64,000 nt of DNA from Kiritimatiellia bacterium (lineage in GTDB: Bacteria > Verrucomicrobiota > Kiritimatiellia > JAAZAB01). Below the pieces are notes generated by a model. It worked only from the letters and a program-made list of their open reading frames with translations. It did not search any database and was not told where the DNA came from. Positions within the stretch are counted from its first letter, which is position 1; each line of letters opens with the position of its first letter. Shown in pieces: positions 1 to 64,000 of this stretch. Position numbers and translations under genes: made by a program. The stretch covers positions 1 through 64,000 of the forward strand of contig JAXGPF010000005.1 of the NCBI GenBank assembly GCA_040767085.1, read 5' to 3'.

Positions 1-74
1 TGGCTGCCGGACTAGGATTTGAACCTAGACAAACAGATCCAGAGTCTGCTGTGCTACCGTTACACCATCCGGCA
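1..74 (-). tRNA. tRNA-Gln (anticodon CTG)
   Basis: Reverse complement TGCCGGATGGTGTAACGGTAGCACAGCAGACTCTGGATCTGTTTGTCTAGGTTCAAATCCTAGTCCGGCAGCCA folds as a cloverleaf with a GGTTCAAATCC T-arm, CTG anticodon and encoded CCA. Confidence 0.96.
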
Positions 75-170
75 TTCGTTCTGGCCGCGGCTTGGCTTGA
101 CCAAAAGGCTTTTCAAGATAGCCCGCCGCCAGCAAAAGTCAAGCGCTTTCCTATCGAAATCGCCCCACCC

Positions 171-791
171 TCACGGGCGGATCAGTTTTAACGTAATACC
201 GGCCACATGCCGGCCTTGAAACCTGGCGATAGACAGTTCATTCTCGCTGGGCATGCGCGAACCATCCCCGCCCGCCAGGGTGGAGGCGCCGTAAGGCGTG
301 CCGCCGGAGATTTCGCCCATCTCCAGCAGGCGCTGCTCGGAATAAGGCACTCCCACTACGATCATGCCATGATGCAGCAGGGTGTTGTGGAAACTGCTGA
401 TGGTGGTTTCCTGCCCGCCATGCTGGGTGGCCGTCGAAGTGAAAACGCTGCCGACCTTGCCGACCAGCTTGCCTTCGGCCCATAATTTCCCGGTCTGGTC
501 CAGCAGGTTGCGCATCTGGGCGCACATGTTGCCGAACCGCGTGGGAGTCCCGAAAATCAACGCATCCGCCTCCGCCAATTGCGCGGGCTGGATGACCGGC
601 ACGTGGCGGAACACCTTGCGGGCAGCGGCGGCGCCGGAGGATTCCAGCGCGGCTTCCGGCACCAGTTCCGGCACCTGGAACAGGTTCACTTCCGCGCCTT
701 TAACTTCGCGCGCGCCTTCGGCCACCGCTTCGGCCATGCGATAAATATGGCCGTACATGCTGTAAAAGACAACGTAGATTTTCGCGCTCAT
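171..791 (-). CDS. wrbA: NAD(P)H:quinone oxidoreductase, type IV (WrbA)
   Basis: Flavodoxin-like motifs [26 protein letters not shown] and GGTPYGAST. Confidence 0.95.
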
Positions 792-850
792 GAAGGATTC
801 CTTGGCTGACGGCGCGGCCGGTGAATGCGGCGCGCCCTGTGCGTTGACGC

Positions 851-883
851 GGCGGCAGCGCCGGTAAAACCGACGCTGCCGCC
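851..883 (-). terminator. GC-rich hairpin downstream of the ferredoxin gene
   Basis: GGCGGCAGCG...CGCTGCCGCC stem 15 nt past the ferredoxin stop; no clear U-tract. Confidence 0.4.
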
Positions 884-897
884 TTGGATTGCCGGCT

Positions 898-1086
898 TTA
901 TTCCGTAATTGTAATCGCTTCGACGGGACAGCCTTCCGCCGCTTCGCGGCAGGTGGCTTCCGCTTCCGCGGGGACGACTTCCACCTTTACCTTGGCCACA
1001 TCGCTGTCCATCTCGAACACTTCGGGACAAGTATCCGCACACAACCCGCAACCGGTGCAGGTATCCGCATCCACTTTGGCTTTCAT
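898..1086 (-). CDS. Small 4Fe-4S ferredoxin
   Basis: 62 aa acidic protein with CTGCGLC...CP and a C-terminal CPVEAI; AAGGAG RBS upstream. Confidence 0.93.
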
Positions 1087-1274
1087 AGTTTGCGCTCCTT
1101 GATTGACGCGGCGGCGCCGGCGTTTGCATCACCCGTGCAAATACCCAACGCTCGCTGTTTGTTGCACGGAGTATACAACATCCCTGATTAGAATTCCACT
1201 ATATTTTACGCGGGCCGCTGCAACCGCACAATTTAAGATTGACATGTTTCCGGGCTCTTTCCATATTGCATGCA

Positions 1275-2333
1275 ATGCAAAACATCCTGTTCCTCGAAAA
1301 AGTCTTCCTGCACCCCGCCAAAAAAGCGCCCGGCGGCGTGGAACTGTTCAACCTGTCCCTGCTCCGGGACCTGGCCGGCATGGGGCACAAGGTAACCGCG
1401 CCAGTCCACCGGAGTTGGACGCCTTTGATCGAAGACGCCGCTGCCGGCAGCACGCCCGCGCCGGAGCTTTTCACCCTGCCGGGCAACCTGGCGGATATGG
1501 CCGGCGGCGCGGCTGCATTATGGCAACTGCGCCGGCGCTCGTTTGACCTGGCACTGCTGGGCAATGCCGGCGACCGGCTGATCCCCCTGCTGCTATTGCT
1601 GCGGCGTATGGCGCCGCGCTTCGGCCTGATCGCCCACCGCGAACCGAGCGCCCGGTTTGTCCGCGCGCTGCGCGCTTTGCCGGTCAAAGTCACGGCGGTG
1701 AACGGACAGATTGCCGGGCATTTCACCCGCAGCGGCATCGTCGGGGTCAGGGTGGATTACGGCATCCTCCGGGGCGACCTGTTCTACCCCCCGGCATCCT
1801 CCGCGCCGCGCGCCACGGTAAATTTCTGCGTGCTCGGCCACCTGGAACGCCCCTGGAAAGGCCACGATACCGCCGTCGCCGCCTTCGAACGCCTGCCGCC
1901 GGACGTCAAGGGGCAATGCCGCCTGCATCTGGCCGGCTTCGCCCAGCCGCCGACCTTCCAGGATGCCGGGATTATCGCCTACCCCTGGCAGCCATACGAG
2001 CGGATCGGCGATTTTCTGCGGGACATGGATGTGATGCTGGTGCCATCGCGCGACGAAGGCGTCATGCGCGAAACTTTTTCGCAGGCCGCCGTGCAGGGCA
2101 TGCTCACCGGCCTGCCCTTGATCGTCAGCGACTTGCCGATTTTGAAAGAAAAACTCGATCAGGGCGGCGGGCTGATCTTCCGGGATGTCAACGGCTTGAT
2201 GGATGCCATGCGCCGGCTGGCCGGGGATGCGCCGCTGCGCCGGCGCCTCGGCGCGCAGGGCCGGCAAACCGCCCTGGCCCGCTATGTCTGGGACACGCGT
2301 AAATTCATGTCCGCCGCATTTCCGGGTTTGTAA
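1275..2333 (+). CDS. Glycosyltransferase family 4 (GT-B)
   Basis: KGHDTAVAAF, DVMLVPS...ETFSQAAVQGMLTGLPLIVSD and terminal RYVWD; start placed at MQNILF. Confidence 0.8.
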   Translation: MQNILFLEKVFLHPAKKAPGGVELFNLSLLRDLAGMGHKVTAPVHRSWTPLIEDAAAGSTPAPELFTLPGNLADMAGGAAALWQLRRRSFDLALLGNAGDRLIPLLLLLRRMAPRFGLIAHREPSARFVRALRALPVKVTAVNGQIAGHFTRSGIVGVRVDYGILRGDLFYPPASSAPRATVNFCVLGHLERPWKGHDTAVAAFERLPPDVKGQCRLHLAGFAQPPTFQDAGIIAYPWQPYERIGDFLRDMDVMLVPSRDEGVMRETFSQAAVQGMLTGLPLIVSDLPILKEKLDQGGGLIFRDVNGLMDAMRRLAGDAPLRRRLGAQGRQTALARYVWDTRKFMSAAFPGL

Positions 2334-2363
2334 CCGGGCGGCGGCCCCTGCAGGAGAAATGCC

Positions 2364-3029
2364 ATGGACATCGTCTTGAACCAATTGGAAACGCGGGTGC
2401 TGGGTTGCCTGATCGAAAAGTCCGTCACCACGCCGGAATATTACCCGTTGACGCTCGCGGCGCTGACCGCCGCCTGCAACCAGAAATCCAACCGCCAGCC
2501 CGTCATTCAAACCGATGAAAAAGAAGTGGTCCGGGCATTGGACAGTCTCCGCGAGAAGAAACTCGCCTCTTCCGTCGCGCTGGCCAACAGCCGGGTGTTG
2601 AAATACCGGCACAACCTCCCCGATGTCATCAATCTGACCGACCACCAGCAAGCCGTGCTCTGCGAACTGATGCTGCGCGGACCGCAGACGGCGGGCGAAT
2701 TGCGCACCCGCGCCGGGCGCATGGCGGCATTCGCCGATCCCCGGGAAGTGGAAGCCGTCCTCCACGAACTCTCCGAGCCGGCCAGCGGGCCGCTGGTGGC
2801 CAGACTGCCCCGGCAACCGGGGCAGCGGGAAGAACGTTATGGCCAGCGGCTGGGCGGTGATCTGCCGGCCGCGGCCGCGGAAACGCAGCCCCCGCCGGAA
2901 CCCGCGCGCCTGGCCGTCATGGCTGAAAACGAGCGCCTGGCATCGCTGGAAAACCGCCTGGCAGGCCTCAGCGATGAACTGGACCGCCTGAAGGCCCAAT
3001 TCAGCGATTTCGTGCAACAGTTTCAATAG
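2364..3029 (+). CDS. YceH/DUF480 family protein
   Basis: RVLGCLIEKSVTTPEYYPLT, ACNQKSNR, LMLRGPQTAGELR and a C-terminal coiled coil. Confidence 0.92.
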   Translation: MDIVLNQLETRVLGCLIEKSVTTPEYYPLTLAALTAACNQKSNRQPVIQTDEKEVVRALDSLREKKLASSVALANSRVLKYRHNLPDVINLTDHQQAVLCELMLRGPQTAGELRTRAGRMAAFADPREVEAVLHELSEPASGPLVARLPRQPGQREERYGQRLGGDLPAAAAETQPPPEPARLAVMAENERLASLENRLAGLSDELDRLKAQFSDFVQQFQ

Positions 3030-3078
3030 GGCCTGCCGCCGGCTCGGCGGCCGGCCATCCCGCGGGCCATGCAGGACG

Positions 3079-3399
3079 TCAATCCATGTGGAAGACTTCG
3101 CGCATGGAGCGTTCCCGGGCCTTGCCCGAGGCCGGGTCGTCGGCCACCAGGTATTCCAGCATGTGGCGCCACCATTTCCGGCAGACGGGGATATCGGCCA
3201 ACTGCGCCAGCTTTGCCTCATCTTCGATTTCCACGTAGCCAAACATGATATTGGTGGCCGCATCGTGGAAAATGGAATAGTTATGTAGTCCATGCTGCTT
3301 CAAAACCGCATGCATTTCCGGCCAGATGGGATTATGGCTCTTTTCATAGGCATCAATCTTGCCGGGCTGCACTTCCATGATGAACGCTTTGCGGATCAT
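3079..3399 (-). CDS. rhaM: L-rhamnose mutarotase
   Basis: YEKSHNPIWPEM, NYSIF, WW and EVFHMD motifs. Confidence 0.9.
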   Translation of the reverse strand: MIRKAFIMEVQPGKIDAYEKSHNPIWPEMHAVLKQHGLHNYSIFHDAATNIMFGYVEIEDEAKLAQLADIPVCRKWWRHMLEYLVADDPASGKARERSMREVFHMD

Positions 3400-3413
3400 T
3401 TATTTGCCCCTGT

Positions 3414-5444
3414 TTATTCGAAATACATGTAATGCATACTTGACAGATTGAAGCACCAGCGGTTGCCATCCGGCAGGTAAACCAGCAAGTCCGCCAGGCC
3501 GTCGCCGTCAAAATCGCCGGCCGCCGGCGCCCCGCGCGCGACACTGATCGGGAATGGTTGGCTGGCGGTGTAGCCGGCGCTGGAAGCCGCCAGCAGCCAG
3601 TCGCCGGTCGCATAACTGTACAAGGCCAGATCGGTCCGGCCATCGCCGTCGAAATCAGCCGCGACGGGCAGCCAGCCCAGCCCGCCCCAGTTTAACGCCG
3701 CCGGAGCGTACCCCGCGCCCGACAACAGCGCTTTCCATTGGCCGGCGCTTTCGAGGTAGGCCATCGGATCGGCCAATCCATCGCCATCCATGTCAGCCGC
3801 CAGCGCGGCCCAACCTGCGCCGCCCAGATTGATTTCGAACTGGAACAACTGGAACCCGGCGCCGGACAGGCGCGCCTGCCAGGTTACGCCGTCAGCCGGA
3901 CAGAATGCCGGATCGGGACATCCATCGCCGTCGAAATCGGCGAAAACGGGCAAGCCGTTGCTTGCACCGAAGGCGGCCAGCACCGCGGACGCGTAGTTGG
4001 CCCCGGACAGGTAACATTTCCATGAGCAATCAGCCGCATTCCACGCTACCGGGTCGGCTTTGCCGTCCCGGTCTAAATCGCCGGCCAGCGCCAGGCGCGG
4101 CATGGATAGCGCGATGCTCGGGAACTTGGTCAGGAACAGGTTATCCCCCAACTCTTCGGGATTCGACTGGTACTGGGGCGTATCCCCGGCATAAGCGTTG
4201 GTAATGGCAAACCCGGTGGCCTCCTGGAACGAAACAAACCCATCGTTATTGGCGTCGGCATTGCACGGTGCGCCATCCTCCCAGGGATGGCGTCCGGGAA
4301 AAAAACCGCGCACGGCGGCGGTCCAGTAATAAGCATACTGGTTGTAATCCGGCCAGGTATCGCCGGCGTAGGAAGAGTGCTCATAATCCGCGGCGGTAGT
4401 GATAACACGCTGCGGCTGGCCCAGGTTGTCAACAAACCCGCCGCTGTAGCATTGTTCCATGACGAACATTACCGGGCAAGGCAGGTTGGTGGTCAACGCT
4501 TCCAGGTCATAATCGTTTAAATCTTCCCCGTTCCAGAGGTTCAGGGCGGCGTGCGTATTGGTGACTTGCCAGCCGTGGTCGGTGGTAAAAACAAATAACT
4601 GATCGTTGCTGGCCAGTGTTCCGCCCAGCCGGGCAAAGGCGGCATAAATTTCGGCGCGGGTGCAGGGGCCGTCGGTATCCGCCACGCCGTCATGGTCCAG
4701 GTCAATCGGGGAATTCACATATTGCGCGCCATCGTTCCTGTCCAGCCCCGGATCGCGCCCGTCGGAAATCAGGGTAATGATCTGGTCGCGCGGGTAGTTG
4801 TATTTCTGGCGCAGGGTGGAGTAAATAAAAGAACAATCGTCCCAATAGCGGAGGTGATTATTATATGCATTGTAACCGCCCGACAGGATGACAGCCCAGC
4901 AGTTCGAGCCCGCGCCCTTGTAATGGATGGCCCGGCCGCCGGCGCGGACGGCGGAAGGCGCCGGCGCCGGGCGCGCCGGGCGTTGATAAGGAATGATGAC
5001 CGTCAGCGGCTGCGCTCCATTCCCGGTCCGGACGTCCGGTCCGGCAGCGTGGTATTCCAACGGCGAACGCGCATCGCGCACGATCAGGGCGGACAAATCG
5101 GGCTTCACGAATACATACCGGCAGGGATGTTCCCAGTTGGCAGTCGGCGCATCGTCAATCTGGAAAACCCAGCATTGCGGCCAGGGCATGGCCACCGGCC
5201 CGCGCCAGTTGCGCAGACTGCCGCGGGCCGCATCCGCCAGTTCGGGCCAGGCGGCTAGTTCGCGGCCGGCGGCATCGCCGTCCAGCACCTCGCGCACAAC
5301 CAGCTCGCGCGCGGCCGCCAGGTCCGCCCCGGGCCGTGCCGGGAGGTTCGACCTGATCTCATCCGCCGCAAGGCCGCCCGCCGCCAGGAATATCGTGAAA
5401 ACTATCAACCAGAACCACGCCTTCAAAAGATTTGCTGTTTGCAT
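3414..5444 (-). CDS. Secreted clan CD (caspase/legumain C13-like) cysteine peptidase with C-terminal FG-GAP/VCBS repeats
   Basis: N-terminal hydrophobic signal; WAVILSGG, FVFTTDHG (His), MEQCYSGGF (Cys); repeated DxDGDG Ca-binding motifs; start uncertain (5444 or 5501). Confidence 0.72.
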   Translation of the reverse strand: MQTANLLKAWFWLIVFTIFLAAGGLAADEIRSNLPARPGADLAAARELVVREVLDGDAAGRELAAWPELADAARGSLRNWRGPVAMPWPQCWVFQIDDAPTANWEHPCRYVFVKPDLSALIVRDARSPLEYHAAGPDVRTGNGAQPLTVIIPYQRPARPAPAPSAVRAGGRAIHYKGAGSNCWAVILSGGYNAYNNHLRYWDDCSFIYSTLRQKYNYPRDQIITLISDGRDPGLDRNDGAQYVNSPIDLDHDGVADTDGPCTRAEIYAAFARLGGTLASNDQLFVFTTDHGWQVTNTHAALNLWNGEDLNDYDLEALTTNLPCPVMFVMEQCYSGGFVDNLGQPQRVITTAADYEHSSYAGDTWPDYNQYAYYWTAAVRGFFPGRHPWEDGAPCNADANNDGFVSFQEATGFAITNAYAGDTPQYQSNPEELGDNLFLTKFPSIALSMPRLALAGDLDRDGKADPVAWNAADCSWKCYLSGANYASAVLAAFGASNGLPVFADFDGDGCPDPAFCPADGVTWQARLSGAGFQLFQFEINLGGAGWAALAADMDGDGLADPMAYLESAGQWKALLSGAGYAPAALNWGGLGWLPVAADFDGDGRTDLALYSYATGDWLLAASSAGYTASQPFPISVARGAPAAGDFDGDGLADLLVYLPDGNRWCFNLSSMHYMYFE

Positions 5445-5504
5445 ATTATTCTTTCTTCTGCCGCTGAATCCGATGGTTATATTTTGGCTGGTTTTCCGCA
5501 TCGG

Positions 5505-7040
<1,536 letters not shown>

Positions 7041-7077
7041 GGTTTAATTATGTCATGTTTTTTCGATTTGTGCCAGT

Positions 7078-7308
7078 ATCCTTAGGCAGACGTACATCAC
7101 GCAATGCGCAACGAATTTCCACTTATACCTGACGTTTTGAACCATTAACCGGCATCACAACCAGCAAATCCACACGCTGTCCGGCCCGGCGGTGGCCCGG
7201 GCATGCGATCCCGGACAACACGATCTGTTCCGGATCGAATTTCCGGGCAATGCGGGCAGCCATTTTTTGATTGCCAGCTTGCTGTTCATTTTCATCCCGC
7301 GACACCAA
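7078..7308 (-). pseudogene. Degraded minimal nucleotidyltransferase (MNT-type antitoxin)
   Basis: IARKFDPEQIVL, then in a shifted frame GSHARATAGPDS, then VDLLVVMPVNGSKRQV*VEIRCALRDVRLPKD; two frameshifts and an internal TAA. Confidence 0.75.
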
Positions 7309-7506
7309 TAATCACCTTTTTCCCAATTTATAGCAATCTTGTTTTCAATTGCCTACAGCCCAACTTGCAAAACGAAAACACCAAAGGCGCAAGGGGGACA
7401 AAGCGCCAAAGCCGGCATTCCGCAAACACGACCCCGCACACATTCACCGATTGTCATTTTATAGGACCGACCCTGCGCACGCCGACCCCGCACACGAGAC
7501 CTTGTT

Positions 7507-8691
7507 TCATGTTTCAGAGCCGAATTTTCTGGCCCACATGCTTTTCATCTTCTTCATTTCCGGGTTCAGTTTGACCGGCTTGCCGGGGCACTGGTTCTTT
7601 TTGTTGAGGAGCCATCGGCCCAAATTATCCCGCAGGACCGGCATTCGCTTCCCGACGGAAGGCGGTTTGGCGGCGCGCATCGGCTTGTCAGCAAACCAGT
7701 AGGCTACGGACGACATCTCGTTGGCCAGATGGTTCCCGTGTCCGTGCTCAATCGTCACCTTGATCTCCTTCTGGAACCGGACCGGATTCTCCACATGAAA
7801 GACATAGCTGCTTTGGTAAGCCCCCTCTGCCCATGGAGAAGCCGATGGCATGATGGTCGTCTTGCCCTCAAAAATCGAACTGCCGTTCCGACAAAACGCG
7901 TTGTCCTGCATGCCCCATGCCTGGTTCAGGTAGTCTTCAGATCCTGTCCCGTGGAGGTCTGGCGGCCATTTGTAGCCATCCACCCAAATCATGTCGTCGC
8001 CCTCACCCCACCAGTCGCCCCGGAAGTTCGTTACGCTCAGACAGCAACCGAGGTAGTGCCCCCGTCCTTTTGCTTCCAGGATGACGTAGTTATTCTCCCA
8101 CGCCATACGTCCCTTATTCACGATATTGGACAGTTTCGATCCTGCCTTGTTCGCCGCGATTTCTGGCCCCCAGCCACCGAATGGGTTGGTTCTGCGGAAC
8201 TCCGCATGGCAATAGCCGACATCCTCGGGTAAATCGGGCATAATCTCGTAATCCACGTAGAAATACTGGCGGTGAAGTTCCTTGCTCTCGTTGACCAGTT
8301 CGAGGAGCGCCCGTTCCCTGAACGGCATGGGCAAGTAGCAATTCAGCGCACAGCCTTTGTTGAACTGGTAGGGGAATCGTGTGGAGGCGGTGAAGAATTG
8401 CGATTGATACGAGTTGACTATTCCGTGCCCCAGGCCAAAAAAGTCGCCCAACGGGCACAGCACGCTGGGGAATGCGGCGTTGTCCCACGTGATGCGTATC
8501 AGGCATTCCCGGTAGTGGTTTGGCTGAGTCATCCAGATGTGTGTGATCTGTCCCGGTCCTTTGATGTCCGCTAAAACGCGGGCTTCTCCCGGTGGAATCG
8601 TCCATACATCCCCATTGCGACCGGACGTATCCCACGATGAACACCGCCCGGTCTTCCGGTCCCGGATCCGAGTGATCTCATGAATCGGCAT
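7507..8691 (-). CDS. DUF2961 / glycoside hydrolase family 172 protein
   Basis: GPGQITHIWMT, PLGDFFG, NCYLPMPF, WWGEGDD, HGTGSEDY, TIEHGHGN and SSVAYW; GAAGGAG RBS. Confidence 0.9.
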   Translation of the reverse strand: MPIHEITRIRDRKTGRCSSWDTSGRNGDVWTIPPGEARVLADIKGPGQITHIWMTQPNHYRECLIRITWDNAAFPSVLCPLGDFFGLGHGIVNSYQSQFFTASTRFPYQFNKGCALNCYLPMPFRERALLELVNESKELHRQYFYVDYEIMPDLPEDVGYCHAEFRRTNPFGGWGPEIAANKAGSKLSNIVNKGRMAWENNYVILEAKGRGHYLGCCLSVTNFRGDWWGEGDDMIWVDGYKWPPDLHGTGSEDYLNQAWGMQDNAFCRNGSSIFEGKTTIMPSASPWAEGAYQSSYVFHVENPVRFQKEIKVTIEHGHGNHLANEMSSVAYWFADKPMRAAKPPSVGKRMPVLRDNLGRWLLNKKNQCPGKPVKLNPEMKKMKSMWARKFGSET

Positions 8692-8709
8692 GATTACTCC
8701 TTCTTTGTA

Positions 8710-8770
8710 GTCCAACGTTGGCGTTCACGGTCGCGAGCTTGCGGGAGCACCGTGCTACGCCGTGTTCGGA
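8710..8770 (-). mobile_element. Integron attC recombination site (61 bp)
   Basis: Minus strand TCCGAAC-ACGGC-GTAGCACGGT...ACCGTGAAC-GCCAAC-GTTGGAC gives the R''/L''/L'/R' layout of an imperfect palindrome, 2 nt after the stop of 8773..9249. Confidence 0.8.
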
Positions 8771-8772
8771 CC

Positions 8773-9249
8773 TCATTCATCCATCCAGTGCAGGAATACT
8801 TCTGCTGTTCCGAGTGCTGGAACTGGCTGCTTCGCAGAGAGAACCAACTCATACGTCTTCCCCTCCCTGAACACGCCTGGGGACCACAGATCCCATGTGA
8901 ACAGGATTGAGGTGGCAGGAGAGTGCCAATTTGTGAATTGGAAATCGTTAGTTCCGAATTCCTTGGACAGCAGGAATGTTGGGTCTGTTGTTGGCATCCT
9001 GATTTGCAGCAACACGCTCAACGGCCAATCCGGATGACTGCAGAATGCGCCGCTGTTCACCCTTTCGGCGGGGAAGGCTAAGACGAAACTCGCACCGCCT
9101 TTCGGTGCCACGAATTCTGTTTTGAAAATCGCGTTCGTTGCCGCCAGGTCCATGTGGCCAAGCGACCGGTTTCGTGGGAGGGCTTTGCAGAAGCAGCCGG
9201 AAAGCAAGATGGCGGCTCCGAGAAGACCCATACTGAGTGTTTTTTTCAT
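8773..9249 (-). CDS. Hypothetical lipoprotein (integron gene cassette)
   Basis: Lipobox LLSGC after a basic/hydrophobic signal; core site GTTCGGA (9256-9262) lies just upstream and attC just downstream. Confidence 0.75.
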   Translation of the reverse strand: MKKTLSMGLLGAAILLSGCFCKALPRNRSLGHMDLAATNAIFKTEFVAPKGGASFVLAFPAERVNSGAFCSHPDWPLSVLLQIRMPTTDPTFLLSKEFGTNDFQFTNWHSPATSILFTWDLWSPGVFREGKTYELVLSAKQPVPALGTAEVFLHWMDE

Positions 9250-9371
9250 CTCGCTTCCGAACAGTATTATTGAGCCTGCTTCGCGAAAGAAGGCTGGCCG
9301 GGGTTGATCATGTATTTTATAACTCCGACGCGCCCCATTGTCAAATGCCTTATCATTTGGCTATCAATGGA

Positions 9372-9473
9372 TTATCCTGCCAGCTTGCTTTCGAGGTCGG
9401 CTTTATGCATATGGCAACGATGCGTCAGGCGCCAAACATGTCCAGGTAAATAATAACGATTCGCTCCAGGCAT
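9372..9473 (-). pseudogene. N-terminal fragment of a REP-associated tyrosine (Y1/HUH) transposase
   Basis: MPGANRYYLPGHVWRLTHRCH resembles RAYT N-termini; truncated after about 21 codons. Confidence 0.6.
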
Positions 9474-9598
9474 GACGGAACCTTCCATCATTGTTTTCAG
9501 GAATGAAAACCTTATTCTAAGCTCTGAAATCCCCACCCTTTTTTCTTTATCCATTACCCCGCGATATATTGCTCAGGTCCGGCCCGGCTGATCCGCAA

Positions 9599-10333
9599 TC
9601 ATGTCTTGACGCAGGTGAAGGTCGCATATTCCTCATCGCCCGCGTTATACCGGTCCTCATGCACCTCGAAACCTGTTTCGCTTAAAACACGCCTCCAAAC
9701 ATCCATCGAGAACACGCCCATGGTCCAGAGATCGGCCTCAATCCGCAGGCGTCTGTGTTCCCGGATGAGATACAGGATCGTCGTTTCGTACTGCTCATCC
9801 GTGGGATCGGGGTCATACACGTTCTCTATGAAAACCACGTCCAATCCGTTCCGCGCGGCCGGGGTGATACTGGTCTTGTTTTGCTGGAACGTCTCAGCCG
9901 TCACGTCCGGAGTAACAACCAGGACACCGCCTGGATTCAGATGGGCGTGGGCGGTGCGGAACGCCGCCGCCAAGTCCGTCCGGCAGCTCATGTGCGAGAT
10001 CGCATCGTCCATGAGCACGGCGTCAAAAGCCCGGCCGAGTCGGCATGTCCGCATATCGTCCTGGACGAACGTGCACTCGGGATTCAGTTCCTTCGCCTGC
10101 GCAAGCATGGCGGCGCTCAGATCGACGCCGGTGACGTTGAACTGCCGCTTCAGGTTCCAGACGTTCTTCCCGCCCCCGCACCCTATGTCCATCAATGTGG
10201 TTGCCGGGCGCCGGGCGTGCCGGCGGATCAACTCCGTGATGTATCGGCAGTAGTGCGCGTATTCCGTGGCAGCGTCGCCCCACAATGGCCAAAGCCACGC
10301 CAAGTCCGTATAAAGCCGGCAGGTATCATGCAT
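9599..10333 (-). CDS. Class I SAM-dependent methyltransferase
   Basis: LMDIGCGGG motif I, GVDLSAAML, QDDMR and LNPGGVLVV; start placed at MHDTCR. Confidence 0.9.
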   Translation of the reverse strand: MHDTCRLYTDLAWLWPLWGDAATEYAHYCRYITELIRRHARRPATTLMDIGCGGGKNVWNLKRQFNVTGVDLSAAMLAQAKELNPECTFVQDDMRTCRLGRAFDAVLMDDAISHMSCRTDLAAAFRTAHAHLNPGGVLVVTPDVTAETFQQNKTSITPAARNGLDVVFIENVYDPDPTDEQYETTILYLIREHRRLRIEADLWTMGVFSMDVWRRVLSETGFEVHEDRYNAGDEEYATFTCVKT

Positions 10334-10730
10334 ATCTATGCACATGCTGAACGTCACAAAGCAAGGATTTGAGCGGCAACGCGCAAACATCATACGTTTG
10401 CTTGAGCCAGTATTAAATTCTCGGACGACGTGGAAGTTGTCCCTACGGAATGATAACGCAAGCAGTTTTGAAATTGGTTCACCAATCTGCAATCCTGCAA
10501 ATCCGTCCAAATCCCGGTGACTGCCTCACCAACGTCCATATAAAATTCAGGCCGCTGTTGAACATGGCTTCCGTATCACCGGCTGGCGGTCAAGCAGGCT
10601 GCCGCCTCCGCCAGTTATTACCCGATATGTATTTTCACTTGCTCCGGCAAGTTACCCTGGCAAAGCAACGGAAAACCCCAATAGTTCCAGTGAATCACCT
10701 AAGATTGCCTGATAGACTCTGTTAACTGGA

Positions 10731-10771
10731 GAACCGTGAACCGCTTTAACCGTGAACCGTGCAACCGGAAC
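10731..10771. repeat. Degenerate tandem heptamer repeat (GAACCGT)n
   Basis: GAACCGT GAACCGC tt TAACCGT GAACCGT GCAACCG GAAC directly after the stop of 10775..11473. Confidence 0.7.
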
Positions 10772-10774
10772 TTC

Positions 10775-11473
10775 TCATCTTTTGCACAAATATGTCCCGA
10801 TGGCGCCTTCTGCCATCTCTTTGGACAGAACCCGGAAGCCGGCTCTTTGAAGCAGGCCGTCCAGAATCCAGTCGAAGGTCGAAAACTCCTCCCGGACATG
10901 CGTTGCAATTTCATCGCGAAGCTGCGCCCCGCCCATTCCGCCCAGCTTATCTATCCAGCGCGCGATGTTGGTCTCGACGTCAACCGGATCGAAGATCACG
11001 TCGTGGATGTACAAAAGCCCGCCGGGCTTGAGCAGGCCGTGCATCCGCGCCAGGGCTATGCCCTTCCAGAAATCCGGCAAATGGTGGAGGGCCATGCTGG
11101 TTACAATCGCATCTGCCGGAGCGCCTTTATGCTCGTACGTCAGGAAACCAGCGTGGCAACAGACGATGTTCTTGAGCCCCGTATTTTCCGCCCGCTGCCG
11201 GAGATATTCCAGCATGGGTTGGGAAACATCCACGGCGTAAACGCCGGCACAGCGCTGCGCCGCATGGACGGCAAAAGCGCCGGTGCCCGCGCCGAATTCT
11301 ATCACGACCGACTGCGGCGTGACGGCCAGCGCATCAAGGATGCGGATGCATTCGGCCGGCGCGTCGCGAAACCGGGCATGGCGGGCATCGTAGGCGGCAA
11401 CCGCCGCGGTATCCGCATAATCCACGCCGACCTGCCGGTATTCATCATATTGCCATGTTGTCCGCATGTTCAT
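10775..11473 (-). CDS. Class I SAM-dependent methyltransferase
   Basis: VIEFGAGTG, AVDVSQPML, ALHHLPD and LKPGGLLYIHD. Confidence 0.9.
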   Translation of the reverse strand: MNMRTTWQYDEYRQVGVDYADTAAVAAYDARHARFRDAPAECIRILDALAVTPQSVVIEFGAGTGAFAVHAAQRCAGVYAVDVSQPMLEYLRQRAENTGLKNIVCCHAGFLTYEHKGAPADAIVTSMALHHLPDFWKGIALARMHGLLKPGGLLYIHDVIFDPVDVETNIARWIDKLGGMGGAQLRDEIATHVREEFSTFDWILDGLLQRAGFRVLSKEMAEGAIGTYLCKR

Positions 11474-11476
11474 TTT

Positions 11477-12052
11477 CTAATCCAACTTGATCCCCGCATC
11501 CCTCCGGATGGATTCAATATCGAGGTCGGCGATCCAGGCTGGCAGATTCTGCCAGACTTCGTGGAAACCGAATCCGCCCTGGATCATCTCCCGGAGTGCT
11601 TCCTCTTTCGTCCAGCCCTGGACGGCGACACGGTACAGCGCGCACATGGCGCCGGTTCGATCGGCGCCATGTTGACAGTGGACGAGGACGGGGGTGCGTT
11701 TGGGGTCGGTGACAATCTGAAGAAACCGGACAATCTCCTTCCGTTCCGGGTGCCACGCCTTCATGTAGATGTGTTCGTATCCCAGTCCTGTCGCGCCGAT
11801 TTCGTCCCGATCGGAGTGAAAAGACCGGAGATTCACGATCGTCAAAACGCCCTGCTGCTTGAGGTTCCGCATGCCCTGCGCGGTGGGCTGGGCGCTGCGG
11901 TAGAGGCTGGCGCTGACTGCATGCAGGTTGGAAACGCCCTCCAGCGTCAAGGGTTGCGCCCATGCTGCCGGCCGGCCGGCAGGCACCTCCCCGGCCATTG
12001 TGGCGCTCGCGAGCATGAATCCTAACCAGATGTTTTCTAAGATCAGGGTCAC
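11477..12052 (-). CDS. Dual-specificity/protein-tyrosine phosphatase family protein, probably secreted; 5' end overlaps the transposon inverted repeat
   Basis: LYRSAQP, IVNLR and the P-loop VLVHCQHGADRTG (CX5R). Confidence 0.88.
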   Translation of the reverse strand: MTLILENIWLGFMLASATMAGEVPAGRPAAWAQPLTLEGVSNLHAVSASLYRSAQPTAQGMRNLKQQGVLTIVNLRSFHSDRDEIGATGLGYEHIYMKAWHPERKEIVRFLQIVTDPKRTPVLVHCQHGADRTGAMCALYRVAVQGWTKEEALREMIQGGFGFHEVWQNLPAWIADLDIESIRRDAGIKLD

Positions 12053-13212
12053 ACCTAAATTTAAAACTTAATTTTCACTCCTGGCCCCACATTGGTTGCC
12101 GGTTGCAGCATGCGATCTACTTCCGCAACCATGCCTTTCAGTTGCCGGTCAGATCCTAACAATCCAGCCATCTTCCTCAACTGGCGGCCCACCGCAGCGC
12201 CGCTCCCCATCCCCAACACCGCCGCCGCCTCGCGTTGCGTTAATCCGGCATGCTTGCAGAGACATCGCGCCGCCACCCCGCGCAATACCGAATTCCGCCG
12301 ACGCTGGCGGAAACATTCCTCCTGCGTTTCAAACACTTTCGATAAAACTGCCAAAACCGTCGTTTTATCCACAGCATTTCTGATATTCCTAAAACGAGCA
12401 TCTTTCGGCTGCCGGCTTTCCGCCACTCGCTTTTGATACAGCCCGTCCACCCACGCGCAGAATCTTTCGCCGCCTATGCCGTGCGGCGACGCTTTCAGCG
12501 CCGCCATCATACGTTCATCCCCTGTCGAACAGCCCACCTCAACAAATTTCCGGTAACGTCCAGCACAAAGACGACGATTTGCGCTCATCTCCGTCAAAAT
12601 CGGTTCATATTCCACAAATTTAAACGCATTGGCCTTACCGACATAACCCGGATAGCTGCTCCATGGATACGCCCGCAGATATCGCAACCGATCCGCCACT
12701 GACTTCTTTCGCAGCGCCCCAACCCGCACCGGATTCAAGTGGACATACCGTGAAAGCGCCAGTAGATAAGCATCGCCATCAACCAGTTTCGCCTTATAAC
12801 GGCCATCAAACAAATGCCCATGCCGATGGTGGCGCAAGTTGAAATAAACCGTGTAGGCCGTCAAAAGCGACTGCATGAATCTTGAGCAATTCCCGGCCGG
12901 GGTCTCGAACACCAAGTGAACATGGTTAACCATCAAAACAAACACATACAGCCGGATGTTGTACTCCTCCACACGCGTCGCTAGACGTTCCAGGAAACGC
13001 GTGCGATCCGCATCATCGAGGAACAGGCGGTTATGCAGCAGCCAACTTGAGTCGCCATCGGTTCCCGGCGCAGGTGTCTCTCCCAGCATCCGGGCCATAA
13101 CGTGGTAAATGGCCCCTTTAAATTCAATCCTTAATTGTCGTGCCATACACTCAATACTGCATATTTTTGCGAATTTTCGAAATATATTATCTTTTAAATT
13201 TAGGTGTGACCC
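12046..13212 (-). mobile_element. 1167-bp Y1/RAYT-like element bounded by perfect 21-bp inverted repeats
   Basis: GGGTCACACCTAAATTTAAAA (12046-12066) is the exact reverse complement of TTTTAAATTTAGGTGTGACCC (13192-13212); no flanking direct repeat. Confidence 0.85.
12061..13146 (-). CDS. HUH/Y1 (REP-associated tyrosine-type) transposase with C-terminal HTH
   Basis: MARQLRIEFKGAIYHV, HUH motif VLMVNHVHL, GHLFDGRYK, RYVHLNPVR, YPWSSY; C-terminal GLTQREAAAVLG HTH. Confidence 0.9.
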   Translation of the reverse strand: MARQLRIEFKGAIYHVMARMLGETPAPGTDGDSSWLLHNRLFLDDADRTRFLERLATRVEEYNIRLYVFVLMVNHVHLVFETPAGNCSRFMQSLLTAYTVYFNLRHHRHGHLFDGRYKAKLVDGDAYLLALSRYVHLNPVRVGALRKKSVADRLRYLRAYPWSSYPGYVGKANAFKFVEYEPILTEMSANRRLCAGRYRKFVEVGCSTGDERMMAALKASPHGIGGERFCAWVDGLYQKRVAESRQPKDARFRNIRNAVDKTTVLAVLSKVFETQEECFRQRRRNSVLRGVAARCLCKHAGLTQREAAAVLGMGSGAAVGRQLRKMAGLLGSDRQLKGMVAEVDRMLQPATNVGPGVKIKF

Positions 13213-15127
13213 CGGATGTAGCTGTAACCCGCGAAAGCATGGCCTGCCCGTCCAGGCGTAGCGCGCCATCCATGGGATAATCCACCGCGAACCAGATGCT
13301 GTATGCCCCGGGCGGCAGCGCCATGTCCTGCACGAGGATGATCGGCGCCAAATTTCGCAAAGCCCCCTGGAATGCCGGACGGCAGTTGGCCGGGTTGCCG
13401 TCAAACGGCGTCCAGGCCAGCCGATCGTTGCAATAAAACCAGAGCCCGGCATCATGCGCATACGCCGCCACCCACCAGTCCACCTGTATGCCGGCATAGG
13501 GTTCGACATGCAGCATGCTCACGGCCAGCGTCAAGGGATCGCCGGCGCCCAGGCAAACACCATCCCCGGCCAAGCCATTAACCGTGACCAGCGGCCCGAC
13601 CGGCGCCAGCGTATCCAGGCGCAAGGCGCAGGCGGTGGCGGCAGGAGCAACGACGGACAGGAAGTAAGTGCCGGTCGCCGGGCATACCCAGTCCAGTTGG
13701 TTCATACTCCAATTGGGCGCGCCGGAATTGGCCGCCGGCGCCAGGCCCAACGACACATCGGCCGCGGCGCAATCGGCGGTGACGCGGTAATAGACGCCGG
13801 CACGAGCGGCCAGGGCGAACCGTTGCACGGCGTCGGGAGCCAGGTTGACGTTGGTCGCGGCGCCCGGCGAAAGCACCGGCATTCTCGGATATCCCAGCGC
13901 CTCGGTTGCGCTGATCGCCGCCGCCAGCAAAGCCTGACCGCATTGGGTAAATGAATCCGGCCCGGACTCATCCCAAAACGGCAGGCAAACCGTCACCGAC
14001 ACCTCCGTATCGGGATTGTAGGCCATCAGCGAAAGATATCCCAGGGTAGCGCCGGTATGGCCGAATCCTATGTCCAGCATGTACGCGCAGCCGCAGCCGT
14101 AATTGGCGTTGTGGGGCGCCGTGTTGGTTTGCATGAAACGGACCATCTGCGCATCGAGGATGTTTTCGCCCCGCATCATGGTGCGGATGTAGCGGTTGAG
14201 CGCGGCCAGGGTGCCGTAGCCATTGCCCTCGGCGACATTCGCGCTGATGTTGGCGTTGGAAGTGATCAGCGTCGCCCCGCCGGGCCGATATTGGACTCCC
14301 GGCACGAACGGCGCCGGCAAGGCCGTGTCCGCGGCCAGGCATGGAAAGCGTATGGCGGCCAAAGGCACAGTGGCATTCCCGCCAACTACTTGCTCGTGCA
14401 GATAATCGGAATAAGTTTTGGGCGCGCCGCAATAAAGCGAATAAACCCGGGCGATGATTTCACCAAGGATGGTGTAACCGGTATCGCTGTAATGATAATT
14501 CCGGTCCGGGGCGAAAAACTCCAGGCGGTGCAGGGCAACCTGCCCGACCAGCTCGGCGGCGGTAAACTGGTGTTCCGGCTCCAGGTCCAGGCGGTATGTG
14601 ACGTAGGGATCGCCGCCGCAGCCTGGGACGGGATCGTTATCCACATCATAGACGCCGGCGCTGTGCCGGAGCAGTTGCGCGATGGTGATCTCGTTCTTGT
14701 GCGGGATGTTCCAGTTGGTGTCGGCGGGGAGGTAAGGGATGCTGCTGCCAGGAATACTGTTCGTGATTTTGGCATGGATGTCCAGCAGGCCCTGGCGCTG
14801 CAGGCGCAGGATGGCCGCGGCGGTGAAATTCTTGGTATTGCTGGCAAACCGGAAAGTGGTGTCGGGAGTCAGAGCCTGATCCGGGGCAGCCGCCGAGGAG
14901 GCGAAAAAAGTCTCATTGGAAGTTTCCAGGAATACGCTCAGCGACGGCACGGGAACGCCCAAGGCAGTTTCCAGGCCCAGGCGCACGGCATGCACCGCGT
15001 TGCTGACTTTTTCCGCCGGCGCGGGCGTGGCCGCGCGCGCGCCGCCGCAGACGCACCCAACCGCCGCCAGCGCCGCCACATAATGCGAGGCACGACAAAA
15101 GCAGATTCCCCTGGCAATCCAATGCAT
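13187..15127 (-). CDS. Secreted serine hydrolase (beta-lactamase/D-Ala-D-Ala peptidase fold) with extra C-terminal domains
   Basis: FRFASNTK (SxxK), LLRHSAG, YHYSDTGY and FGHTG; the 3' end runs into the transposon inverted repeat. Confidence 0.85.
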   Translation of the reverse strand: MHWIARGICFCRASHYVAALAAVGCVCGGARAATPAPAEKVSNAVHAVRLGLETALGVPVPSLSVFLETSNETFFASSAAAPDQALTPDTTFRFASNTKNFTAAAILRLQRQGLLDIHAKITNSIPGSSIPYLPADTNWNIPHKNEITIAQLLRHSAGVYDVDNDPVPGCGGDPYVTYRLDLEPEHQFTAAELVGQVALHRLEFFAPDRNYHYSDTGYTILGEIIARVYSLYCGAPKTYSDYLHEQVVGGNATVPLAAIRFPCLAADTALPAPFVPGVQYRPGGATLITSNANISANVAEGNGYGTLAALNRYIRTMMRGENILDAQMVRFMQTNTAPHNANYGCGCAYMLDIGFGHTGATLGYLSLMAYNPDTEVSVTVCLPFWDESGPDSFTQCGQALLAAAISATEALGYPRMPVLSPGAATNVNLAPDAVQRFALAARAGVYYRVTADCAAADVSLGLAPAANSGAPNWSMNQLDWVCPATGTYFLSVVAPAATACALRLDTLAPVGPLVTVNGLAGDGVCLGAGDPLTLAVSMLHVEPYAGIQVDWWVAAYAHDAGLWFYCNDRLAWTPFDGNPANCRPAFQGALRNLAPIILVQDMALPPGAYSIWFAVDYPMDGALRLDGQAMLSRVTATSGVTPKFKR

Positions 15128-15286
15128 TTGATTGACTCCTTGATTTTGTATCGGTTTTCAGCGGGGATGCTGACACATCCGCCGGGGCGTGTCAAATAAA
15201 ACCGCCGCAATTCGGGATTGACAGCCGGCAAATTTTGGCAAACAATGCGTCTGTTTTGTCACGGGAAATCCGCAGTCGTTGATGCC

Positions 15287-16444
15287 ATGAAAATTATTTG
15301 CGCCACCAGCATGCCGTTCGCGCGCGAGGCTTTCGGCCGGCTGGGCCACGTAGAAATCCTGCCGCCCCGCGAAATCACGTCCGCGCGCGTGCGCGACGCA
15401 GATATCCTGGCCGCGCGCTCCACCCTGCGCGTGAACCGCGCACTGCTGGAGGGCAGCCGCGTGCGGTTCGTGGGAACCGCCACGATCGGCACCGACCACC
15501 TGGACATCCCCTGGCTGGAGCAGGCTGGTATCCGCTGGTGTTCCGCCGCCGGGTGCAACGCCAACAGCGTGGCGGAATATGTGGCGGCGGCGCTTTTGCG
15601 CCTGGCCGCCCGCCATGATTTCACCCTGGCCGGCAAAACCATGGCCGTGATCGGCGTGGGCAATGTCGGCCGCCTGGTTGTCCGCAAAATGAGCGCCCTG
15701 GGGCTCCGCGTCCTGCAGAACGACCCGCCCCGGCGCGACGCCGAAAACGACCCGGTCTTCCAGCCGCTGGACGCCGTTCTGCGCGAGGCGGATGTCGCCA
15801 CCCTGCACGTGCCGCTGACCGGCGACGGCCCTTATCCCACCCGCCGCATGGCAAATGCCGCGTTTTTCAAGATGCTCAAACCGGGTGCGATTTTCATCAA
15901 TGCCGCCCGCGGCGGCGTGCAGAATTCGGACGCGCTCCTGGCCGCCATGGACCGCGGCCGGGTGGCGCATGCCATCCTGGACACCTGGGAAGGCGAGCCG
16001 GCATTCCGTCCCGACGTTCTGCATCGCGCCGCTTTCGGCACCCCGCACATTGCCGGGTACTCCTACGAGGGCAAGATCATGGGGACGGTGATGGTTTACC
16101 GCGAACTCTGCCGTTTCCTGAACGTCGAGCCGGACTGGGATTATGAAGCGCTGCTGCCGCCGCCCGCGGTGCCGGAAATCTCCCTGGAGCCGCCGCCGCG
16201 CGGCACTCCGTCCGAGCGGCTGCTGGACCAGGCAGTGCGGCGGTTATACGATATCGAGCAGGACGATGCCAACCTGCGCCGGATTGCCGGCCTGGACGAC
16301 CAGGCGCGCGGGCGCGCATTTGAGGAGTTGCGCCAGAAATATCCCATGCGCCGGGAATTCCGGTACACGCGCATCGCCGGCCCCGGTTTGCCGGCCGATT
16401 TGCTGCGGCAATTGTCCGCGCTGGGATTCCGCTGCCACGGCTGA
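15287..16444 (+). CDS. pdxB: Erythronate-4-phosphate dehydrogenase
   Basis: FVGTATIGTDH, GCNANSVAEYV, GVGNVG, LHVPLT, INAARG, LDTWEGEP, TPHIAGYS and YPMRRE. Confidence 0.93.
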   Translation: MKIICATSMPFAREAFGRLGHVEILPPREITSARVRDADILAARSTLRVNRALLEGSRVRFVGTATIGTDHLDIPWLEQAGIRWCSAAGCNANSVAEYVAAALLRLAARHDFTLAGKTMAVIGVGNVGRLVVRKMSALGLRVLQNDPPRRDAENDPVFQPLDAVLREADVATLHVPLTGDGPYPTRRMANAAFFKMLKPGAIFINAARGGVQNSDALLAAMDRGRVAHAILDTWEGEPAFRPDVLHRAAFGTPHIAGYSYEGKIMGTVMVYRELCRFLNVEPDWDYEALLPPPAVPEISLEPPPRGTPSERLLDQAVRRLYDIEQDDANLRRIAGLDDQARGRAFEELRQKYPMRREFRYTRIAGPGLPADLLRQLSALGFRCHG

Positions 16445-16492
16445 CCCGTCCGCCCCGCATCCGTCATGCCCGGGGCGGATAGCTGACTTCCC

Positions 16493-17689
16493 ATGCATGA
16501 ACCCATCCACAACCTGTCATTGGAGCAGTTGGAATCGGCCTGTTGCGAACTGGGTCAGCCGGCCTGGCGCGCGGCGCAAATCTGGCATTGGCTGTATGTC
16601 CGCCGGGCCGGCGCTTGGGATGAAATGCGCAACCTGCCGCGCTGCCTGCGGGAACAACTGGCCGGCCGCTTCCTCTATGCCGCCGTCCAGCCGGAACAAC
16701 AGGCCGAAGAAGCGGCGGCCGGCGCCGGCGCAGCCACACATAAGATCGGCAGCACGCTGGCGGATGGCGAAGTCATTGAAACCGTCCTGATTCCCGCGCC
16801 GGGGCGGGGCGGTGCCGGGCGCCAGACTGTCTGCGTATCCAGCCAGGCCGGGTGCAAGTTTCATTGCGCCTTCTGCGCCAGCGGCCAGGCGGGATTCACC
16901 CGCAACCTGTCCGTGGCGGAGATGGTGGAGCAGGTCCTGGTATGCGCCCGCCGCCTGAACGCGCCGCCGACGCACGTAGTTTTCATGGGCATCGGCGAGC
17001 CGTTGGATAATTACGACAATGTGTTGGCGGCCATCCGCATCCTCAACCATCCCGACGGGCTGCGGATCGGCGCCCGGCGGATCACCATCAGCACCTGCGG
17101 CATCATACCCGGCATTCAGCGCCTGGCCCGCGAGGGACTGCAGACGGAACTCTCCGTATCGCTGCACGCCCCGACCGACGACCTGCGTTCGCAACTCATG
17201 CCGGTCAACCGCCGCTACGGCCTGGCGCCGCTGCTGGCGGCCTGCCGCGAATATGCCAGCCACACCGGCCGGATCATCACTTTTGAATACACGCTGATTG
17301 ACAGGCTCAACGCCGCTCCGGAGCAGGCGCGCGCTCTGGGGAAACTGCTGCACGGCTGCCATTGCCGCGTCAACCTGATCCCGCTGAGCCCGGTGGCGGA
17401 GTTTGCCGGGCAGCCGCCGTCCCCGTCGGCCGCCCGGGAATTCATCCGCATACTCGAGCAGGCCGGGATCAATGCCACGCTGCGCGCATCGCGCGGCGCC
17501 GGCATAAACGCCGCCTGCGGGCAATTGCGCTTCACCCGCCGGGGTGTAGGACAAATTAGTTGGGGTAGTGCGGTGGTAGGGGTACGTAGCGAATTCCGTT
17601 CGAAAAGCACGGCGGCGATTTTGGGGCGTCTGTCCGCTACGCGGCCCCTGCGGGCGGGTTTGCCGGGAGCGGGGCAATCACCAGATTAG
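16493..17689 (+). CDS. rlmN: 23S rRNA (adenine2503-C2)-methyltransferase with an atypical C-terminal extension
   Basis: VSSQAGCKFHCAFC radical SAM motif, VFMGIGEP, SLHAP, FEY and AACGQL; the tail after ACGQL reads into a non-coding element. Confidence 0.93.
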   Translation: MHEPIHNLSLEQLESACCELGQPAWRAAQIWHWLYVRRAGAWDEMRNLPRCLREQLAGRFLYAAVQPEQQAEEAAAGAGAATHKIGSTLADGEVIETVLIPAPGRGGAGRQTVCVSSQAGCKFHCAFCASGQAGFTRNLSVAEMVEQVLVCARRLNAPPTHVVFMGIGEPLDNYDNVLAAIRILNHPDGLRIGARRITISTCGIIPGIQRLAREGLQTELSVSLHAPTDDLRSQLMPVNRRYGLAPLLAACREYASHTGRIITFEYTLIDRLNAAPEQARALGKLLHGCHCRVNLIPLSPVAEFAGQPPSPSAAREFIRILEQAGINATLRASRGAGINAACGQLRFTRRGVGQISWGSAVVGVRSEFRSKSTAAILGRLSATRPLRAGLPGAGQSPD

Positions 17690-17821
17690 CCCCGCCCACC
17701 GGCGCACCCGCATCCACCCCAAACTTGCCTTGTCTTTTCGAACCCCTCGACAAGCTCGGGGAGCGGAATTCGCAACGCGGTGGCCCAATTTCGGCCAGGA
17801 TGGTGTAACCTGGCCGAAATT
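17545..17821. repeat. Highly self-complementary MITE/REP-like element
   Basis: GCGAATTCCGTTCGAAAAG (17589-17607) is complementary to CTTTTCGAAC+GGAATTCGC (17734-17773); several internal hairpins; perfect 13-bp hairpin at 17787-17821. Confidence 0.65.
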
Positions 17822-17985
17822 ACCGGAATTTACAGGGTTGTATCTATCGCGGAATCATAAATCACACTGAAATCCTCCGTGAAATTAAAGTTTATTCTAA
17901 TCACCAACAAATTTGTCGTACACCCCCCGCCGCGGCCGGAAAACCGGCGTGACACCGCGCAACCGGCATGGTAAAATATTCCACC

Positions 17986-19596
17986 ATGAACCATTGCCTT
18001 GCCAGTGTTTACCCCGAGGCGGCCGGCGAATTGCCCCCGGCCGCCGATCCGGCGGAACTGCCCGCCTACCTGACCGACGAATCGCGCCTGGCCGGACGCG
18101 CCGAAAAGATTTTTCTGCCGCGCAGCGAAGCCGAAATCCTGGCGCTGCTGCGCCGGGAGGATGCAGCGCCCTTGACAATTTCCGGCGGCCGGACCGGCAT
18201 TACCGGCGGCGCCGTGCCGCGGAACGGCTGGCTGGTCAGCCTGGAAAACCTGCGCGCCTTCGCCGGCCTGCGGCGCGACCCGGAGCAACCCGGCTGTTTC
18301 CGCCTGCGCTGTCAACCCGGCGTGACCCTGGCCGGCATCGTCGAGGCCTTGGAAACCGGTCATTTCCCGGGCGCGGAAACCTGGCTGGAATCCGACCGCC
18401 AGGCGTTGGCGGAACTCCGCCAGGGGCCGCCCTGTTTCTTCCCGCCCGATCCCACGGAACGCACCGCCAGCCTGGGCGGCATGGTTGCCTGCAACGCCTC
18501 CGGTGCGCGCACCCTGGCTTACGGCCCCACGCGGCGTTATATCACCGGCCTGCGCCTGGCATTGCCGGGCGGCGCCTTGCTGGCCATCCGGCGCGGCGAA
18601 CATTGCGCCGCGCCGGACGGCGGCTTCCAGTTGGCGGCCCCTGACGGCCAGGTCCGCCGCGGCCGCATTCCGGGATACCGTATGCCGGATGTCAAAAACG
18701 CCGCCGGGTATTACAGCGCGCCGGGGATGGACTTGATTGACTTATTCATCGGCGCCGAAGGCACGCTGGGCATTTTCACGGAAATCGAAATCCTGCTGGT
18801 TCCCGCCCCGGAAGCCCTGCTGGGCGCTGTGGCCTTCTTCACTGACGAACAGCGCGCGGTCGGATTCGTGCAGGCTGCCCGCGCGGCCGCCTGGTCCGGC
18901 AGCCGGCTGCTGGCGCTGGAATACTTCGATGCGCGCGCCCTGGACCTGCTGCGCGAACAGAAACAACGGCAGGGCGCCGGCAGCCCCATTCCCGCGTTGC
19001 CGGGCAATGCCGCCACCGCCGTTTATATTGAAATCGCCACCGCACCCGGCGCCATGGAAGAAACGGCCGAAGCCTTGCTGGCCATGCTGGAAGCCGCTGA
19101 CAGCGATCCCGACAGCGCCTGGACCGCCATGGACGACGATGAATCCATCCGGCTGAAAAACTTCCGGCATGCGCTGCCCGAAGCCGTCAACCAACACATC
19201 GGCGAACGCGCCGCAAAATATCCCGGCCTGACGAAACTGGGCACGGACTTCGCCGTGCCGGATGCGGCGCTGTCGGCAATCCTGCCGGTTTACCATAACG
19301 CCTTGCAGGGGGCGGGCTTCGAATACGTGATTTTCGGCCACATCGGCAACAATCACCTGCATATCAATATTCTGCCGCGCGATCTGGAAGAGTATCGGCG
19401 GGGCAAGGAACTGTACCTGCAGCTGGCGCGCGCCGCCCTGGACCATGGCGGCACGATTTCCGCGGAACATGGCGTCGGCAAACTTAAAACCAACCTGTTG
19501 GGGATGATGTTCGGCGCCGACGGCATTGAGGCCATGCGCGCGGTCAAACGCGTCTTCGATCCCGGCGGCCAGATCAATCCCGGTAACATGTTTTGA
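17986..19596 (+). CDS. FAD-binding oxidoreductase (GlcD/D-lactate dehydrogenase family)
   Basis: GGRTGITGGAVP, PPDP, GGMVACNASG, IGAEGTLG, FGHIGNNHLH and SAEHGVG. Confidence 0.9.
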   Translation: MNHCLASVYPEAAGELPPAADPAELPAYLTDESRLAGRAEKIFLPRSEAEILALLRREDAAPLTISGGRTGITGGAVPRNGWLVSLENLRAFAGLRRDPEQPGCFRLRCQPGVTLAGIVEALETGHFPGAETWLESDRQALAELRQGPPCFFPPDPTERTASLGGMVACNASGARTLAYGPTRRYITGLRLALPGGALLAIRRGEHCAAPDGGFQLAAPDGQVRRGRIPGYRMPDVKNAAGYYSAPGMDLIDLFIGAEGTLGIFTEIEILLVPAPEALLGAVAFFTDEQRAVGFVQAARAAAWSGSRLLALEYFDARALDLLREQKQRQGAGSPIPALPGNAATAVYIEIATAPGAMEETAEALLAMLEAADSDPDSAWTAMDDDESIRLKNFRHALPEAVNQHIGERAAKYPGLTKLGTDFAVPDAALSAILPVYHNALQGAGFEYVIFGHIGNNHLHINILPRDLEEYRRGKELYLQLARAALDHGGTISAEHGVGKLKTNLLGMMFGADGIEAMRAVKRVFDPGGQINPGNMF

Positions 19597-20598
19597 CTAC
19601 AAAACCATGTCCGCCGGGCGCCCGCAGCCGGCGCAAACCGCGCCCTTGAGTCCGCACCGCCGGACGCGGTACCCGCGGCGTTCGATCTGCACCAATCCGC
19701 ACTGCGGGCAGCGGGTGTCCTGTCCGGCCGGCGAGGCCACATTCCCCAGATATACATAATGCAGGGCGCGGCGGCACACCGCGGCGGCGTGTTCCAGAGT
19801 TTCCGGCGGCGTGGGGGGCAGGTCCACCCGGTAAGCGGGATGGTATGCGCTTAAATGCAAAGGCGTGGCCGCGCCAAGGTTATCCCGGATCCACCCGGCC
19901 ATCTCCTGGAACAACGTCTCGGCGTCATTCAACCCGGGGATGACCAGGTTGGTGATTTCCAGGTGGCAGCCGGCGGCGCGGGCCTGCCGGGCGAAAGCCA
20001 GCACCGGCGCCAGCGGGCCGCCGCAATATTCGCGGTAAAACCGCGGGTCCATGCTCTTGATGTCAATATTCAAGGCATTTATCATTGGCAGTAGGTCCGC
20101 GGCCGGGGCGGGATTGATCAGCCCGTTAGTCACCAGGATGTTTTGTACGCCGGCAGCGCGCGCCGCGCGGGCGCAATCATGCACGAATTCAAAATTGATC
20201 AGCGGCTCATTGTAAGTGTAAGCGATGGCCGGCGCCGGATCCACCCGCCCCCGCAGCGCGGAGGCGACCACATCCGCCGGCATGACGATACGATTTGAGC
20301 GGCCGATTTGCTGGGAGATGCCCCAATTCTGGCAGAACAGGCAGCTTAAATTGCAGCCCCAGCCCCCGATGCTGAAGACTTCCGCGCCGGGATAAAAATG
20401 GTAGAGCGGCTTTTTCTCCACCGGATCGGCTTGCGCGCCGGAAAGCATGCCGTAGCCGCTGGCCAGCAGAATCCCGCCGCGCAGCACCCGCACACCGCAC
20501 CGGCCGGCATGGCCTTCGGTAATGAGACACGCATGCGGACACAATCGGCATTGCGCCCGGCCGTCCGGCGCGCTTTCCCAGTATTTTGCGGGATGCAT
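19597..20598 (-). CDS. AmmeMemoRadiSam system radical SAM enzyme (PFL-activase-like)
   Basis: CRLCPHAC, DPVEKKPLYHFYPG, GCNLSCLFCQNW, AYTYNEP and YVYLGNV. Confidence 0.9.
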   Translation of the reverse strand: MHPAKYWESAPDGRAQCRLCPHACLITEGHAGRCGVRVLRGGILLASGYGMLSGAQADPVEKKPLYHFYPGAEVFSIGGWGCNLSCLFCQNWGISQQIGRSNRIVMPADVVASALRGRVDPAPAIAYTYNEPLINFEFVHDCARAARAAGVQNILVTNGLINPAPAADLLPMINALNIDIKSMDPRFYREYCGGPLAPVLAFARQARAAGCHLEITNLVIPGLNDAETLFQEMAGWIRDNLGAATPLHLSAYHPAYRVDLPPTPPETLEHAAAVCRRALHYVYLGNVASPAGQDTRCPQCGLVQIERRGYRVRRCGLKGAVCAGCGRPADMVL

Positions 20599-20676
20599 TG
20601 TCGGCGCTCCCTTGCGATGACTTTGGCGATCATTCTTGCTTGTGCCGCTTAATCCAGTATATTAACATGTCAATTA

Positions 20677-21855
20677 ATGAAAGTCATCCTGATTGTTCTG
20701 GATTCCGCGGGGATTGGCGCCGCACCGGATGCCGCCGACTACGGCGATGCCGGGGCCAACACCCTGGGCCATATCGCCCGGGCCGCCGGCAGCGGACTGC
20801 GCCTGCCGAACCTGCAGCGGATGGGACTGGGCAACATTCCGGCGTTGCTGCCGGACGGCCTGTCCCTGGCAGGCGTGCCCCCGTCCGGCGCGCCTTCGGC
20901 CGATTACGGCGCCATGCGCGAAATATCCGCCGGCAAGGACACCACCACCGGCCACTGGGAAATCGCCGGCTTGCTGCTGGCAGAAGGATTCGCGCTGTTG
21001 CCGTCCGGGCCGCCCTCTTTCCCGGAAACGTTGATAGCGGAATTTGCCCGGCGCACCGGACGCAGCATCCTGGGCAACAAGGCTGCCAGCGGCACGGCTA
21101 TCATCGAGGAACTGGGCGCGCGCCAGATGCAGACGGGCGCCTGGATTGTTTACACCAGCGCCGACTCCGTCATGCAGATCGCCGCGCACGAGGAAATCAT
21201 TCCATTGGCGGAACTTTACAGCGCCTGCGCCATTGCCCGGGAATTGTGCAACCCGCTGCGCATCGGGCGGGTCATCGCCCGCCCGTACACCGGCCGGCCC
21301 GGTCAATTCCAGCGCACCATCCGCCGGCGCGACTATTCCTTCCCGCCGCCCGAACCATTCGTCATGGAACGGCTGGTCCAGGCCGGCCGGCCGGTCGTCA
21401 TGATCGGCAAGCTGGAAGATATTTACGCCGGTCGCGGCTTTACGCAGGCATTCCACACCGGCAACAACCGGGATTCCCAGCAAAAGACCCTGGAACTGGC
21501 CGCAACGCAATCCGACGGCCTGATCATGGCCAATTTCATCGATTTTGACATGCTGTACGGACACCGGCGCGATGCCGGCGGTTATGCCCGCGCGCTGGAA
21601 CAAACCGACGCTTTCCTCGGAGAACTGCTGCCGCGGCTGGGCGCAGATGACCGGCTGATCATCACGGCCGACCATGGCAACGACCCAACCTTTGCCGGCA
21701 CGGACCATACCCGCGAATACGCGCCGCTGCTGGTTTACCAGCGCCGCCGGCCGGGACGGGCCCTGGGCATCCGCCAGGGCTTCTTCGATATCGCACGGAC
21801 CCTGACCGATTGGTTCAACCTGCCGCCTTGGCCGCGCGGCAAATCCTTCGCCTGA
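20677..21855 (+). CDS. deoB: Phosphopentomutase
   Basis: VLDSAGIG, GKDTTTGHWE, YTSADSV, RVIARPY, YGHRRD, TADHGNDP and TDHTRE. Confidence 0.96.
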   Translation: MKVILIVLDSAGIGAAPDAADYGDAGANTLGHIARAAGSGLRLPNLQRMGLGNIPALLPDGLSLAGVPPSGAPSADYGAMREISAGKDTTTGHWEIAGLLLAEGFALLPSGPPSFPETLIAEFARRTGRSILGNKAASGTAIIEELGARQMQTGAWIVYTSADSVMQIAAHEEIIPLAELYSACAIARELCNPLRIGRVIARPYTGRPGQFQRTIRRRDYSFPPPEPFVMERLVQAGRPVVMIGKLEDIYAGRGFTQAFHTGNNRDSQQKTLELAATQSDGLIMANFIDFDMLYGHRRDAGGYARALEQTDAFLGELLPRLGADDRLIITADHGNDPTFAGTDHTREYAPLLVYQRRRPGRALGIRQGFFDIARTLTDWFNLPPWPRGKSFA

Positions 21856-23646
21856 TCATGGTGCGCGCGCCGCGCGCTGCAATAAATGGCGGGCGCGTTC
21901 TTCCGGGAAGAACCGCAGCCGGAATTCCGGCGTCATCACGTTGTAGGGGACAGTCAATTGGCCGGATTCGATTTGCAGCACCAGGCCTTCCCGGCCGATT
22001 TCCTGTAAAGTTCCCTCCCGCTTGGCCGCCTGGTGCTGCAAGTCAATCACGACCTTTTCGCCCACCCGCGGCATACTGCTCCGGCATAAATCCAGCAGCC
22101 GCGCATATTCCTGCGCCTGCTCCGGCTCCGGGGCGGCAGCGGGCGGGGCGGCGGACACCGGGCGCCAGCCGGAATAGGAAGATTCCTGCTCCGGAAGCGA
22201 TTTTTCCGGCAATGCGGGTTCCGGCCTGGCTGGCGTTGTCGGCGGCGGAAGGAGAATTCCCGCCTCTTCACCGGCCGGCTCCACCGGCGCCGGCCGGCGC
22301 TCGAAAAATTCCGCCATGCCCAGCCGCGCTTTGCGCCAAGCCTCCCCCCAAGCGCGCTGAATCTTGACGCGCAGCGGCCAGATCACATCCCGGTCTTTAA
22401 CGATCCGCTGATAACCGCAATACGCCAGGAACACCAGCAAGACGATGGAAAGCACCATCCGCAAGTTTTCCATCATGCCGGAAATCCAGGCGCGGCTGAT
22501 CCGGCGGGAAGGCCATCTGCTGGCTCGCGCCGGGTTCAATGACGCCGACGCCGTCACCCCGGGCTTGGGTTTCGGGGCGACCATCCGCAGACGCAGTCCC
22601 GGTTTGTCCGTCGCGCCCGGGTTGCCCGGCAATTGCTTGCCGCAGTGGCGGCAGAAAGCGGCGTTGGCGCGGATGGAATATCCGCAATGCGGGCAGACGG
22701 TGGGGGTATGCAACGCCGGCGACTGTACGGCGGCCGGCACGGGCGCAGGCACGGGGGCGGGCGCAGGGGCAGCGACCGGTTTTTCAAGCGCGGCCACAGC
22801 CTCCAGCACCGCGTCCCATGTCTGGACGCGGTCATCCGGCAGCTTGGCCGTCATGCGCGCCACCAGTTGCGCGACGCCGGAAGACACAGCCGGATTAACC
22901 TCCTGGAGGGGCGGCAGCGGCTCGGACAACTGCTTTTCCATTACATCCGCCGGCGCAGCCCCGGCAAACGGCAGTTGCCCGGTCAGCATGTGAAAGGAAG
23001 TCATGCCCAGGGCGTAAATATCGCTGCGGCAATCCAGCTTGACATTCCCGCGCACCTGCTCGGGCGACATGTAGTTGGGGGTTCCCGTAACAAACTCATC
23101 CGGGCGTCCGGCGGCCAGACCGATATTGCTGACTACCTGCGCCAGCCCCAGGTCGGTGAGCTTGATCGTGCCGTCGCCATCCACCATGATGTTATCGGGC
23201 TTGAGATCGCAATGCACAATGCGCGCCGAGTCCCAGGCATAGCGCAGCACGGCCGCCACGCTGTGGACCACCACCAGGGCGTCGGGCTCCGGCAGGATTT
23301 GCTTGCGCCGCATCCATTCTCCCACGGAATAACCGGATATGTATTCCATCACGAAGAAATAGCGCCGGTCTTCACGGGACTGGCCGAAATCGTATACCTG
23401 GACGATGCCCGAATGTTTCAGGTTGGCGGCCAAGCGGGCTTCAAGCCGGAACTGCTTGATGTCCGCCACGTCCCGGCCAAATTGCTCGCTCAGGACCTTG
23501 ATCACCACCAAACGCTGGAGGGAAACCTGCCGGGCTTTCCAGACGCTGGCGGTCCCGCCCTGCCCCAAACGTTCGATGATCTCGTAACCGTCAATGCGCG
23601 GTTCGGCTTCCGCAGTGTCAGTTTGCCAGGGTTTTTGTGATTCCAT
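21856..23646 (-). CDS. Membrane Ser/Thr protein kinase with a zinc-ribbon domain
   Basis: LGQGGTASV, VIK, HCDLKPDN, DLG, GTPNYMSPEQ and SDIYALG; CPHC...CRHC; one transmembrane segment. Confidence 0.9.
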   Translation of the reverse strand: MESQKPWQTDTAEAEPRIDGYEIIERLGQGGTASVWKARQVSLQRLVVIKVLSEQFGRDVADIKQFRLEARLAANLKHSGIVQVYDFGQSREDRRYFFVMEYISGYSVGEWMRRKQILPEPDALVVVHSVAAVLRYAWDSARIVHCDLKPDNIMVDGDGTIKLTDLGLAQVVSNIGLAAGRPDEFVTGTPNYMSPEQVRGNVKLDCRSDIYALGMTSFHMLTGQLPFAGAAPADVMEKQLSEPLPPLQEVNPAVSSGVAQLVARMTAKLPDDRVQTWDAVLEAVAALEKPVAAPAPAPVPAPVPAAVQSPALHTPTVCPHCGYSIRANAAFCRHCGKQLPGNPGATDKPGLRLRMVAPKPKPGVTASASLNPARASRWPSRRISRAWISGMMENLRMVLSIVLLVFLAYCGYQRIVKDRDVIWPLRVKIQRAWGEAWRKARLGMAEFFERRPAPVEPAGEEAGILLPPPTTPARPEPALPEKSLPEQESSYSGWRPVSAAPPAAAPEPEQAQEYARLLDLCRSSMPRVGEKVVIDLQHQAAKREGTLQEIGREGLVLQIESGQLTVPYNVMTPEFRLRFFPEERARHLLQRAARAP

Positions 23647-23758
23647 CCCAAGATTCCTTTTCCCCGCATCCCCTCGTGGAAAGAAACAACCCTTGAGGTT
23701 TCTATACTATCGCCGCCGTTAAAGCAAGCCAATCCCTCAAAAGCCAATCCGGCGCCGA

Positions 23759-24865
23759 TCAAGCCAGCAGCGGCGCCAGGTGTGCGCGCAATTCGGCCGC
23801 CAGATCGCGCCGGCGGTACTCCGCCACCCGCGCCTGCTGCCGGCGGATCACCGACCCGCGCAATGCCTGATCGCGCGCCAGCAGCCCGATAACTTCCGCC
23901 ACGTACTCCCAGCGTTTCTGGTGAAACAAGATTCCGGCGCCGGCCATGGTTTCCGGCACTGCGCCCGCGGCATATGCCAGCGTGGGCACGCCGTGCGCCA
24001 TGCTTTCCAGGAGCGGGATGCAAAAACCTTCGTGCTCGCTGACGCACAGAAAAACATCCGCCGCAGCGTACACGGCGCTGATTTCCCGCTGGGGGACGGC
24101 GCCGAGAAACAGCGCCTCCCGCAGGCGCCAGGCCTTGACCTGCGCCGTCAGCAAGGCCTGGTAACGGGGCAGCCCCGCAAACGAGCCCGCATGCACCAGG
24201 CGCGAGGACGGCGCGACGGCTTGCTGCAAAACGTAAAAAGCCGCCAGCAAGTCCTCCAGTTTCTTGTTCGGCACGGCCCGCCCGACGAACACCACGTTCA
24301 ACCGGCCGTCCCGCAGGCGCCGGAGCAGGCCGCGGTCCGGGGGAGTCATGATGCGGTCGAAATCCAGCAGCAGCGGCAATAATCCCACCCGGGCATAGCC
24401 CTGGCGCTCCAGTTCCGCGGCGTTAAACCGGCTGACGGCCAGCGCCACTTCCGTCTGGCCGGCCAGCGCCGCCGTCTGCTGGCGGCCCCAATCCAGGTCG
24501 CGCGCCAACTGTTCATGGAAACCGCGAAAATATTCCGGCGGGGTCATGTTATGATAGATCAACGCCTTGCGGCAGCGCAATTGTCCGAAAATGTCGTTCA
24601 CGGCCGAGCCGATCGAAAGGTGCAGGATGGCCACGTCGTCCGGGCGCAGGATTTTGTCCGCCTGGCGCGCGTCGGGCGTCGCGCGCCGCCAGGCGGGCAT
24701 GGTGCGTGCCGGCTCGCTGAAAATCTCGCTGGCATGGCCCCACCGGCGCAAAACCGCGCGCATGGTCAACGCCGTGTTGCTGATGGCGTCGCCGGCGGTG
24801 AATCCGGCCACAAACTGGTGGATGGCCGGGCAATGTTGCGGATTGGGCGAAACCATGGCAGTCAC
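23759..24865 (-). CDS. Glycosyltransferase family 4
   Basis: GDAISN, YHNMTP, FVGRAVPNK and SEHEGFCIPLLESM. Confidence 0.9.
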   Translation of the reverse strand: MTAMVSPNPQHCPAIHQFVAGFTAGDAISNTALTMRAVLRRWGHASEIFSEPARTMPAWRRATPDARQADKILRPDDVAILHLSIGSAVNDIFGQLRCRKALIYHNMTPPEYFRGFHEQLARDLDWGRQQTAALAGQTEVALAVSRFNAAELERQGYARVGLLPLLLDFDRIMTPPDRGLLRRLRDGRLNVVFVGRAVPNKKLEDLLAAFYVLQQAVAPSSRLVHAGSFAGLPRYQALLTAQVKAWRLREALFLGAVPQREISAVYAAADVFLCVSEHEGFCIPLLESMAHGVPTLAYAAGAVPETMAGAGILFHQKRWEYVAEVIGLLARDQALRGSVIRRQQARVAEYRRRDLAAELRAHLAPLLA

Positions 24866-26049
24866 TCCTGGTCCAGCGCCGCAAGGAACCTGTTCAGGAT
24901 GCGCGGCCAGGCATACTCGCGCGCGACATACGCGCGGCCCGCCTCGCCCATCCGCCGCCGGAGGTCCGGCCGGCGCAGCAGCAGCAGCAGTTCCGTTTCA
25001 AATTCGGCATAGGTCATGAACCAGAGTCCGCCGCCGCTGCTCCGGCAATGATCGCTGGTGACGTCGCACCGGGCATGCACCAGCGCCGGCGCGCCCGCCA
25101 GCCAGGCTTCCAGCAGGACGATGCTGAAGCTTTCATTGGTGGACGGCTGGCAAAACACCGCCGCACCCGCCATGGCTTCGCGCTTTTCCGATTCGCTGAC
25201 AAAGCCCACATCCAACACATGCCGCGCCAATGCGGCGGGCGGGTGTACCGGGCCCGAACCGGTTAAAACCAGCTTGACATCCATGCCCGTGCGCTGCCGG
25301 AAAAGGTTTAAATAATCCAGCAGCAGCGGCACCCCTTTGCCGGCTTCCCGCCGGCCGGAATAAATGACATACGGCGCCGTCAGGCCATGCCGCCGGACAA
25401 ATGCCGCCGGATCGGCGGTGAAATTGTCCAATCCCATGCCGACCACCCACGCGCGCTCCAGCGGCAGGTCATACAGCCGGCGCGCCAGCGCGCGCTCGGG
25501 CGCGGAATTAAAAAGCAGGCCATTGACCGCGCGGAACATTCCGCGGAAGGCCCGGACACGGGCGAAAGGCTCATCGTGCAGGCAGGGGACGAGATATGTC
25601 CGGCGCGGGTGCACCCGGCTGGCGAAATAACTCAGCCCGAACAGATACGGCCCGACCACGATCCGGTCGTATGCGGCGCCCTCCGCCGCCAGATGCGCGC
25701 ATAATTCCGGGCTGTTGACGCTGTTGGCCAGCCAGGCCTGCTCATCCGCCGGCGTATAATCCGCGCCGCGGCAGATTAAATCCTGCGCCCGCAGGAAGGC
25801 CGCCAGGTCGCGGTTTTCGGCGACGGGGAAAAAGCGCACGGTCATGTTGGGCGCGTGCTGGCGGGCGCCCGGCGGCAAGGCATTGGCCCAGGAGAAATGA
25901 TCGGCGGCGCAGGTAGTGAGAAAATCCACCTGGCGTCCGGCGGCGGCGGCGCGTTCCGCCAGGTTTTTCAGCAAGGTCTCAGCGCCGCCCACCGTGCCGC
26001 CGGCCGCGAAGCGCGGGCACACGAAAGCTATGCGCCGGGCGGTGGACAT
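24862..26049 (-). CDS. Glycosyltransferase family 4
   Basis: GGAE, PCLHDEP, YSGRREAGKG and ESFSIVLLEAW. Confidence 0.9.
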   Translation of the reverse strand: MSTARRIAFVCPRFAAGGTVGGAETLLKNLAERAAAAGRQVDFLTTCAADHFSWANALPPGARQHAPNMTVRFFPVAENRDLAAFLRAQDLICRGADYTPADEQAWLANSVNSPELCAHLAAEGAAYDRIVVGPYLFGLSYFASRVHPRRTYLVPCLHDEPFARVRAFRGMFRAVNGLLFNSAPERALARRLYDLPLERAWVVGMGLDNFTADPAAFVRRHGLTAPYVIYSGRREAGKGVPLLLDYLNLFRQRTGMDVKLVLTGSGPVHPPAALARHVLDVGFVSESEKREAMAGAAVFCQPSTNESFSIVLLEAWLAGAPALVHARCDVTSDHCRSSGGGLWFMTYAEFETELLLLLRRPDLRRRMGEAGRAYVAREYAWPRILNRFLAALDQE

Positions 26050-26558
26050 ACCTGCTTCCCTTCTTTCGGCGCTGGCTGCAGCACGGCCAATTGCCGCTCC
26101 AAGGCCGCCAGGCGCGCCCGGTATTTTTCATCCAGGCTTTCCAGCGCCGTCACCAGCAGGCCGTTCACCTGGTTCTGCTGCGACCAGAGCCGGTAAGTGT
26201 AAAATTTCAACAACTGCCAGATCGCCTTCTTGAATGCCACCAGCAGGCCGGCGCCGCAACGGCGCCGCTCGCGGATGTCGAAATCGTTAATATCCACGCA
26301 GGCGGCCTCGTGCAGGCATTCCAGGTAAAAACGCAGGAATTTTTCGTCATCCCGCAGGTTCTGCAGATTATGGCGTTCCGCCTGGGCGATGCGCAAGTCG
26401 CGGTAAACGCCCGCTTCCGTCTTGCGGGCCACCGCCGCGCGCACTTCCTCGACAATCCGCGCCGCATCCACGCCATCCGCCCCGATCTCCAGGTCAAACT
26501 CGATCCCGTCCGCGGCCGCGGGCGCGGCGGCAGCTTCAGATTTTGCGGCGTTAGTCAT
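26028..26558 (-). CDS. Hypothetical protein (helical/coiled-coil), first gene of the GT4 pair operon
   Basis: 176-aa ORF with host-like codon usage that overlaps the next gene start. Confidence 0.65.
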   Translation of the reverse strand: MTNAAKSEAAAAPAAADGIEFDLEIGADGVDAARIVEEVRAAVARKTEAGVYRDLRIAQAERHNLQNLRDDEKFLRFYLECLHEAACVDINDFDIRERRRCGAGLLVAFKKAIWQLLKFYTYRLWSQQNQVNGLLVTALESLDEKYRARLAALERQLAVLQPAPKEGKQVCPPPGA

Positions 26559-26614
26559 GGCAAGTCCAGCCGGCGGCAGCGCGTGTTCAATCCCGGCTGC
26601 GCCTCCCGCTGAAT

Positions 26615-27187
26615 TCAGAAGCGCGCATTCAAAGACAGTTGATATTCCAAATCCCGGAAATCAAAACCATCGAGGTACTCCCAGCGTTGAAAAACGTAAT
26701 TCACGGAGGCGTCCAGCGCAAAACGTCCCGCCAGGGGCAGATTCAAGCCCAGCAGGAACTGCCAGTAGGGATCAATCCATTCGCTGCCGTCGCCGGTTTC
26801 CACGTATGTGGCGCGCACGCCCATGCCGCCGCGGAAATAGTTGTCCTTGACGATTAAATTCAAAAGCGGCGTCACGGCATAATCCAGGTCTTCCACCACC
26901 CGGCCGCCGGCGCATACCATTTTCCCCGACAAATCCGGCGCCAAATCCACGCCCAGTTGCCAAAGCGCCCTCGATTCGGCATAGGAATACGCCAGCATGT
27001 ATGAAATGTCGGCGTTGCCGAACGGCAACTTGTCGAACCGGTGATGCTCCGCATGATAGCGCGCGCCTAAATCAAGCAAATGCGCGGCCGGAACACAGGG
27101 CGCACCGCAGGCCCAGGCTGCCGCCAAAGCCAGCGGCAGGCGGCGCCGGATCAACCAGCGCCATGGGGTCAGGATTAACTTTTTCAT
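26615..27187 (-). CDS. Putative small outer-membrane beta-barrel protein
   Basis: Signal-like N-terminus, alternating hydrophobic strands and terminal Phe (YQLSLNARF). Confidence 0.55.
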   Translation of the reverse strand: MKKLILTPWRWLIRRRLPLALAAAWACGAPCVPAAHLLDLGARYHAEHHRFDKLPFGNADISYMLAYSYAESRALWQLGVDLAPDLSGKMVCAGGRVVEDLDYAVTPLLNLIVKDNYFRGGMGVRATYVETGDGSEWIDPYWQFLLGLNLPLAGRFALDASVNYVFQRWEYLDGFDFRDLEYQLSLNARF

Positions 27188-27321
27188 AATGCCGGACATG
27201 TTATCAACCGGGGCCGCATAATGCAATCAGGTATTTTTTCAGGTATTTTTTTCGGGATTAACAGCGGTTTTACAGGCAAAAAAACCCATGCGAATTTTTT
27301 ATAAAATTTTTTGCTTGGCAT

Positions 27322-27378
27322 CCACTACAGGTAGTGTTAAAAGGGGATTGTTTTCGAAAAATGTAGCAAATATTGTGG
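27322..27378 (+). promoter_or_regulatory. Tandem NrdR-like boxes upstream of nrdJ
   Basis: CCACTACAGGTAGTGT (27322-27337) and GTAGCAAATATTGTGG (27363-27378) resemble the NrdR consensus acaCwAtATaTwGtgt, 41 bp apart. Confidence 0.65.
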
Positions 27379-27436
27379 CAAGCACTTACCCCTTTTTGAC
27401 GTAATTTGCTTACTGAATTGTAGTTAGGAGACCCCC

Positions 27437-30394
27437 ATGCTGGAAATTCGCGAGACGGCTGGACGAGGCTTGACGTTGGGCGGCAGCGCCGCTAATAATG
27501 CTGCCAGTGATAACCATCGGAATTTAAACGCGGAAGACCATGATTCCGCCGCGGGCGCCCGTCCCCGCAGTCCGCGCAAGGGCGCCGGCAACGGACGCAA
27601 AGCCAAGGCTATGGGTATTGAGATTAAACCTTTATTCACCGTTCCCGACCGCCACCCCTGCGATGCGATCGAATGGGAACACCGCAAGGCCGTGATCAAG
27701 ACGGATAAAGGCGAAGTGGTTTTCGAAGCCGACGACATCGAGGTGCCGAAAAGCTGGTCGATGCTGGCGACCAACGTGGTCGCCTCCAAGTATTTTTACG
27801 GCACGCACGCCACTACGATGCGCGAAAAATCCGTGCGGCAGCTGGTGCATCGCGTGGCGCGCACCATCGCCGATTGGGGCCTGGAGGACGGCTACTTTGC
27901 GACGGCGGACGATGCGGAAGTGTTTTACAAAGAACTGGTGCATATTTGCGTCAATCAATACGCCTCCTTCAACAGCCCGGTCTGGTTCAACGTCGGGCTG
28001 CACCAGGCTTACGGCGTCAGTTCCAACAGCCGTTCCGCCTATTACTGGAACGCCAAGAACGGCCAGATCGAAAAAGCCGAAGACGCCTACAAACACCCTC
28101 AGGCTTCCGCTTGTTTCATCCAATCGGTGGCGGACAACATGGAAGACATCATGCGGCTGGCCAGCGCGGAGGCCATGCTGTTCAAATACGGCTCCGGCAC
28201 CGGCACGGACTTGAGCACCCTGCGCAGCAGCCGCGAAAAACTTTCCGGCGGCGGCACGCCTTCCGGCCCTCTGAGTTTCATGCGGGTGTTCGACCAGGTG
28301 GCGGCGGTGATCAAGTCCGGCGGCAAAACCCGCCGCGCGGCCAAGATGCAAAGCCTCAAGGTGCAGCATCCGGACATCATGGATTTCATCAACTGCAAAG
28401 TGGCAGAGGAGAAAAAGGCGCGGGTGTTGATTCAGTCCGGCTATGACGGCTCCTTCAACGGCGACGCTTATTCCTCGGTGATGTTCCAGAACGCCAACCT
28501 TTCCGTGCGCGTAACGGACGATTTCCTCAACGCCGTGCAGGCCGGCGCCGTCTGGCACACCCGCGCCATCACCACGGGCGACATCGTGGAAGTGCTGGAC
28601 GCGCGGCAGGTCATGCGCAGCATCGCGGAAGCGGCGCATTTCTGCGGCGATCCCGGGCTGCAATACGACACTACGATCAACCGCTGGCACACCTGTCCTA
28701 ACAGCGGCGCGATCAACGCCAGCAATCCCTGTTCGGAATACATGTTCGTGGACAACAGCGCCTGCAACCTGTCTTCGATCAACCTGATGAAATTTTCCGA
28801 CGAGCGCCAGGTGTTCGACATCCGGCAATTCCAGCACGTGGCGCGCATCATGATCATCGCCCAGGAAATCCTGGTGGACCGCGGCAGTTACCCGACGCGC
28901 GAGATCGCGGAAAACTCGCACCGTTTCCGTCCGCTGGGACTGGGCTATGCCAACCTGGGGGCGCTGATCATGAGCCTGGGCCTGCCTTACGACAGCAAGG
29001 ACGGCCGTTCCTTCGCCTCAGCCGTGACCGCCCTGATGACCGGCGCCGCCTACTCCGCTTCGATTGAACTGGCCGGGGTCAAGGGCGCCTTCGACGCATA
29101 TGCCGCCAACCGCGAGCCGTTCAACCGCGTGATCGGCATGCACCGGGACGCCCTGGGACACGTCCCGGCCACTGCCAGCAATGGCCCCATTTTACGGGAA
29201 GCCCAGGCGGTCTGGGAGCATGTGCACGCCGCCGGGCTGGCGCATGACTTCCGCAACGCCCAGGTTACGGTCCTGGCGCCCACGGGCACCATCGGCTTCA
29301 TGATGGACTGCGACACCACGGGCGTCGAGCCCGATATCGCGCTGGTCAAGTATAAACAATTGGCCGGCGGGGGGATGTTCAAAATCGCCAACCAATCGCT
29401 TGCCATGGCGCTCAAGCGCCTGGGCTACACGCCGGCCCAGGTCCAGGCGATCATCGCGCATGTGGATAAAACCGACACCATTGAAGACGCCCCGGACCTG
29501 GACGAAGCGCATCTGCCCGTGTTCGACTGCGCTTTCAAGCCGCGGAACGGCAAGCGCTGCATCAAATACCAGGCCCACCTGCAAATGATGGCGGCGGTAC
29601 AACCCTTCCTTTCCGGCGCCATCAGCAAAACCATCAACATGCCCGGCAACGCCACTGTCGAAGATGTGCTGCAGGCGTACATGGACGGCTGGAAACTGGG
29701 CTTGAAAGCCGTCGCCATCTACCGTGACGGTTCCAAGGGCATCCAGCCGGTCAGCACCGCCCGCGCGGACGAGGCGGCGGTGACCGCGGAAACGCCCGCG
29801 GCGGCCGCCGCCAACAAACCTTTCCGGCGCCGCATGCCGGCGACGCGCCAGTCCATCACGCACAAGTTCGAAGTGGCCGGCCACCAGGGCTACCTGACGG
29901 TCGGCTTGTATGAGGATGGCGCGCCGGGCGAACTATTCATCACCATGGCCAAGGAAGGCAGCACGGTCGGCGGCATCATGGACGCCTTCGGCACGGCGAT
30001 TTCGATGTGCCTGCAATACGGGGTGCCGATCAGCACCCTCATCGACAAGTTCACTCACAGTCGTTTCGAACCCAGCGGATTCACCAAGAACCCGGAAATT
30101 CCGTTTGCCAAGTCGCTGGTGGATTACATTTTCCGCTGGATGGCCATGACTTTCCCCGACGGCCACTCCAAGAACGGGCATTATGCCGCCGCGCCCGTGA
30201 CCGCCGCTGAACCGGCGGCGCCGGAAACGGATGCCGCGGAAAATCCGGCGTCCGCCGCCGCGCCGCGCCTGGACAGCCAGTTCATGCACTTCCAGGAAGA
30301 TGCGCCGGTCTGCGATCAATGCGGCGCCATTACCGTACGCAACGGCACCTGCTACCGCTGCTTCGTCTGCGGCAATTCCATGGGTTGTTCTTGA
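27437..30394 (+). CDS. nrdJ: Vitamin B12-dependent (class II) ribonucleotide reductase
   Basis: FNSPVWFN, QASACF, GGKTRRAAKM, SNPCSEY, ACNL, APTGTI and GAISKT; C-terminal TSCPD-like domain and Cys zinc ribbon. Confidence 0.95.
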   Translation: MLEIRETAGRGLTLGGSAANNAASDNHRNLNAEDHDSAAGARPRSPRKGAGNGRKAKAMGIEIKPLFTVPDRHPCDAIEWEHRKAVIKTDKGEVVFEADDIEVPKSWSMLATNVVASKYFYGTHATTMREKSVRQLVHRVARTIADWGLEDGYFATADDAEVFYKELVHICVNQYASFNSPVWFNVGLHQAYGVSSNSRSAYYWNAKNGQIEKAEDAYKHPQASACFIQSVADNMEDIMRLASAEAMLFKYGSGTGTDLSTLRSSREKLSGGGTPSGPLSFMRVFDQVAAVIKSGGKTRRAAKMQSLKVQHPDIMDFINCKVAEEKKARVLIQSGYDGSFNGDAYSSVMFQNANLSVRVTDDFLNAVQAGAVWHTRAITTGDIVEVLDARQVMRSIAEAAHFCGDPGLQYDTTINRWHTCPNSGAINASNPCSEYMFVDNSACNLSSINLMKFSDERQVFDIRQFQHVARIMIIAQEILVDRGSYPTREIAENSHRFRPLGLGYANLGALIMSLGLPYDSKDGRSFASAVTALMTGAAYSASIELAGVKGAFDAYAANREPFNRVIGMHRDALGHVPATASNGPILREAQAVWEHVHAAGLAHDFRNAQVTVLAPTGTIGFMMDCDTTGVEPDIALVKYKQLAGGGMFKIANQSLAMALKRLGYTPAQVQAIIAHVDKTDTIEDAPDLDEAHLPVFDCAFKPRNGKRCIKYQAHLQMMAAVQPFLSGAISKTINMPGNATVEDVLQAYMDGWKLGLKAVAIYRDGSKGIQPVSTARADEAAVTAETPAAAAANKPFRRRMPATRQSITHKFEVAGHQGYLTVGLYEDGAPGELFITMAKEGSTVGGIMDAFGTAISMCLQYGVPISTLIDKFTHSRFEPSGFTKNPEIPFAKSLVDYIFRWMAMTFPDGHSKNGHYAAAPVTAAEPAAPETDAAENPASAAAPRLDSQFMHFQEDAPVCDQCGAITVRNGTCYRCFVCGNSMGCS

Positions 30395-30441
30395 TACGCA
30401 GCCCCAGCGCGGCCGGCCCCAGGCAGAAAGAATTAAAAAAT

Positions 30442-30951
30442 ATGCGCCGAAAAATCATACTGGGGCTGGCCACGGGCGGCGGCTTGGGATATGCCCCGGT
30501 GGCATCCGGCACGTTTGGCACCTTGCCGGGGCTGTTGCTGATGCTGGCGCTGGCGCCGCTCTGGCGCGAGCCGCGGTTATGGCCCTGGCAAGCCCTGGCA
30601 GCCCTGGCCCTGGCGGCCCTGGCGATCCCCATCTGCGGCGCGGCGGAACGGCACTTTCAGAACAAGGATGACGGCCGCATCGTGGCGGACGAATATCTTA
30701 CCTTTCCCATCGGCCTGTTGGGATTGCCCCTGACAGCCCCGGTGCTGATTCTGGCGTTTTTGACCAACCGGGCGATGGACATTCTCAAGCCGCCGCCGGC
30801 CCGCCGGCTGCAGGACTGTCATGGCGGACTGGGAATTGTGATTGACGATTGCATTGCGGCGTTTTACAGTCTTTGGATAAATCACTTGCTATGGCGGCTG
30901 TGGCAGGTTTTGCGCATAGATGAAATTATCCATTGTCATACCGGTTTATAA
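30442..30951 (+). CDS. pgpA: Phosphatidylglycerophosphatase A
   Basis: [30 protein letters not shown] and GGLGIVIDD. Confidence 0.92.
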
Positions 30952-31618
30952 TGAAGTCCACACCCTGGAACCATTGCTGCAGGCGGTGCGCGATGCGCCT
31001 GTCGCGCTCCCCCGGGAAATCATCGTGGTGGACGACGGTTCCACTGACGGCACGCGGGAATTGATGCGGCGACAGCCGGCGGATATCCGGTGTTTTTACC
31101 ACGAACGCAATCAGGGCAAAGGCGCGGCCTTGCGCACCGGCTTTGGGGCGGCCGGCGGCGACATCGTACTGATCCAGGACGCCGACCTGGAATACAATCC
31201 GCGGGACTACCCGGTCTTGCTGGCGCCCATTCTGCAAGGCCACGCCGACGCGGTTTACGGCTCGCGTTTTCTCGGCGGCCCGCACCGGGTGGTTTTTTAC
31301 TGGCATTACCTGGGCAACCGCTTCCTGACCATGCTGTCCAACATGTTCACCAACCTGAACCTGACGGATGTTGAGGTCTGCTACAAGGTTTTCCGCCGGG
31401 AAGTCCTGCAGGGCCTGGTCCTTCAGGAAAAACGCTTCGGGATCGAGGTGGAACTCACCGCCAAAATCGCCCACAAATCCTGGCGGATTTACGAAGTGCC
31501 GGTCAGCTATTACGGCCGCGATTATTCCGAAGGCAAAAAAATCACCTGGCACGACGGCGTGGCGGCGTTCTGGTGCATCGTCAAATACAATGCCCGTGAA
31601 ATCCTGGGAGGCGACTAG
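30920..31618 (+). CDS. Glycosyltransferase family 2 (polyprenol-phosphate glycosyltransferase-like)
   Basis: [32 protein letters not shown] and YGSRF. Confidence 0.92.
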
Positions 31619-31627
31619 CCCTACACC

Positions 31628-33043
31628 ATGCGCGCCAGAGATACATTCGATGTGCTGGCCAGTTGCCTGGCGGTGGGCGGCGACGCCCTGGCGGTATTCG
31701 CCGGCTTCATACTGGCCACCTGGATCAGGTTCGACAGCGGCTGGATTCCGCTGTTCCATGACAAGCCCCCGGCGCAACTTTACACCATGTACACCGGCGG
31801 CGCGGTGGTGACCACCCTGGTCATACTCTTCGCCTTTCAATCTCTGAAACTTTACGTCCGCCCGCAAATTGGCGACTTCGCCGGCCGCATACCCCGCCTG
31901 ATCCGCGGGGTGATCACCGGCATCGTCATCGCCATTGCCCTGACCTTCATGGTGCGCACCAAGCCGGAATTTGCGCGCATGGTCGCCTTTCTGGCCATCC
32001 CCACCATCAGCCTGAGCGTCCTGGTCGAGCGCTGGCTGCTTTTCCACTGGGAAATCCGCCTGGCCCGGCGCCGCCGGGCGGTCAACCGTGTGATCCTCCT
32101 CGGCACCGACGCAATTGCCGCCCGGCTGCGCCAAGCCTTGCAGCGCGAGCCGCGCCTGCGCTCGGAAGTGGTGGCCTGCCTGAAAATCGGCGAAGCCCCA
32201 ATCCATCCCGACATCCCTCCCGACCTGGTCAAAGGCACGCTCGAGGAAACGCGGGGCTTCCTGGAAAGCCACCTGGCCGACCAGGTGATTCTGACGGAAA
32301 CCAGCATCGGCCATGACCAGATGCTGGAACTGCTGCTGTTGTGCGAACAGAATCTGGTGGTCTTCAATATCGTGCCTGACCTCTTCCGTATCATGACCAA
32401 CAGCGTGGATTTGCGCATCATCGATGATATTCCCCTGCTGGGAGTCAGCCGCTGGCCGCTCGACCGTTTCTGGAACCGGCTTTTAAAGCGCTTGGAGGAT
32501 GTGTTCGGCGCCACCCTGGGGCTGGCGGTAACCGCGCCGCTGATGCTGCTGATTGCCGCGGCCATCCGCCGCGATTCGCCCGGGCCCGTGCTTTTCCGCC
32601 AGGAACGCTGCGGCGAACAGGGGCGGGTGTTCCAACTCTACAAGTTCCGCACCATGCGCCCGGATGCCGAGGCGGCGACCGGCCCGGTCTGGGCCGTGGC
32701 CGATGATCCGCGGCGCACGCGCCTCGGCGCCTGGCTGCGGCGGAACAACCTGGATGAACTGCCGCAGTTATGGAACGTGCTCAAAGGGGAAATGAGCCTG
32801 GTGGGTCCACGGCCCGAACGGCCGTGTTTCGTGGAGCAATTCAAGGAGGACATCAGCCGGTACATGTGGCGGCACGTCTCCAAGCCCGGCCTGACCGGCT
32901 GGGCGCAGGTCAACGGCTTGCGGGGCAACACCGACATCCGCGAACGGGTCAAATACGACCTGTACTACCTGGAAAACTGGTCCCTGGCGTTCGATTTTAA
33001 AATCCTGATGAGAACCATCCACTGCCGCAAAAACGCCTACTGA
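31628..33043 (+). CDS. Undecaprenyl-phosphate sugar phosphotransferase (WcaJ-like)
   Basis: N-terminal TM helices; [38 protein letters not shown] and DLYY. Confidence 0.92.
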
Positions 33044-33069
33044 CCAGGTTGCTGGGAGCGTGAATCGAA

Positions 33070-33516
33070 ATGGAAAACCTCTGGCACAATCCAACCTTCT
33101 GGGCCGCATTATGCGGCTGGGTGGTGGCCCAACTCACCAAAATGATGTGTTTTTTCGCCGTCACCCGGCGCATCAAGCCCAGTTACCTGGTCAGCACCGG
33201 CGGCATGCCCAGCGCGCATTCCGCCATGGCAACGGCCCTGGCCACTTCCGTCGGCATTCGTTGCGGCATAGGCGCACCGCTGTTCGCCGTGACACTGGCG
33301 TTCGCCATCGTGGTAATGTTTGACGCGCAAAGCGTCCGCCGCGCCGCCGGCATTCAGGCGCGCATTATCAACCAGATGATTGACGAACTTTTCAAAAATC
33401 ACCGTCTTTCCGAAAAGCGGCTGGTGGAATTGCTGGGGCACACCCGACTGGAAGTTTTGACAGGGCTGCTGATGGGCATCCTGTCCGCCATGCTCGTCCA
33501 CGGGCTCATGGGCTGA
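33070..33516 (+). CDS. Divergent PAP2 family (DUF212) membrane protein
   Basis: GGMPSAHSA, VMFDA..VRRAAG and ELLGHT. Confidence 0.92.
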   Translation: MENLWHNPTFWAALCGWVVAQLTKMMCFFAVTRRIKPSYLVSTGGMPSAHSAMATALATSVGIRCGIGAPLFAVTLAFAIVVMFDAQSVRRAAGIQARIINQMIDELFKNHRLSEKRLVELLGHTRLEVLTGLLMGILSAMLVHGLMG

Positions 33517-34345
33517 GGCGCCCGATACGCCGGCGGTGCGCCAGCGCCGGCAGGCAACTCCGCGCCCGCTGCAAAGTCTCCGGCAGGAGCGTCGCGCTGA
33601 CGAATCCCTCCCGCGCGCCGCCATCCGCCAGCACGCGTCCCCAGGGATCCACCGCCAGGCTATGCCCGTAGGCGGCGACGCCGTCGGCCGGATTGGCGCC
33701 GCACTGGTTGGGCGCCAGCACATAAGCTTGATTTTCGATGGCGCGCGCGCGCAGCAAAACCTCCCAGTGCGCGCGCCCGGTGGCGCGCGTGAAGTTGGCC
33801 GGCACGCACAGCATATGCGCACCCGCTGCGGCGTAGCACCGGAACAATTCCGGGAAACGCAAGTCGTAGCAGACGGACATCCCGCACAGCCAGCCTTCAA
33901 TCCGCGCCAGCACGGGCCGCGCTCCAGGCGTGTACACGGAGCTTTCCCGCACGGCGCGCCCGCCGGGCAACTGCGCGTCAAAGAGATGAATTTTACGGTA
34001 GCGGGCCGCCAACCGGCCCCGGCGGTCGAACAGCAAACTGGTGTTGTAAACCCGCGCGTGTTCCTTCTCCGCCAGGCTGCCGGCCAGCACCCAGGCGCGC
34101 CGGCGGCGCGCCCATCCCGCCGCCCAGGCGCACCAGGCGCCGGGCACGGCTTCCGCGGCGGCGCGTTGGACGGCCGGCGCGGCGCGCAACGCGAAACATT
34201 CCGGCAGGAGCAGCAGGTCGGCCGGCGGGGCCGCGGCGAGCAATTCGTCCAAACGCCGTAAATTCGCCGCCGGATCGTCGCCGGCGGCATTCTGCACCAG
34301 GCTTACCCGCAGCGGGCGCCGCGGCTCTGGCAAAACATCACGCAT
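33506..34345 (-). CDS. Carbon-nitrogen hydrolase (Nit1-like amidase)
   Basis: Triad motifs LPE, YRKIHLFD and VCYDLRFPE; HWEVLLRARAIENQ; DPWG. Confidence 0.9.
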   Translation of the reverse strand: MRDVLPEPRRPLRVSLVQNAAGDDPAANLRRLDELLAAAPPADLLLLPECFALRAAPAVQRAAAEAVPGAWCAWAAGWARRRRAWVLAGSLAEKEHARVYNTSLLFDRRGRLAARYRKIHLFDAQLPGGRAVRESSVYTPGARPVLARIEGWLCGMSVCYDLRFPELFRCYAAAGAHMLCVPANFTRATGRAHWEVLLRARAIENQAYVLAPNQCGANPADGVAAYGHSLAVDPWGRVLADGGAREGFVSATLLPETLQRARSCLPALAHRRRIGRLSP

Positions 34346-34371
34346 GGCGGAACATGCCCAAAAACCGGGAG

Positions 34372-34407
34372 AAAAAAAGGGCCGCGCCCGTCGCCGGGGC
34401 GGCCCTT
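34372..34407 (-). terminator. Rho-independent terminator of the HU gene
   Basis: AAGGGCCGC...GCGGCCCTT stem followed by a T-run on the minus strand. Confidence 0.75.
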
Positions 34408-34431
34408 GTCCGATAAGGTTCGCTGCAATTT

Positions 34432-34716
34432 TCAACCAAGCACTGCATCCTTGGCCGCTTTGGCAATCCGGAATTTCAGCACGCGTTTAGCCTTGATCTT
34501 GATGGTCTCGCCCGTCGCCGGGTTGCGGCCCATGCGCGCCTTACGGTTGACGATCACCAGCTTGCCCAAGCCGGGAATGGTAAAACCGTTCTTGGCTTCC
34601 TTGCACGCCATGGTCACCAGCGTCTCCAGCATCATTGCCGCCTGCTTCTTGGTGATCTCCGTCTTCTCCGCCAATTCCGCGACGATCTGACTTTTGGTTT
34701 TCGCTTTGCCTGCCAT
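34432..34716 (-). CDS. HU family DNA-binding protein
   Basis: TKSQIVAELAEK, IPGLGK and RKARMGRNPATGETIKI. Confidence 0.95.
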   Translation of the reverse strand: MAGKAKTKSQIVAELAEKTEITKKQAAMMLETLVTMACKEAKNGFTIPGLGKLVIVNRKARMGRNPATGETIKIKAKRVLKFRIAKAAKDAVLG

Positions 34717-34854
34717 GGAGCATCTCCTTTGGTTGGTTAAACAAACAAGGTCAAGGGCTGCCCAGCACCTTTACTTGGCATACATATATTGAGTTTTCTA
34801 GAAAAAAGCAAATAAATTCTTCACCTTTTTTGAAGACCGGGCCCGGCGCGCGTT

Positions 34855-35826
34855 TTAAAGAATTTTGAACTTCGGCAAATCCTGGATATCCACCAGGCCG
34901 ATCAACCGTCCATCCGCGTCCACCACCAGCAAATCGTCAATATTGTGCTCTTCGTACAATTTCAGCGCCGCCACCGCCAGGTCGTCCCCGCGCACGGTCA
35001 ACGGATGCGCGGTCATCACCTCGCATACCCGGCGCGACGGCAGGTCCGCCGCCTCGCCGATCAGCCGGCGCAAATCGCCGTCGGTGAAAATTCCCGCCGC
35101 CCGCCCCGCGTCATCCACCACGCCCACGGAACCCGAACGCGCGCGGGTCATGGCCAGGATGGCGTCCTTGAGTGTAGCCTGCAACGGGACGGCGGCCAGG
35201 CGTTCGCCCGCGCGCATGATGTCCGCCACGCGCAGCAGCAGCGCCCGTCCGATGGCGCCGCCGGGATGCAGCTTGGCGAAATCCTCGCGTTTAAAACCGC
35301 GCGCCTCCAGCAACACGATCGCCAGGGCGTCGCCCACGGCCAGCATCGCGGTCGTGCTGGCCGTCGGCGCCATGTTAAACGGACAAGCTTCGCGCGCTAC
35401 CCGCATAACGACAACCGCATCGCTCAGCCGCGCCAGCGCGCTTTCCGGCATGCCCGTCAGGGCCACGATCCCGGCCCCCTGCCGGCGCACCACGGGCAGC
35501 ATTTCCAGCAGTTCTCCGGACTCGCCGGAAAAGCTCAACCCCAGCAGCACGTCGTGCCGGTTGAGGATACCGATATCGCCATGCATGGCCTGCGCCGGAT
35601 GAATGGCCACACTGGGCGACCCCGTGCTGGCCAGCGTCGCCGCGATTTTCTGCCCCACCAGAAAACTCTTGCCGACGCCGGCCACCACGATTTTGCCGCC
35701 ATCCGCCAGACGCTGCAGCATCAACTCCGCCGCGCGGCTGAACCCGACATCCAGATTATCGCTGACCCGCTGCAGTTCCTCGATTTCGATCTGCAGGACA
35801 TTGCGGGCCCGTTCCAGGATTTTCAT
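34855..35826 (-). CDS. kdsD: Arabinose-5-phosphate isomerase (KpsF/GutQ family; SIS domain plus 2 CBS)
   Basis: GVGKS, TLASTG, HGDIG, APTASTT, HPGGAIG and GIFTDGDLRR. Confidence 0.92.
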   Translation of the reverse strand: MKILERARNVLQIEIEELQRVSDNLDVGFSRAAELMLQRLADGGKIVVAGVGKSFLVGQKIAATLASTGSPSVAIHPAQAMHGDIGILNRHDVLLGLSFSGESGELLEMLPVVRRQGAGIVALTGMPESALARLSDAVVVMRVAREACPFNMAPTASTTAMLAVGDALAIVLLEARGFKREDFAKLHPGGAIGRALLLRVADIMRAGERLAAVPLQATLKDAILAMTRARSGSVGVVDDAGRAAGIFTDGDLRRLIGEAADLPSRRVCEVMTAHPLTVRGDDLAVAALKLYEEHNIDDLLVVDADGRLIGLVDIQDLPKFKIL

Positions 35827-35982
35827 AGCTTGTATTTCCTCCGCGCGGCGGCCAGCCGCACGCCTGCCGCCGGCGCGCGCGGTTGGAAGCATACTACGCC
35901 AAGCCGGCCGGCAAAGCAAGCTTTCGGAATTCCCGCGGCGGGCAGTTTAAATTTGACCGGCCGGACACATCCCCGAAAAACC

Positions 35983-37368
35983 TGTCGTAAACAAATGACT
36001 TGGCCGCATAATTAACAAATGATTTGTCCGCTTAAAGCTGTCAGGATGGTGCATTCAAAGGGGGGTTATATGGATGAATATCCGAAGGCAGCACTGGAGC
36101 GGGCAATGAAGGTACAGGAAGTGATCTTGCGTGCGATTGAAGGGCGGTTAATGTGGTGGGAGGCGGCGGAGATACTAGGTGTGAGCTACCGGACCATGCG
36201 GCGCTGGAAAGGGCGCTACGAGCGGTATGGTTACGACGGGCTGCTGGATCGTCGGCGGAAGATACCGGGGCCGCGGCGCGTGCCCCTTGCGACGGTGAAG
36301 CAGGTGCTGAGGTTGTACCGAGAAGAATACATGGATTTCAATGTGAGGCATTTTCACGAGAAGCTGCAGGCGGAGCATGGGATCGAGCTCAGTTATCAGT
36401 GGGTCAAGAGCGCCTTGCAGACGGCCGGGTTGGTGGCGAAGGCCCGGAAACGAGGGCCGCATCGGCAGCAGCGGGAACGGCGACCAATGGCGGGGATGAT
36501 GTTGATGGTGGATGGCAGCACCCATGCCTGGTTGCCCCTGCTGGCGGGCCAGAAGCAGGATCTGATCCTGGTGATGGACGATGCCACCAGCGAAGTCTAC
36601 ACGGCCTATCTTGTGCCCCAGGAAGGGACATTAACGGTGATGAAGGGGTTGAAAGAAGTCATTATTAAACATGGGGTTTTCTGCAGTCTGTACACGGATC
36701 GTGGCAGTCATTTCTTTTATACGCCCAAAGAAGGCGGGGCGGTGGACCGGCGTCAATTGACGCAAATTGGACGGGCGTTGCAACAGTTGGGGATCGAACA
36801 TATTCCGAGCTATAGCCCCCAGGGACGTGGGCGAATAGAGCGGATGTTTAAGACCTGGCAAGGGCGCCTGCCGCAGGAATTAAGGCAGGCGGGAATCCGG
36901 ACGATGGCCGAGGCCAACGTCTATATTCAACAACAGTTTCTGCCTTCCTTCAATCGCAACATGAAGGTGAAGGCGCGGGAAACAGGAACGTGTTTCGTGC
37001 CTTGCGGTGAGCAGGATTTGGACAGCATTTTCTGTGTGCAGCATGCGCGAGAGGTTCAAAATGACAATACCGTGGCTGTCGGGAGTCGCCGCTTGCAGAT
37101 TGGACCATCAAAATGGCGTTTCAGCTTCGCCAAGTGCCGGGTTAAAGTCTGCGAGCACCTCGATGGCACGGTGTCCATCCGTTATGGCCCGCATGTGGTT
37201 GGCCGCTACCAAGGACCGTTGAACATTTCGGCGTCGCTGGAGGACGTCGCATAAACTTTTTCCTCCCCCGCGGGGGAGGAAAATCCTCACCCCAGGAGCA
37301 ACAACACACAATAACAAATCGGACAGATCACTTGTTACAAAAAGCGGACACTTGACTTGTTACGAACA
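35983..37368 (+). mobile_element. IS1202/ISNCY-type insertion sequence (1386 bp) with a 15-bp target duplication
   Basis: TGT...ACA ends with imperfect, doubled end repeats; CATCCCCGAAAAACC flanks both sides (35968-35982 and 37369-37383). Confidence 0.88.
36070..37254 (+). CDS. DDE transposase (rve-type; IS1202/IS481-related)
   Basis: N-terminal HTH; VDGSTHAW, DDATS, YTDRGSHF and SPQGRGRIER...TWQGRL. Confidence 0.92.
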   Translation: MDEYPKAALERAMKVQEVILRAIEGRLMWWEAAEILGVSYRTMRRWKGRYERYGYDGLLDRRRKIPGPRRVPLATVKQVLRLYREEYMDFNVRHFHEKLQAEHGIELSYQWVKSALQTAGLVAKARKRGPHRQQRERRPMAGMMLMVDGSTHAWLPLLAGQKQDLILVMDDATSEVYTAYLVPQEGTLTVMKGLKEVIIKHGVFCSLYTDRGSHFFYTPKEGGAVDRRQLTQIGRALQQLGIEHIPSYSPQGRGRIERMFKTWQGRLPQELRQAGIRTMAEANVYIQQQFLPSFNRNMKVKARETGTCFVPCGEQDLDSIFCVQHAREVQNDNTVAVGSRRLQIGPSKWRFSFAKCRVKVCEHLDGTVSIRYGPHVVGRYQGPLNISASLEDVA

Positions 37369-37455
37369 CATCCCCGAAAAACCTTGCCAACTTCCCGGCA
37401 ATCCGGCATGATTTAATTTCCATTTGGGAACCGAATAACCGCGCGAACCAGTCTG

Positions 37456-39069
37456 ATGAACTCCTCCGAAAAAAAAGATCCAGAGGCGCCGGCCGATCCG
37501 CTGGTAGACCTGCAGCGTCAATTCCAGGACGCCATGCGGCATTATAACCTCGACGGCATGTTTCCCGGGGCCGGGTCCGACCCGGCCCCGTCGGTCAAAC
37601 CGGCCGCGCCGCCGCCCGACCCGTTGCGCTGCATCCGGGAATTCAATCACAAGCCCCGCGAAATCAGGGACTATCTGGACCGTTTCGTCATTCAGCAGGC
37701 GGACGCCAAAAAAGTGCTCGCCGTGGCCATCTGCGACCATTACAATCATGCCCGGCAATGCATCGAAAATCCGGCCCTGCGCGAACGGGAATACGCCAAG
37801 CAAAATGTGATTCTCCTGGGCCCCACCGGCGTAGGCAAGACCTACCTCATCCGCTGCATCTCCCGGCTGATCGGCGTGCCGTTCGTCAAGTCCGACGCCA
37901 CCAAGTTTTCCGAAACCGGCTATGTGGGCCATGACGTCGAGGATCTGGTCCGCGACCTGGTCAAGGCCGCCGACGGCGACGTAGACCTGGCGCAATACGG
38001 CATCATTTACATTGACGAAATCGATAAAATCGCCGCCGCCGGCAATGCCGGGACGCGCGACGTCTCCGGGCGCGGCGTGCAGGTGAACCTGCTCAAGCTG
38101 ATGGAGGACACTGATGTCAGCCTCCAAAGCCAGACCGACCTCCTGGGCCAGATGGAAGCCATCATGCAACTGCAGCGCAGCGGCAAGCCGCCCAAACGCA
38201 CCATCAATACCCGCCACATCCTCTTCATCGTCAGCGGCGCTTTCGACGCGCTGGGCGAGCTGGTAAAAAAAAGACTGCAGGCCGGCGCAATCGGATTTGC
38301 CGCCGCCGGCCGCGCCACGCGGTCCGACAGCGAATGGCTGAAAAAGGCGGGCACCGCCGATTTCATCCAGGCCGGGTTCGAGCCGGAATTCGTCGGCCGC
38401 CTGCCGGTGCGCGTGGTCTGCGACGGCTTGACCGCCGCCGACCTGGAGCAGATCATGCTTACGGCGGAGGACAGCATCCTGACGCAATACCGCCGGGACT
38501 TCGCGGGGTACGGCATTGACTTCAGCCTGACCCGCGAAGCCATCGGCGCCATCGCCCAGCGGGCGGACGGCGAGCGCACCGGCGCGCGCGGGCTGATGAC
38601 GGTCATGGAGCGGATTTTCCGGAACTTCAAGTTCGAGTTGCCGTCCACCGCCGTCAAATCACTGGAAGCCTCGACCGACACCATCGCCGACCCGGACGCG
38701 GCCCTGGCCGCCCTGTTGCGCGCCAACCTGCACGCGCAGGCGGGGCTGCTGAAGAAGGAAGTCGCCGCCTTCGCCGAGCGCTTCCGCCACGAACACGGCC
38801 TGGAACTGGTTTTCGAAGAATCCGCCATCTGTGCGCTGGCCGACCTGAGCCTCCAGAAAGACCGGACGGTGCGCGCCATCTGCGAAGAAAAATTCCGCGA
38901 CTTCCAGCACGGCCTGAAGCTGATCGCCAACAACACCGGCCAGACCCGGTTCGTCATCAACGACGCCATGCTGGCTGCGCCCGACCGCGAACTATCCCAA
39001 TGGATCGTGGCGAGTTTCAAAGCCGTCCGGAACAAGCCGGCGCCCGCCGGCCCGCCGGAAGCGGTTTAA
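37456..39069 (+). CDS. ClpX-like AAA+ ATPase lacking the N-terminal zinc finger
   Basis: VIQQADAKK, GPTGVGKT, DATKFSETGYVG, IYIDEIDK, RDVSGRGVQ, IGF loop, PEFVGRLP and TGARGL. Confidence 0.85.
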   Translation: MNSSEKKDPEAPADPLVDLQRQFQDAMRHYNLDGMFPGAGSDPAPSVKPAAPPPDPLRCIREFNHKPREIRDYLDRFVIQQADAKKVLAVAICDHYNHARQCIENPALREREYAKQNVILLGPTGVGKTYLIRCISRLIGVPFVKSDATKFSETGYVGHDVEDLVRDLVKAADGDVDLAQYGIIYIDEIDKIAAAGNAGTRDVSGRGVQVNLLKLMEDTDVSLQSQTDLLGQMEAIMQLQRSGKPPKRTINTRHILFIVSGAFDALGELVKKRLQAGAIGFAAAGRATRSDSEWLKKAGTADFIQAGFEPEFVGRLPVRVVCDGLTAADLEQIMLTAEDSILTQYRRDFAGYGIDFSLTREAIGAIAQRADGERTGARGLMTVMERIFRNFKFELPSTAVKSLEASTDTIADPDAALAALLRANLHAQAGLLKKEVAAFAERFRHEHGLELVFEESAICALADLSLQKDRTVRAICEEKFRDFQHGLKLIANNTGQTRFVINDAMLAAPDRELSQWIVASFKAVRNKPAPAGPPEAV

Positions 39070-39103
39070 TCCGGCGGCGAATCCGGCGCGTCGAACCAGC
39101 CGT

Positions 39104-40531
39104 TCACCGCAGTTTGAACAATGCGCCCCGCGGAATAGTTTCATAGGCGCCCATATCCACAATACCGGAAAATCGGTCCCGGCGCACAAATCCCGCAAGA
39201 TCCACGGCGCCGGTCATCCAATCCATGTTGGTACCGGCGTTGACGCCCGGCGACTGCGCATCCAGCCGGAAAGATTCATCGCTGAATAACGGCGGACTGG
39301 TTATATTGCCTTCGCCAGAACCCATCTCAGACGCGGGATATGAACAGGAATACACCACACCGCCGGTCAGTGCGGCTCCGCTCAAGTTAAGATTAGACTG
39401 CAACCCCGCCGCATTATTGTAAATGACGCAATTGACGGCGTGGACGCCGCTGACCTCCGCCGTGGTCACGCCGATATACAATCCCCCCCCGCTGGTGGTT
39501 GCCGCGTTTGACACAATCGTGCAATTGGCCAGTGAATTGCCGTTGTCGCGGTTTTGCGCCGCACAGTAGATTCCGCCGCCATAGGGCGCCGAGTTATAAG
39601 CGAACACATTATTGCGCAACACGATGCGGCAGGCATCGCCGCGAATGTATAATCCGCCGCCGTAGTAATAACCGGCGCGGGTCACCAGATTGCTTATGAT
39701 CCGGCAATTTTCAATCACTGCCTCCCCGGACGCGGCGGCGCCATAATAACAGTACATCCCCCCTCCCTGATTGGTTGCCGCGTTACAGGCGATAGTAGAA
39801 TTAGCCACCACCCCCTCCATTTTCAAATGGATGCCGCCGCCATACAAGCCGGCATTAGCAAAGATCACGCAATTGGAGATGAAACCGTTTTGCTCCACAA
39901 ACACGCCGCCGCCATAATTGGGACACCGATTGGAAATGATGGAGCATTCGATTAACGCGCCGCTTTCCCGGATCAGCACTCCGCCGCCGCCATAGGAAGT
40001 ATCCCGTTCGGACAAATTATTAAAAATGCTGCACCTTTCCACCCGGGCCAACGGCCCGTTCAGGCAGACGCCCCCGCCATGCAGCCCGACATTTTCTTTT
40101 ACCCGGCAATCGCGAAGCATTCCGGCAGAAATATAAACGCCGCCGCCATAAACTGCAGAATTGGCCGAGCCATTGCTGATGGTAAAACCGGTGACTACGG
40201 CATTGGAATGGCTGATGTTCAGACAGCGCACCGAAGCCTTGCCGTCTATCGATGTCTGCTCGGTGCCAGCGGCGCCGACCAGCCTAACGCCTTTGCTGAC
40301 CGCCAATTCAGCTTCCAGAAAATATACGCCGTTGGATACCAGAATCATATCATCTGTCAGGGACTGATCCAGGGCATTGCTGATCGTACGCAAGGCCGTC
40401 GGCCAGTTCGTGCCGTCCGCCCCATCCTGTCCCAAAGTCGAAACATACCATGTAGTTGCACCGCGGCCGGGCAGCGGCATCCCCAACCCTATAATCCATG
40501 CTAATGTCAGACAGCGCTGTAGTGCTTGCAT
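39104..40531 (-). CDS. Secreted parallel beta-helix repeat protein
   Basis: Signal peptide; WYVS..G.D...G..W; repeated N...GGG[VIL]Y units; FRL...SP..NAG and VDMGAYE. Confidence 0.8.
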   Translation of the reverse strand: MQALQRCLTLAWIIGLGMPLPGRGATTWYVSTLGQDGADGTNWPTALRTISNALDQSLTDDMILVSNGVYFLEAELAVSKGVRLVGAAGTEQTSIDGKASVRCLNISHSNAVVTGFTISNGSANSAVYGGGVYISAGMLRDCRVKENVGLHGGGVCLNGPLARVERCSIFNNLSERDTSYGGGGVLIRESGALIECSIISNRCPNYGGGVFVEQNGFISNCVIFANAGLYGGGIHLKMEGVVANSTIACNAATNQGGGMYCYYGAAASGEAVIENCRIISNLVTRAGYYYGGGLYIRGDACRIVLRNNVFAYNSAPYGGGIYCAAQNRDNGNSLANCTIVSNAATTSGGGLYIGVTTAEVSGVHAVNCVIYNNAAGLQSNLNLSGAALTGGVVYSCSYPASEMGSGEGNITSPPLFSDESFRLDAQSPGVNAGTNMDWMTGAVDLAGFVRRDRFSGIVDMGAYETIPRGALFKLR

Positions 40532-40776
40532 CTCTATCCTTTCTCGTTGGCTACAACCTAAACCGCCAATGGCATGCCAGAAACAGTTTGCTATTTAAGT
40601 TAATTTCAAAGTCCGCTGGTCTATAATGCCTCAAGCTGACACTAACTGACTTTTATACAAGTTAATCGCCACCTGATTTAAGAATTATAACAAACGAAAA
40701 CCAGGGACGGCAAATATTTCCCATGTTGTGAGCAAACAAATCGTCCAGTTTGAGACTCTTGCACGTGGCTCGCATT

Positions 40777-42438
40777 TCAATTAAACATTACAGCTTGGGA
40801 AAAAAGCATATCCACTATTGGAATCGGCGCAGGCTCGCGCTTGTCGGAATCGACCGTTCCGCTGTAACCGCCCCCGCGAAAATCGTGCAGGCGGCTGATC
40901 TCCAGCACGTTCATGGATGCCATGGTCTCCGCCGTGAGCGGTTGGCCCTGGCAATGTGTTGCGGGATAAGCAAAGGCTTCGATTCTCACATATTTTTCCA
41001 GGATGCGGCCGGCGGGATCGCGGGAGAGTGTGTAAGCCGCCTGCGGCTGGTTTTCAATGAGGGCCACACCTTGGTCGGTGATGAAACGCACCTGCACGCG
41101 CGGCCTTTTGGTCTGATCCGCACCCGCCACTGCGACGGTTACCGCGGTGGGATTCCCGGTTTTATCCTTTTCCAGGGCGATACGGGCGAATCGGAAACTA
41201 CTGTAATCGTATGGCGGGGTTTTACGTCCCTGGCCATCGGTCGCCAGCGCGCCCAGCAGACCGTAAAAAGTTCCATTGCGGTAAGCGCGCGCGGCGTTAT
41301 GCTCCCTGGCCTCCCGGGAAAGCTCCCCGGACTCCGGCACCAGCAGTATGTTGCGGCCCCGGGCGTAAACAAAATGATCGCGCACAAAAAAACCAAAACA
41401 TCTTTGCCCGGTTGACAGCACTTCATCCCAGTGGTTGTAAAAAGCCAAGGTGCCCTTGCGGCCGAAAGCCAGGTGCTGGTTCCAAACCTCTATGCCCAGG
41501 ACGCGCGGATCGAATGCCAGCTTTTCGAGCGTGGCTTCCAGCGGGCCGCCCGTGTGGTTGAGGGTGATACCGCCCCCGTCCCTGAAGCGGAGACCTTCTA
41601 TCGGATGGCCCTGGCCATCTTGCATTGTGCCGTCAAGCGCCGCCTTATACGCATCGCGCCATGGCCGATGCACGCCCTGCCGCAGGACAAAGCGCAAGTC
41701 GGTAATTTCCTCCGGATTAAAATCGAACCGGACTTGCATCCGGCCGGATTCCGCCCGGAGATAGATTCTTCGCGTATTGACGGGGATGCTCCTTTTTTGC
41801 AGGTCGCTGTCCGGAGTGAGTTCGTAAGTTGCCGGGTCAACCTCGCGCGCGCCGGCTACCGCCAAGGTCATAGCCGCATCGGCTTTCCCGCTGATAAACA
41901 TGTCCAGGCGGTAAATGCTCAGCCATGGCTTTTTATCGTCATAGGGGTTCAGATTTTCGAACGCGTATGCCACGGGGGAAGTCCGGTTATTGCGGTATGA
42001 CGTTTTTGCGCTTTCGCCATGCCCGGTGGCGTAATAGCTGTCCAGCGTATTGAAATGGCCGGGACCGTGAGCGCTATGATGCTCGGCGTTGGGCGCCCAG
42101 AGGGCGTCCGGGTGCTGCGCCCGGAACTTCTCGGGCAAGGGTTGCGGTTTGGAAGGATAGTAGTTGGAAAAAGGGAAATGGCGAAATCCCATTTCCCAGA
42201 ATAGTTCGGGATTGACATCATAATCCGGCACGCGCCCGCCATGCTGATGGGAAAAGGAATGCAGATGTTCGACGCTGCTCCAGTCAACGTTTTCGTATGG
42301 GTTCATAATTCTGTTCGGGGCGGCGGATGCATGTTCCTGTCCCGCGGTTGGCCGGGTGAAGACAAGCCCGGAGTAAACAAACAGCGTCACCAATATGGCG
42401 CTATTTCTGCGAACCTGCCTTGGACGCATCATAATCAC
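40777..42438 (-). CDS. Secreted hypothetical protein with PHP-like metal-binding motifs
   Basis: Signal-like N-terminus; HSFSHQH, NAEHH, LNH, GIEVWN, WDEVL and RDH. Confidence 0.6.
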   Translation of the reverse strand: MIMMRPRQVRRNSAILVTLFVYSGLVFTRPTAGQEHASAAPNRIMNPYENVDWSSVEHLHSFSHQHGGRVPDYDVNPELFWEMGFRHFPFSNYYPSKPQPLPEKFRAQHPDALWAPNAEHHSAHGPGHFNTLDSYYATGHGESAKTSYRNNRTSPVAYAFENLNPYDDKKPWLSIYRLDMFISGKADAAMTLAVAGAREVDPATYELTPDSDLQKRSIPVNTRRIYLRAESGRMQVRFDFNPEEITDLRFVLRQGVHRPWRDAYKAALDGTMQDGQGHPIEGLRFRDGGGITLNHTGGPLEATLEKLAFDPRVLGIEVWNQHLAFGRKGTLAFYNHWDEVLSTGQRCFGFFVRDHFVYARGRNILLVPESGELSREAREHNAARAYRNGTFYGLLGALATDGQGRKTPPYDYSSFRFARIALEKDKTGNPTAVTVAVAGADQTKRPRVQVRFITDQGVALIENQPQAAYTLSRDPAGRILEKYVRIEAFAYPATHCQGQPLTAETMASMNVLEISRLHDFRGGGYSGTVDSDKREPAPIPIVDMLFSQAVMFN

Positions 42439-42552
42439 TGTAATCCATCTCCCATGGAAATATTATGCCGGCAATATACGAGTTGTTTACAAAAGCCTGG
42501 CGCAATATGGATTTTTAGTTTTACGTTGAAAATCCAATCGTGTCAAATTTAA

Positions 42553-44086
42553 GGCTCCTAACCAGAATTTGTGGGTAAAAAACAGGTTTTAAAGTTTAAG
42601 AAGTTCTCCAAGCAATGGCGCCAAAAGATGGTGGAGTTATTAACAGCCTGCCGCTTTGGGCGTTTGGCGGCCCCGCAGCAGCCTGATTAATAACTCCTGA
42701 TTGGCGCGATGGCGGAACGGAGATAAAGCGGCGGCAAAAAAATAGGCTGGCCTTTCCGTAATCCATTGCGTATGCAATGGGTGAACACAAAAAAAGGAGG
42801 ACCAGCCCAAGGTGAAACTTAAAACAATTTTGAATCGTTTGCAACCTTTGAAACGTTTTATTTATCAGGAAACTTGTATGGTTTTGGATCGTCGCGGCCA
42901 ATGGAAAGTGGATATAAGCATTCGTCCGCATCGCCAACGCGCGGCATGCTGCTCGCGTTGCGGGCGACCGCTGGCGACATACGACACTCTGCCTGAACGG
43001 ATATGGGCGTTTGTGCCCATTTTGAATGTGCCGGCTTTTTTGCATTATAGTCCGCGCCGGGTAAATTGCCCCGAACATGGCGTGGTGGTGGAAGCGCTGC
43101 CTTGGAGCGATGGCAAACGACCCTACAGCAAGGCGCTGATGCTTTTTTTGGGGAACTGGGCGCGGAGGTTGTCCTGGAAAGAGACGGCGCTGATTTTCAA
43201 AGTCAGTTGGCAGGCGGTTTATCGGTCGGTCGAGTGGATGGTGGAATGGGGCTTGGCGCACCGGGAATTGGCCAATATAACGGCGATTGGTGTTGATGAA
43301 CTCCACGTAGGCAACGGTAAAAAGAGCAAGAACTATCTGACCTTGATCTATCAGATTGATGCGCAATGCCGCCGATTGCTCTGGGTCGGCCAAACCCGCC
43401 GGGCGGCCGCGCTGCGTAAAGGGTTGCAATCTTTGGGAAAACCCGTGCTGGCCGGCATTCGACATATATGTAGCGATATGTGGCGACCTTATCTGAAAGT
43501 CATTGCTGCGAGCCTCAGCCACGGTTGCCACATGATTGACCGCTTCCATGTCGTGCAAACCTTGAATGCCGCCGTGGACGAGGTCCGGCGCCGGGATATG
43601 GCGGCGATGACAGCGCGTCCGGCGGCCAAGCAAAAACTCAAGAAAATGCGCTGGACCTTGCTGCGCCGCAAAACCCGCGTGCGCGGCAAAGCTCGCGAAA
43701 TGCTTGATCGGATATTGGGCACAAGACTGCAAACCGGCCGCGCCTATTTGTTCAAGGAAAGCTTTCAGCATTTTTGGAGCTATCACAGCCCAACCTGGGC
43801 GCGTAATTATCTCCAGGCATGGGTCAAGCGCGCCTGTCGTAGCCGCATTGCGCCAATCATTAAGGCGGCTAAAACCATTGCTAAACACGAGGAGCTGCTT
43901 TTGAACTGGATCAGAGCCAGAAACGAGGTTTTTACTGGCGCAACCGAGGGCTTGAACAATAAAGCTCGAGTGGTTACCAAACGATCTTATGGCTTCAGAA
44001 CTTTTCATGGCGCGGAAATGGCGCTATATCATACCCTTGGGCAATTGCCCGAACCGGTAATCACCCACAAATTCTGGTGAGGAAAC
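42553..44086 (+). mobile_element. ISL3-family insertion sequence (1534 bp)
   Basis: 24-bp IRs GGCTCCTAACCAGAATTTGTGGGT and ACCCACAAATTCTGGTGAGGAAAC (3 mismatches); 8-bp TSD AAATTTAA at 42545-42552 and 44087-44094. Confidence 0.93.
42812..44080 (+). CDS. ISL3 family transposase
   Basis: Zn finger CSRC...CPEH; IGVDE, CSDMW, DRFHV and EGLNNKARVVTKRSYGFR. Confidence 0.95.
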   Translation: MKLKTILNRLQPLKRFIYQETCMVLDRRGQWKVDISIRPHRQRAACCSRCGRPLATYDTLPERIWAFVPILNVPAFLHYSPRRVNCPEHGVVVEALPWSDGKRPYSKALMLFLGNWARRLSWKETALIFKVSWQAVYRSVEWMVEWGLAHRELANITAIGVDELHVGNGKKSKNYLTLIYQIDAQCRRLLWVGQTRRAAALRKGLQSLGKPVLAGIRHICSDMWRPYLKVIAASLSHGCHMIDRFHVVQTLNAAVDEVRRRDMAAMTARPAAKQKLKKMRWTLLRRKTRVRGKAREMLDRILGTRLQTGRAYLFKESFQHFWSYHSPTWARNYLQAWVKRACRSRIAPIIKAAKTIAKHEELLLNWIRARNEVFTGATEGLNNKARVVTKRSYGFRTFHGAEMALYHTLGQLPEPVITHKFW

Positions 44087-44285
44087 AAATTTAATAACTC
44101 TACGAATTTTGCTGAATTTTCACGTTTTTACTGTATTTGGACGGACGCGCCTGTTTACGGCCTTTACGCGCTATACGTTAATCTGCCTGGAGTGACAACA
44201 AGCGAAAACGGGATAAAACCAATGTTTGCCCAAATTTCAGCAAAACAAAGCATCCATTTTTAGACTTTTGAAACCAGATTAATGA

Positions 44286-45539
44286 TTATCTTGTTATTAA
44301 TCTGATCGCAATATTTTCACAACCGGCCGGCGGCGCATAATTTTCCAACCGGCTGATCGTTCGCCCGTTCGATTCCGCTATGATGTCATAATGGAAAAAG
44401 GTCGTCACGGGCACGCCATCCGCATCCGCCGCGATTATGCTGTGGGTTAAAATAATAGCGCGGGCATCGCCGGCGCCCGGCGTGCATCCATCCGTTCCGG
44501 TGATGGCGTAATTATTGGCGACCAGGTCTTCCCCCGTCTCGCGGGGTACGGCGCGCACGCGCGCCCGTGCGACAGGGTCACCGGCATCATTTTCCACACG
44601 GACTGCCACTTGCCGACGGAAAACGGCCCGGCTGCTTTGGCCAGGTTGCGCCGCGTAAACATCCGGCTGTGCGCCGGGAGCAACCTGGCAATCCGTCAAT
44701 TCAATCCGGCCGCCGCTGGTCAATTGCCAATTGCGCGCATTGCGTTCGAATCGGCAGCCATGCAAAAGGATGGTATTGCCCTGGATACCGGCAATAACCG
44801 TGGTGTTTTCCCGGAAACAGCAGCCTTCCGCCGCTTGATCCGGCGCGCTGAAAACAGATGCATTATTTTCGAAAATCGAATCGCGGATTGACGCGCGCTG
44901 CCGGGCGGCGCCAAATAAAGCGGCAGCGTTGAATCCGGCAACCAACGCGCGGTCCAGGGTGACCAGCCCTGACCAATAAGGGCGGGCTATTTCCCGCCGC
45001 CCGCTCGCCGATGCAAGCACACCATGATAAATATGCAACTCGCCGCCATAGCCGTTTTGCCACCCCCCACGTCCATCGGGCAACTTGCCGGAAACAATCG
45101 TGTGGTCTTTCCCGCCGATCTTAAGCGCCGCCCGGATGGCGGAGTTTGTGCGGTTGCCCAAGGTCAAGCGGTTGACGCACGCGGGAGCGTATCGGTCGTT
45201 CACGCCGACCACCAGATAAGGCGCAAGAATCAAAGTTCCGTTCAGGATCAAAGTTTCGTTGGCCAACAGTGGACATCCGATTTGCATCCACGTTTCAGAA
45301 CCGTCATTCCGGCCAACCTGCAGGTTGGCGTCAACGGTATATGTTTGCGCGCCGGCATCCTTCCGTACCAGGTTCCAACCATTGGCGCGGTCAGCGCGCA
45401 ACAGTGACTCCAGTCGCGCCGGCGCTGACTCGGCAAAGTCAGCCACAATCATCGTGCGCGTACCGGACTCAAAAACGACTGTCGCCGGCAAGGGGAGGCT
45501 GATCAACAGGCATGCCAGACAGGCAATAATTTTACCCAT
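44286..45539 (-). CDS. Secreted hypothetical protein (beta-helix-like)
   Basis: Signal peptide MGKIIACLACLLISLPLPA; repeated FENN/FREN/FERN beta-helix-like turns. Confidence 0.6.
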   Translation of the reverse strand: MGKIIACLACLLISLPLPATVVFESGTRTMIVADFAESAPARLESLLRADRANGWNLVRKDAGAQTYTVDANLQVGRNDGSETWMQIGCPLLANETLILNGTLILAPYLVVGVNDRYAPACVNRLTLGNRTNSAIRAALKIGGKDHTIVSGKLPDGRGGWQNGYGGELHIYHGVLASASGRREIARPYWSGLVTLDRALVAGFNAAALFGAARQRASIRDSIFENNASVFSAPDQAAEGCCFRENTTVIAGIQGNTILLHGCRFERNARNWQLTSGGRIELTDCQVAPGAQPDVYAAQPGQSSRAVFRRQVAVRVENDAGDPVARARVRAVPRETGEDLVANNYAITGTDGCTPGAGDARAIILTHSIIAADADGVPVTTFFHYDIIAESNGRTISRLENYAPPAGCENIAIRLITR

Positions 45540-45565
45540 ATTACCACCTGAATCCGTTATGAGGT

Positions 45566-45723
45566 CGGGATGCCGCATCCCGCTGGAAGTGCGACAAGAA
45601 TACGCGGCGCGAAGGATGAAGCTGGATCAACATATCCCGCGATAGCGGGACAAGCTGCAAGTTTATCCCGCGAGCGGGATTTATCCCGCACAGCGGGATT
45701 CTTCGCAATAGAGCAGATGCGGC
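45566..45723. repeat. Cluster of REP-like hairpins ATCCCGC-N2-4-GCGGGA(T)
   Basis: Copies at 45634-45650, 45665-45680 and 45683-45699, plus CGGGATGC-C-GCATCCCG at 45566-45582. Confidence 0.75.
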
Positions 45724-45872
45724 ATAATGGCCTCACCCGCAGGGCGGTCTTTCCCGTCAAACCGAGCCGTGCTTTTTTGGTGATATTGTAAAACGCCATA
45801 AATTGTTGTTTATTCAGGCATTATCTTAACAATATAAAATCCCGCCACGGATTCAGGTTGCATTGCCGCGGG

Positions 45873-48800
45873 TTATGGCTCGAATTCCGTCGCCGCAGCG
45901 CCGCGTTCTATCTGCAACCCATCCACCCAGACAGTGCTGCTGGCATCGGACACAAAATGCACTCCCAGCATGCTGGCGCCCGACCCGGCTTCGAAAGCCA
46001 CACTGCAGCGTTGCCATTGGCGTTGCAGTTGGAAAGAAGTGTCGCCTTTTCCGCCGGCGCGCAGCTTGGCGGTCACGCCCTCTCGATCCGCGCGCAGCCA
46101 GGCGGAAAATACATATTTTTCCGGCGTCATATGGCTGGTATGCAAATTGATATAAATAAACCGCCAGCTACCGCCATCCGCAATCATTTCCAGACATTTA
46201 GCGCCATGGTACGGAGCATTGGTGGTCAACCCCCACACTTGATTGGAACCGCCAATGCGTTCCCAGGGCTTCAGCGGCGTTCCTGTCTGGCGCCAGTAAT
46301 CGGGACGGCCGGGAATGGATTCCTCTTCCAAACTCGGATTCGGCGCCAGGTTTTTCATATCAACCCGCCCCGCCCGCCCGTAAGTCGGCGTCCGCGGCGG
46401 CGGCATGCCCCGCGGCTGCATGGCGACCCCGATGGCAAGCGCCCCGTCTAGCACGGAATCATGGCCGGCTTTTTGTATATGATAGGCGCGCACTCCCAGC
46501 GGTTCCAGTTGATCATCAAAGGCGCCGGCGGTAACGGGATAAGCAGCCGCCAGGAAAAGTTCTTGAATGGCTTCGGCGCGCTCAAACAGGGGGGAATCGT
46601 ATCGCACCGCAACCGGGTAATCGGCGACATTGGCGGCCAGCAAGATAAAGCCCCCGTCCGGGTCGCGCTTCAGCGCAACATGTACATCCGGCATGCGCCG
46701 GGCGTCAAAATCATACGGCCCGCCGGAATAATTCACGGTTTGGGGCAGATCCGGTTCCAGGCATGCGGGACTTAACCGCCGCAGGCGCCGTGCCAATTCG
46801 CGCAGCGTATCCCAGTTAGCCTGAGCGCGCTCCGGGTAGCAGAAATATCCGATGCCTTTGACGCCGTGGATCAAAGCCAGGTAGGTTTGGCACACCTGCT
46901 CGGCGGGCAGCAAGGCGCGCTTGACGATCCCGCTGTATTCGGCGCCCTGCATGACGACCAGGGGCACCACGCGCATCCGCCGCGCTTTCAGCCGCAAGTG
47001 ATGCGCCATCCAAGCGACATAATCAATAGTGCCGTTGACGCCTGCATGTTCCGGCGTCCAGTATGGATCAATCCCCAACATATCCGCCCAATCAAACCAG
47101 TCATCCGAACATTGGTACACGCCCGGATTACAATTGAGAAAAACCGGATGGTAGCCGTCCAGTTTTTTTATCCGGCGATAGAATTCCCGGCCGACGGGAA
47201 TCTGGCCGTAATTGATATTCAACAACGGCTCGTCGAAAATGAAACAAGCGGCCAGCGCCGGATGCCGCATTCCCGCCTGCAATACCGCCGCAAGATAAGG
47301 CATCTGATTGTCAAGATACTCCAGCAATACTGCGGTTTTAACTTGCGCAGCGCGTCCGGGAATGGCGGAGAGAATGACATCTTTGCTGCGGATGCCCAAC
47401 GAGCAGGTGGCATGTTGCAAGGCGCGGTTGACCGCATGCAGTTCCTCCGGATTCAGTAGTTGATCCCGGTTTTTGACCTTGGTGCGGGCGTTGAACGGCG
47501 TATAATTCATATCCACAGCCGCAATGACTTTCAGACCATGCCGCGCCGCGGCATCCAGGTATGCCTGCATATCTTTAACTTGATCGCCCTCAGGATCGCT
47601 GCGGTCGCCCGCCGGCTGATATGACCATTGGTACATGGTGTTAAAACCGGCGTCCGCTATTTCGGCGAAAGCATAATCATCCGCCGGCGTAATGCCGGCC
47701 ATGATCATCCCGCACGGAAAAAACGGCTTGCCGTTGTCAAGCAGCCGTTGATTGGCCCGATCCACTTTCCACTCGCAACCCGGGCGCGGAGCGCGCTTAA
47801 TCAGCGGCAGTGCCAGCACCGACCCGGCGCCGCCATCCGCCAGCACGAGTTCCAAGTGCAATTGGTGTTCCCCCGCCGGCACCCGATCGAGCGGCACGGC
47901 AAAATCCAACCGGGGGGGTGGCGCGTCCAGACTAGCCAGCACCTGCGCTCCCAGCCGCGCCTGGAGATGGAGATCGCGCAAGGTTTCCGCCGGCATTCCG
48001 ATACGGCAAGCGGCATACGCCGCCGATTCCGTCGTGTAATAATCGCGGTCTAACTCTGCCGCGAACAGGTTCAGTACGCCAGCATCTGCGATAGCCAGCT
48101 TTTGCCAGGTCTCGCGTGTCGTACCGTCCACCAAACACACCGTGACGGCGCGTTCCGTCATGGCCGCGACCGGAACCGGCACACGCGCCGACAGCATGAC
48201 AGCGCTGCCATCCGCGAAAACAACCTTTTCAGCCAGAGTGCTTTCGCCATGGCGGGGTTCGTCCTTCACGGCAATGAGCACGGTCCCGGTGGCAGAACTG
48301 AACAACTGCAAGTCGGCCTGAATGTCATAAAAAGCCGTCCCATTGGTGACATAATACTGACTGACTTCCGCCGATTTAATATAGGGCAGCAAAGGCGCAA
48401 CCAGGCTATTTATTTCCAAATCGAGCAGGCGCCCGAAACGCGCCGCCTCCGTCCAGGCGTTGGCGGGTGAACTGCCTGAAAGCGCCGCCCAACTGAGGCA
48501 TTCGCGCTCTGCACCAATTTTCACCCGGCAAGCGTCGCGGTAAACGCGGAAACAATCAATGATAAAATTCATCCGAGCTTGCTCGGGGTGACCTACCTCG
48601 GTCAGAAGCGCAAGCGGCAGCGCAATTTCAACTTGCCAGCCCCGGGGATCGGTTGTCACCGCCGATTTCCATGGAATATTCCATTCCTCGCGTTCGCGGC
48701 CCTTATCCGTAGTCACCCGGAAATCGGCCCGGGTGTTGGCTTTATTGACTAGAAACTGATAAAACATTTGGCCGCCCGTGCCGGGATCGAAGGAAACCTG

Positions 48801-49133
48801 CACATTATCTTCGCGTTGCACAGGCTGGTCGTGTGATAAATAAAGCGGCGGATCGCGCTGATCTTCCGGTTGGTCAACCGTGAAAGCCGCGTAAAGCCAG
48901 CGGCTGTCACGCAAAACGCGCACATAATGCCTGCGGACGGCGCCGGAGTCTCCTCCAACCTGACGAAATTCATCCACCAGCGCGGCTGCCGACCAGCAAG
49001 CATCCGTTATAATCCCGTCAATGAGCGGCGCTTCCATGGCGCATGGAACCCGGATTTCGGGGATACCGCCGGCGCCGGCGCGCATGGCCAGAGCAAACAG
49101 ACCGATTTTCACATATTGGCTCAAATCACGCAT
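45873..49133 (-). CDS. Large secreted putative glycoside hydrolase (CBM9-like N-terminus, TIM-barrel-like core, CBM4-like C-terminus)
   Basis: APLIDG...CW; NGKPFFPCG, AGFNT, FDEP, DPYW, YLALIHGVKGIGYF; NLAPNPSLE...DGLQIERG. Confidence 0.65.
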   Translation of the reverse strand: MRDLSQYVKIGLFALAMRAGAGGIPEIRVPCAMEAPLIDGIITDACWSAAALVDEFRQVGGDSGAVRRHYVRVLRDSRWLYAAFTVDQPEDQRDPPLYLSHDQPVQREDNVQVSFDPGTGGQMFYQFLVNKANTRADFRVTTDKGREREEWNIPWKSAVTTDPRGWQVEIALPLALLTEVGHPEQARMNFIIDCFRVYRDACRVKIGAERECLSWAALSGSSPANAWTEAARFGRLLDLEINSLVAPLLPYIKSAEVSQYYVTNGTAFYDIQADLQLFSSATGTVLIAVKDEPRHGESTLAEKVVFADGSAVMLSARVPVPVAAMTERAVTVCLVDGTTRETWQKLAIADAGVLNLFAAELDRDYYTTESAAYAACRIGMPAETLRDLHLQARLGAQVLASLDAPPPRLDFAVPLDRVPAGEHQLHLELVLADGGAGSVLALPLIKRAPRPGCEWKVDRANQRLLDNGKPFFPCGMIMAGITPADDYAFAEIADAGFNTMYQWSYQPAGDRSDPEGDQVKDMQAYLDAAARHGLKVIAAVDMNYTPFNARTKVKNRDQLLNPEELHAVNRALQHATCSLGIRSKDVILSAIPGRAAQVKTAVLLEYLDNQMPYLAAVLQAGMRHPALAACFIFDEPLLNINYGQIPVGREFYRRIKKLDGYHPVFLNCNPGVYQCSDDWFDWADMLGIDPYWTPEHAGVNGTIDYVAWMAHHLRLKARRMRVVPLVVMQGAEYSGIVKRALLPAEQVCQTYLALIHGVKGIGYFCYPERAQANWDTLRELARRLRRLSPACLEPDLPQTVNYSGGPYDFDARRMPDVHVALKRDPDGGFILLAANVADYPVAVRYDSPLFERAEAIQELFLAAAYPVTAGAFDDQLEPLGVRAYHIQKAGHDSVLDGALAIGVAMQPRGMPPPRTPTYGRAGRVDMKNLAPNPSLEEESIPGRPDYWRQTGTPLKPWERIGGSNQVWGLTTNAPYHGAKCLEMIADGGSWRFIYINLHTSHMTPEKYVFSAWLRADREGVTAKLRAGGKGDTSFQLQRQWQRCSVAFEAGSGASMLGVHFVSDASSTVWVDGLQIERGAAATEFEP

Positions 49134-49340
49134 GCATATCCCGTTTGATGTCAGACGGCACTCCGCCGCGGTATGCTGGCAGTCTTTGGACAGCCGTTGC
49201 GATTGAAGGTATTCCTGCCGGCAATTTTCCGCAACTGGAAAAACTTGCTTTTTTGTGGAAAATATTGCTGCCCCGGTCAGACCGCTGCCTGGTCAGTGCG
49301 CCAAGGGGTGACGGGCATGCAGTTCCGCGGCCGGGCGCCG

Positions 49341-50252
49341 TCATTTCCGCCGGCCCGGGGTGGTCATCAGCCAGACGCCCAGCAACACTCCGGCAAAGGC
49401 AATCCCAAATGTGAGCGTCAGCCGTTCCTTCACCAGCAGCATGGCCAGGGCGGCGGTGATCATGGTGGAAATATAGCCAAACGCCCCCAGTTCGCCGGCC
49501 TTGAGATATTTTAAAGCGCTGAACCAGGCCACGTAGGCCAATCCGGAAGCGCCCACCCCCAGGTAAGCCATGCCCCACCAGACCGGCGCCGGCAGGGCCG
49601 GCAACACCGGGCGGCCGGTAGCCAGCAGAAACGCCAGGGTAAGCGCGGTGCCTGCCAGCATGGCGGCGGAGGCGCTGATCAAGCCGCCATATTGCCGGGT
49701 CACGCCGTTGCCGCCGACCGTATAAGCCGACCAACAGACCGCCGACATCAGCGCCAGCAGATCGCCAACGTAACTGCTGCGATCCATGAACTGGTCGCTG
49801 CCGGCCTGGCCGCCCATGCCCAGGATCATCGCCAGCAGGCCCACGGCCATCCCGGCGGCCATGCGCCGGGTGATGGGCTCTTTCAGCAGCATGGCGGCAA
49901 TCAGCACCGTCAAAATCGGCGAAGCGTTGGCGAACAAACAACTGCGCGCCGCCGTCGTGTATTGCAGGGAATAAAACTGCAGGGCGCCTTCCCCGAAAAC
50001 CCCGGTCAGGCCCAGGAAGGCGAAAGTCCAGCCATGCCGGCCCAGGGCGCGGAACAATTCCCGGCCGCGTCCCAATGCCGCCGCCAGCCCCACAAAAAAC
50101 ACGCTGGCCATCAGAAACCTGAGAAATGTCAGGGTTAACGGATCAACCGTGAAATTGCCGAAAAGCAGGCGGGTCACCACATACAAACTCGCCCAGAATA
50201 TCGTCGCCAGCAATCCCAACCCCAACCCCGCCAGCCGTGCGCGCGCGATCAT
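49341..50252 (-). CDS. DMT/EamA family transporter
   Basis: About 10 hydrophobic segments in two EamA-like halves (WAS, RF, LKEP; CWSAYT, LVKERL). Confidence 0.9.
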   Translation of the reverse strand: MIARARLAGLGLGLLATIFWASLYVVTRLLFGNFTVDPLTLTFLRFLMASVFFVGLAAALGRGRELFRALGRHGWTFAFLGLTGVFGEGALQFYSLQYTTAARSCLFANASPILTVLIAAMLLKEPITRRMAAGMAVGLLAMILGMGGQAGSDQFMDRSSYVGDLLALMSAVCWSAYTVGGNGVTRQYGGLISASAAMLAGTALTLAFLLATGRPVLPALPAPVWWGMAYLGVGASGLAYVAWFSALKYLKAGELGAFGYISTMITAALAMLLVKERLTLTFGIAFAGVLLGVWLMTTPGRRK

Positions 50253-50389
50253 GTCAGCTCCGTTCACTATGAAAATTGTCCGACTTCGTTTACCGCCGGC
50301 GCCGTCCCGTCGCATCCTGGCGGCCAGAAACCGGCAGGCGCAAAATGCAGGGCAGATCAGCCTTATAATGCGGCGCGGGAGCGGCGTCT

Positions 50390-51592
50390 TCAGGGGGCCG
50401 CGGCAGCGCCGGCGGCCATGCACCAGTTCTTCAGCCAGGAATAAAGCGAATCGGCCATCTGGTGGTAGCCTTCCCGGGAGGGATGGACGCCATTATTCAG
50501 GCGGGTGGCTTCCACCGCGGCGCGCGCATTGGCCGGCGCGGTGATCTTGGGATAGTTATTCACGGTATCCAGGTTGACGTAAGCCGGGATCAATTCGATG
50601 CCTTCCTGCTCGCGGCCGGCGTATGCGGCCAGCATGCGCTCGACCACCCGGTGCTGGTTGCGCCGGTACTGCCAGCGGGTTTGGGTGCATTTGTAATTCG
50701 AGCCGAAGGCATCCTGCGTCGCCGCCGGCGGCGGGATCAGAAACAGCCCGATCACAGTGTCCGACCGGGCGGCCCGGAAAGCGGCAATCATCTGATTCAG
50801 GTGCAACAGCATTCCGTCAATGCTGGCTTCAATGGTCTCATCCGTTGCCCGGAAATTGTCATTGATGCCCAGGCAGATGGTGATCACGTCCGGCCCCCGC
50901 TCCAGGCCGCATGCGCGGAGATACCGGTTGAAATCAAACTCCGGCACGCCGGCGGCGCCGGGAAACACGAATGGGCTGCACCCGCGCCGGCCGGACGGCA
51001 GCGTGCCTTCCTCAGAGTAAAACGTGGCGAACCGGGCGGCGGTCCAGCCGCCGTAACCTTCATGGCGGATATCGGGCAAGGCGGCGTTGGTATGGCTGCC
51101 GATCAAAGTCAGCGCGGGATTACCCGGCGCGCGGCACAATTCGAACAGTTCGGCGGGATAGGCGCTATTGGCGGTCAAGCTGTCGCCGATGATCAGGCAG
51201 GCCAGCGGCCGGCCGGCGCCGGCATCGGCTGCGGCCACCCTGACGCAAGTGGTGGCGGCGGCAATTTCAGTGTTGACCGCGTTGAAAACCGCGAGGCGCA
51301 GGGGATAGTCGCCGGCATGATTGGTGGCGGGCAGAAACGTCCAGCGTTCCGACTGTTGGATGCCCAACTCGCAATCCACGTCGAACACGTATCCGCTCAA
51401 GTCCGGCGCCAGCACGATGTTGTCGAAATAAATATTGATTTCCCGGCCGGGCGCCGCATGCACGATCGGCGGCAGCGCCAGGCGCAGCGGGTCGGCCGGC
51501 GGGATCGCGTTGGTTTCTTCCGCCCGGACTGAGGCGGCCCCACAAACACAAACAACCGTCAATGCGGCGATTTTTTTCAATATTTTCTGCAT
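50390..51592 (-). CDS. Secreted SGNH/GDSL hydrolase
   Basis: IGDSLT, HEGYGGW, LGIND and GVHP...GY. Confidence 0.88.
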   Translation of the reverse strand: MQKILKKIAALTVVCVCGAASVRAEETNAIPPADPLRLALPPIVHAAPGREINIYFDNIVLAPDLSGYVFDVDCELGIQQSERWTFLPATNHAGDYPLRLAVFNAVNTEIAAATTCVRVAAADAGAGRPLACLIIGDSLTANSAYPAELFELCRAPGNPALTLIGSHTNAALPDIRHEGYGGWTAARFATFYSEEGTLPSGRRGCSPFVFPGAAGVPEFDFNRYLRACGLERGPDVITICLGINDNFRATDETIEASIDGMLLHLNQMIAAFRAARSDTVIGLFLIPPPAATQDAFGSNYKCTQTRWQYRRNQHRVVERMLAAYAGREQEGIELIPAYVNLDTVNNYPKITAPANARAAVEATRLNNGVHPSREGYHQMADSLYSWLKNWCMAAGAAAAP

Positions 51593-51649
51593 CTGCTCCT
51601 CCCGTTGATTACCATGTCCCAGCCTGTAGTCGAAACAAAAGGATCGTTC

Positions 51650-52369
51650 TTATGTCACGGAAATGACGTTCGTCATGTCACTGCCGGCGGCCGGCGCATA
51701 TTCCAGCGGATCCGCCGCGCCGGCGGCGCGGAAGGCGGCCAGGCGCTCGACGCAGGACGGGCAGACACCGCAGGCCTGCGTTCCCCCGCGATAACAGGTC
51801 CAGGTATGGGCGTAATCCACGCCCAATTGCATACCGATGCGCAATACCGCGGCCTTGTTCAGCGCGGCGAACGGCGCGCGAACCTGCACCGGCGCGCGCC
51901 GATTAAGCGCCAGCAGATTGTTCAACCGCCGTAAAAATTCTTCCGTGCAATCCCAGTAGCCGTAACAATCCTGATGCTGGGCGGCGTAAAACACTTCCGC
52001 GATGCCGTGCGCCTCGGCATAAGCGGCAGCCAGGGTCAGGAGGAGGAGATTGCGGTGGGGCACATAGGTTGGCGGCTGATCGAGTTGCGCGGGCGCAAGG
52101 TCCGCCAGGGCCGGCACCGGCGCGCCGCCAATCAGCGCCGTGGCGGCGCCGGCTAATTGCCGCAGAACATCCAGGTCTAAAATTTCATGCGCGGCGGCGC
52201 CGGCCGCGGCCGCCTGCCACGCCGCGCATTCCAGTTCGCGCGCGTGACGCTGGCCGTAACGAAATGTCAGGGCGTGGATATCGGTCCCGGGGCGGTTGCG
52301 CCGCAGGTGGTGCAGCAGCGTGGCAGAATCCAGCCCGCCGCTTAAGAGAATGGCCCGCGCGGAATGCAT
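51650..52369 (-). CDS. queC: 7-cyano-7-deazaguanine synthase
   Basis: SGGLDS, YGQRH, TYVPHRN, YWDC and TWTCY...CGVCPSC. Confidence 0.93.
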   Translation of the reverse strand: MHSARAILLSGGLDSATLLHHLRRNRPGTDIHALTFRYGQRHARELECAAWQAAAAGAAAHEILDLDVLRQLAGAATALIGGAPVPALADLAPAQLDQPPTYVPHRNLLLLTLAAAYAEAHGIAEVFYAAQHQDCYGYWDCTEEFLRRLNNLLALNRRAPVQVRAPFAALNKAAVLRIGMQLGVDYAHTWTCYRGGTQACGVCPSCVERLAAFRAAGAADPLEYAPAAGSDMTNVISVT

Positions 52370-52568
52370 AGCTATGATCTGAGGCCGACACCGCGCCGGG
52401 CGCCGGGCTTGTTCAGCCAGCATGCTACCATTCCGCGCCGGGTTGTCAATGTTTTCCCCGGCCGGACGCCGGCCAAGCACCAACCAGGAGTGGCGCGGGC
52501 TTGGCGGAATGGCCGGCGCTGCATTTACAGCCTTGACTTGCCGGAAACTTTGGGTAACTTATGTTTTC

Positions 52569-53621
52569 ATGCATTCTGCGGGAAAAATCAGCCTGCTCTT
52601 TCTAGCGGTTCTGCTGGCCGCCGCGCCGTTGTCCGCTCAATTTTCCGGGACGGAGCCGGCCGGCGCCGGCATGCCGGCCGTGCCGGCCGCCGCCAAGTCC
52701 CGCCGCAGCCTGCACTGGTGGGAACGCCGGCAGCCGGCCGCCGATAATCCAACCGCGCAGTTGCAGCTGGCCGACCAGTTGCGCGCCGAGGGACGGCTGC
52801 GGAGTGCCGCCCGGCATTACCGCATCCTCACCTTTGCCTGGCCCAACGCTCCGGAAGCGCCCATGGCCCAATTCCGCTATGCCGGCATTCTCCAGCAACG
52901 CGCCCAATACAAACGGGCCTTCGAGGAATATCAATACCTCCTGGATACCTATGCGGGGTTTTTCCCTTACGAAGAAGTGCTGGAGCAGCAATACGCCATT
53001 GCCGATCATATTGCCACACGCCGCAAAAGGCTGCTGTTCGTCGCTTACCAGGACGAAGCCGAGGCCATCCCGATGTTCGAACAATTGGTCGCCAATGCCC
53101 CGTCCTGGAAACGCGCCGCGGAATTACAGTTCCGCGTCGCCCGCATTTATGAAAAGGATAAGGAATACGAACTGGCCGTGGATGCCTACAGCGCTTTTCA
53201 ACAGCGTTTTCCGCTGGCGCCCCAGGCGGAAGCGGCGTTTTACAGCCACGCCCGCTGCTGGAAGCACCTCGCCGACCGCCATCCCAACGACGCCAGCCTG
53301 CGCGAGCAGGCGGCCGCCGCGCAACAACTGTTCCTGAACACCTACCCCCGCAGCCCGCTGGCGGAAACCGCGCGCATGTATCTGCAGGAATTGCAACTGG
53401 AGCAGGCAGGAGATTTTTACCGCCAGGCGCGCCTGTATGATTCCATGGCGCGCCATCCCCGCGATTACGGGGCCCAGCCGGAACAGTTGCTGAGCGCCGC
53501 CAAAATCTGCTACCAGCGGTTGGAGCGGGAATTCCCGGACTCGCGCTGGCATGCCTCCGCCGCCGCCCGCCTTGCTGAAATCGACCGCCGCCTGCAGGCG
53601 GCCGCCCAGGAGAACCAATGA
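52569..53621 (+). CDS. TPR protein, BamD/YfiO-like outer-membrane assembly factor
   Basis: Signal peptide; multiple TPR-like helices (YPRSP, FPDSRW); lies upstream of lptE. Confidence 0.7.
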   Translation: MHSAGKISLLFLAVLLAAAPLSAQFSGTEPAGAGMPAVPAAAKSRRSLHWWERRQPAADNPTAQLQLADQLRAEGRLRSAARHYRILTFAWPNAPEAPMAQFRYAGILQQRAQYKRAFEEYQYLLDTYAGFFPYEEVLEQQYAIADHIATRRKRLLFVAYQDEAEAIPMFEQLVANAPSWKRAAELQFRVARIYEKDKEYELAVDAYSAFQQRFPLAPQAEAAFYSHARCWKHLADRHPNDASLREQAAAAQQLFLNTYPRSPLAETARMYLQELQLEQAGDFYRQARLYDSMARHPRDYGAQPEQLLSAAKICYQRLEREFPDSRWHASAAARLAEIDRRLQAAAQENQ

Positions 53622-54148
53622 TGCGTCCGATTGTTTTGCCGCCGCCGCGCTGCCGGCTGGCGCTGATGATGGTTATGCTGCTGGCATTGCAAGCCGGCTG
53701 CGCCGGCTATCGCCTGGGCAGCACCCTTGCGCCTGAAATCAAGTCTATTTTCATTCCCACCTTCGGCAACCGTTCCGGCGAGCCGCTGGCGGAACACGAG
53801 CTGACCAAGGCCGCCATCGAAGAATTTCAAAAGGATGGCACACTGAAAATCGCCCGCATGGACCAGGCCGACCTGGTGCTCCAATGCTCGCTGGTCAAGG
53901 TGGACCTGGACCCGTTGCGTTATGACCGCGCGGACCGCTCCAAGCCTAATGAATACCGGTTGCGTGTAACGGTGTTATACAGTCTCAAACGCGGCGGCTC
54001 GATGGAAACCATTGACGAGGGGGATGCGGAGGGCGAGGCGACCTTTGTCTTTGCCGGCAACCTGACGCTGGCCAAGAAGAACGCCCTGCCCGACGCCGCC
54101 AAGGACCTGGCCAAGCGGCTGGTGGAAACCGTGGTTGAAACCTGGTAA
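53618..54148 (+). CDS. lptE: LPS assembly lipoprotein LptE
   Basis: Lipobox AGC-AGY, IKSIFIPTFGNRS, EYRL and terminal VETW. Confidence 0.8.
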   Translation: MMRPIVLPPPRCRLALMMVMLLALQAGCAGYRLGSTLAPEIKSIFIPTFGNRSGEPLAEHELTKAAIEEFQKDGTLKIARMDQADLVLQCSLVKVDLDPLRYDRADRSKPNEYRLRVTVLYSLKRGGSMETIDEGDAEGEATFVFAGNLTLAKKNALPDAAKDLAKRLVETVVETW

Positions 54149-54159
54149 AGGCGCAGGGC

Positions 54160-54441
54160 TCAGGCTTGCGGCGCGGCGGCCGCGGCGGCCACCAACTGGG
54201 CAGCGGCGCGGCGTTTGCGCCGGATCGCGGTGTTTTTCTTGATGATCCCGCGCTTGGCCGCCTTATCCAACACCGAGCAGTAAGCGCGGAAAGACTGGTT
54301 GGCTTTTTCAACGTTGCGCTGTGAGCATTCGGTCAAAACATCGCGGCGGGCGGTTGCCACGCGCGATTTCACTGCCCGGTTGCGCCCGCGCGCGGTTTCA
54401 GACGTCCGCACACGCTTCATTGCACTTTTGATGTTTGGCAT
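54160..54441 (-). CDS. rpsT: 30S ribosomal protein S20
   Basis: MPNIKSAMKRVRTS...LDKAAKRGIIKKNTAIRRK. Confidence 0.96.
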   Translation of the reverse strand: MPNIKSAMKRVRTSETARGRNRAVKSRVATARRDVLTECSQRNVEKANQSFRAYCSVLDKAAKRGIIKKNTAIRRKRRAAAQLVAAAAAAPQA

Positions 54442-54503
54442 AACCTGATCATCCCCCGGATTTTTTCGTTTGGTCGGCCGTTACCGTCAGCCCAGATTGA
54501 AAA

Positions 54504-54578
54504 TGGCACGCCCAAGGAGAGTCGAACTCCTCTTCCCAGGATGAAAACCTGGTGTCCTGACCGATAGACGATGGGCGC
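54504..54578 (-). tRNA. tRNA-Glu (anticodon TTC)
   Basis: Reverse complement GCGCCCATCGTCTATCGGTCAGGACACCAGGTTTTCATCCTGGGAAGAGGAGTTCGACTCTCCTTGGGCGTGCCA; cloverleaf with encoded CCA. Confidence 0.96.
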
Positions 54579-54606
54579 AATAAAGTGTTGATTTATACGC
54601 CAGGAA

Positions 54607-55398
54607 TCAGGCAAATGCAAGCCTAAAATAATTCCGCGCGATTCGGCCGGCCGCCGCCCATATCCCGGCGCGCCGGCCCGCCGGCCGGAATGCTCCGGGC
54701 GGCTGCGCCAGCAAGGCGCGCAAGGCAGAGACCGGATGTTCCGGATCGTCATCGCCTGCTCCCACAAATCCGTATGAACCCAGGCGCCGTTCCTCGCCCG
54801 GCCAGGGCAGCGGATCGGAGCCGGGCAACCAGGGCATGCCCGCTGTTGCCCCGCGGCGCAACAATTCGGGCAAGGGCCAGATGCCCGGGCGCAAGGCCGT
54901 GTCGCCCAGCCACAAGCCGCCGGGCCGGTTTTCGCAGATCAATTCCGCCACCTGCCGGCCGCGTTTGAAAAACCATTTGCCCGGCGACCAGGGCAACACC
55001 GGCAAACCGCCGGCCTGCCGGATATGCCGGATGATTTTCCGCGCCGGCAAACCGTCCCAGGCCCCCGCTGCCGGGAGCGCCAAGCCCAGGACTTCCAGCC
55101 GTTCCGCCGCGGCATACTGCCGGCCCAGCACCAGGAACAAGACCGTTGTCCCCTCCCGCTGCACCGTCAGCGAGGCCGGCTCCGGGCCGGGCTGGATTTC
55201 AAATGGCCCGGCGCGCATGGGGAAATCGCTCCCATAGAACACCTGCGCCCCCGCGCGTTCCGCCAGGCAGGCCAGCACCAGCGGCGGCCGATCGCCCGGC
55301 GGCGCCAGATTCCGCAAGTTGGCCAACAGGCAATGCAAAGCCAAACCCAAGTCGAAACACGGATAAATATGCGCATGGCCGTCGCAGATTAACATCAA
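54607..55398 (-). CDS. Hypothetical protein, PHP-like fold
   Basis: N-terminal DGHAHIY, GGLPVLPW and PGSDPLP. Confidence 0.6.
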   Translation of the reverse strand: MMLICDGHAHIYPCFDLGLALHCLLANLRNLAPPGDRPPLVLACLAERAGAQVFYGSDFPMRAGPFEIQPGPEPASLTVQREGTTVLFLVLGRQYAAAERLEVLGLALPAAGAWDGLPARKIIRHIRQAGGLPVLPWSPGKWFFKRGRQVAELICENRPGGLWLGDTALRPGIWPLPELLRRGATAGMPWLPGSDPLPWPGEERRLGSYGFVGAGDDDPEHPVSALRALLAQPPGAFRPAGRRAGIWAAAGRIARNYFRLAFA

Positions 55399-58300
55399 CC
55401 TACCCTCCCCGGGACGCGCTGATCCGCCGGAAACGCGCCGATGTCGGCCCCGTTTTCGCCCGCGCCCACAGCCGGGCTGTCCGGCCGCAGATGAAAATTG
55501 GCGTTCGTTTCACCATGGCCGACCGGCATCAACTCAAACAACGGATCCGCCGCCAGGCTATGCCGGTCATGACCGGTCAAGTTTCGCCATTCGTCCAAAT
55601 CCCGCGCCAGCAAGGTGGTGACGCGCGCATTATTCTGGAACTGGCCGATGGCGAGCTGGTGCGCATGCGGGGAGAAGAACAGGTTGTAATCGCTGGAAAA
55701 GTTTTTAACTTCGCCGCGCAGGTAATAACGCGGGTTGTTTTTCTTGGGGCTGCAGGGCAGGTAAAAAATATTGTTCACGAAACGCGCACCGTCGGTGCCG
55801 GCGGTAATGACCGCATGGTAGATATTAACTCGCGCGAAAGTATTGTTGCGCACCAGCACATTCCGGCAGCGGCCGTCCAGGCGCAAGTGATAGGCGCCGC
55901 CCCAGAACAGGTTGCCCTCCAACCGCAAATCCCGGCAGTCGCTGACCGCGGCCAGGATGCCGACATCGCGGGTCATGGCCTCCATACGGCAATTTAACAG
56001 TTCCACACCTTGGCAATCATCAAACCTGAACAAGCCCGAGCGGTCGCCGGACGGCGCGTGGATGAAGGTGAACCCGTCAATGGTGACATGGTCGCAACCC
56101 GCAAGAAGCACCAGCGGCGCCGCGTAAAACTCGCCGTCCACGACCACCGCGCCGGCGCCCTGGCGCCGGAAAACCAAACGCTGATCCGCCGTGCCGCCGA
56201 GCAACGGCCGGATAACATCCCGGTAAGTCCCCGCCGCCACCAGCACCTTGTCGCCCGGCCCGGCGGTGGCGCAAGCCTTGCGTAAAGTGCGCCAGGCTTT
56301 GTCGGGCGCCTGGCCATAGGCGGCGTCATCGCCGTCGGGCGCCACGTAATATGTCTGCGCGGGCGGCGCATCCGCCGCCGCCGGCGTTGTGAAGCCCAGC
56401 AATTCCCCGATGCGCTCGCCGCCGCGGCGCCCAACGGCCACGATGCGGCAGACATATTCCGCCGCCGGTTGCAGGCTGGAAAGTCCCGCCCCATGCACCG
56501 TCCCCTGGGCGGTGGCGCGGGAGGTCTGCCATGCGCCGCCGGCCGCCGGCCGGAACTCCACCCGGCAGACCGTATCGTCGAACGGCGTGGTCCAATGCAA
56601 CAGGGCGGCCGTGGGCCATGTCCGGACTACCTGCGCATCGGCTATCTGCGGCGCGCGCGGCACGCCGCCGGCGGCGCCGGGCGGCTGCCCGTCAGGAGCG
56701 ATAAAAGCCGTCGGACTGTCCCAGCGCAGGCGAAAATCATCCGCCGCGGGGTTTTCAAACACGGGCGGCGCGGCCAGGCTGCCGCATTCCTCCGCCTCCG
56801 GCCGGTGCAGGCCGGGACCGAAATAGCAATTCTGGCCGGCGGCATAACCGGCGCGGGAATCCCCGTCAACCTCCGTCTGGGCCAGGCGGTTGCCGGCAAT
56901 GACGCATTCGCGCACTTCCGCACACGTGGACGATTCGGCCAGGACCAGTCCCCGGTCGCATTCGATGATGGTTAAACGATACAAGGCCAGGTATGGAGCC
57001 TGGCGCGCATGCACCCCGGCCGCGGCCCGTCGCACCAGGCACTCGCGCAGCGCGACCCGCGGCGCCAATACCGCCACGGCGCTGGACGGCGCCACGGCAG
57101 CGCGCGGCAGCCGGCTGCCGTCAATTGCAAACCCGGCTAATTCCACGTGCGGCGCGCGGATTTCCGCCGCCGGCAGGACGGCCGGCCCCCTCCCGTAAGC
57201 GCGGACCGCCACCGGGGCGCCCTCCGTGCCGCCGCGGTCCACAACCAGCTGCTCCGTATAATGTCCCGGCAGAACATAGAGCGCATCGCCAGGATGCAAT
57301 GCCGCCACGGCGCGCTGAAAAGTCCTGAACGCCAGGCGTTCCGAGGTGCCGGCGGCGGCATCGTTGCCGCCGGGCCCGATGTAATAGACGCTGGTGGTTT
57401 GCCGTGGAACCGGTCCGCGGTTGTAGCCGTTCAAGCCGGCGCCGCGCAAGGGGCTGTCGGATTGCAGCCGGTAATCATGCCAGGCGGGATCGGCAAACCG
57501 GGCGGCCTGCATGGCGGCGGCGTCGCCCAGCCCGCCGGCGTTGTTGATAAACGCACGGTCAGGCGCAGCCCAGTCGCCGCCAACGCCGCCCGGGCCGAGC
57601 GGCGCTCCTTCCCAGGCGATATTCGGGCCAATCAGGTTGTTCCTCAGCACCACGCGGGAGTCAGGCGCCAGGCCGCGCGTGCCGGAACAATACAATCCAG
57701 CAAAAACATTGCCCTGGACAATCGCGCCCGGCGATACGGGTTTCCATTCCAGCAATGAATGGCCTGCCACCACGTTATCCGCCCAGTGATTGCTCGCGGC
57801 GTTCAGGGTGCCGCCGTAATTGGCCAGCACGCTGCCGCTGGCCCAGGTCCGTACACGGGAGGAAGGCGGACGGACATGCACCAGGTTGCGCCGGATCAAA
57901 TTATTGCGGGCATTCTGAGTGAAGCAGGCGCCGCGGAAGCCGCCGCTGAGAAACACGTTGTTCCGCACCAGGCAGCGTTCGGCGCCGACGGTGAGCAGCA
58001 CCCCGGCATTTTCGTTGGCGAAAAAGACACAATCTTCTATCGTGTTATGCTGGCCGCCCAACGGGCGGTCCAATCCCGGCACGGGCGCGCCGGTGCGGAA
58101 ACTGGCATTGGCGCCGACCACCACGGACTCCATGTGATGCTTGAACCAGAGTCCTTGCACCAGCACATAGTCGCCGTGGATGCGCAGTCCGTGGCGCACG
58201 TCGCGCGGACCGCCCAGGGCGCCGGCGCCCTCGAGGTAAGCCTCCGGGAAGGCATATTGTTGCGCCGCCGCAGTCACGGGCATGAGGCGCACCCCGCGGT

Positions 58301-58943
58301 TGGCGGCCGCGTCCCGGCTGTCTGAGAAATGAACATACAGCCGGTTGCCAGCCGGGTCATGCCAGTAAGCGCCGGGCAATTCATCCGCCAAGGCGGCCGA
58401 AGGCACGCGCTGCAATTCTATATTCCGCAGGTTTTCCCACACTGTGGCCAGGACCGGATAAGGGCTGGGCGCCGACCATAAATAACGCCACTTCGGCGCG
58501 CGCTGAAAATCATCCAGGACCGGCGCGCCGCTGATGATCACCCGGCTGCGCGGCGCGGCCATGATCCGGATCGGCCGGCCGGGCGCGCCGGTTTGCGGCC
58601 GGCGCACATTGATTTCCAGTTGCGGCTCAAGGTATTCGCCTTCGCCGATGAGCAGCGTGTCGCCCGCCTGCAGTTCCGGCAGGCCGCGCCGGATGGTGCG
58701 CCAGGCGGAGGCGGGCGACAGCCCGTCGGCGGCGTCATCGCCGGCGTTCGCCACGTAAAAAGTCCGGCCCGGGGCCAGCAGCGGGCCGCAGCCGTAATCC
58801 TCCTCACGCCAGGCGGCCGGCTCAGCCAACTGCCGCAGCGTCTCCGATTCCTGGTTGGTTTCCATCACTTCCGCTTCCATGACCGCCCCCGGAGCGGCGG
58901 CGCCCAGGCACGTTCCAATCAAAATCAATCCGCCGAGACGCAT
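55395..58943 (-). CDS. Large secreted protein with three right-handed beta-helix (pectate-lyase-like) modules and an FN3-like linker
   Basis: Three YV/YI..G.D.A.G....A[WF]RT starts and three [YF][RH]L..DSP ends; signal peptide MRLGGLILIGTCLGAA. Confidence 0.78.
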   Translation of the reverse strand: MRLGGLILIGTCLGAAAPGAVMEAEVMETNQESETLRQLAEPAAWREEDYGCGPLLAPGRTFYVANAGDDAADGLSPASAWRTIRRGLPELQAGDTLLIGEGEYLEPQLEINVRRPQTGAPGRPIRIMAAPRSRVIISGAPVLDDFQRAPKWRYLWSAPSPYPVLATVWENLRNIELQRVPSAALADELPGAYWHDPAGNRLYVHFSDSRDAAANRGVRLMPVTAAAQQYAFPEAYLEGAGALGGPRDVRHGLRIHGDYVLVQGLWFKHHMESVVVGANASFRTGAPVPGLDRPLGGQHNTIEDCVFFANENAGVLLTVGAERCLVRNNVFLSGGFRGACFTQNARNNLIRRNLVHVRPPSSRVRTWASGSVLANYGGTLNAASNHWADNVVAGHSLLEWKPVSPGAIVQGNVFAGLYCSGTRGLAPDSRVVLRNNLIGPNIAWEGAPLGPGGVGGDWAAPDRAFINNAGGLGDAAAMQAARFADPAWHDYRLQSDSPLRGAGLNGYNRGPVPRQTTSVYYIGPGGNDAAAGTSERLAFRTFQRAVAALHPGDALYVLPGHYTEQLVVDRGGTEGAPVAVRAYGRGPAVLPAAEIRAPHVELAGFAIDGSRLPRAAVAPSSAVAVLAPRVALRECLVRRAAAGVHARQAPYLALYRLTIIECDRGLVLAESSTCAEVRECVIAGNRLAQTEVDGDSRAGYAAGQNCYFGPGLHRPEAEECGSLAAPPVFENPAADDFRLRWDSPTAFIAPDGQPPGAAGGVPRAPQIADAQVVRTWPTAALLHWTTPFDDTVCRVEFRPAAGGAWQTSRATAQGTVHGAGLSSLQPAAEYVCRIVAVGRRGGERIGELLGFTTPAAADAPPAQTYYVAPDGDDAAYGQAPDKAWRTLRKACATAGPGDKVLVAAGTYRDVIRPLLGGTADQRLVFRRQGAGAVVVDGEFYAAPLVLLAGCDHVTIDGFTFIHAPSGDRSGLFRFDDCQGVELLNCRMEAMTRDVGILAAVSDCRDLRLEGNLFWGGAYHLRLDGRCRNVLVRNNTFARVNIYHAVITAGTDGARFVNNIFYLPCSPKKNNPRYYLRGEVKNFSSDYNLFFSPHAHQLAIGQFQNNARVTTLLARDLDEWRNLTGHDRHSLAADPLFELMPVGHGETNANFHLRPDSPAVGAGENGADIGAFPADQRVPGRVG

Positions 58944-59040
58944 TGTGAATTTCTCCGCGCGCATGCCATCTATCTTGAAAACCCGGAAAAGTCTGCCATC
59001 GTCCGCCGTGAATGGCAAGCGCAAACGCGGTGGATAGGGA

Positions 59041-59070
59041 TTGACAGACAGCGCCCTCCATGCATATTAT
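59041..59070 (+). promoter_or_regulatory. Sigma70-type promoter
   Basis: TTGACA-N18-TATTAT, 47 nt upstream of the 59118 ATG. Confidence 0.6.
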
Positions 59071-59117
59071 GCGCCCGTTAATCCACGCAGGCTGCTGCGT
59101 CACGGAAAGGAACCACG

Positions 59118-60017
59118 ATGTATTTCACCGGATTCGCGGACGAGGCCGGCAAGGAACTGGGGACTCAAATCAAGGTCACCCGGGAACTGGGCTGGCAAAA
59201 CATCGAAGCCCGCGGCATCCAGGTGGACGGCTTCCCCGCCGGCAATCTGCATGACATCCCGGACGCCGCTTTCGAGCGGGCGGCGGAACAGCTTGCGGCC
59301 GCCGGCGTGCAAATCAACTGCTTCGGCTCGGCCATCGGCAATTGGGGCAAGAAAATTGACGAACCCTTCGATTCCTCGCTCGCGGAAATCCGCCGCGCCA
59401 TCCCCCGCATGCAGCGCCTGGGCACGAAGCTGGTGCGCATCATGAGTTTTGCCGTGCGCGACGGCGATGATCAGATGGAAAACGAGCGCTTCCGGCGCGT
59501 GCGCGAAATCCAGCGTATGTTTTCCGATGCCGGGCTGACTCCGGTGCATGAAAACTGCATGAATTACGGCGGTATGGGCTGGCCTTTCACCCTGAAATTG
59601 CTGGAAAACGTGCCGGGGCTGCAACTGGTGTTCGACACCGGCAACCCCATATTCAGCGATGACCGCAGCCGGCCGCCGCCCTACCCCAAACAATCCTCCT
59701 GGGAATTTTACCGCCATGTGCGCGACCGGGTGGTTTACATCCACATCAAGGACGGCCGGGTAGATCCGGCGACCGGCCAAAGGACCTATACCTATCCCGG
59801 CGAAGGCGAAGGCGACGTGCGGCGCATCATACAGGACCTGCTGGAACGCGGCTACGACGGCGGCATTTCCATTGAACCGCACATGGGCGCGGTTTACCAC
59901 GATCCCGCCTCCCGGCATGCTTTGAATGCGCCTGATATTTACGTGGAATACGGGCGGCGCATGATGCGCATGGTGCGGGAACTTCAGGGCGAAGCCCCGC
60001 GGGCCGGCCGCGCTTGA
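59118..60017 (+). CDS. Sugar phosphate isomerase/epimerase (xylose isomerase-like TIM barrel)
   Basis: TGFADE, VHEN, FDTGN, IHIKD, GEGEGD and ISIEPH. Confidence 0.9.
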   Translation: MYFTGFADEAGKELGTQIKVTRELGWQNIEARGIQVDGFPAGNLHDIPDAAFERAAEQLAAAGVQINCFGSAIGNWGKKIDEPFDSSLAEIRRAIPRMQRLGTKLVRIMSFAVRDGDDQMENERFRRVREIQRMFSDAGLTPVHENCMNYGGMGWPFTLKLLENVPGLQLVFDTGNPIFSDDRSRPPPYPKQSSWEFYRHVRDRVVYIHIKDGRVDPATGQRTYTYPGEGEGDVRRIIQDLLERGYDGGISIEPHMGAVYHDPASRHALNAPDIYVEYGRRMMRMVRELQGEAPRAGRA

Positions 60018-60119
60018 ACGGAACGGCAGCAGCCAATCTTACAGGAACAGGAACGGCGGAAGCGCAGGCCGGCCGCGCCCCGCCAATCCCAGCGACTTGT
60101 GAAAGCAACCGGCGCGACA

Positions 60120-60908
60120 ATGAATATCCTGGGCCGGATCGGGGCGCGCGCCATCGCCCGGCTGGCGGGGATCAATTACCTGGCGGCCGCCGCCGGAACG
60201 CTGCTCTGGCTGGCCTGGCAGCCCCGGCACTGGCCGCGCACCACCCGTAATGTTTTCGCCCGCCAGCTTTTATTCACCGGCTTCGAGGCCTTGAACTTTG
60301 TGGCGCTGGCGGCGCTGATGGCCGGCATCTCGGTGGTGGTGCAAGCCCAATTATGGCTGGGCAAGGCCGGCCAGACCGAGCTGCTTGGCAAAATCCTGGT
60401 CATGGTCATCATCCGGGAACTGGGTCCGCTGCTGGTGAATTTCATCATCATCGGCCGCAGCGGCAATGCCATCGCCACGGAACTGGCCGGCATGAAAATC
60501 AATGGCGAAATCCAGGTGCTCGAGTCGCAGGGAATCGACACTTTGCTGTATCTGGCCATGCCCCGCGCCCTGGCCATGGCGCTGGCGGTGCTGTGCCTGA
60601 CCGTCTGGTTCATTGTCATTTCGTTCGCCGGCGGTTATATTTGCGGCATCCTGGCGGGCGTCGGCGCCGGCGATCCGCTGATTTTTCTGGACAGCGTGCT
60701 GAAGGGACTGCGGCCGGCGGATGTCTTCAACCTGCTCTTCAAGACCCTGGCCCCCGGCATGGCGACGGGCATGATTTGCGTGATGGAAGGCTTAAGCGTC
60801 AAAACCGCCTTGACGGAAGTGCCGCAAGCCGCGACGCGCGCCGTCGTCGCTTCAATCGGAGCGCTCTTCGTCATTTCCGCCATGATTTCCGTGATCACTT
60901 ATTTGTAA
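60120..60908 (+). CDS. MlaE-family ABC permease
   Basis: IRELGPLL, GRSGNAIATELAGMK...EI..L...GID...YL..PR and VPQAATRAVV. Confidence 0.9.
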   Translation: MNILGRIGARAIARLAGINYLAAAAGTLLWLAWQPRHWPRTTRNVFARQLLFTGFEALNFVALAALMAGISVVVQAQLWLGKAGQTELLGKILVMVIIRELGPLLVNFIIIGRSGNAIATELAGMKINGEIQVLESQGIDTLLYLAMPRALAMALAVLCLTVWFIVISFAGGYICGILAGVGAGDPLIFLDSVLKGLRPADVFNLLFKTLAPGMATGMICVMEGLSVKTALTEVPQAATRAVVASIGALFVISAMISVITYL

Positions 60909-60946
60909 GGAATTAGGCTGAACGCGCCGGCGCCAAAGGAAACGGC

Positions 60947-61642
60947 ATGCCAGAATCTGAAGTCATTTTAGATTTCGACCGGGCGCTGCCAGCGCCCCTG
61001 CCGGGGCAGACCCCGATGGAGGAGTTTACCCTGCAACTGCGCGCCGGCGAAATCCTCCTGGTGCGGGTGGAGCCAGGCAACGAACAATTGCCCCTGGCCG
61101 ATGCCGCCCTGGGACTGGCGCCTCCGGCGCGAGGCCGGGTGCTGTTCCTGGGGACCGACTGGCAAGCTGCCGCGCCGGATGCAGCTTTAAGGATGCGCGC
61201 GCGCATCGGACGGGTTTTCGACCGCAGCGGCTGGATCAGCAACCTGGACGTCATCGAAAACATCACCCTGGCCCAGCGCCACCATACCCGGCGGCCCATC
61301 GCCGAGATCGAGGAGGAAGCGCAGCAACTGGCGCGGCAGTTCGGTCTGGCGGGCGTGCCCCCGGGCCGTCCGGCCGGCGTGCCGCACCGGGACTTGCGCC
61401 GGGCGGAATGGGCGCGGGCATGGATGGGCCGGCCGGACCTGGTCTGCCTGGAGCGGCCGGGCCAGGGCGTAGCCAATGAACACATCGCCGGCCTGGCGGC
61501 CGCCGTCCGTCAATTATGCGCGCGCGGTGGAGCGGCGCTCTGGATCGCCGGCGACGCCCGGGAAATCGAGGCGGTCGGCGCGGGAGCAAATATTCGGCGC
61601 CGGGCCATGCGCGGCCCGGCGCTGTCGGAGGAAAACTTATGA
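60947..61642 (+). CDS. MlaF-position ABC ATPase-like protein with degenerate catalytic motifs
   Basis: ABC fold landmarks (GEIL, P..G.V..LG, SNLDVIENI, ARA...PD) but no recognisable Walker A, Walker B or LSGGQ. Confidence 0.72.
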   Translation: MPESEVILDFDRALPAPLPGQTPMEEFTLQLRAGEILLVRVEPGNEQLPLADAALGLAPPARGRVLFLGTDWQAAAPDAALRMRARIGRVFDRSGWISNLDVIENITLAQRHHTRRPIAEIEEEAQQLARQFGLAGVPPGRPAGVPHRDLRRAEWARAWMGRPDLVCLERPGQGVANEHIAGLAAAVRQLCARGGAALWIAGDAREIEAVGAGANIRRRAMRGPALSEENL

Positions 61643-62436
61643 ATACAGCCTTTAAATTCCGGTTTGTCAACGAAATCACCGGCGCCTTCGTCCTGTTGGC
61701 CGTGGCGGCCCTGGCGGCGGGCATTTTTTTCGCCGGCCGGGCGCAAGGCCTGTTTGAGCCGAAATTTCACCTGCACGCGCGGTTTACCACTGACGAAGGC
61801 AGTTTCGGCTTGAAGCGCGGCGCCGAAGTCCGCATCCGCGATACCGCCGCCGGCAGCGTTATCCGGCTGGCGCCGGACGCTGAAGGCAACATCCAGGCCA
61901 CCTTCGAAATCAAGGAGAGTTTCCATGGATTTGTGCGCACCAGTTCCCGCGCCGTGGTCCGCAAGACCCTGGTGGTGGCCGGCGACGCCTACGTGGAAAT
62001 CCTGGTCGGCAGCCGCCAGGATCCGCTGCTGCCGCACAACGCTTTGATCGAATGCGTCAAAGACACGGAAATCATCGGGCAGGCGATGAAACTGCTGGAC
62101 GACCTGCGCGCGCAAACCATCCCGGCGCTGGAAAAACTGAGGGAGTTCCTCGACCAACTCCCCGCCGTTGCCGCGCAAACCACCGGCACGCTCGCCGCCG
62201 CCGAGACGCTTCTGCGCGTGGAAGCGCCGGCTTTAACCAGGCAAACCCGCGCCACGCTCGGCGCCGCCGAAGAACTCCTGCGTCGGGAAGCCCCCGACCT
62301 GGCCCGGCAAACCCAGGACACGCTCCGGGAAACCCAAAAAATTCTCGATGGGTTGCAACGCCACTGGCTCCTGCGCAAGTACATGCCCCCGCCGGAGCAT
62401 GACCTGCTGCTGGCGCCGGAGGGCATCGGCCCATGA
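61639..62436 (+). CDS. MlaD/MCE domain protein
   Basis: N-terminal TM helix; GLKRGAEVRIR...GSV, GDAYVEI..G; C-terminal helical region. Confidence 0.88.
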   Translation: MNTAFKFRFVNEITGAFVLLAVAALAAGIFFAGRAQGLFEPKFHLHARFTTDEGSFGLKRGAEVRIRDTAAGSVIRLAPDAEGNIQATFEIKESFHGFVRTSSRAVVRKTLVVAGDAYVEILVGSRQDPLLPHNALIECVKDTEIIGQAMKLLDDLRAQTIPALEKLREFLDQLPAVAAQTTGTLAAAETLLRVEAPALTRQTRATLGAAEELLRREAPDLARQTQDTLRETQKILDGLQRHWLLRKYMPPPEHDLLLAPEGIGP

Positions 62437-62506
62437 CTGCCGGCGCCGCGGCCGAACCGCGGTTTGAACATTCCGCATTCAGAACAAATCAAACAGCGAG
62501 CCAACT

Positions 62507-63439
62507 ATGAAAAATATCCTCCATAGCATCAGGCTATGCCTGTGCTTGTGCGCCGGCGTCTTGGCCCTGGCCGGTTGCCGTACCCCGCCGCCCCAGCGGC
62601 TGGACCCGGCCATCGAGCGGGAAGCCGCCGCCGGACGCAGCGCCTATGCCGCCGGATCGCTCGACCGCGCCGCCGTCTCTTTCGAGCGCGCCCTGCAGCG
62701 CGCCCGCCTGGTGGATGACAGCGCCGAAATCGCCCGCAACGCTTACAACCTGGCGGCTTGCCTGTCCGCGCTCCAGCGCTGGGATGATGCCGCCCTCCGC
62801 CTGGATGAAGCCGCGGCTGCCGCCGGCCCGCCGGCGCCGGCGGAATTCGTCATGCTGCGGATCAAGATTTTACGCGGCGCCGGCCGGACCAACGACGCCA
62901 TTGCGCACGCTCGCGGCTGGCTGGATGACAGCCGCCGGTCTCCCCGTGCCGCTGAACGCCGGCCGGCCATGCAGGTTTTGCTCGCCGACATGCTGTGCGA
63001 TGCCGGCGACCAGGCGGGCGCCGCGTCGGCGCTGGCGCAGGTTTCGGAACAATCGGCCGCCACCGCCGATCGCCTGACCCATGCCGATTGGCTGCGCACC
63101 CGGGCCCGGATCGCCGCCGCCAAGGGCGACCAAACCGCCGCCGGTCATTTATTCGACCAGGCCGCGGAAACTTGCCGGCAAGCCGCCCGTTATGCGGTCA
63201 TGGCCGCCTGCCTGGCCGACGCCGGCCGCGCTTATGCCGCGCAGGGTGAACGCGCCGCCGCCGCCGACCGCCTGTACCGCGCCGCCCGCAGCCTGCACGA
63301 GCAAGGCGCGCCGGCCCCGGCCCGGGCCCTGTTGGACCAGGCACGTCCTCTGGCCAGCGGCACCGCGCGCCAACTCATTGAAAATCTGGCCGCTGAAATT
63401 GACCAAGCCGATCAGGATGTCCAGAACGTCCAGCCTTAA
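62507..63439 (+). CDS. TPR-like lipoprotein
   Basis: Lipobox LAGC; Ala-rich helical repeats (AYNLAACL). Confidence 0.7.
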   Translation: MKNILHSIRLCLCLCAGVLALAGCRTPPPQRLDPAIEREAAAGRSAYAAGSLDRAAVSFERALQRARLVDDSAEIARNAYNLAACLSALQRWDDAALRLDEAAAAAGPPAPAEFVMLRIKILRGAGRTNDAIAHARGWLDDSRRSPRAAERRPAMQVLLADMLCDAGDQAGAASALAQVSEQSAATADRLTHADWLRTRARIAAAKGDQTAAGHLFDQAAETCRQAARYAVMAACLADAGRAYAAQGERAAAADRLYRAARSLHEQGAPAPARALLDQARPLASGTARQLIENLAAEIDQADQDVQNVQP

Positions 63440-63477
63440 ATGGCGGGCAGTCCCGGCAAATTCGACCCAGGCCGAGC

Positions 63478-64000
63478 ATGGAAACCATTACCCCGCCAAC
63501 TTCGCCGGCCGTCCCGGCATCCTGCGCCGGCATTCCGGCGGCCGCCGCCTGCCTGAGGGCCGGCGGCCTGGCGGTCTTTCCCACCGAGACGGTTTACGGA
63601 CTGGGCGCCATTTATAACAATCTGCCGGCGCTGGCCCGTATTTTTGAAATCAAAAACCGGCCGCGTTTTGATCCGCTGATCGTGCATATCGCCGACCTGG
63701 CACAGATGGCTGGCCTGGCCGCCGCGATTCCGCCGGCCGCCCTGGCCCTGGCGGAAAAATTCTGGCCCGGCCCCCTGACCCTGGTGCTGCCAAAACGCGA
63801 CTGCGTCCCCGACCTGGCCACCGCCGGCATGCCCAGTGTAGCCCTGCGCATGCCCCGGCATCCGCTGGCGCTGGAACTGATCGAAAGCGCCGGTGCGCCG
63901 CTCGCGGCGCCCAGCGCCAACCGGTTCGGCGGCATCAGCCCGACTACCGCCGCGGCGGCGCGCGCGGAACTGGGGGCGGCCGTGGAGATTTACCTGGACG
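63478..64000 (+). CDS. tsaC: Threonylcarbamoyl-AMP synthase (Sua5/TsaC), truncated by the window end
   Basis: VFPTETVYGLG, KNRPRFDPLIVH, FWPGPLTLVL and AAPSAN. Confidence 0.92.
   Translation, partial: METITPPTSPAVPASCAGIPAAAACLRAGGLAVFPTETVYGLGAIYNNLPALARIFEIKNRPRFDPLIVHIADLAQMAGLAAAIPPAALALAEKFWPGPLTLVLPKRDCVPDLATAGMPSVALRMPRHPLALELIESAGAPLAAPSANRFGGISPTTAAAARAELGAAVEIYLD

Follow-up and report, generated by a model that had tools for sequence, protein, structure and literature searches.

The cassette at positions 12046..13213 (minus strand) of the 64,000-nt stretch of Kiritimatiellia bacterium DNA analyzed here (the window) is a TIRtron, and its gene is a TIRYT, which by its motifs and predicted fold corresponds to TnpA-Y1 subclass 2.1 and to RAYT Group 1. 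The cassette measures 1167-1168 bp and consists of an arm, a 45-bp leader, the TIRYT gene, and a second arm. Di Nocera, De Gregorio, and Rocco 2013 (BMC Genomics 14:522; PMC3733652) named the TIRYT and TIRtron and describe them as a RAYT-like Y1 gene with long terminal inverted repeats (TIRs); the window element is another member of this known class, first described in 2013. A preliminary description had suggested a distinct class of Y1 element, and distinct it is, but it had already been named in PMC3733652. Taken as a whole, the observations are probably best explained by a TIRtron whose enzyme would act on single-stranded DNA and which forms a discrete, low-copy, occasionally moving unit.

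The window element and its arms

Positions 12046-12066 on the plus strand and 13192-13212 on the minus strand are exact 21-bp inverted repeats, GGGTCACACCTAAATTTAAAA, as the preliminary description had stated. When the 64 kb were searched for this sequence with up to 3 mismatches, the 2 matches were the two arms only, and none of 100 shuffled sequences gave two arm matches. Imperfect pairing of the arms reaches 27 nt at 93%. The gene-downstream arm (12046..12066, plus strand) extends in this way to 12072, and the gene-upstream arm (13192..13213, minus strand), which reads GGGGTCACACCTAAATTTAAAA on the gene strand, has an imperfect extension to 13186. A fourth G is present in the upstream arm (C at 13213), whose start, GGGGTCAC, matches the published GGGGWSAS; the downstream arm begins GGGTCAC, with three Gs only. 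No hairpins were found within the individual arms, which leaves the element without an evident equivalent of the known way in which Y1 enzymes recognize their substrates.

The leader (13147..13191, minus strand) covers the 45 bp from the arm to the ATG, and the promoter is presumed to lie in the leader or the arm. One sigma-70-like match (13210..13181) was returned by a promoter scan, which is at chance level (1 found versus 0.8 expected), and a terminator scan found none. The G+C content of the cassette (0.48-0.57) is lower than that of its flanks (0.60-0.68).

The absence of a target duplication, also remarked on at the outset, held both for the window copy, whose flanks read ACAGCTACATCC and TGATCTTAGAAA, and for a set of 50 elements, in which the lengths of direct repeats at the flanks were those of re-paired flanks. 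The 64-kb window contains one copy of the element, with no further copies and no solitary or MITE-like arms. No REP-like palindromic unit was reported at the gene, the ORF list contains no other transposase between the arms, and the PADLOC defense models gave no match. A search of positions 11800-13500 against Rfam (E up to 1) returned a single weak match to an unrelated sRNA, which lies outside the element.

The encoded protein

The TIRYT gene (P0001; 12061..13146, minus strand) encodes 361 aa plus a stop. Its ATG is at 13146, its last codon ends at 12064, and its TAA stop codon (12061-12063) lies inside the downstream arm, in line with the earlier reading of a stop codon within one repeat. 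The Y1 ORF that had been recognized by its NHVHL motif (residues 74-78; 12913-12927) and YVHLNP motif (residues 134-139; 12730-12747) matches Pfam Y1_Tnp above the cut-off of that model (E 1.8e-9). Its HUH/Y1 catalytic domain (12697..13146, minus strand; approximately residues 1-150) is supported by Pfam Y1_Tnp and by fold. In an alignment of 110 family members, 27 columns are invariant, and the window protein conserves each of them; H75, H77, and Y134 are invariant in the 110 sequences; the family consensus motifs are NHFH and YVHLNP, compared with NHVH and YVHLNP in the window.

An AlphaFold2 model built from the 110-sequence alignment reached a pLDDT of 86 (26 close sequences gave a pLDDT of 55). 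When the catalytic domain was compared with known structures using Foldseek, the best match was 4er8_A, the E. coli REP-associated tyrosine transposase (E 3.7e-5; TM 0.72 on target), followed by the IS608 and ISDra2 TnpA structures. Toward the C terminus, the predicted fold contains a DnaA domain-IV-like helix-turn-helix DNA-binding domain (12091..12381, minus strand; approximately residues 256-352), over which the pLDDT is 84-94. This domain superposes on 3pvp_A, the M. tuberculosis DnaA DNA-binding domain on box DNA, with a TM of 0.81 on target and an rmsd of 1.8 A over 94 columns. Among 26 family members, the Pfam matches to the C-terminal domain were all sub-threshold (Xre-like-HTH, 2; HTH_23, 2; Sigma70_r4, 1), and there was no match to Bac_DnaA_C. 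The HTH call therefore rests on the predicted fold; the HTH tail of the preliminary description is upheld by the structural superposition but receives no above-threshold call from Pfam.

No DDE or other duplex-transposase domain was detected by Pfam, and a sequence search of the PDB with the protein (E up to 1) gave 0 matches. The NCBIfam model REP_Tyr_transpos scored 46.3 bits against a cut-off of 80. Prediction of a homodimer from 2 copies scored 0.00, which is uninformative either way. Together, the sequence and the model show a protein that joins a HUH/Y1 single-strand DNA nuclease-ligase domain to a helical middle and a predicted DnaA domain-IV-like domain of the duplex-binding type.

Conservation of the arms across the family

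More than 3,300 relatives of the window protein were found. Of 519 loci, 80 were kept for comparison and 79 entered the arm survey, for which counts are given over testable loci. The family is a large clade of 361-aa proteins in genome bins of Verrucomicrobiota, Lentisphaerota, Kiritimatiellia, and Planctomycetota, and the 80 kept loci did not include one from the window's own genome; the best match among them (L001) is 78% identical.

The arm core, GGTCANNCC, was present upstream of the gene in 62 of 67 testable relatives and downstream in 56 of 70. Both sides carried it at 47 of 60 testable loci, which represent several phyla, compared with 11 of 1699 control windows. In most loci, the start of the left core precedes the ATG by 56-67 nt (65 in the window), and the right arm ends 2-44 nt past the stop (14 in the window). 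The check proposed in the preliminary description, a search for conserved inverted repeats in homologues, thus recovered them at fixed distances from the gene. The relatives' arms mostly start GGGGTCAG, with a family-wide arm-start motif of GGGGTCA(G/C), and the terminal inverted repeats are 20-38 bp long. Relatives' right arms also carry TTA or CTA, which reads as a stop codon on the strand of the gene, at the equivalent arm position. Even a Sporomusa plasmid homologue with 28% protein identity has arms, GGGGTCAGGCC...; a Skermanella plasmid homologue has no such arms, only a palindrome nearby.

The two arms of one element co-evolve. Identity of the inner arms is 0.755 within elements and drops to 0.467 between them, and none of 2000 re-pairings was as high as the observed value. 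Extra arms occur as same-orientation arrays and as clusters beside genes. Few solitary arms were found in approximately 400 kb of flanks, which gives no sign of a large dispersed repeat family.

Genomic context and signs of mobility

A domesticated TIRYT is the strongest competitor to an occasionally moving unit, although we consider it rather unlikely. The gene would be a vertically inherited resident of its host, as has already been proposed for RAYTs, in a cassette that no longer transposes, and the arms would act as operator or binding sites or as the seed of a dispersed TIR family kept by the TIRYT. Two genes adjoin the window copy. A Beta-lactamase-family gene (13187..15127, minus strand; 646 aa; Pfam PF00144) takes its last 8 codons and stop from the upstream arm, and its product ends in ...VTATSGVTPKFKR, compared with ...VTATVGR, ...VTATVGR, and ...VAVGH in the three closest relatives. 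A dual-specificity/tyrosine phosphatase-family gene assigned by Pfam (11477..12016, minus strand) has its likely ATG at 12016, 30 nt from the arm, in a context that is conserved in L001. The L001 copy has these same two neighbors in the same orientation, which fits vertical inheritance of a resident gene and counts against mobility. The TIRYT gene is also under purifying selection, as indicated by a dN/dS of 0.24 relative to the L001 copy, a result that accords with an occasionally moving unit as well.

Copy number may point in the same direction. Only one copy, and no arm besides its two, is present in the 64-kb window, and low copy number with diverged intragenomic copies is what has been described for subclass 2.1 and Group 1 (PMC6006769, PMC5581495). 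Among the 80 kept loci, ten genome bins are represented by 2-3 loci each, with diverged copies (e.g., 75% and 84%), in bins that collapse identical repeats. L001 and L004, which come from one genome bin, are 75% identical and so diverged as in domesticated RAYTs, though here too bin assemblies collapse identical copies. Extra arms clustered beside genes likewise accord with domestication; PMC3733652 describes TIR families in which extra TIRs occur as dimers or clusters.

Comparison of the window copy with the L001 copy also yields evidence against domestication. The dS of the element relative to L001 is 0.57, about twice that of three flanking genes (0.26-0.30), which speaks against simple co-inheritance. 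DNA similarity to the L001 element covers exactly 13213..12046 and ends there. Relative to syntenic L001, the window is without 2.29 kb and 0.54 kb, and homology breaks off just beyond the two arm ends, at distances of 5 nt and 12 nt. Across the family, DNA similarity between elements of different genomes starts and stops at the arms. Two copies (L044 and L078) share 99.8% identity across 906 nt while lying in unrelated flanks, and a reverse-transcriptase-like ORF is interrupted by the L078 copy; another pair of elements, 93% identical, is found in genome bins of different phyla. At 32 of 79 loci a contig end falls less than 300 nt from the gene or inside it, and many homologues are on 1.1-1.5-kb contigs, a pattern typical of assembly-breaking repeats. 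The low G+C content of the element relative to its flanks and the scarcity of solitary arms in those flanks also argue against a domesticated gene. The cassette is most likely a discrete low-copy unit that moves occasionally and has recombinogenic ends, and its behavior is not that of a high-copy IS.

Activity at the ends is suggested by exact tandem duplications of at least 10 nt across the flank/arm junction, which were found at 24 of 97 ends, compared with 11 of 2000 random positions and 9 of 743 GGGG positions. The same-orientation arm arrays and the homology breaks close to the arm ends of the window copy are further signs of this kind. The window copy has no such duplication at its junctions. 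Junction duplications could alternatively stem from replication slippage at bound protein. According to PMC6006769, there is no evidence that TIRYTs move, and our literature search found no report of junction scars or of any sign of TIRYT activity. The junction duplications, the near-identical copies in unrelated contexts, and the flank breaks no more than approximately 12 nt from the arms go beyond the published descriptions that we found.

Proposed mechanism

For the occasionally moving TIRtron, we propose that the HUH/Tyr domain would cut and rejoin single strands at the G-run that marks the outer boundary of every arm. With inverted arms, the two strands have identical 5' ends and likewise identical 3' ends, so that either strand could be used as substrate. 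In single-stranded DNA, the arms could pair as a panhandle that brings both cleavage sites together, and the DnaA-like domain may hold the panhandle duplex. When the DNA is an ordinary duplex, this domain could also bind to the arms and in that way autoregulate the gene. A 21-bp panhandle is present in the minimum-energy and centroid single-strand folds, which perfect repeats give by construction. The data are compatible with both ideas in the preliminary description, binding of the repeats by the putative HTH and a single-strand panhandle; a literature search found no biochemical data on any TIRYT.

More speculatively, TIRtrons may be active today by a strand-symmetric, single-strand "peel and paste" that involves the panhandle, nicking, and scars from aborted reactions; we hold this extension to be possible but tentative. 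Each strand would be nicked at the 3' edge of the arm, and the enzyme would stay attached to the flank. In an aborted reaction, the free 3'-OH would be extended and the nick resealed, and such a sequence of events would leave junction duplications (flank plus the first few element bases), arm arrays, and flank losses that end no more than approximately 12 nt from the arms.

A classical duplex cut-and-paste IS would have the HTH bind duplex TIRs, with DDE-like cutting and integration and with the HUH domain as merely a nuclease. The layout does look IS-like: a single gene lies between TIRs of 20-38 bp, and one arm adjoins the presumed promoter region. The predicted fold of the C-terminal domain also belongs to a duplex-binding type. 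This explanation is nevertheless very improbable given that neither the window copy nor the 50 elements have a target-site duplication, that the protein has no DDE or other duplex-transposase domain, and that its catalytic domain, by sequence and by fold, belongs to enzymes described as working on single strands. That the repeats arose by chance, or belong to another element (a MITE or DDE IS) that was hit by the Y1 gene, is refuted by the shuffled sequences, by the arm cores at fixed distances in the family survey and in the 28%-identity plasmid homologue, which exclude repeats of a DDE element or MITE, and by the lack of any other transposase inside the arms.

TIRYTs (subclass 2.1 or RAYT Group 1) are among the largest groups of Y1 HUH enzymes. 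The window itself adds one more member, and the family comparison that it prompted is more useful. The comparison supplies handles on activity, namely the G-run termini, the co-evolving arms, the junction scars, and the near-identical copies in different contexts, and it offers a specific design of substrates with which biochemical testing could start. It may also hint that HUH enzymes have a third means of recognizing ends, in addition to hairpins and REPs, a prospect of interest for HUH-tag and single-strand DNA tools.

Comparison with known systems

The preliminary description had set the element apart from both IS200/IS605 and REP-flanked RAYTs, and its terminal repeats, lack of REPs, and YVHLNP motif bear this out. 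IS200/IS605 elements (IS608 and ISDra2 TnpA) have in common with the window element the HUH/Y1 fold and the absence of a target-site duplication, and they likely have single-strand chemistry in common as well. Their Y motif, however, is Y---Q, whereas that of the window is Y---NP; the window has terminal inverted repeats in place of subterminal hairpins; and at 361 aa the window protein is more than twice the length of TnpA (approximately 150 aa). Copy number appears low here, whereas IS200-type copies are given as nearly identical within a genome (99.4%) in Table 1 of PMC6006769. Membership in IS200/IS605 was rejected on the YVHLNP motif, the ends without hairpins of their own, and the 361-aa length.

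The E. coli TnpA-REP/REPtron system (4er8; Messing et al. 2012, Ton-Hoang et al. 2012) provides the best structural match to the catalytic domain and, as described, resembles the window element in that inverted recognition sequences of its own lie on both sides of the gene. Unlike in that system, the window flanks are not GTAG-tagged REP hairpins, the protein has an extra DnaA-like domain, and no high-copy dispersed repeat is evident. A strict RAYT or TnpA-REP was rejected since there are no REP palindromes, the window has no further arm, and REP_Tyr_transpos scores below its cut-off.

Quentin, Siguier, Chandler, and Fichant 2018 (PMC6006769) placed 20 of 26 described TIRYTs in subclass 2.1, which Bertels et al. 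2017 (PMC5581495) have as RAYT Group 1. According to PMC6006769, subclass 2.1 is present in 14.9% of strains, and Table 1 of that paper gives its HuH motif as NHVH or NH[YF]H and its Y motif as YIELNP or Y[IV]HLNP. The window protein has NHVH, YVHLNP, and the lack of a nearby REP in common with this subclass. Published C termini of the subclass are Bac_DnaA_C-, HTH_23-, or HTH_28-like (PMC6006769), and the C-terminal extension of the window protein matches them in its predicted structure, with Pfam matches below threshold. The flanking-repeat consensus GGGG[AT][CG]A[CG] is described there as unlike the DnaA-box consensus, a point against the explanation favored here. The median length given for subclass 2.1 is 238 aa, compared with 361 aa and a helical middle domain in the window protein. 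The emphasis in PMC6006769 is on proteobacteria, in contrast to the PVC-type genome bins found here; "Verrucomicrobia" has 0 occurrences in its main text, and PVC taxon names and "TIR" have 0 occurrences in two of its supplementary files.

The TIRtron as described in PMC3733652 has a TIR motif of GGGGWSAS and TIRs that lie at a similar distance from the gene across members and may overlap the 3' end of the gene. Each of these features recurs in the window, which has in common with that description a Y1 enzyme, TIRs rather than REPs, a GGGGWSAS start, fixed spacing, and overlap with the 3' end of the gene, and its relatives have the extra clustered TIRs.

Results

An exact 21-bp inverted repeat, GGGTCACACCTAAATTTAAAA at 12046-12066 on the plus strand and its reverse complement at 13192-13212 on the minus strand, encloses a single long ORF in the window, and pairing between these two arms extends imperfectly to 27 nt. 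The ORF lies on the minus strand, encodes 361 amino acids from an ATG at 13146, and ends in a TAA (12061-12063) within the downstream arm. It carries the motifs NHVHL (residues 74-78) and YVHLNP (residues 134-139) and matches Pfam Y1_Tnp (E = 1.8e-9). The exact repeats around a RAYT-like ORF and the stop codon inside one of them agree with the preliminary description, as does the lack of a target duplication, since no direct repeat beyond chance is shared by the two flanks. That description had also proposed looking for further copies of the repeat; with up to three mismatches allowed, the 64-kb window holds only the element's own pair. An arm pair appeared in none of 100 shuffled sequences. 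The G+C content of the element (0.48-0.57) is lower than that of its surroundings (0.60-0.68).

A first structure model of the protein, built from 26 close sequences, was poor (pLDDT 55), and one built from a 110-sequence alignment reached pLDDT 86. The top PDB match was the E. coli REP-associated tyrosine transposase on a REP hairpin (4er8_A; E = 3.7e-5; TM 0.72, target), followed by the IS608 and ISDra2 transposases. H75, H77, and Y134 are invariant in 110/110 sequences. The C-terminal 95 residues of the model overlay the box-bound DNA-binding domain (domain IV) of M. tuberculosis DnaA (3pvp_A; TM 0.81, rmsd 1.8 Å, 94 columns). Because Pfam alone makes no call for a C-terminal DNA-binding domain, the HTH tail that had been read from the sequence, correctly, rests on the predicted fold, by which this domain is an HTH of the DnaA duplex-binding type.

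Among 8,000 candidates scored, more than 3,300 protein relatives were found at E <= 0.001. The best 120 of these were 52-78% identical and nearly full-length; their named members are Verrucomicrobia and Lentisphaerae, and short contigs, just 1.1-1.5 kb, carry many of them. A scan of species-representative genomes returned 519 loci, of which the best 80 were analyzed, and a motif rule located the gene in all but one of them, L047, leaving 79. The arm core GGTCANNCC was present no more than 140 nt upstream of the start in 62/67 testable loci, around the stop in 56/70, and on both sides of the gene in 47/60, compared with 11/1699 control windows of the same size; the homologues do, therefore, carry conserved inverted repeats. 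In most loci the left core starts 56-67 nt ahead of the ATG and the right arm ends 2-44 nt past the stop, often covering it. This fixed distance from the gene across relatives excludes the repeats as part of some other element, and with it the earlier reservation that they might belong to a separate DDE element or MITE.

The arms share the consensus GGGGTCAGCCCTT, after which the sequence is A/T-rich and lineage-specific; the window element and its nearest relative, the syntenic locus L001, carry the variant GGGGTCACACC. Inner-arm identity was 0.755 within one element versus 0.467 between elements, a within-element value reached by 0/2000 re-pairings, and at positions where the two L001 arms depart both from one another and from the window arms, the window pair agrees. 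The two arms of one element co-evolve. A homologue of 28% protein identity, annotated "transposase," occurs at 27438-29065 of the Sporomusa termitida plasmid pSPTER; its inverted repeats are imperfect and 34 nt long, and the right one overlaps the gene end. These begin GGGGTCAGGCC, so the terminal motif extends beyond the PVC group. Such arms were not found at a homologue on a Skermanella plasmid.

In the left arms of 51 elements, a TTTACA/TTGAC-like hexamer is conserved roughly 24-30 nt in from the tip, the ATG lies at a constant spacing of some 57 nt, and in the right arms the stop codon occupies the same arm position; the corresponding window segment is 13147-13213. The hexamer and its spacing suggest a putative promoter within the arm, with little or no leader, and together with the stop position they raise the possibility that the predicted arm binding also regulates the gene. 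A promoter scan of the window element gave results at chance level. At 98 arm ends in related loci, the three bases bordering the G-run on its outer side favor A-T-[A/T] (ATT at 15/98 ends; AT followed by T, A, or C at 28/98) against a background of about 57% G+C, and the inverted repeat reaches at least 4 nt past the G-run in 7/50 elements versus 1.3% of re-paired flanks. This bias could be a target preference or a marker of true termini.

Between genomes, DNA similarity of the elements begins and ends at the arms, and for the window and L001 it covers exactly 13213-12046. Elements in a Terrimicrobiaceae bin (L044) and an Akkermansia bin (L078) are 99.8% identical over 906 nt with unrelated upstream flanks, the latter interrupting a reverse-transcriptase-like ORF recognized by eye from its motifs, and those in a Chloroflexi bin (L054) and a Planctomycetota bin (L063) are 93% identical over 1091 nt with unrelated flanks; these taxa, which differ in family or phylum, are bin assignments, for which binning errors are possible. 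The Chloroflexi copy has other sequence in place of its left arm tip, and a second copy of its right end lies about 110 nt downstream. Contigs end inside the gene or within 300 nt of it in 32/79 loci, as would be expected if the element were repeated in the sampled populations.

The window is syntenic with L001 around the element (10705-13859), and the flanking genes share 88-90% DNA identity. Between the upstream flank and the element, L001 has 2.29 kb extra, which abuts the arm and holds a small ORF and the gene of a transglutaminase-like protein; a further 0.54 kb on its downstream side abuts the other arm. No part of the window corresponds to either stretch. Homology breaks 5 nt outside one arm and 12 nt outside the other, and consequently a neighboring 646-aa Beta-lactamase-family ORF (15127 to 13187) runs into the window arm, which supplies its final eight residues (GVTPKFKR) and stop (13187-13212), whereas its closest relatives end in ...VTATVGR / ...VGR or ...VGH. 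Between the two elements dN/dS is 0.24, showing that the gene for the TIR-associated tyrosine transposase (TIRYT) is under purifying selection. Their dS of 0.57 is twice that of three flanking genes (0.26-0.30): either the copies are related other than by simple orthology, or silent sites change more quickly in the element.

Exact tandem duplications of at least 10 nt cross the flank/arm junction at 24/97 arm ends, compared with 11/2000 random flank positions and 9/743 GGGG positions. Their period is 8-35 nt, and each unit joins a flank stretch to the first 0-21 bases of the element. Such duplications are present at L003, L023, L046, and L063 (both ends of each) and at L006, L012, L018, L045, L048, L050, L069, L070, and L076, among others; the window copy has none. 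The right arm of L001 is directly followed (4100-4170) by three to four units of 15 nt that combine the last arm bases with 7 nt of flank, and then by two degenerate copies. Arrays of whole arms also occur: upstream of position 3001 in L013, six left arms in the same orientation lie 369 to 57 nt ahead of the ATG, and extra same-orientation arms stand beside the gene in L037, L035, L020, L032, L004, L080, and L078, the last with a 56-bp tandem duplication of the entire left end. A second "left arm" in L001 (2778-2934) lies beyond a run of N with the same 55 nt repeated on both sides of that run, and is probably a scaffolding or masking artifact.

Discussion

The protein, as modeled, combines an HUH/Y1 fold with a DnaA-type duplex-binding fold, and the elements show conserved G-run termini, co-evolving arms, no target duplication, and terminal scars. 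We suggest that the G-run is where the catalytic domain cleaves single strands and joins them again, with the inverted arms making both strands equivalent. In single-stranded DNA the arms could pair; a 21-bp panhandle appears in the minimum-energy and centroid folds, which for perfect repeats is expected by construction. Pairing would place two cleavage sites side by side and offer a duplex to the C-terminal domain. A single-strand circle pathway is established for IS608-type enzymes, in which the enzyme becomes joined to the 5' side of the cut and a 3'-OH is left. Under this chemistry, if a cut at the 3' edge of an arm were aborted and the end then extended and resealed, flank and a few terminal bases would be duplicated, which is the pattern observed at the junctions. 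Alternatively, these duplications may stem from slippage of replication where a protein is bound.

It is also possible that the gene is domesticated and immobile, as would fit its single copy in the 64-kb window, the neighborhood common to the window and L001, purifying selection, and the low copy number in published work. As the whole story, however, domestication is made less likely by the near-identical elements in unrelated surroundings, by the contigs that break there, and by a dS above that of the flanking genes. With neither a target duplication nor a duplex-transposase domain, the element is unlikely to be a duplex cut-and-paste IS. That the repeats arose by chance or are of foreign origin is refuted by the shuffled sequences and by the arm core on both sides of related genes. 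The family-wide end scars, together with copies in different contexts, are the part that deserves follow-up.

RAYT-like genes with long terminal inverted repeats in place of REPs were described by Di Nocera et al. 2013 (PMC3733652), who named the proteins TIRYTs and the units TIRtrons and reported that some TIRs are approximately equidistant from the gene, have GGGGWSAS in common, and may occur as dimers, as clusters, or in families of moderate abundance. Quentin et al. 2018 (PMC6006769) assigned 20/26 TIRYTs to subclass 2.1, which they characterize by the HuH motif NHVH/NH[YF]H, the Y motif Y[IV]HLNP, no REP, and C-termini with Bac_DnaA_C/HTH_23/HTH_28-like domains, and which they equate with Bertels et al.'s RAYT Group 1. 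According to Bertels et al. 2017 (PMC5581495), Groups 1 and 6 rank as the most IS-like RAYT groups, and 6.3% of Group 1 are near-identical duplicates and 1.2% of its members lie on plasmids. Our literature search from 2018 onward found no functional study of TIRYTs. The window element shows each examined defining feature of a TIRYT/TIRtron and, in its motifs, C-terminal fold, and lack of REPs, those of subclass 2.1. It does not qualify as a strict RAYT, since the protein scores 46 bits against an NCBIfam cut-off of 80 and the element lacks REPs, nor as a member of IS200/IS605, given its Y---NP motif, where that family has Y---Q, and the missing subterminal hairpins. The proposal of a distinct Y1 class is thus borne out insofar as the element stands apart from IS200/IS605 and REP-type RAYTs, but the class itself had already been described in 2013 and 2018; the window element is a further member of it, from a large clade in PVC-group bacteria.
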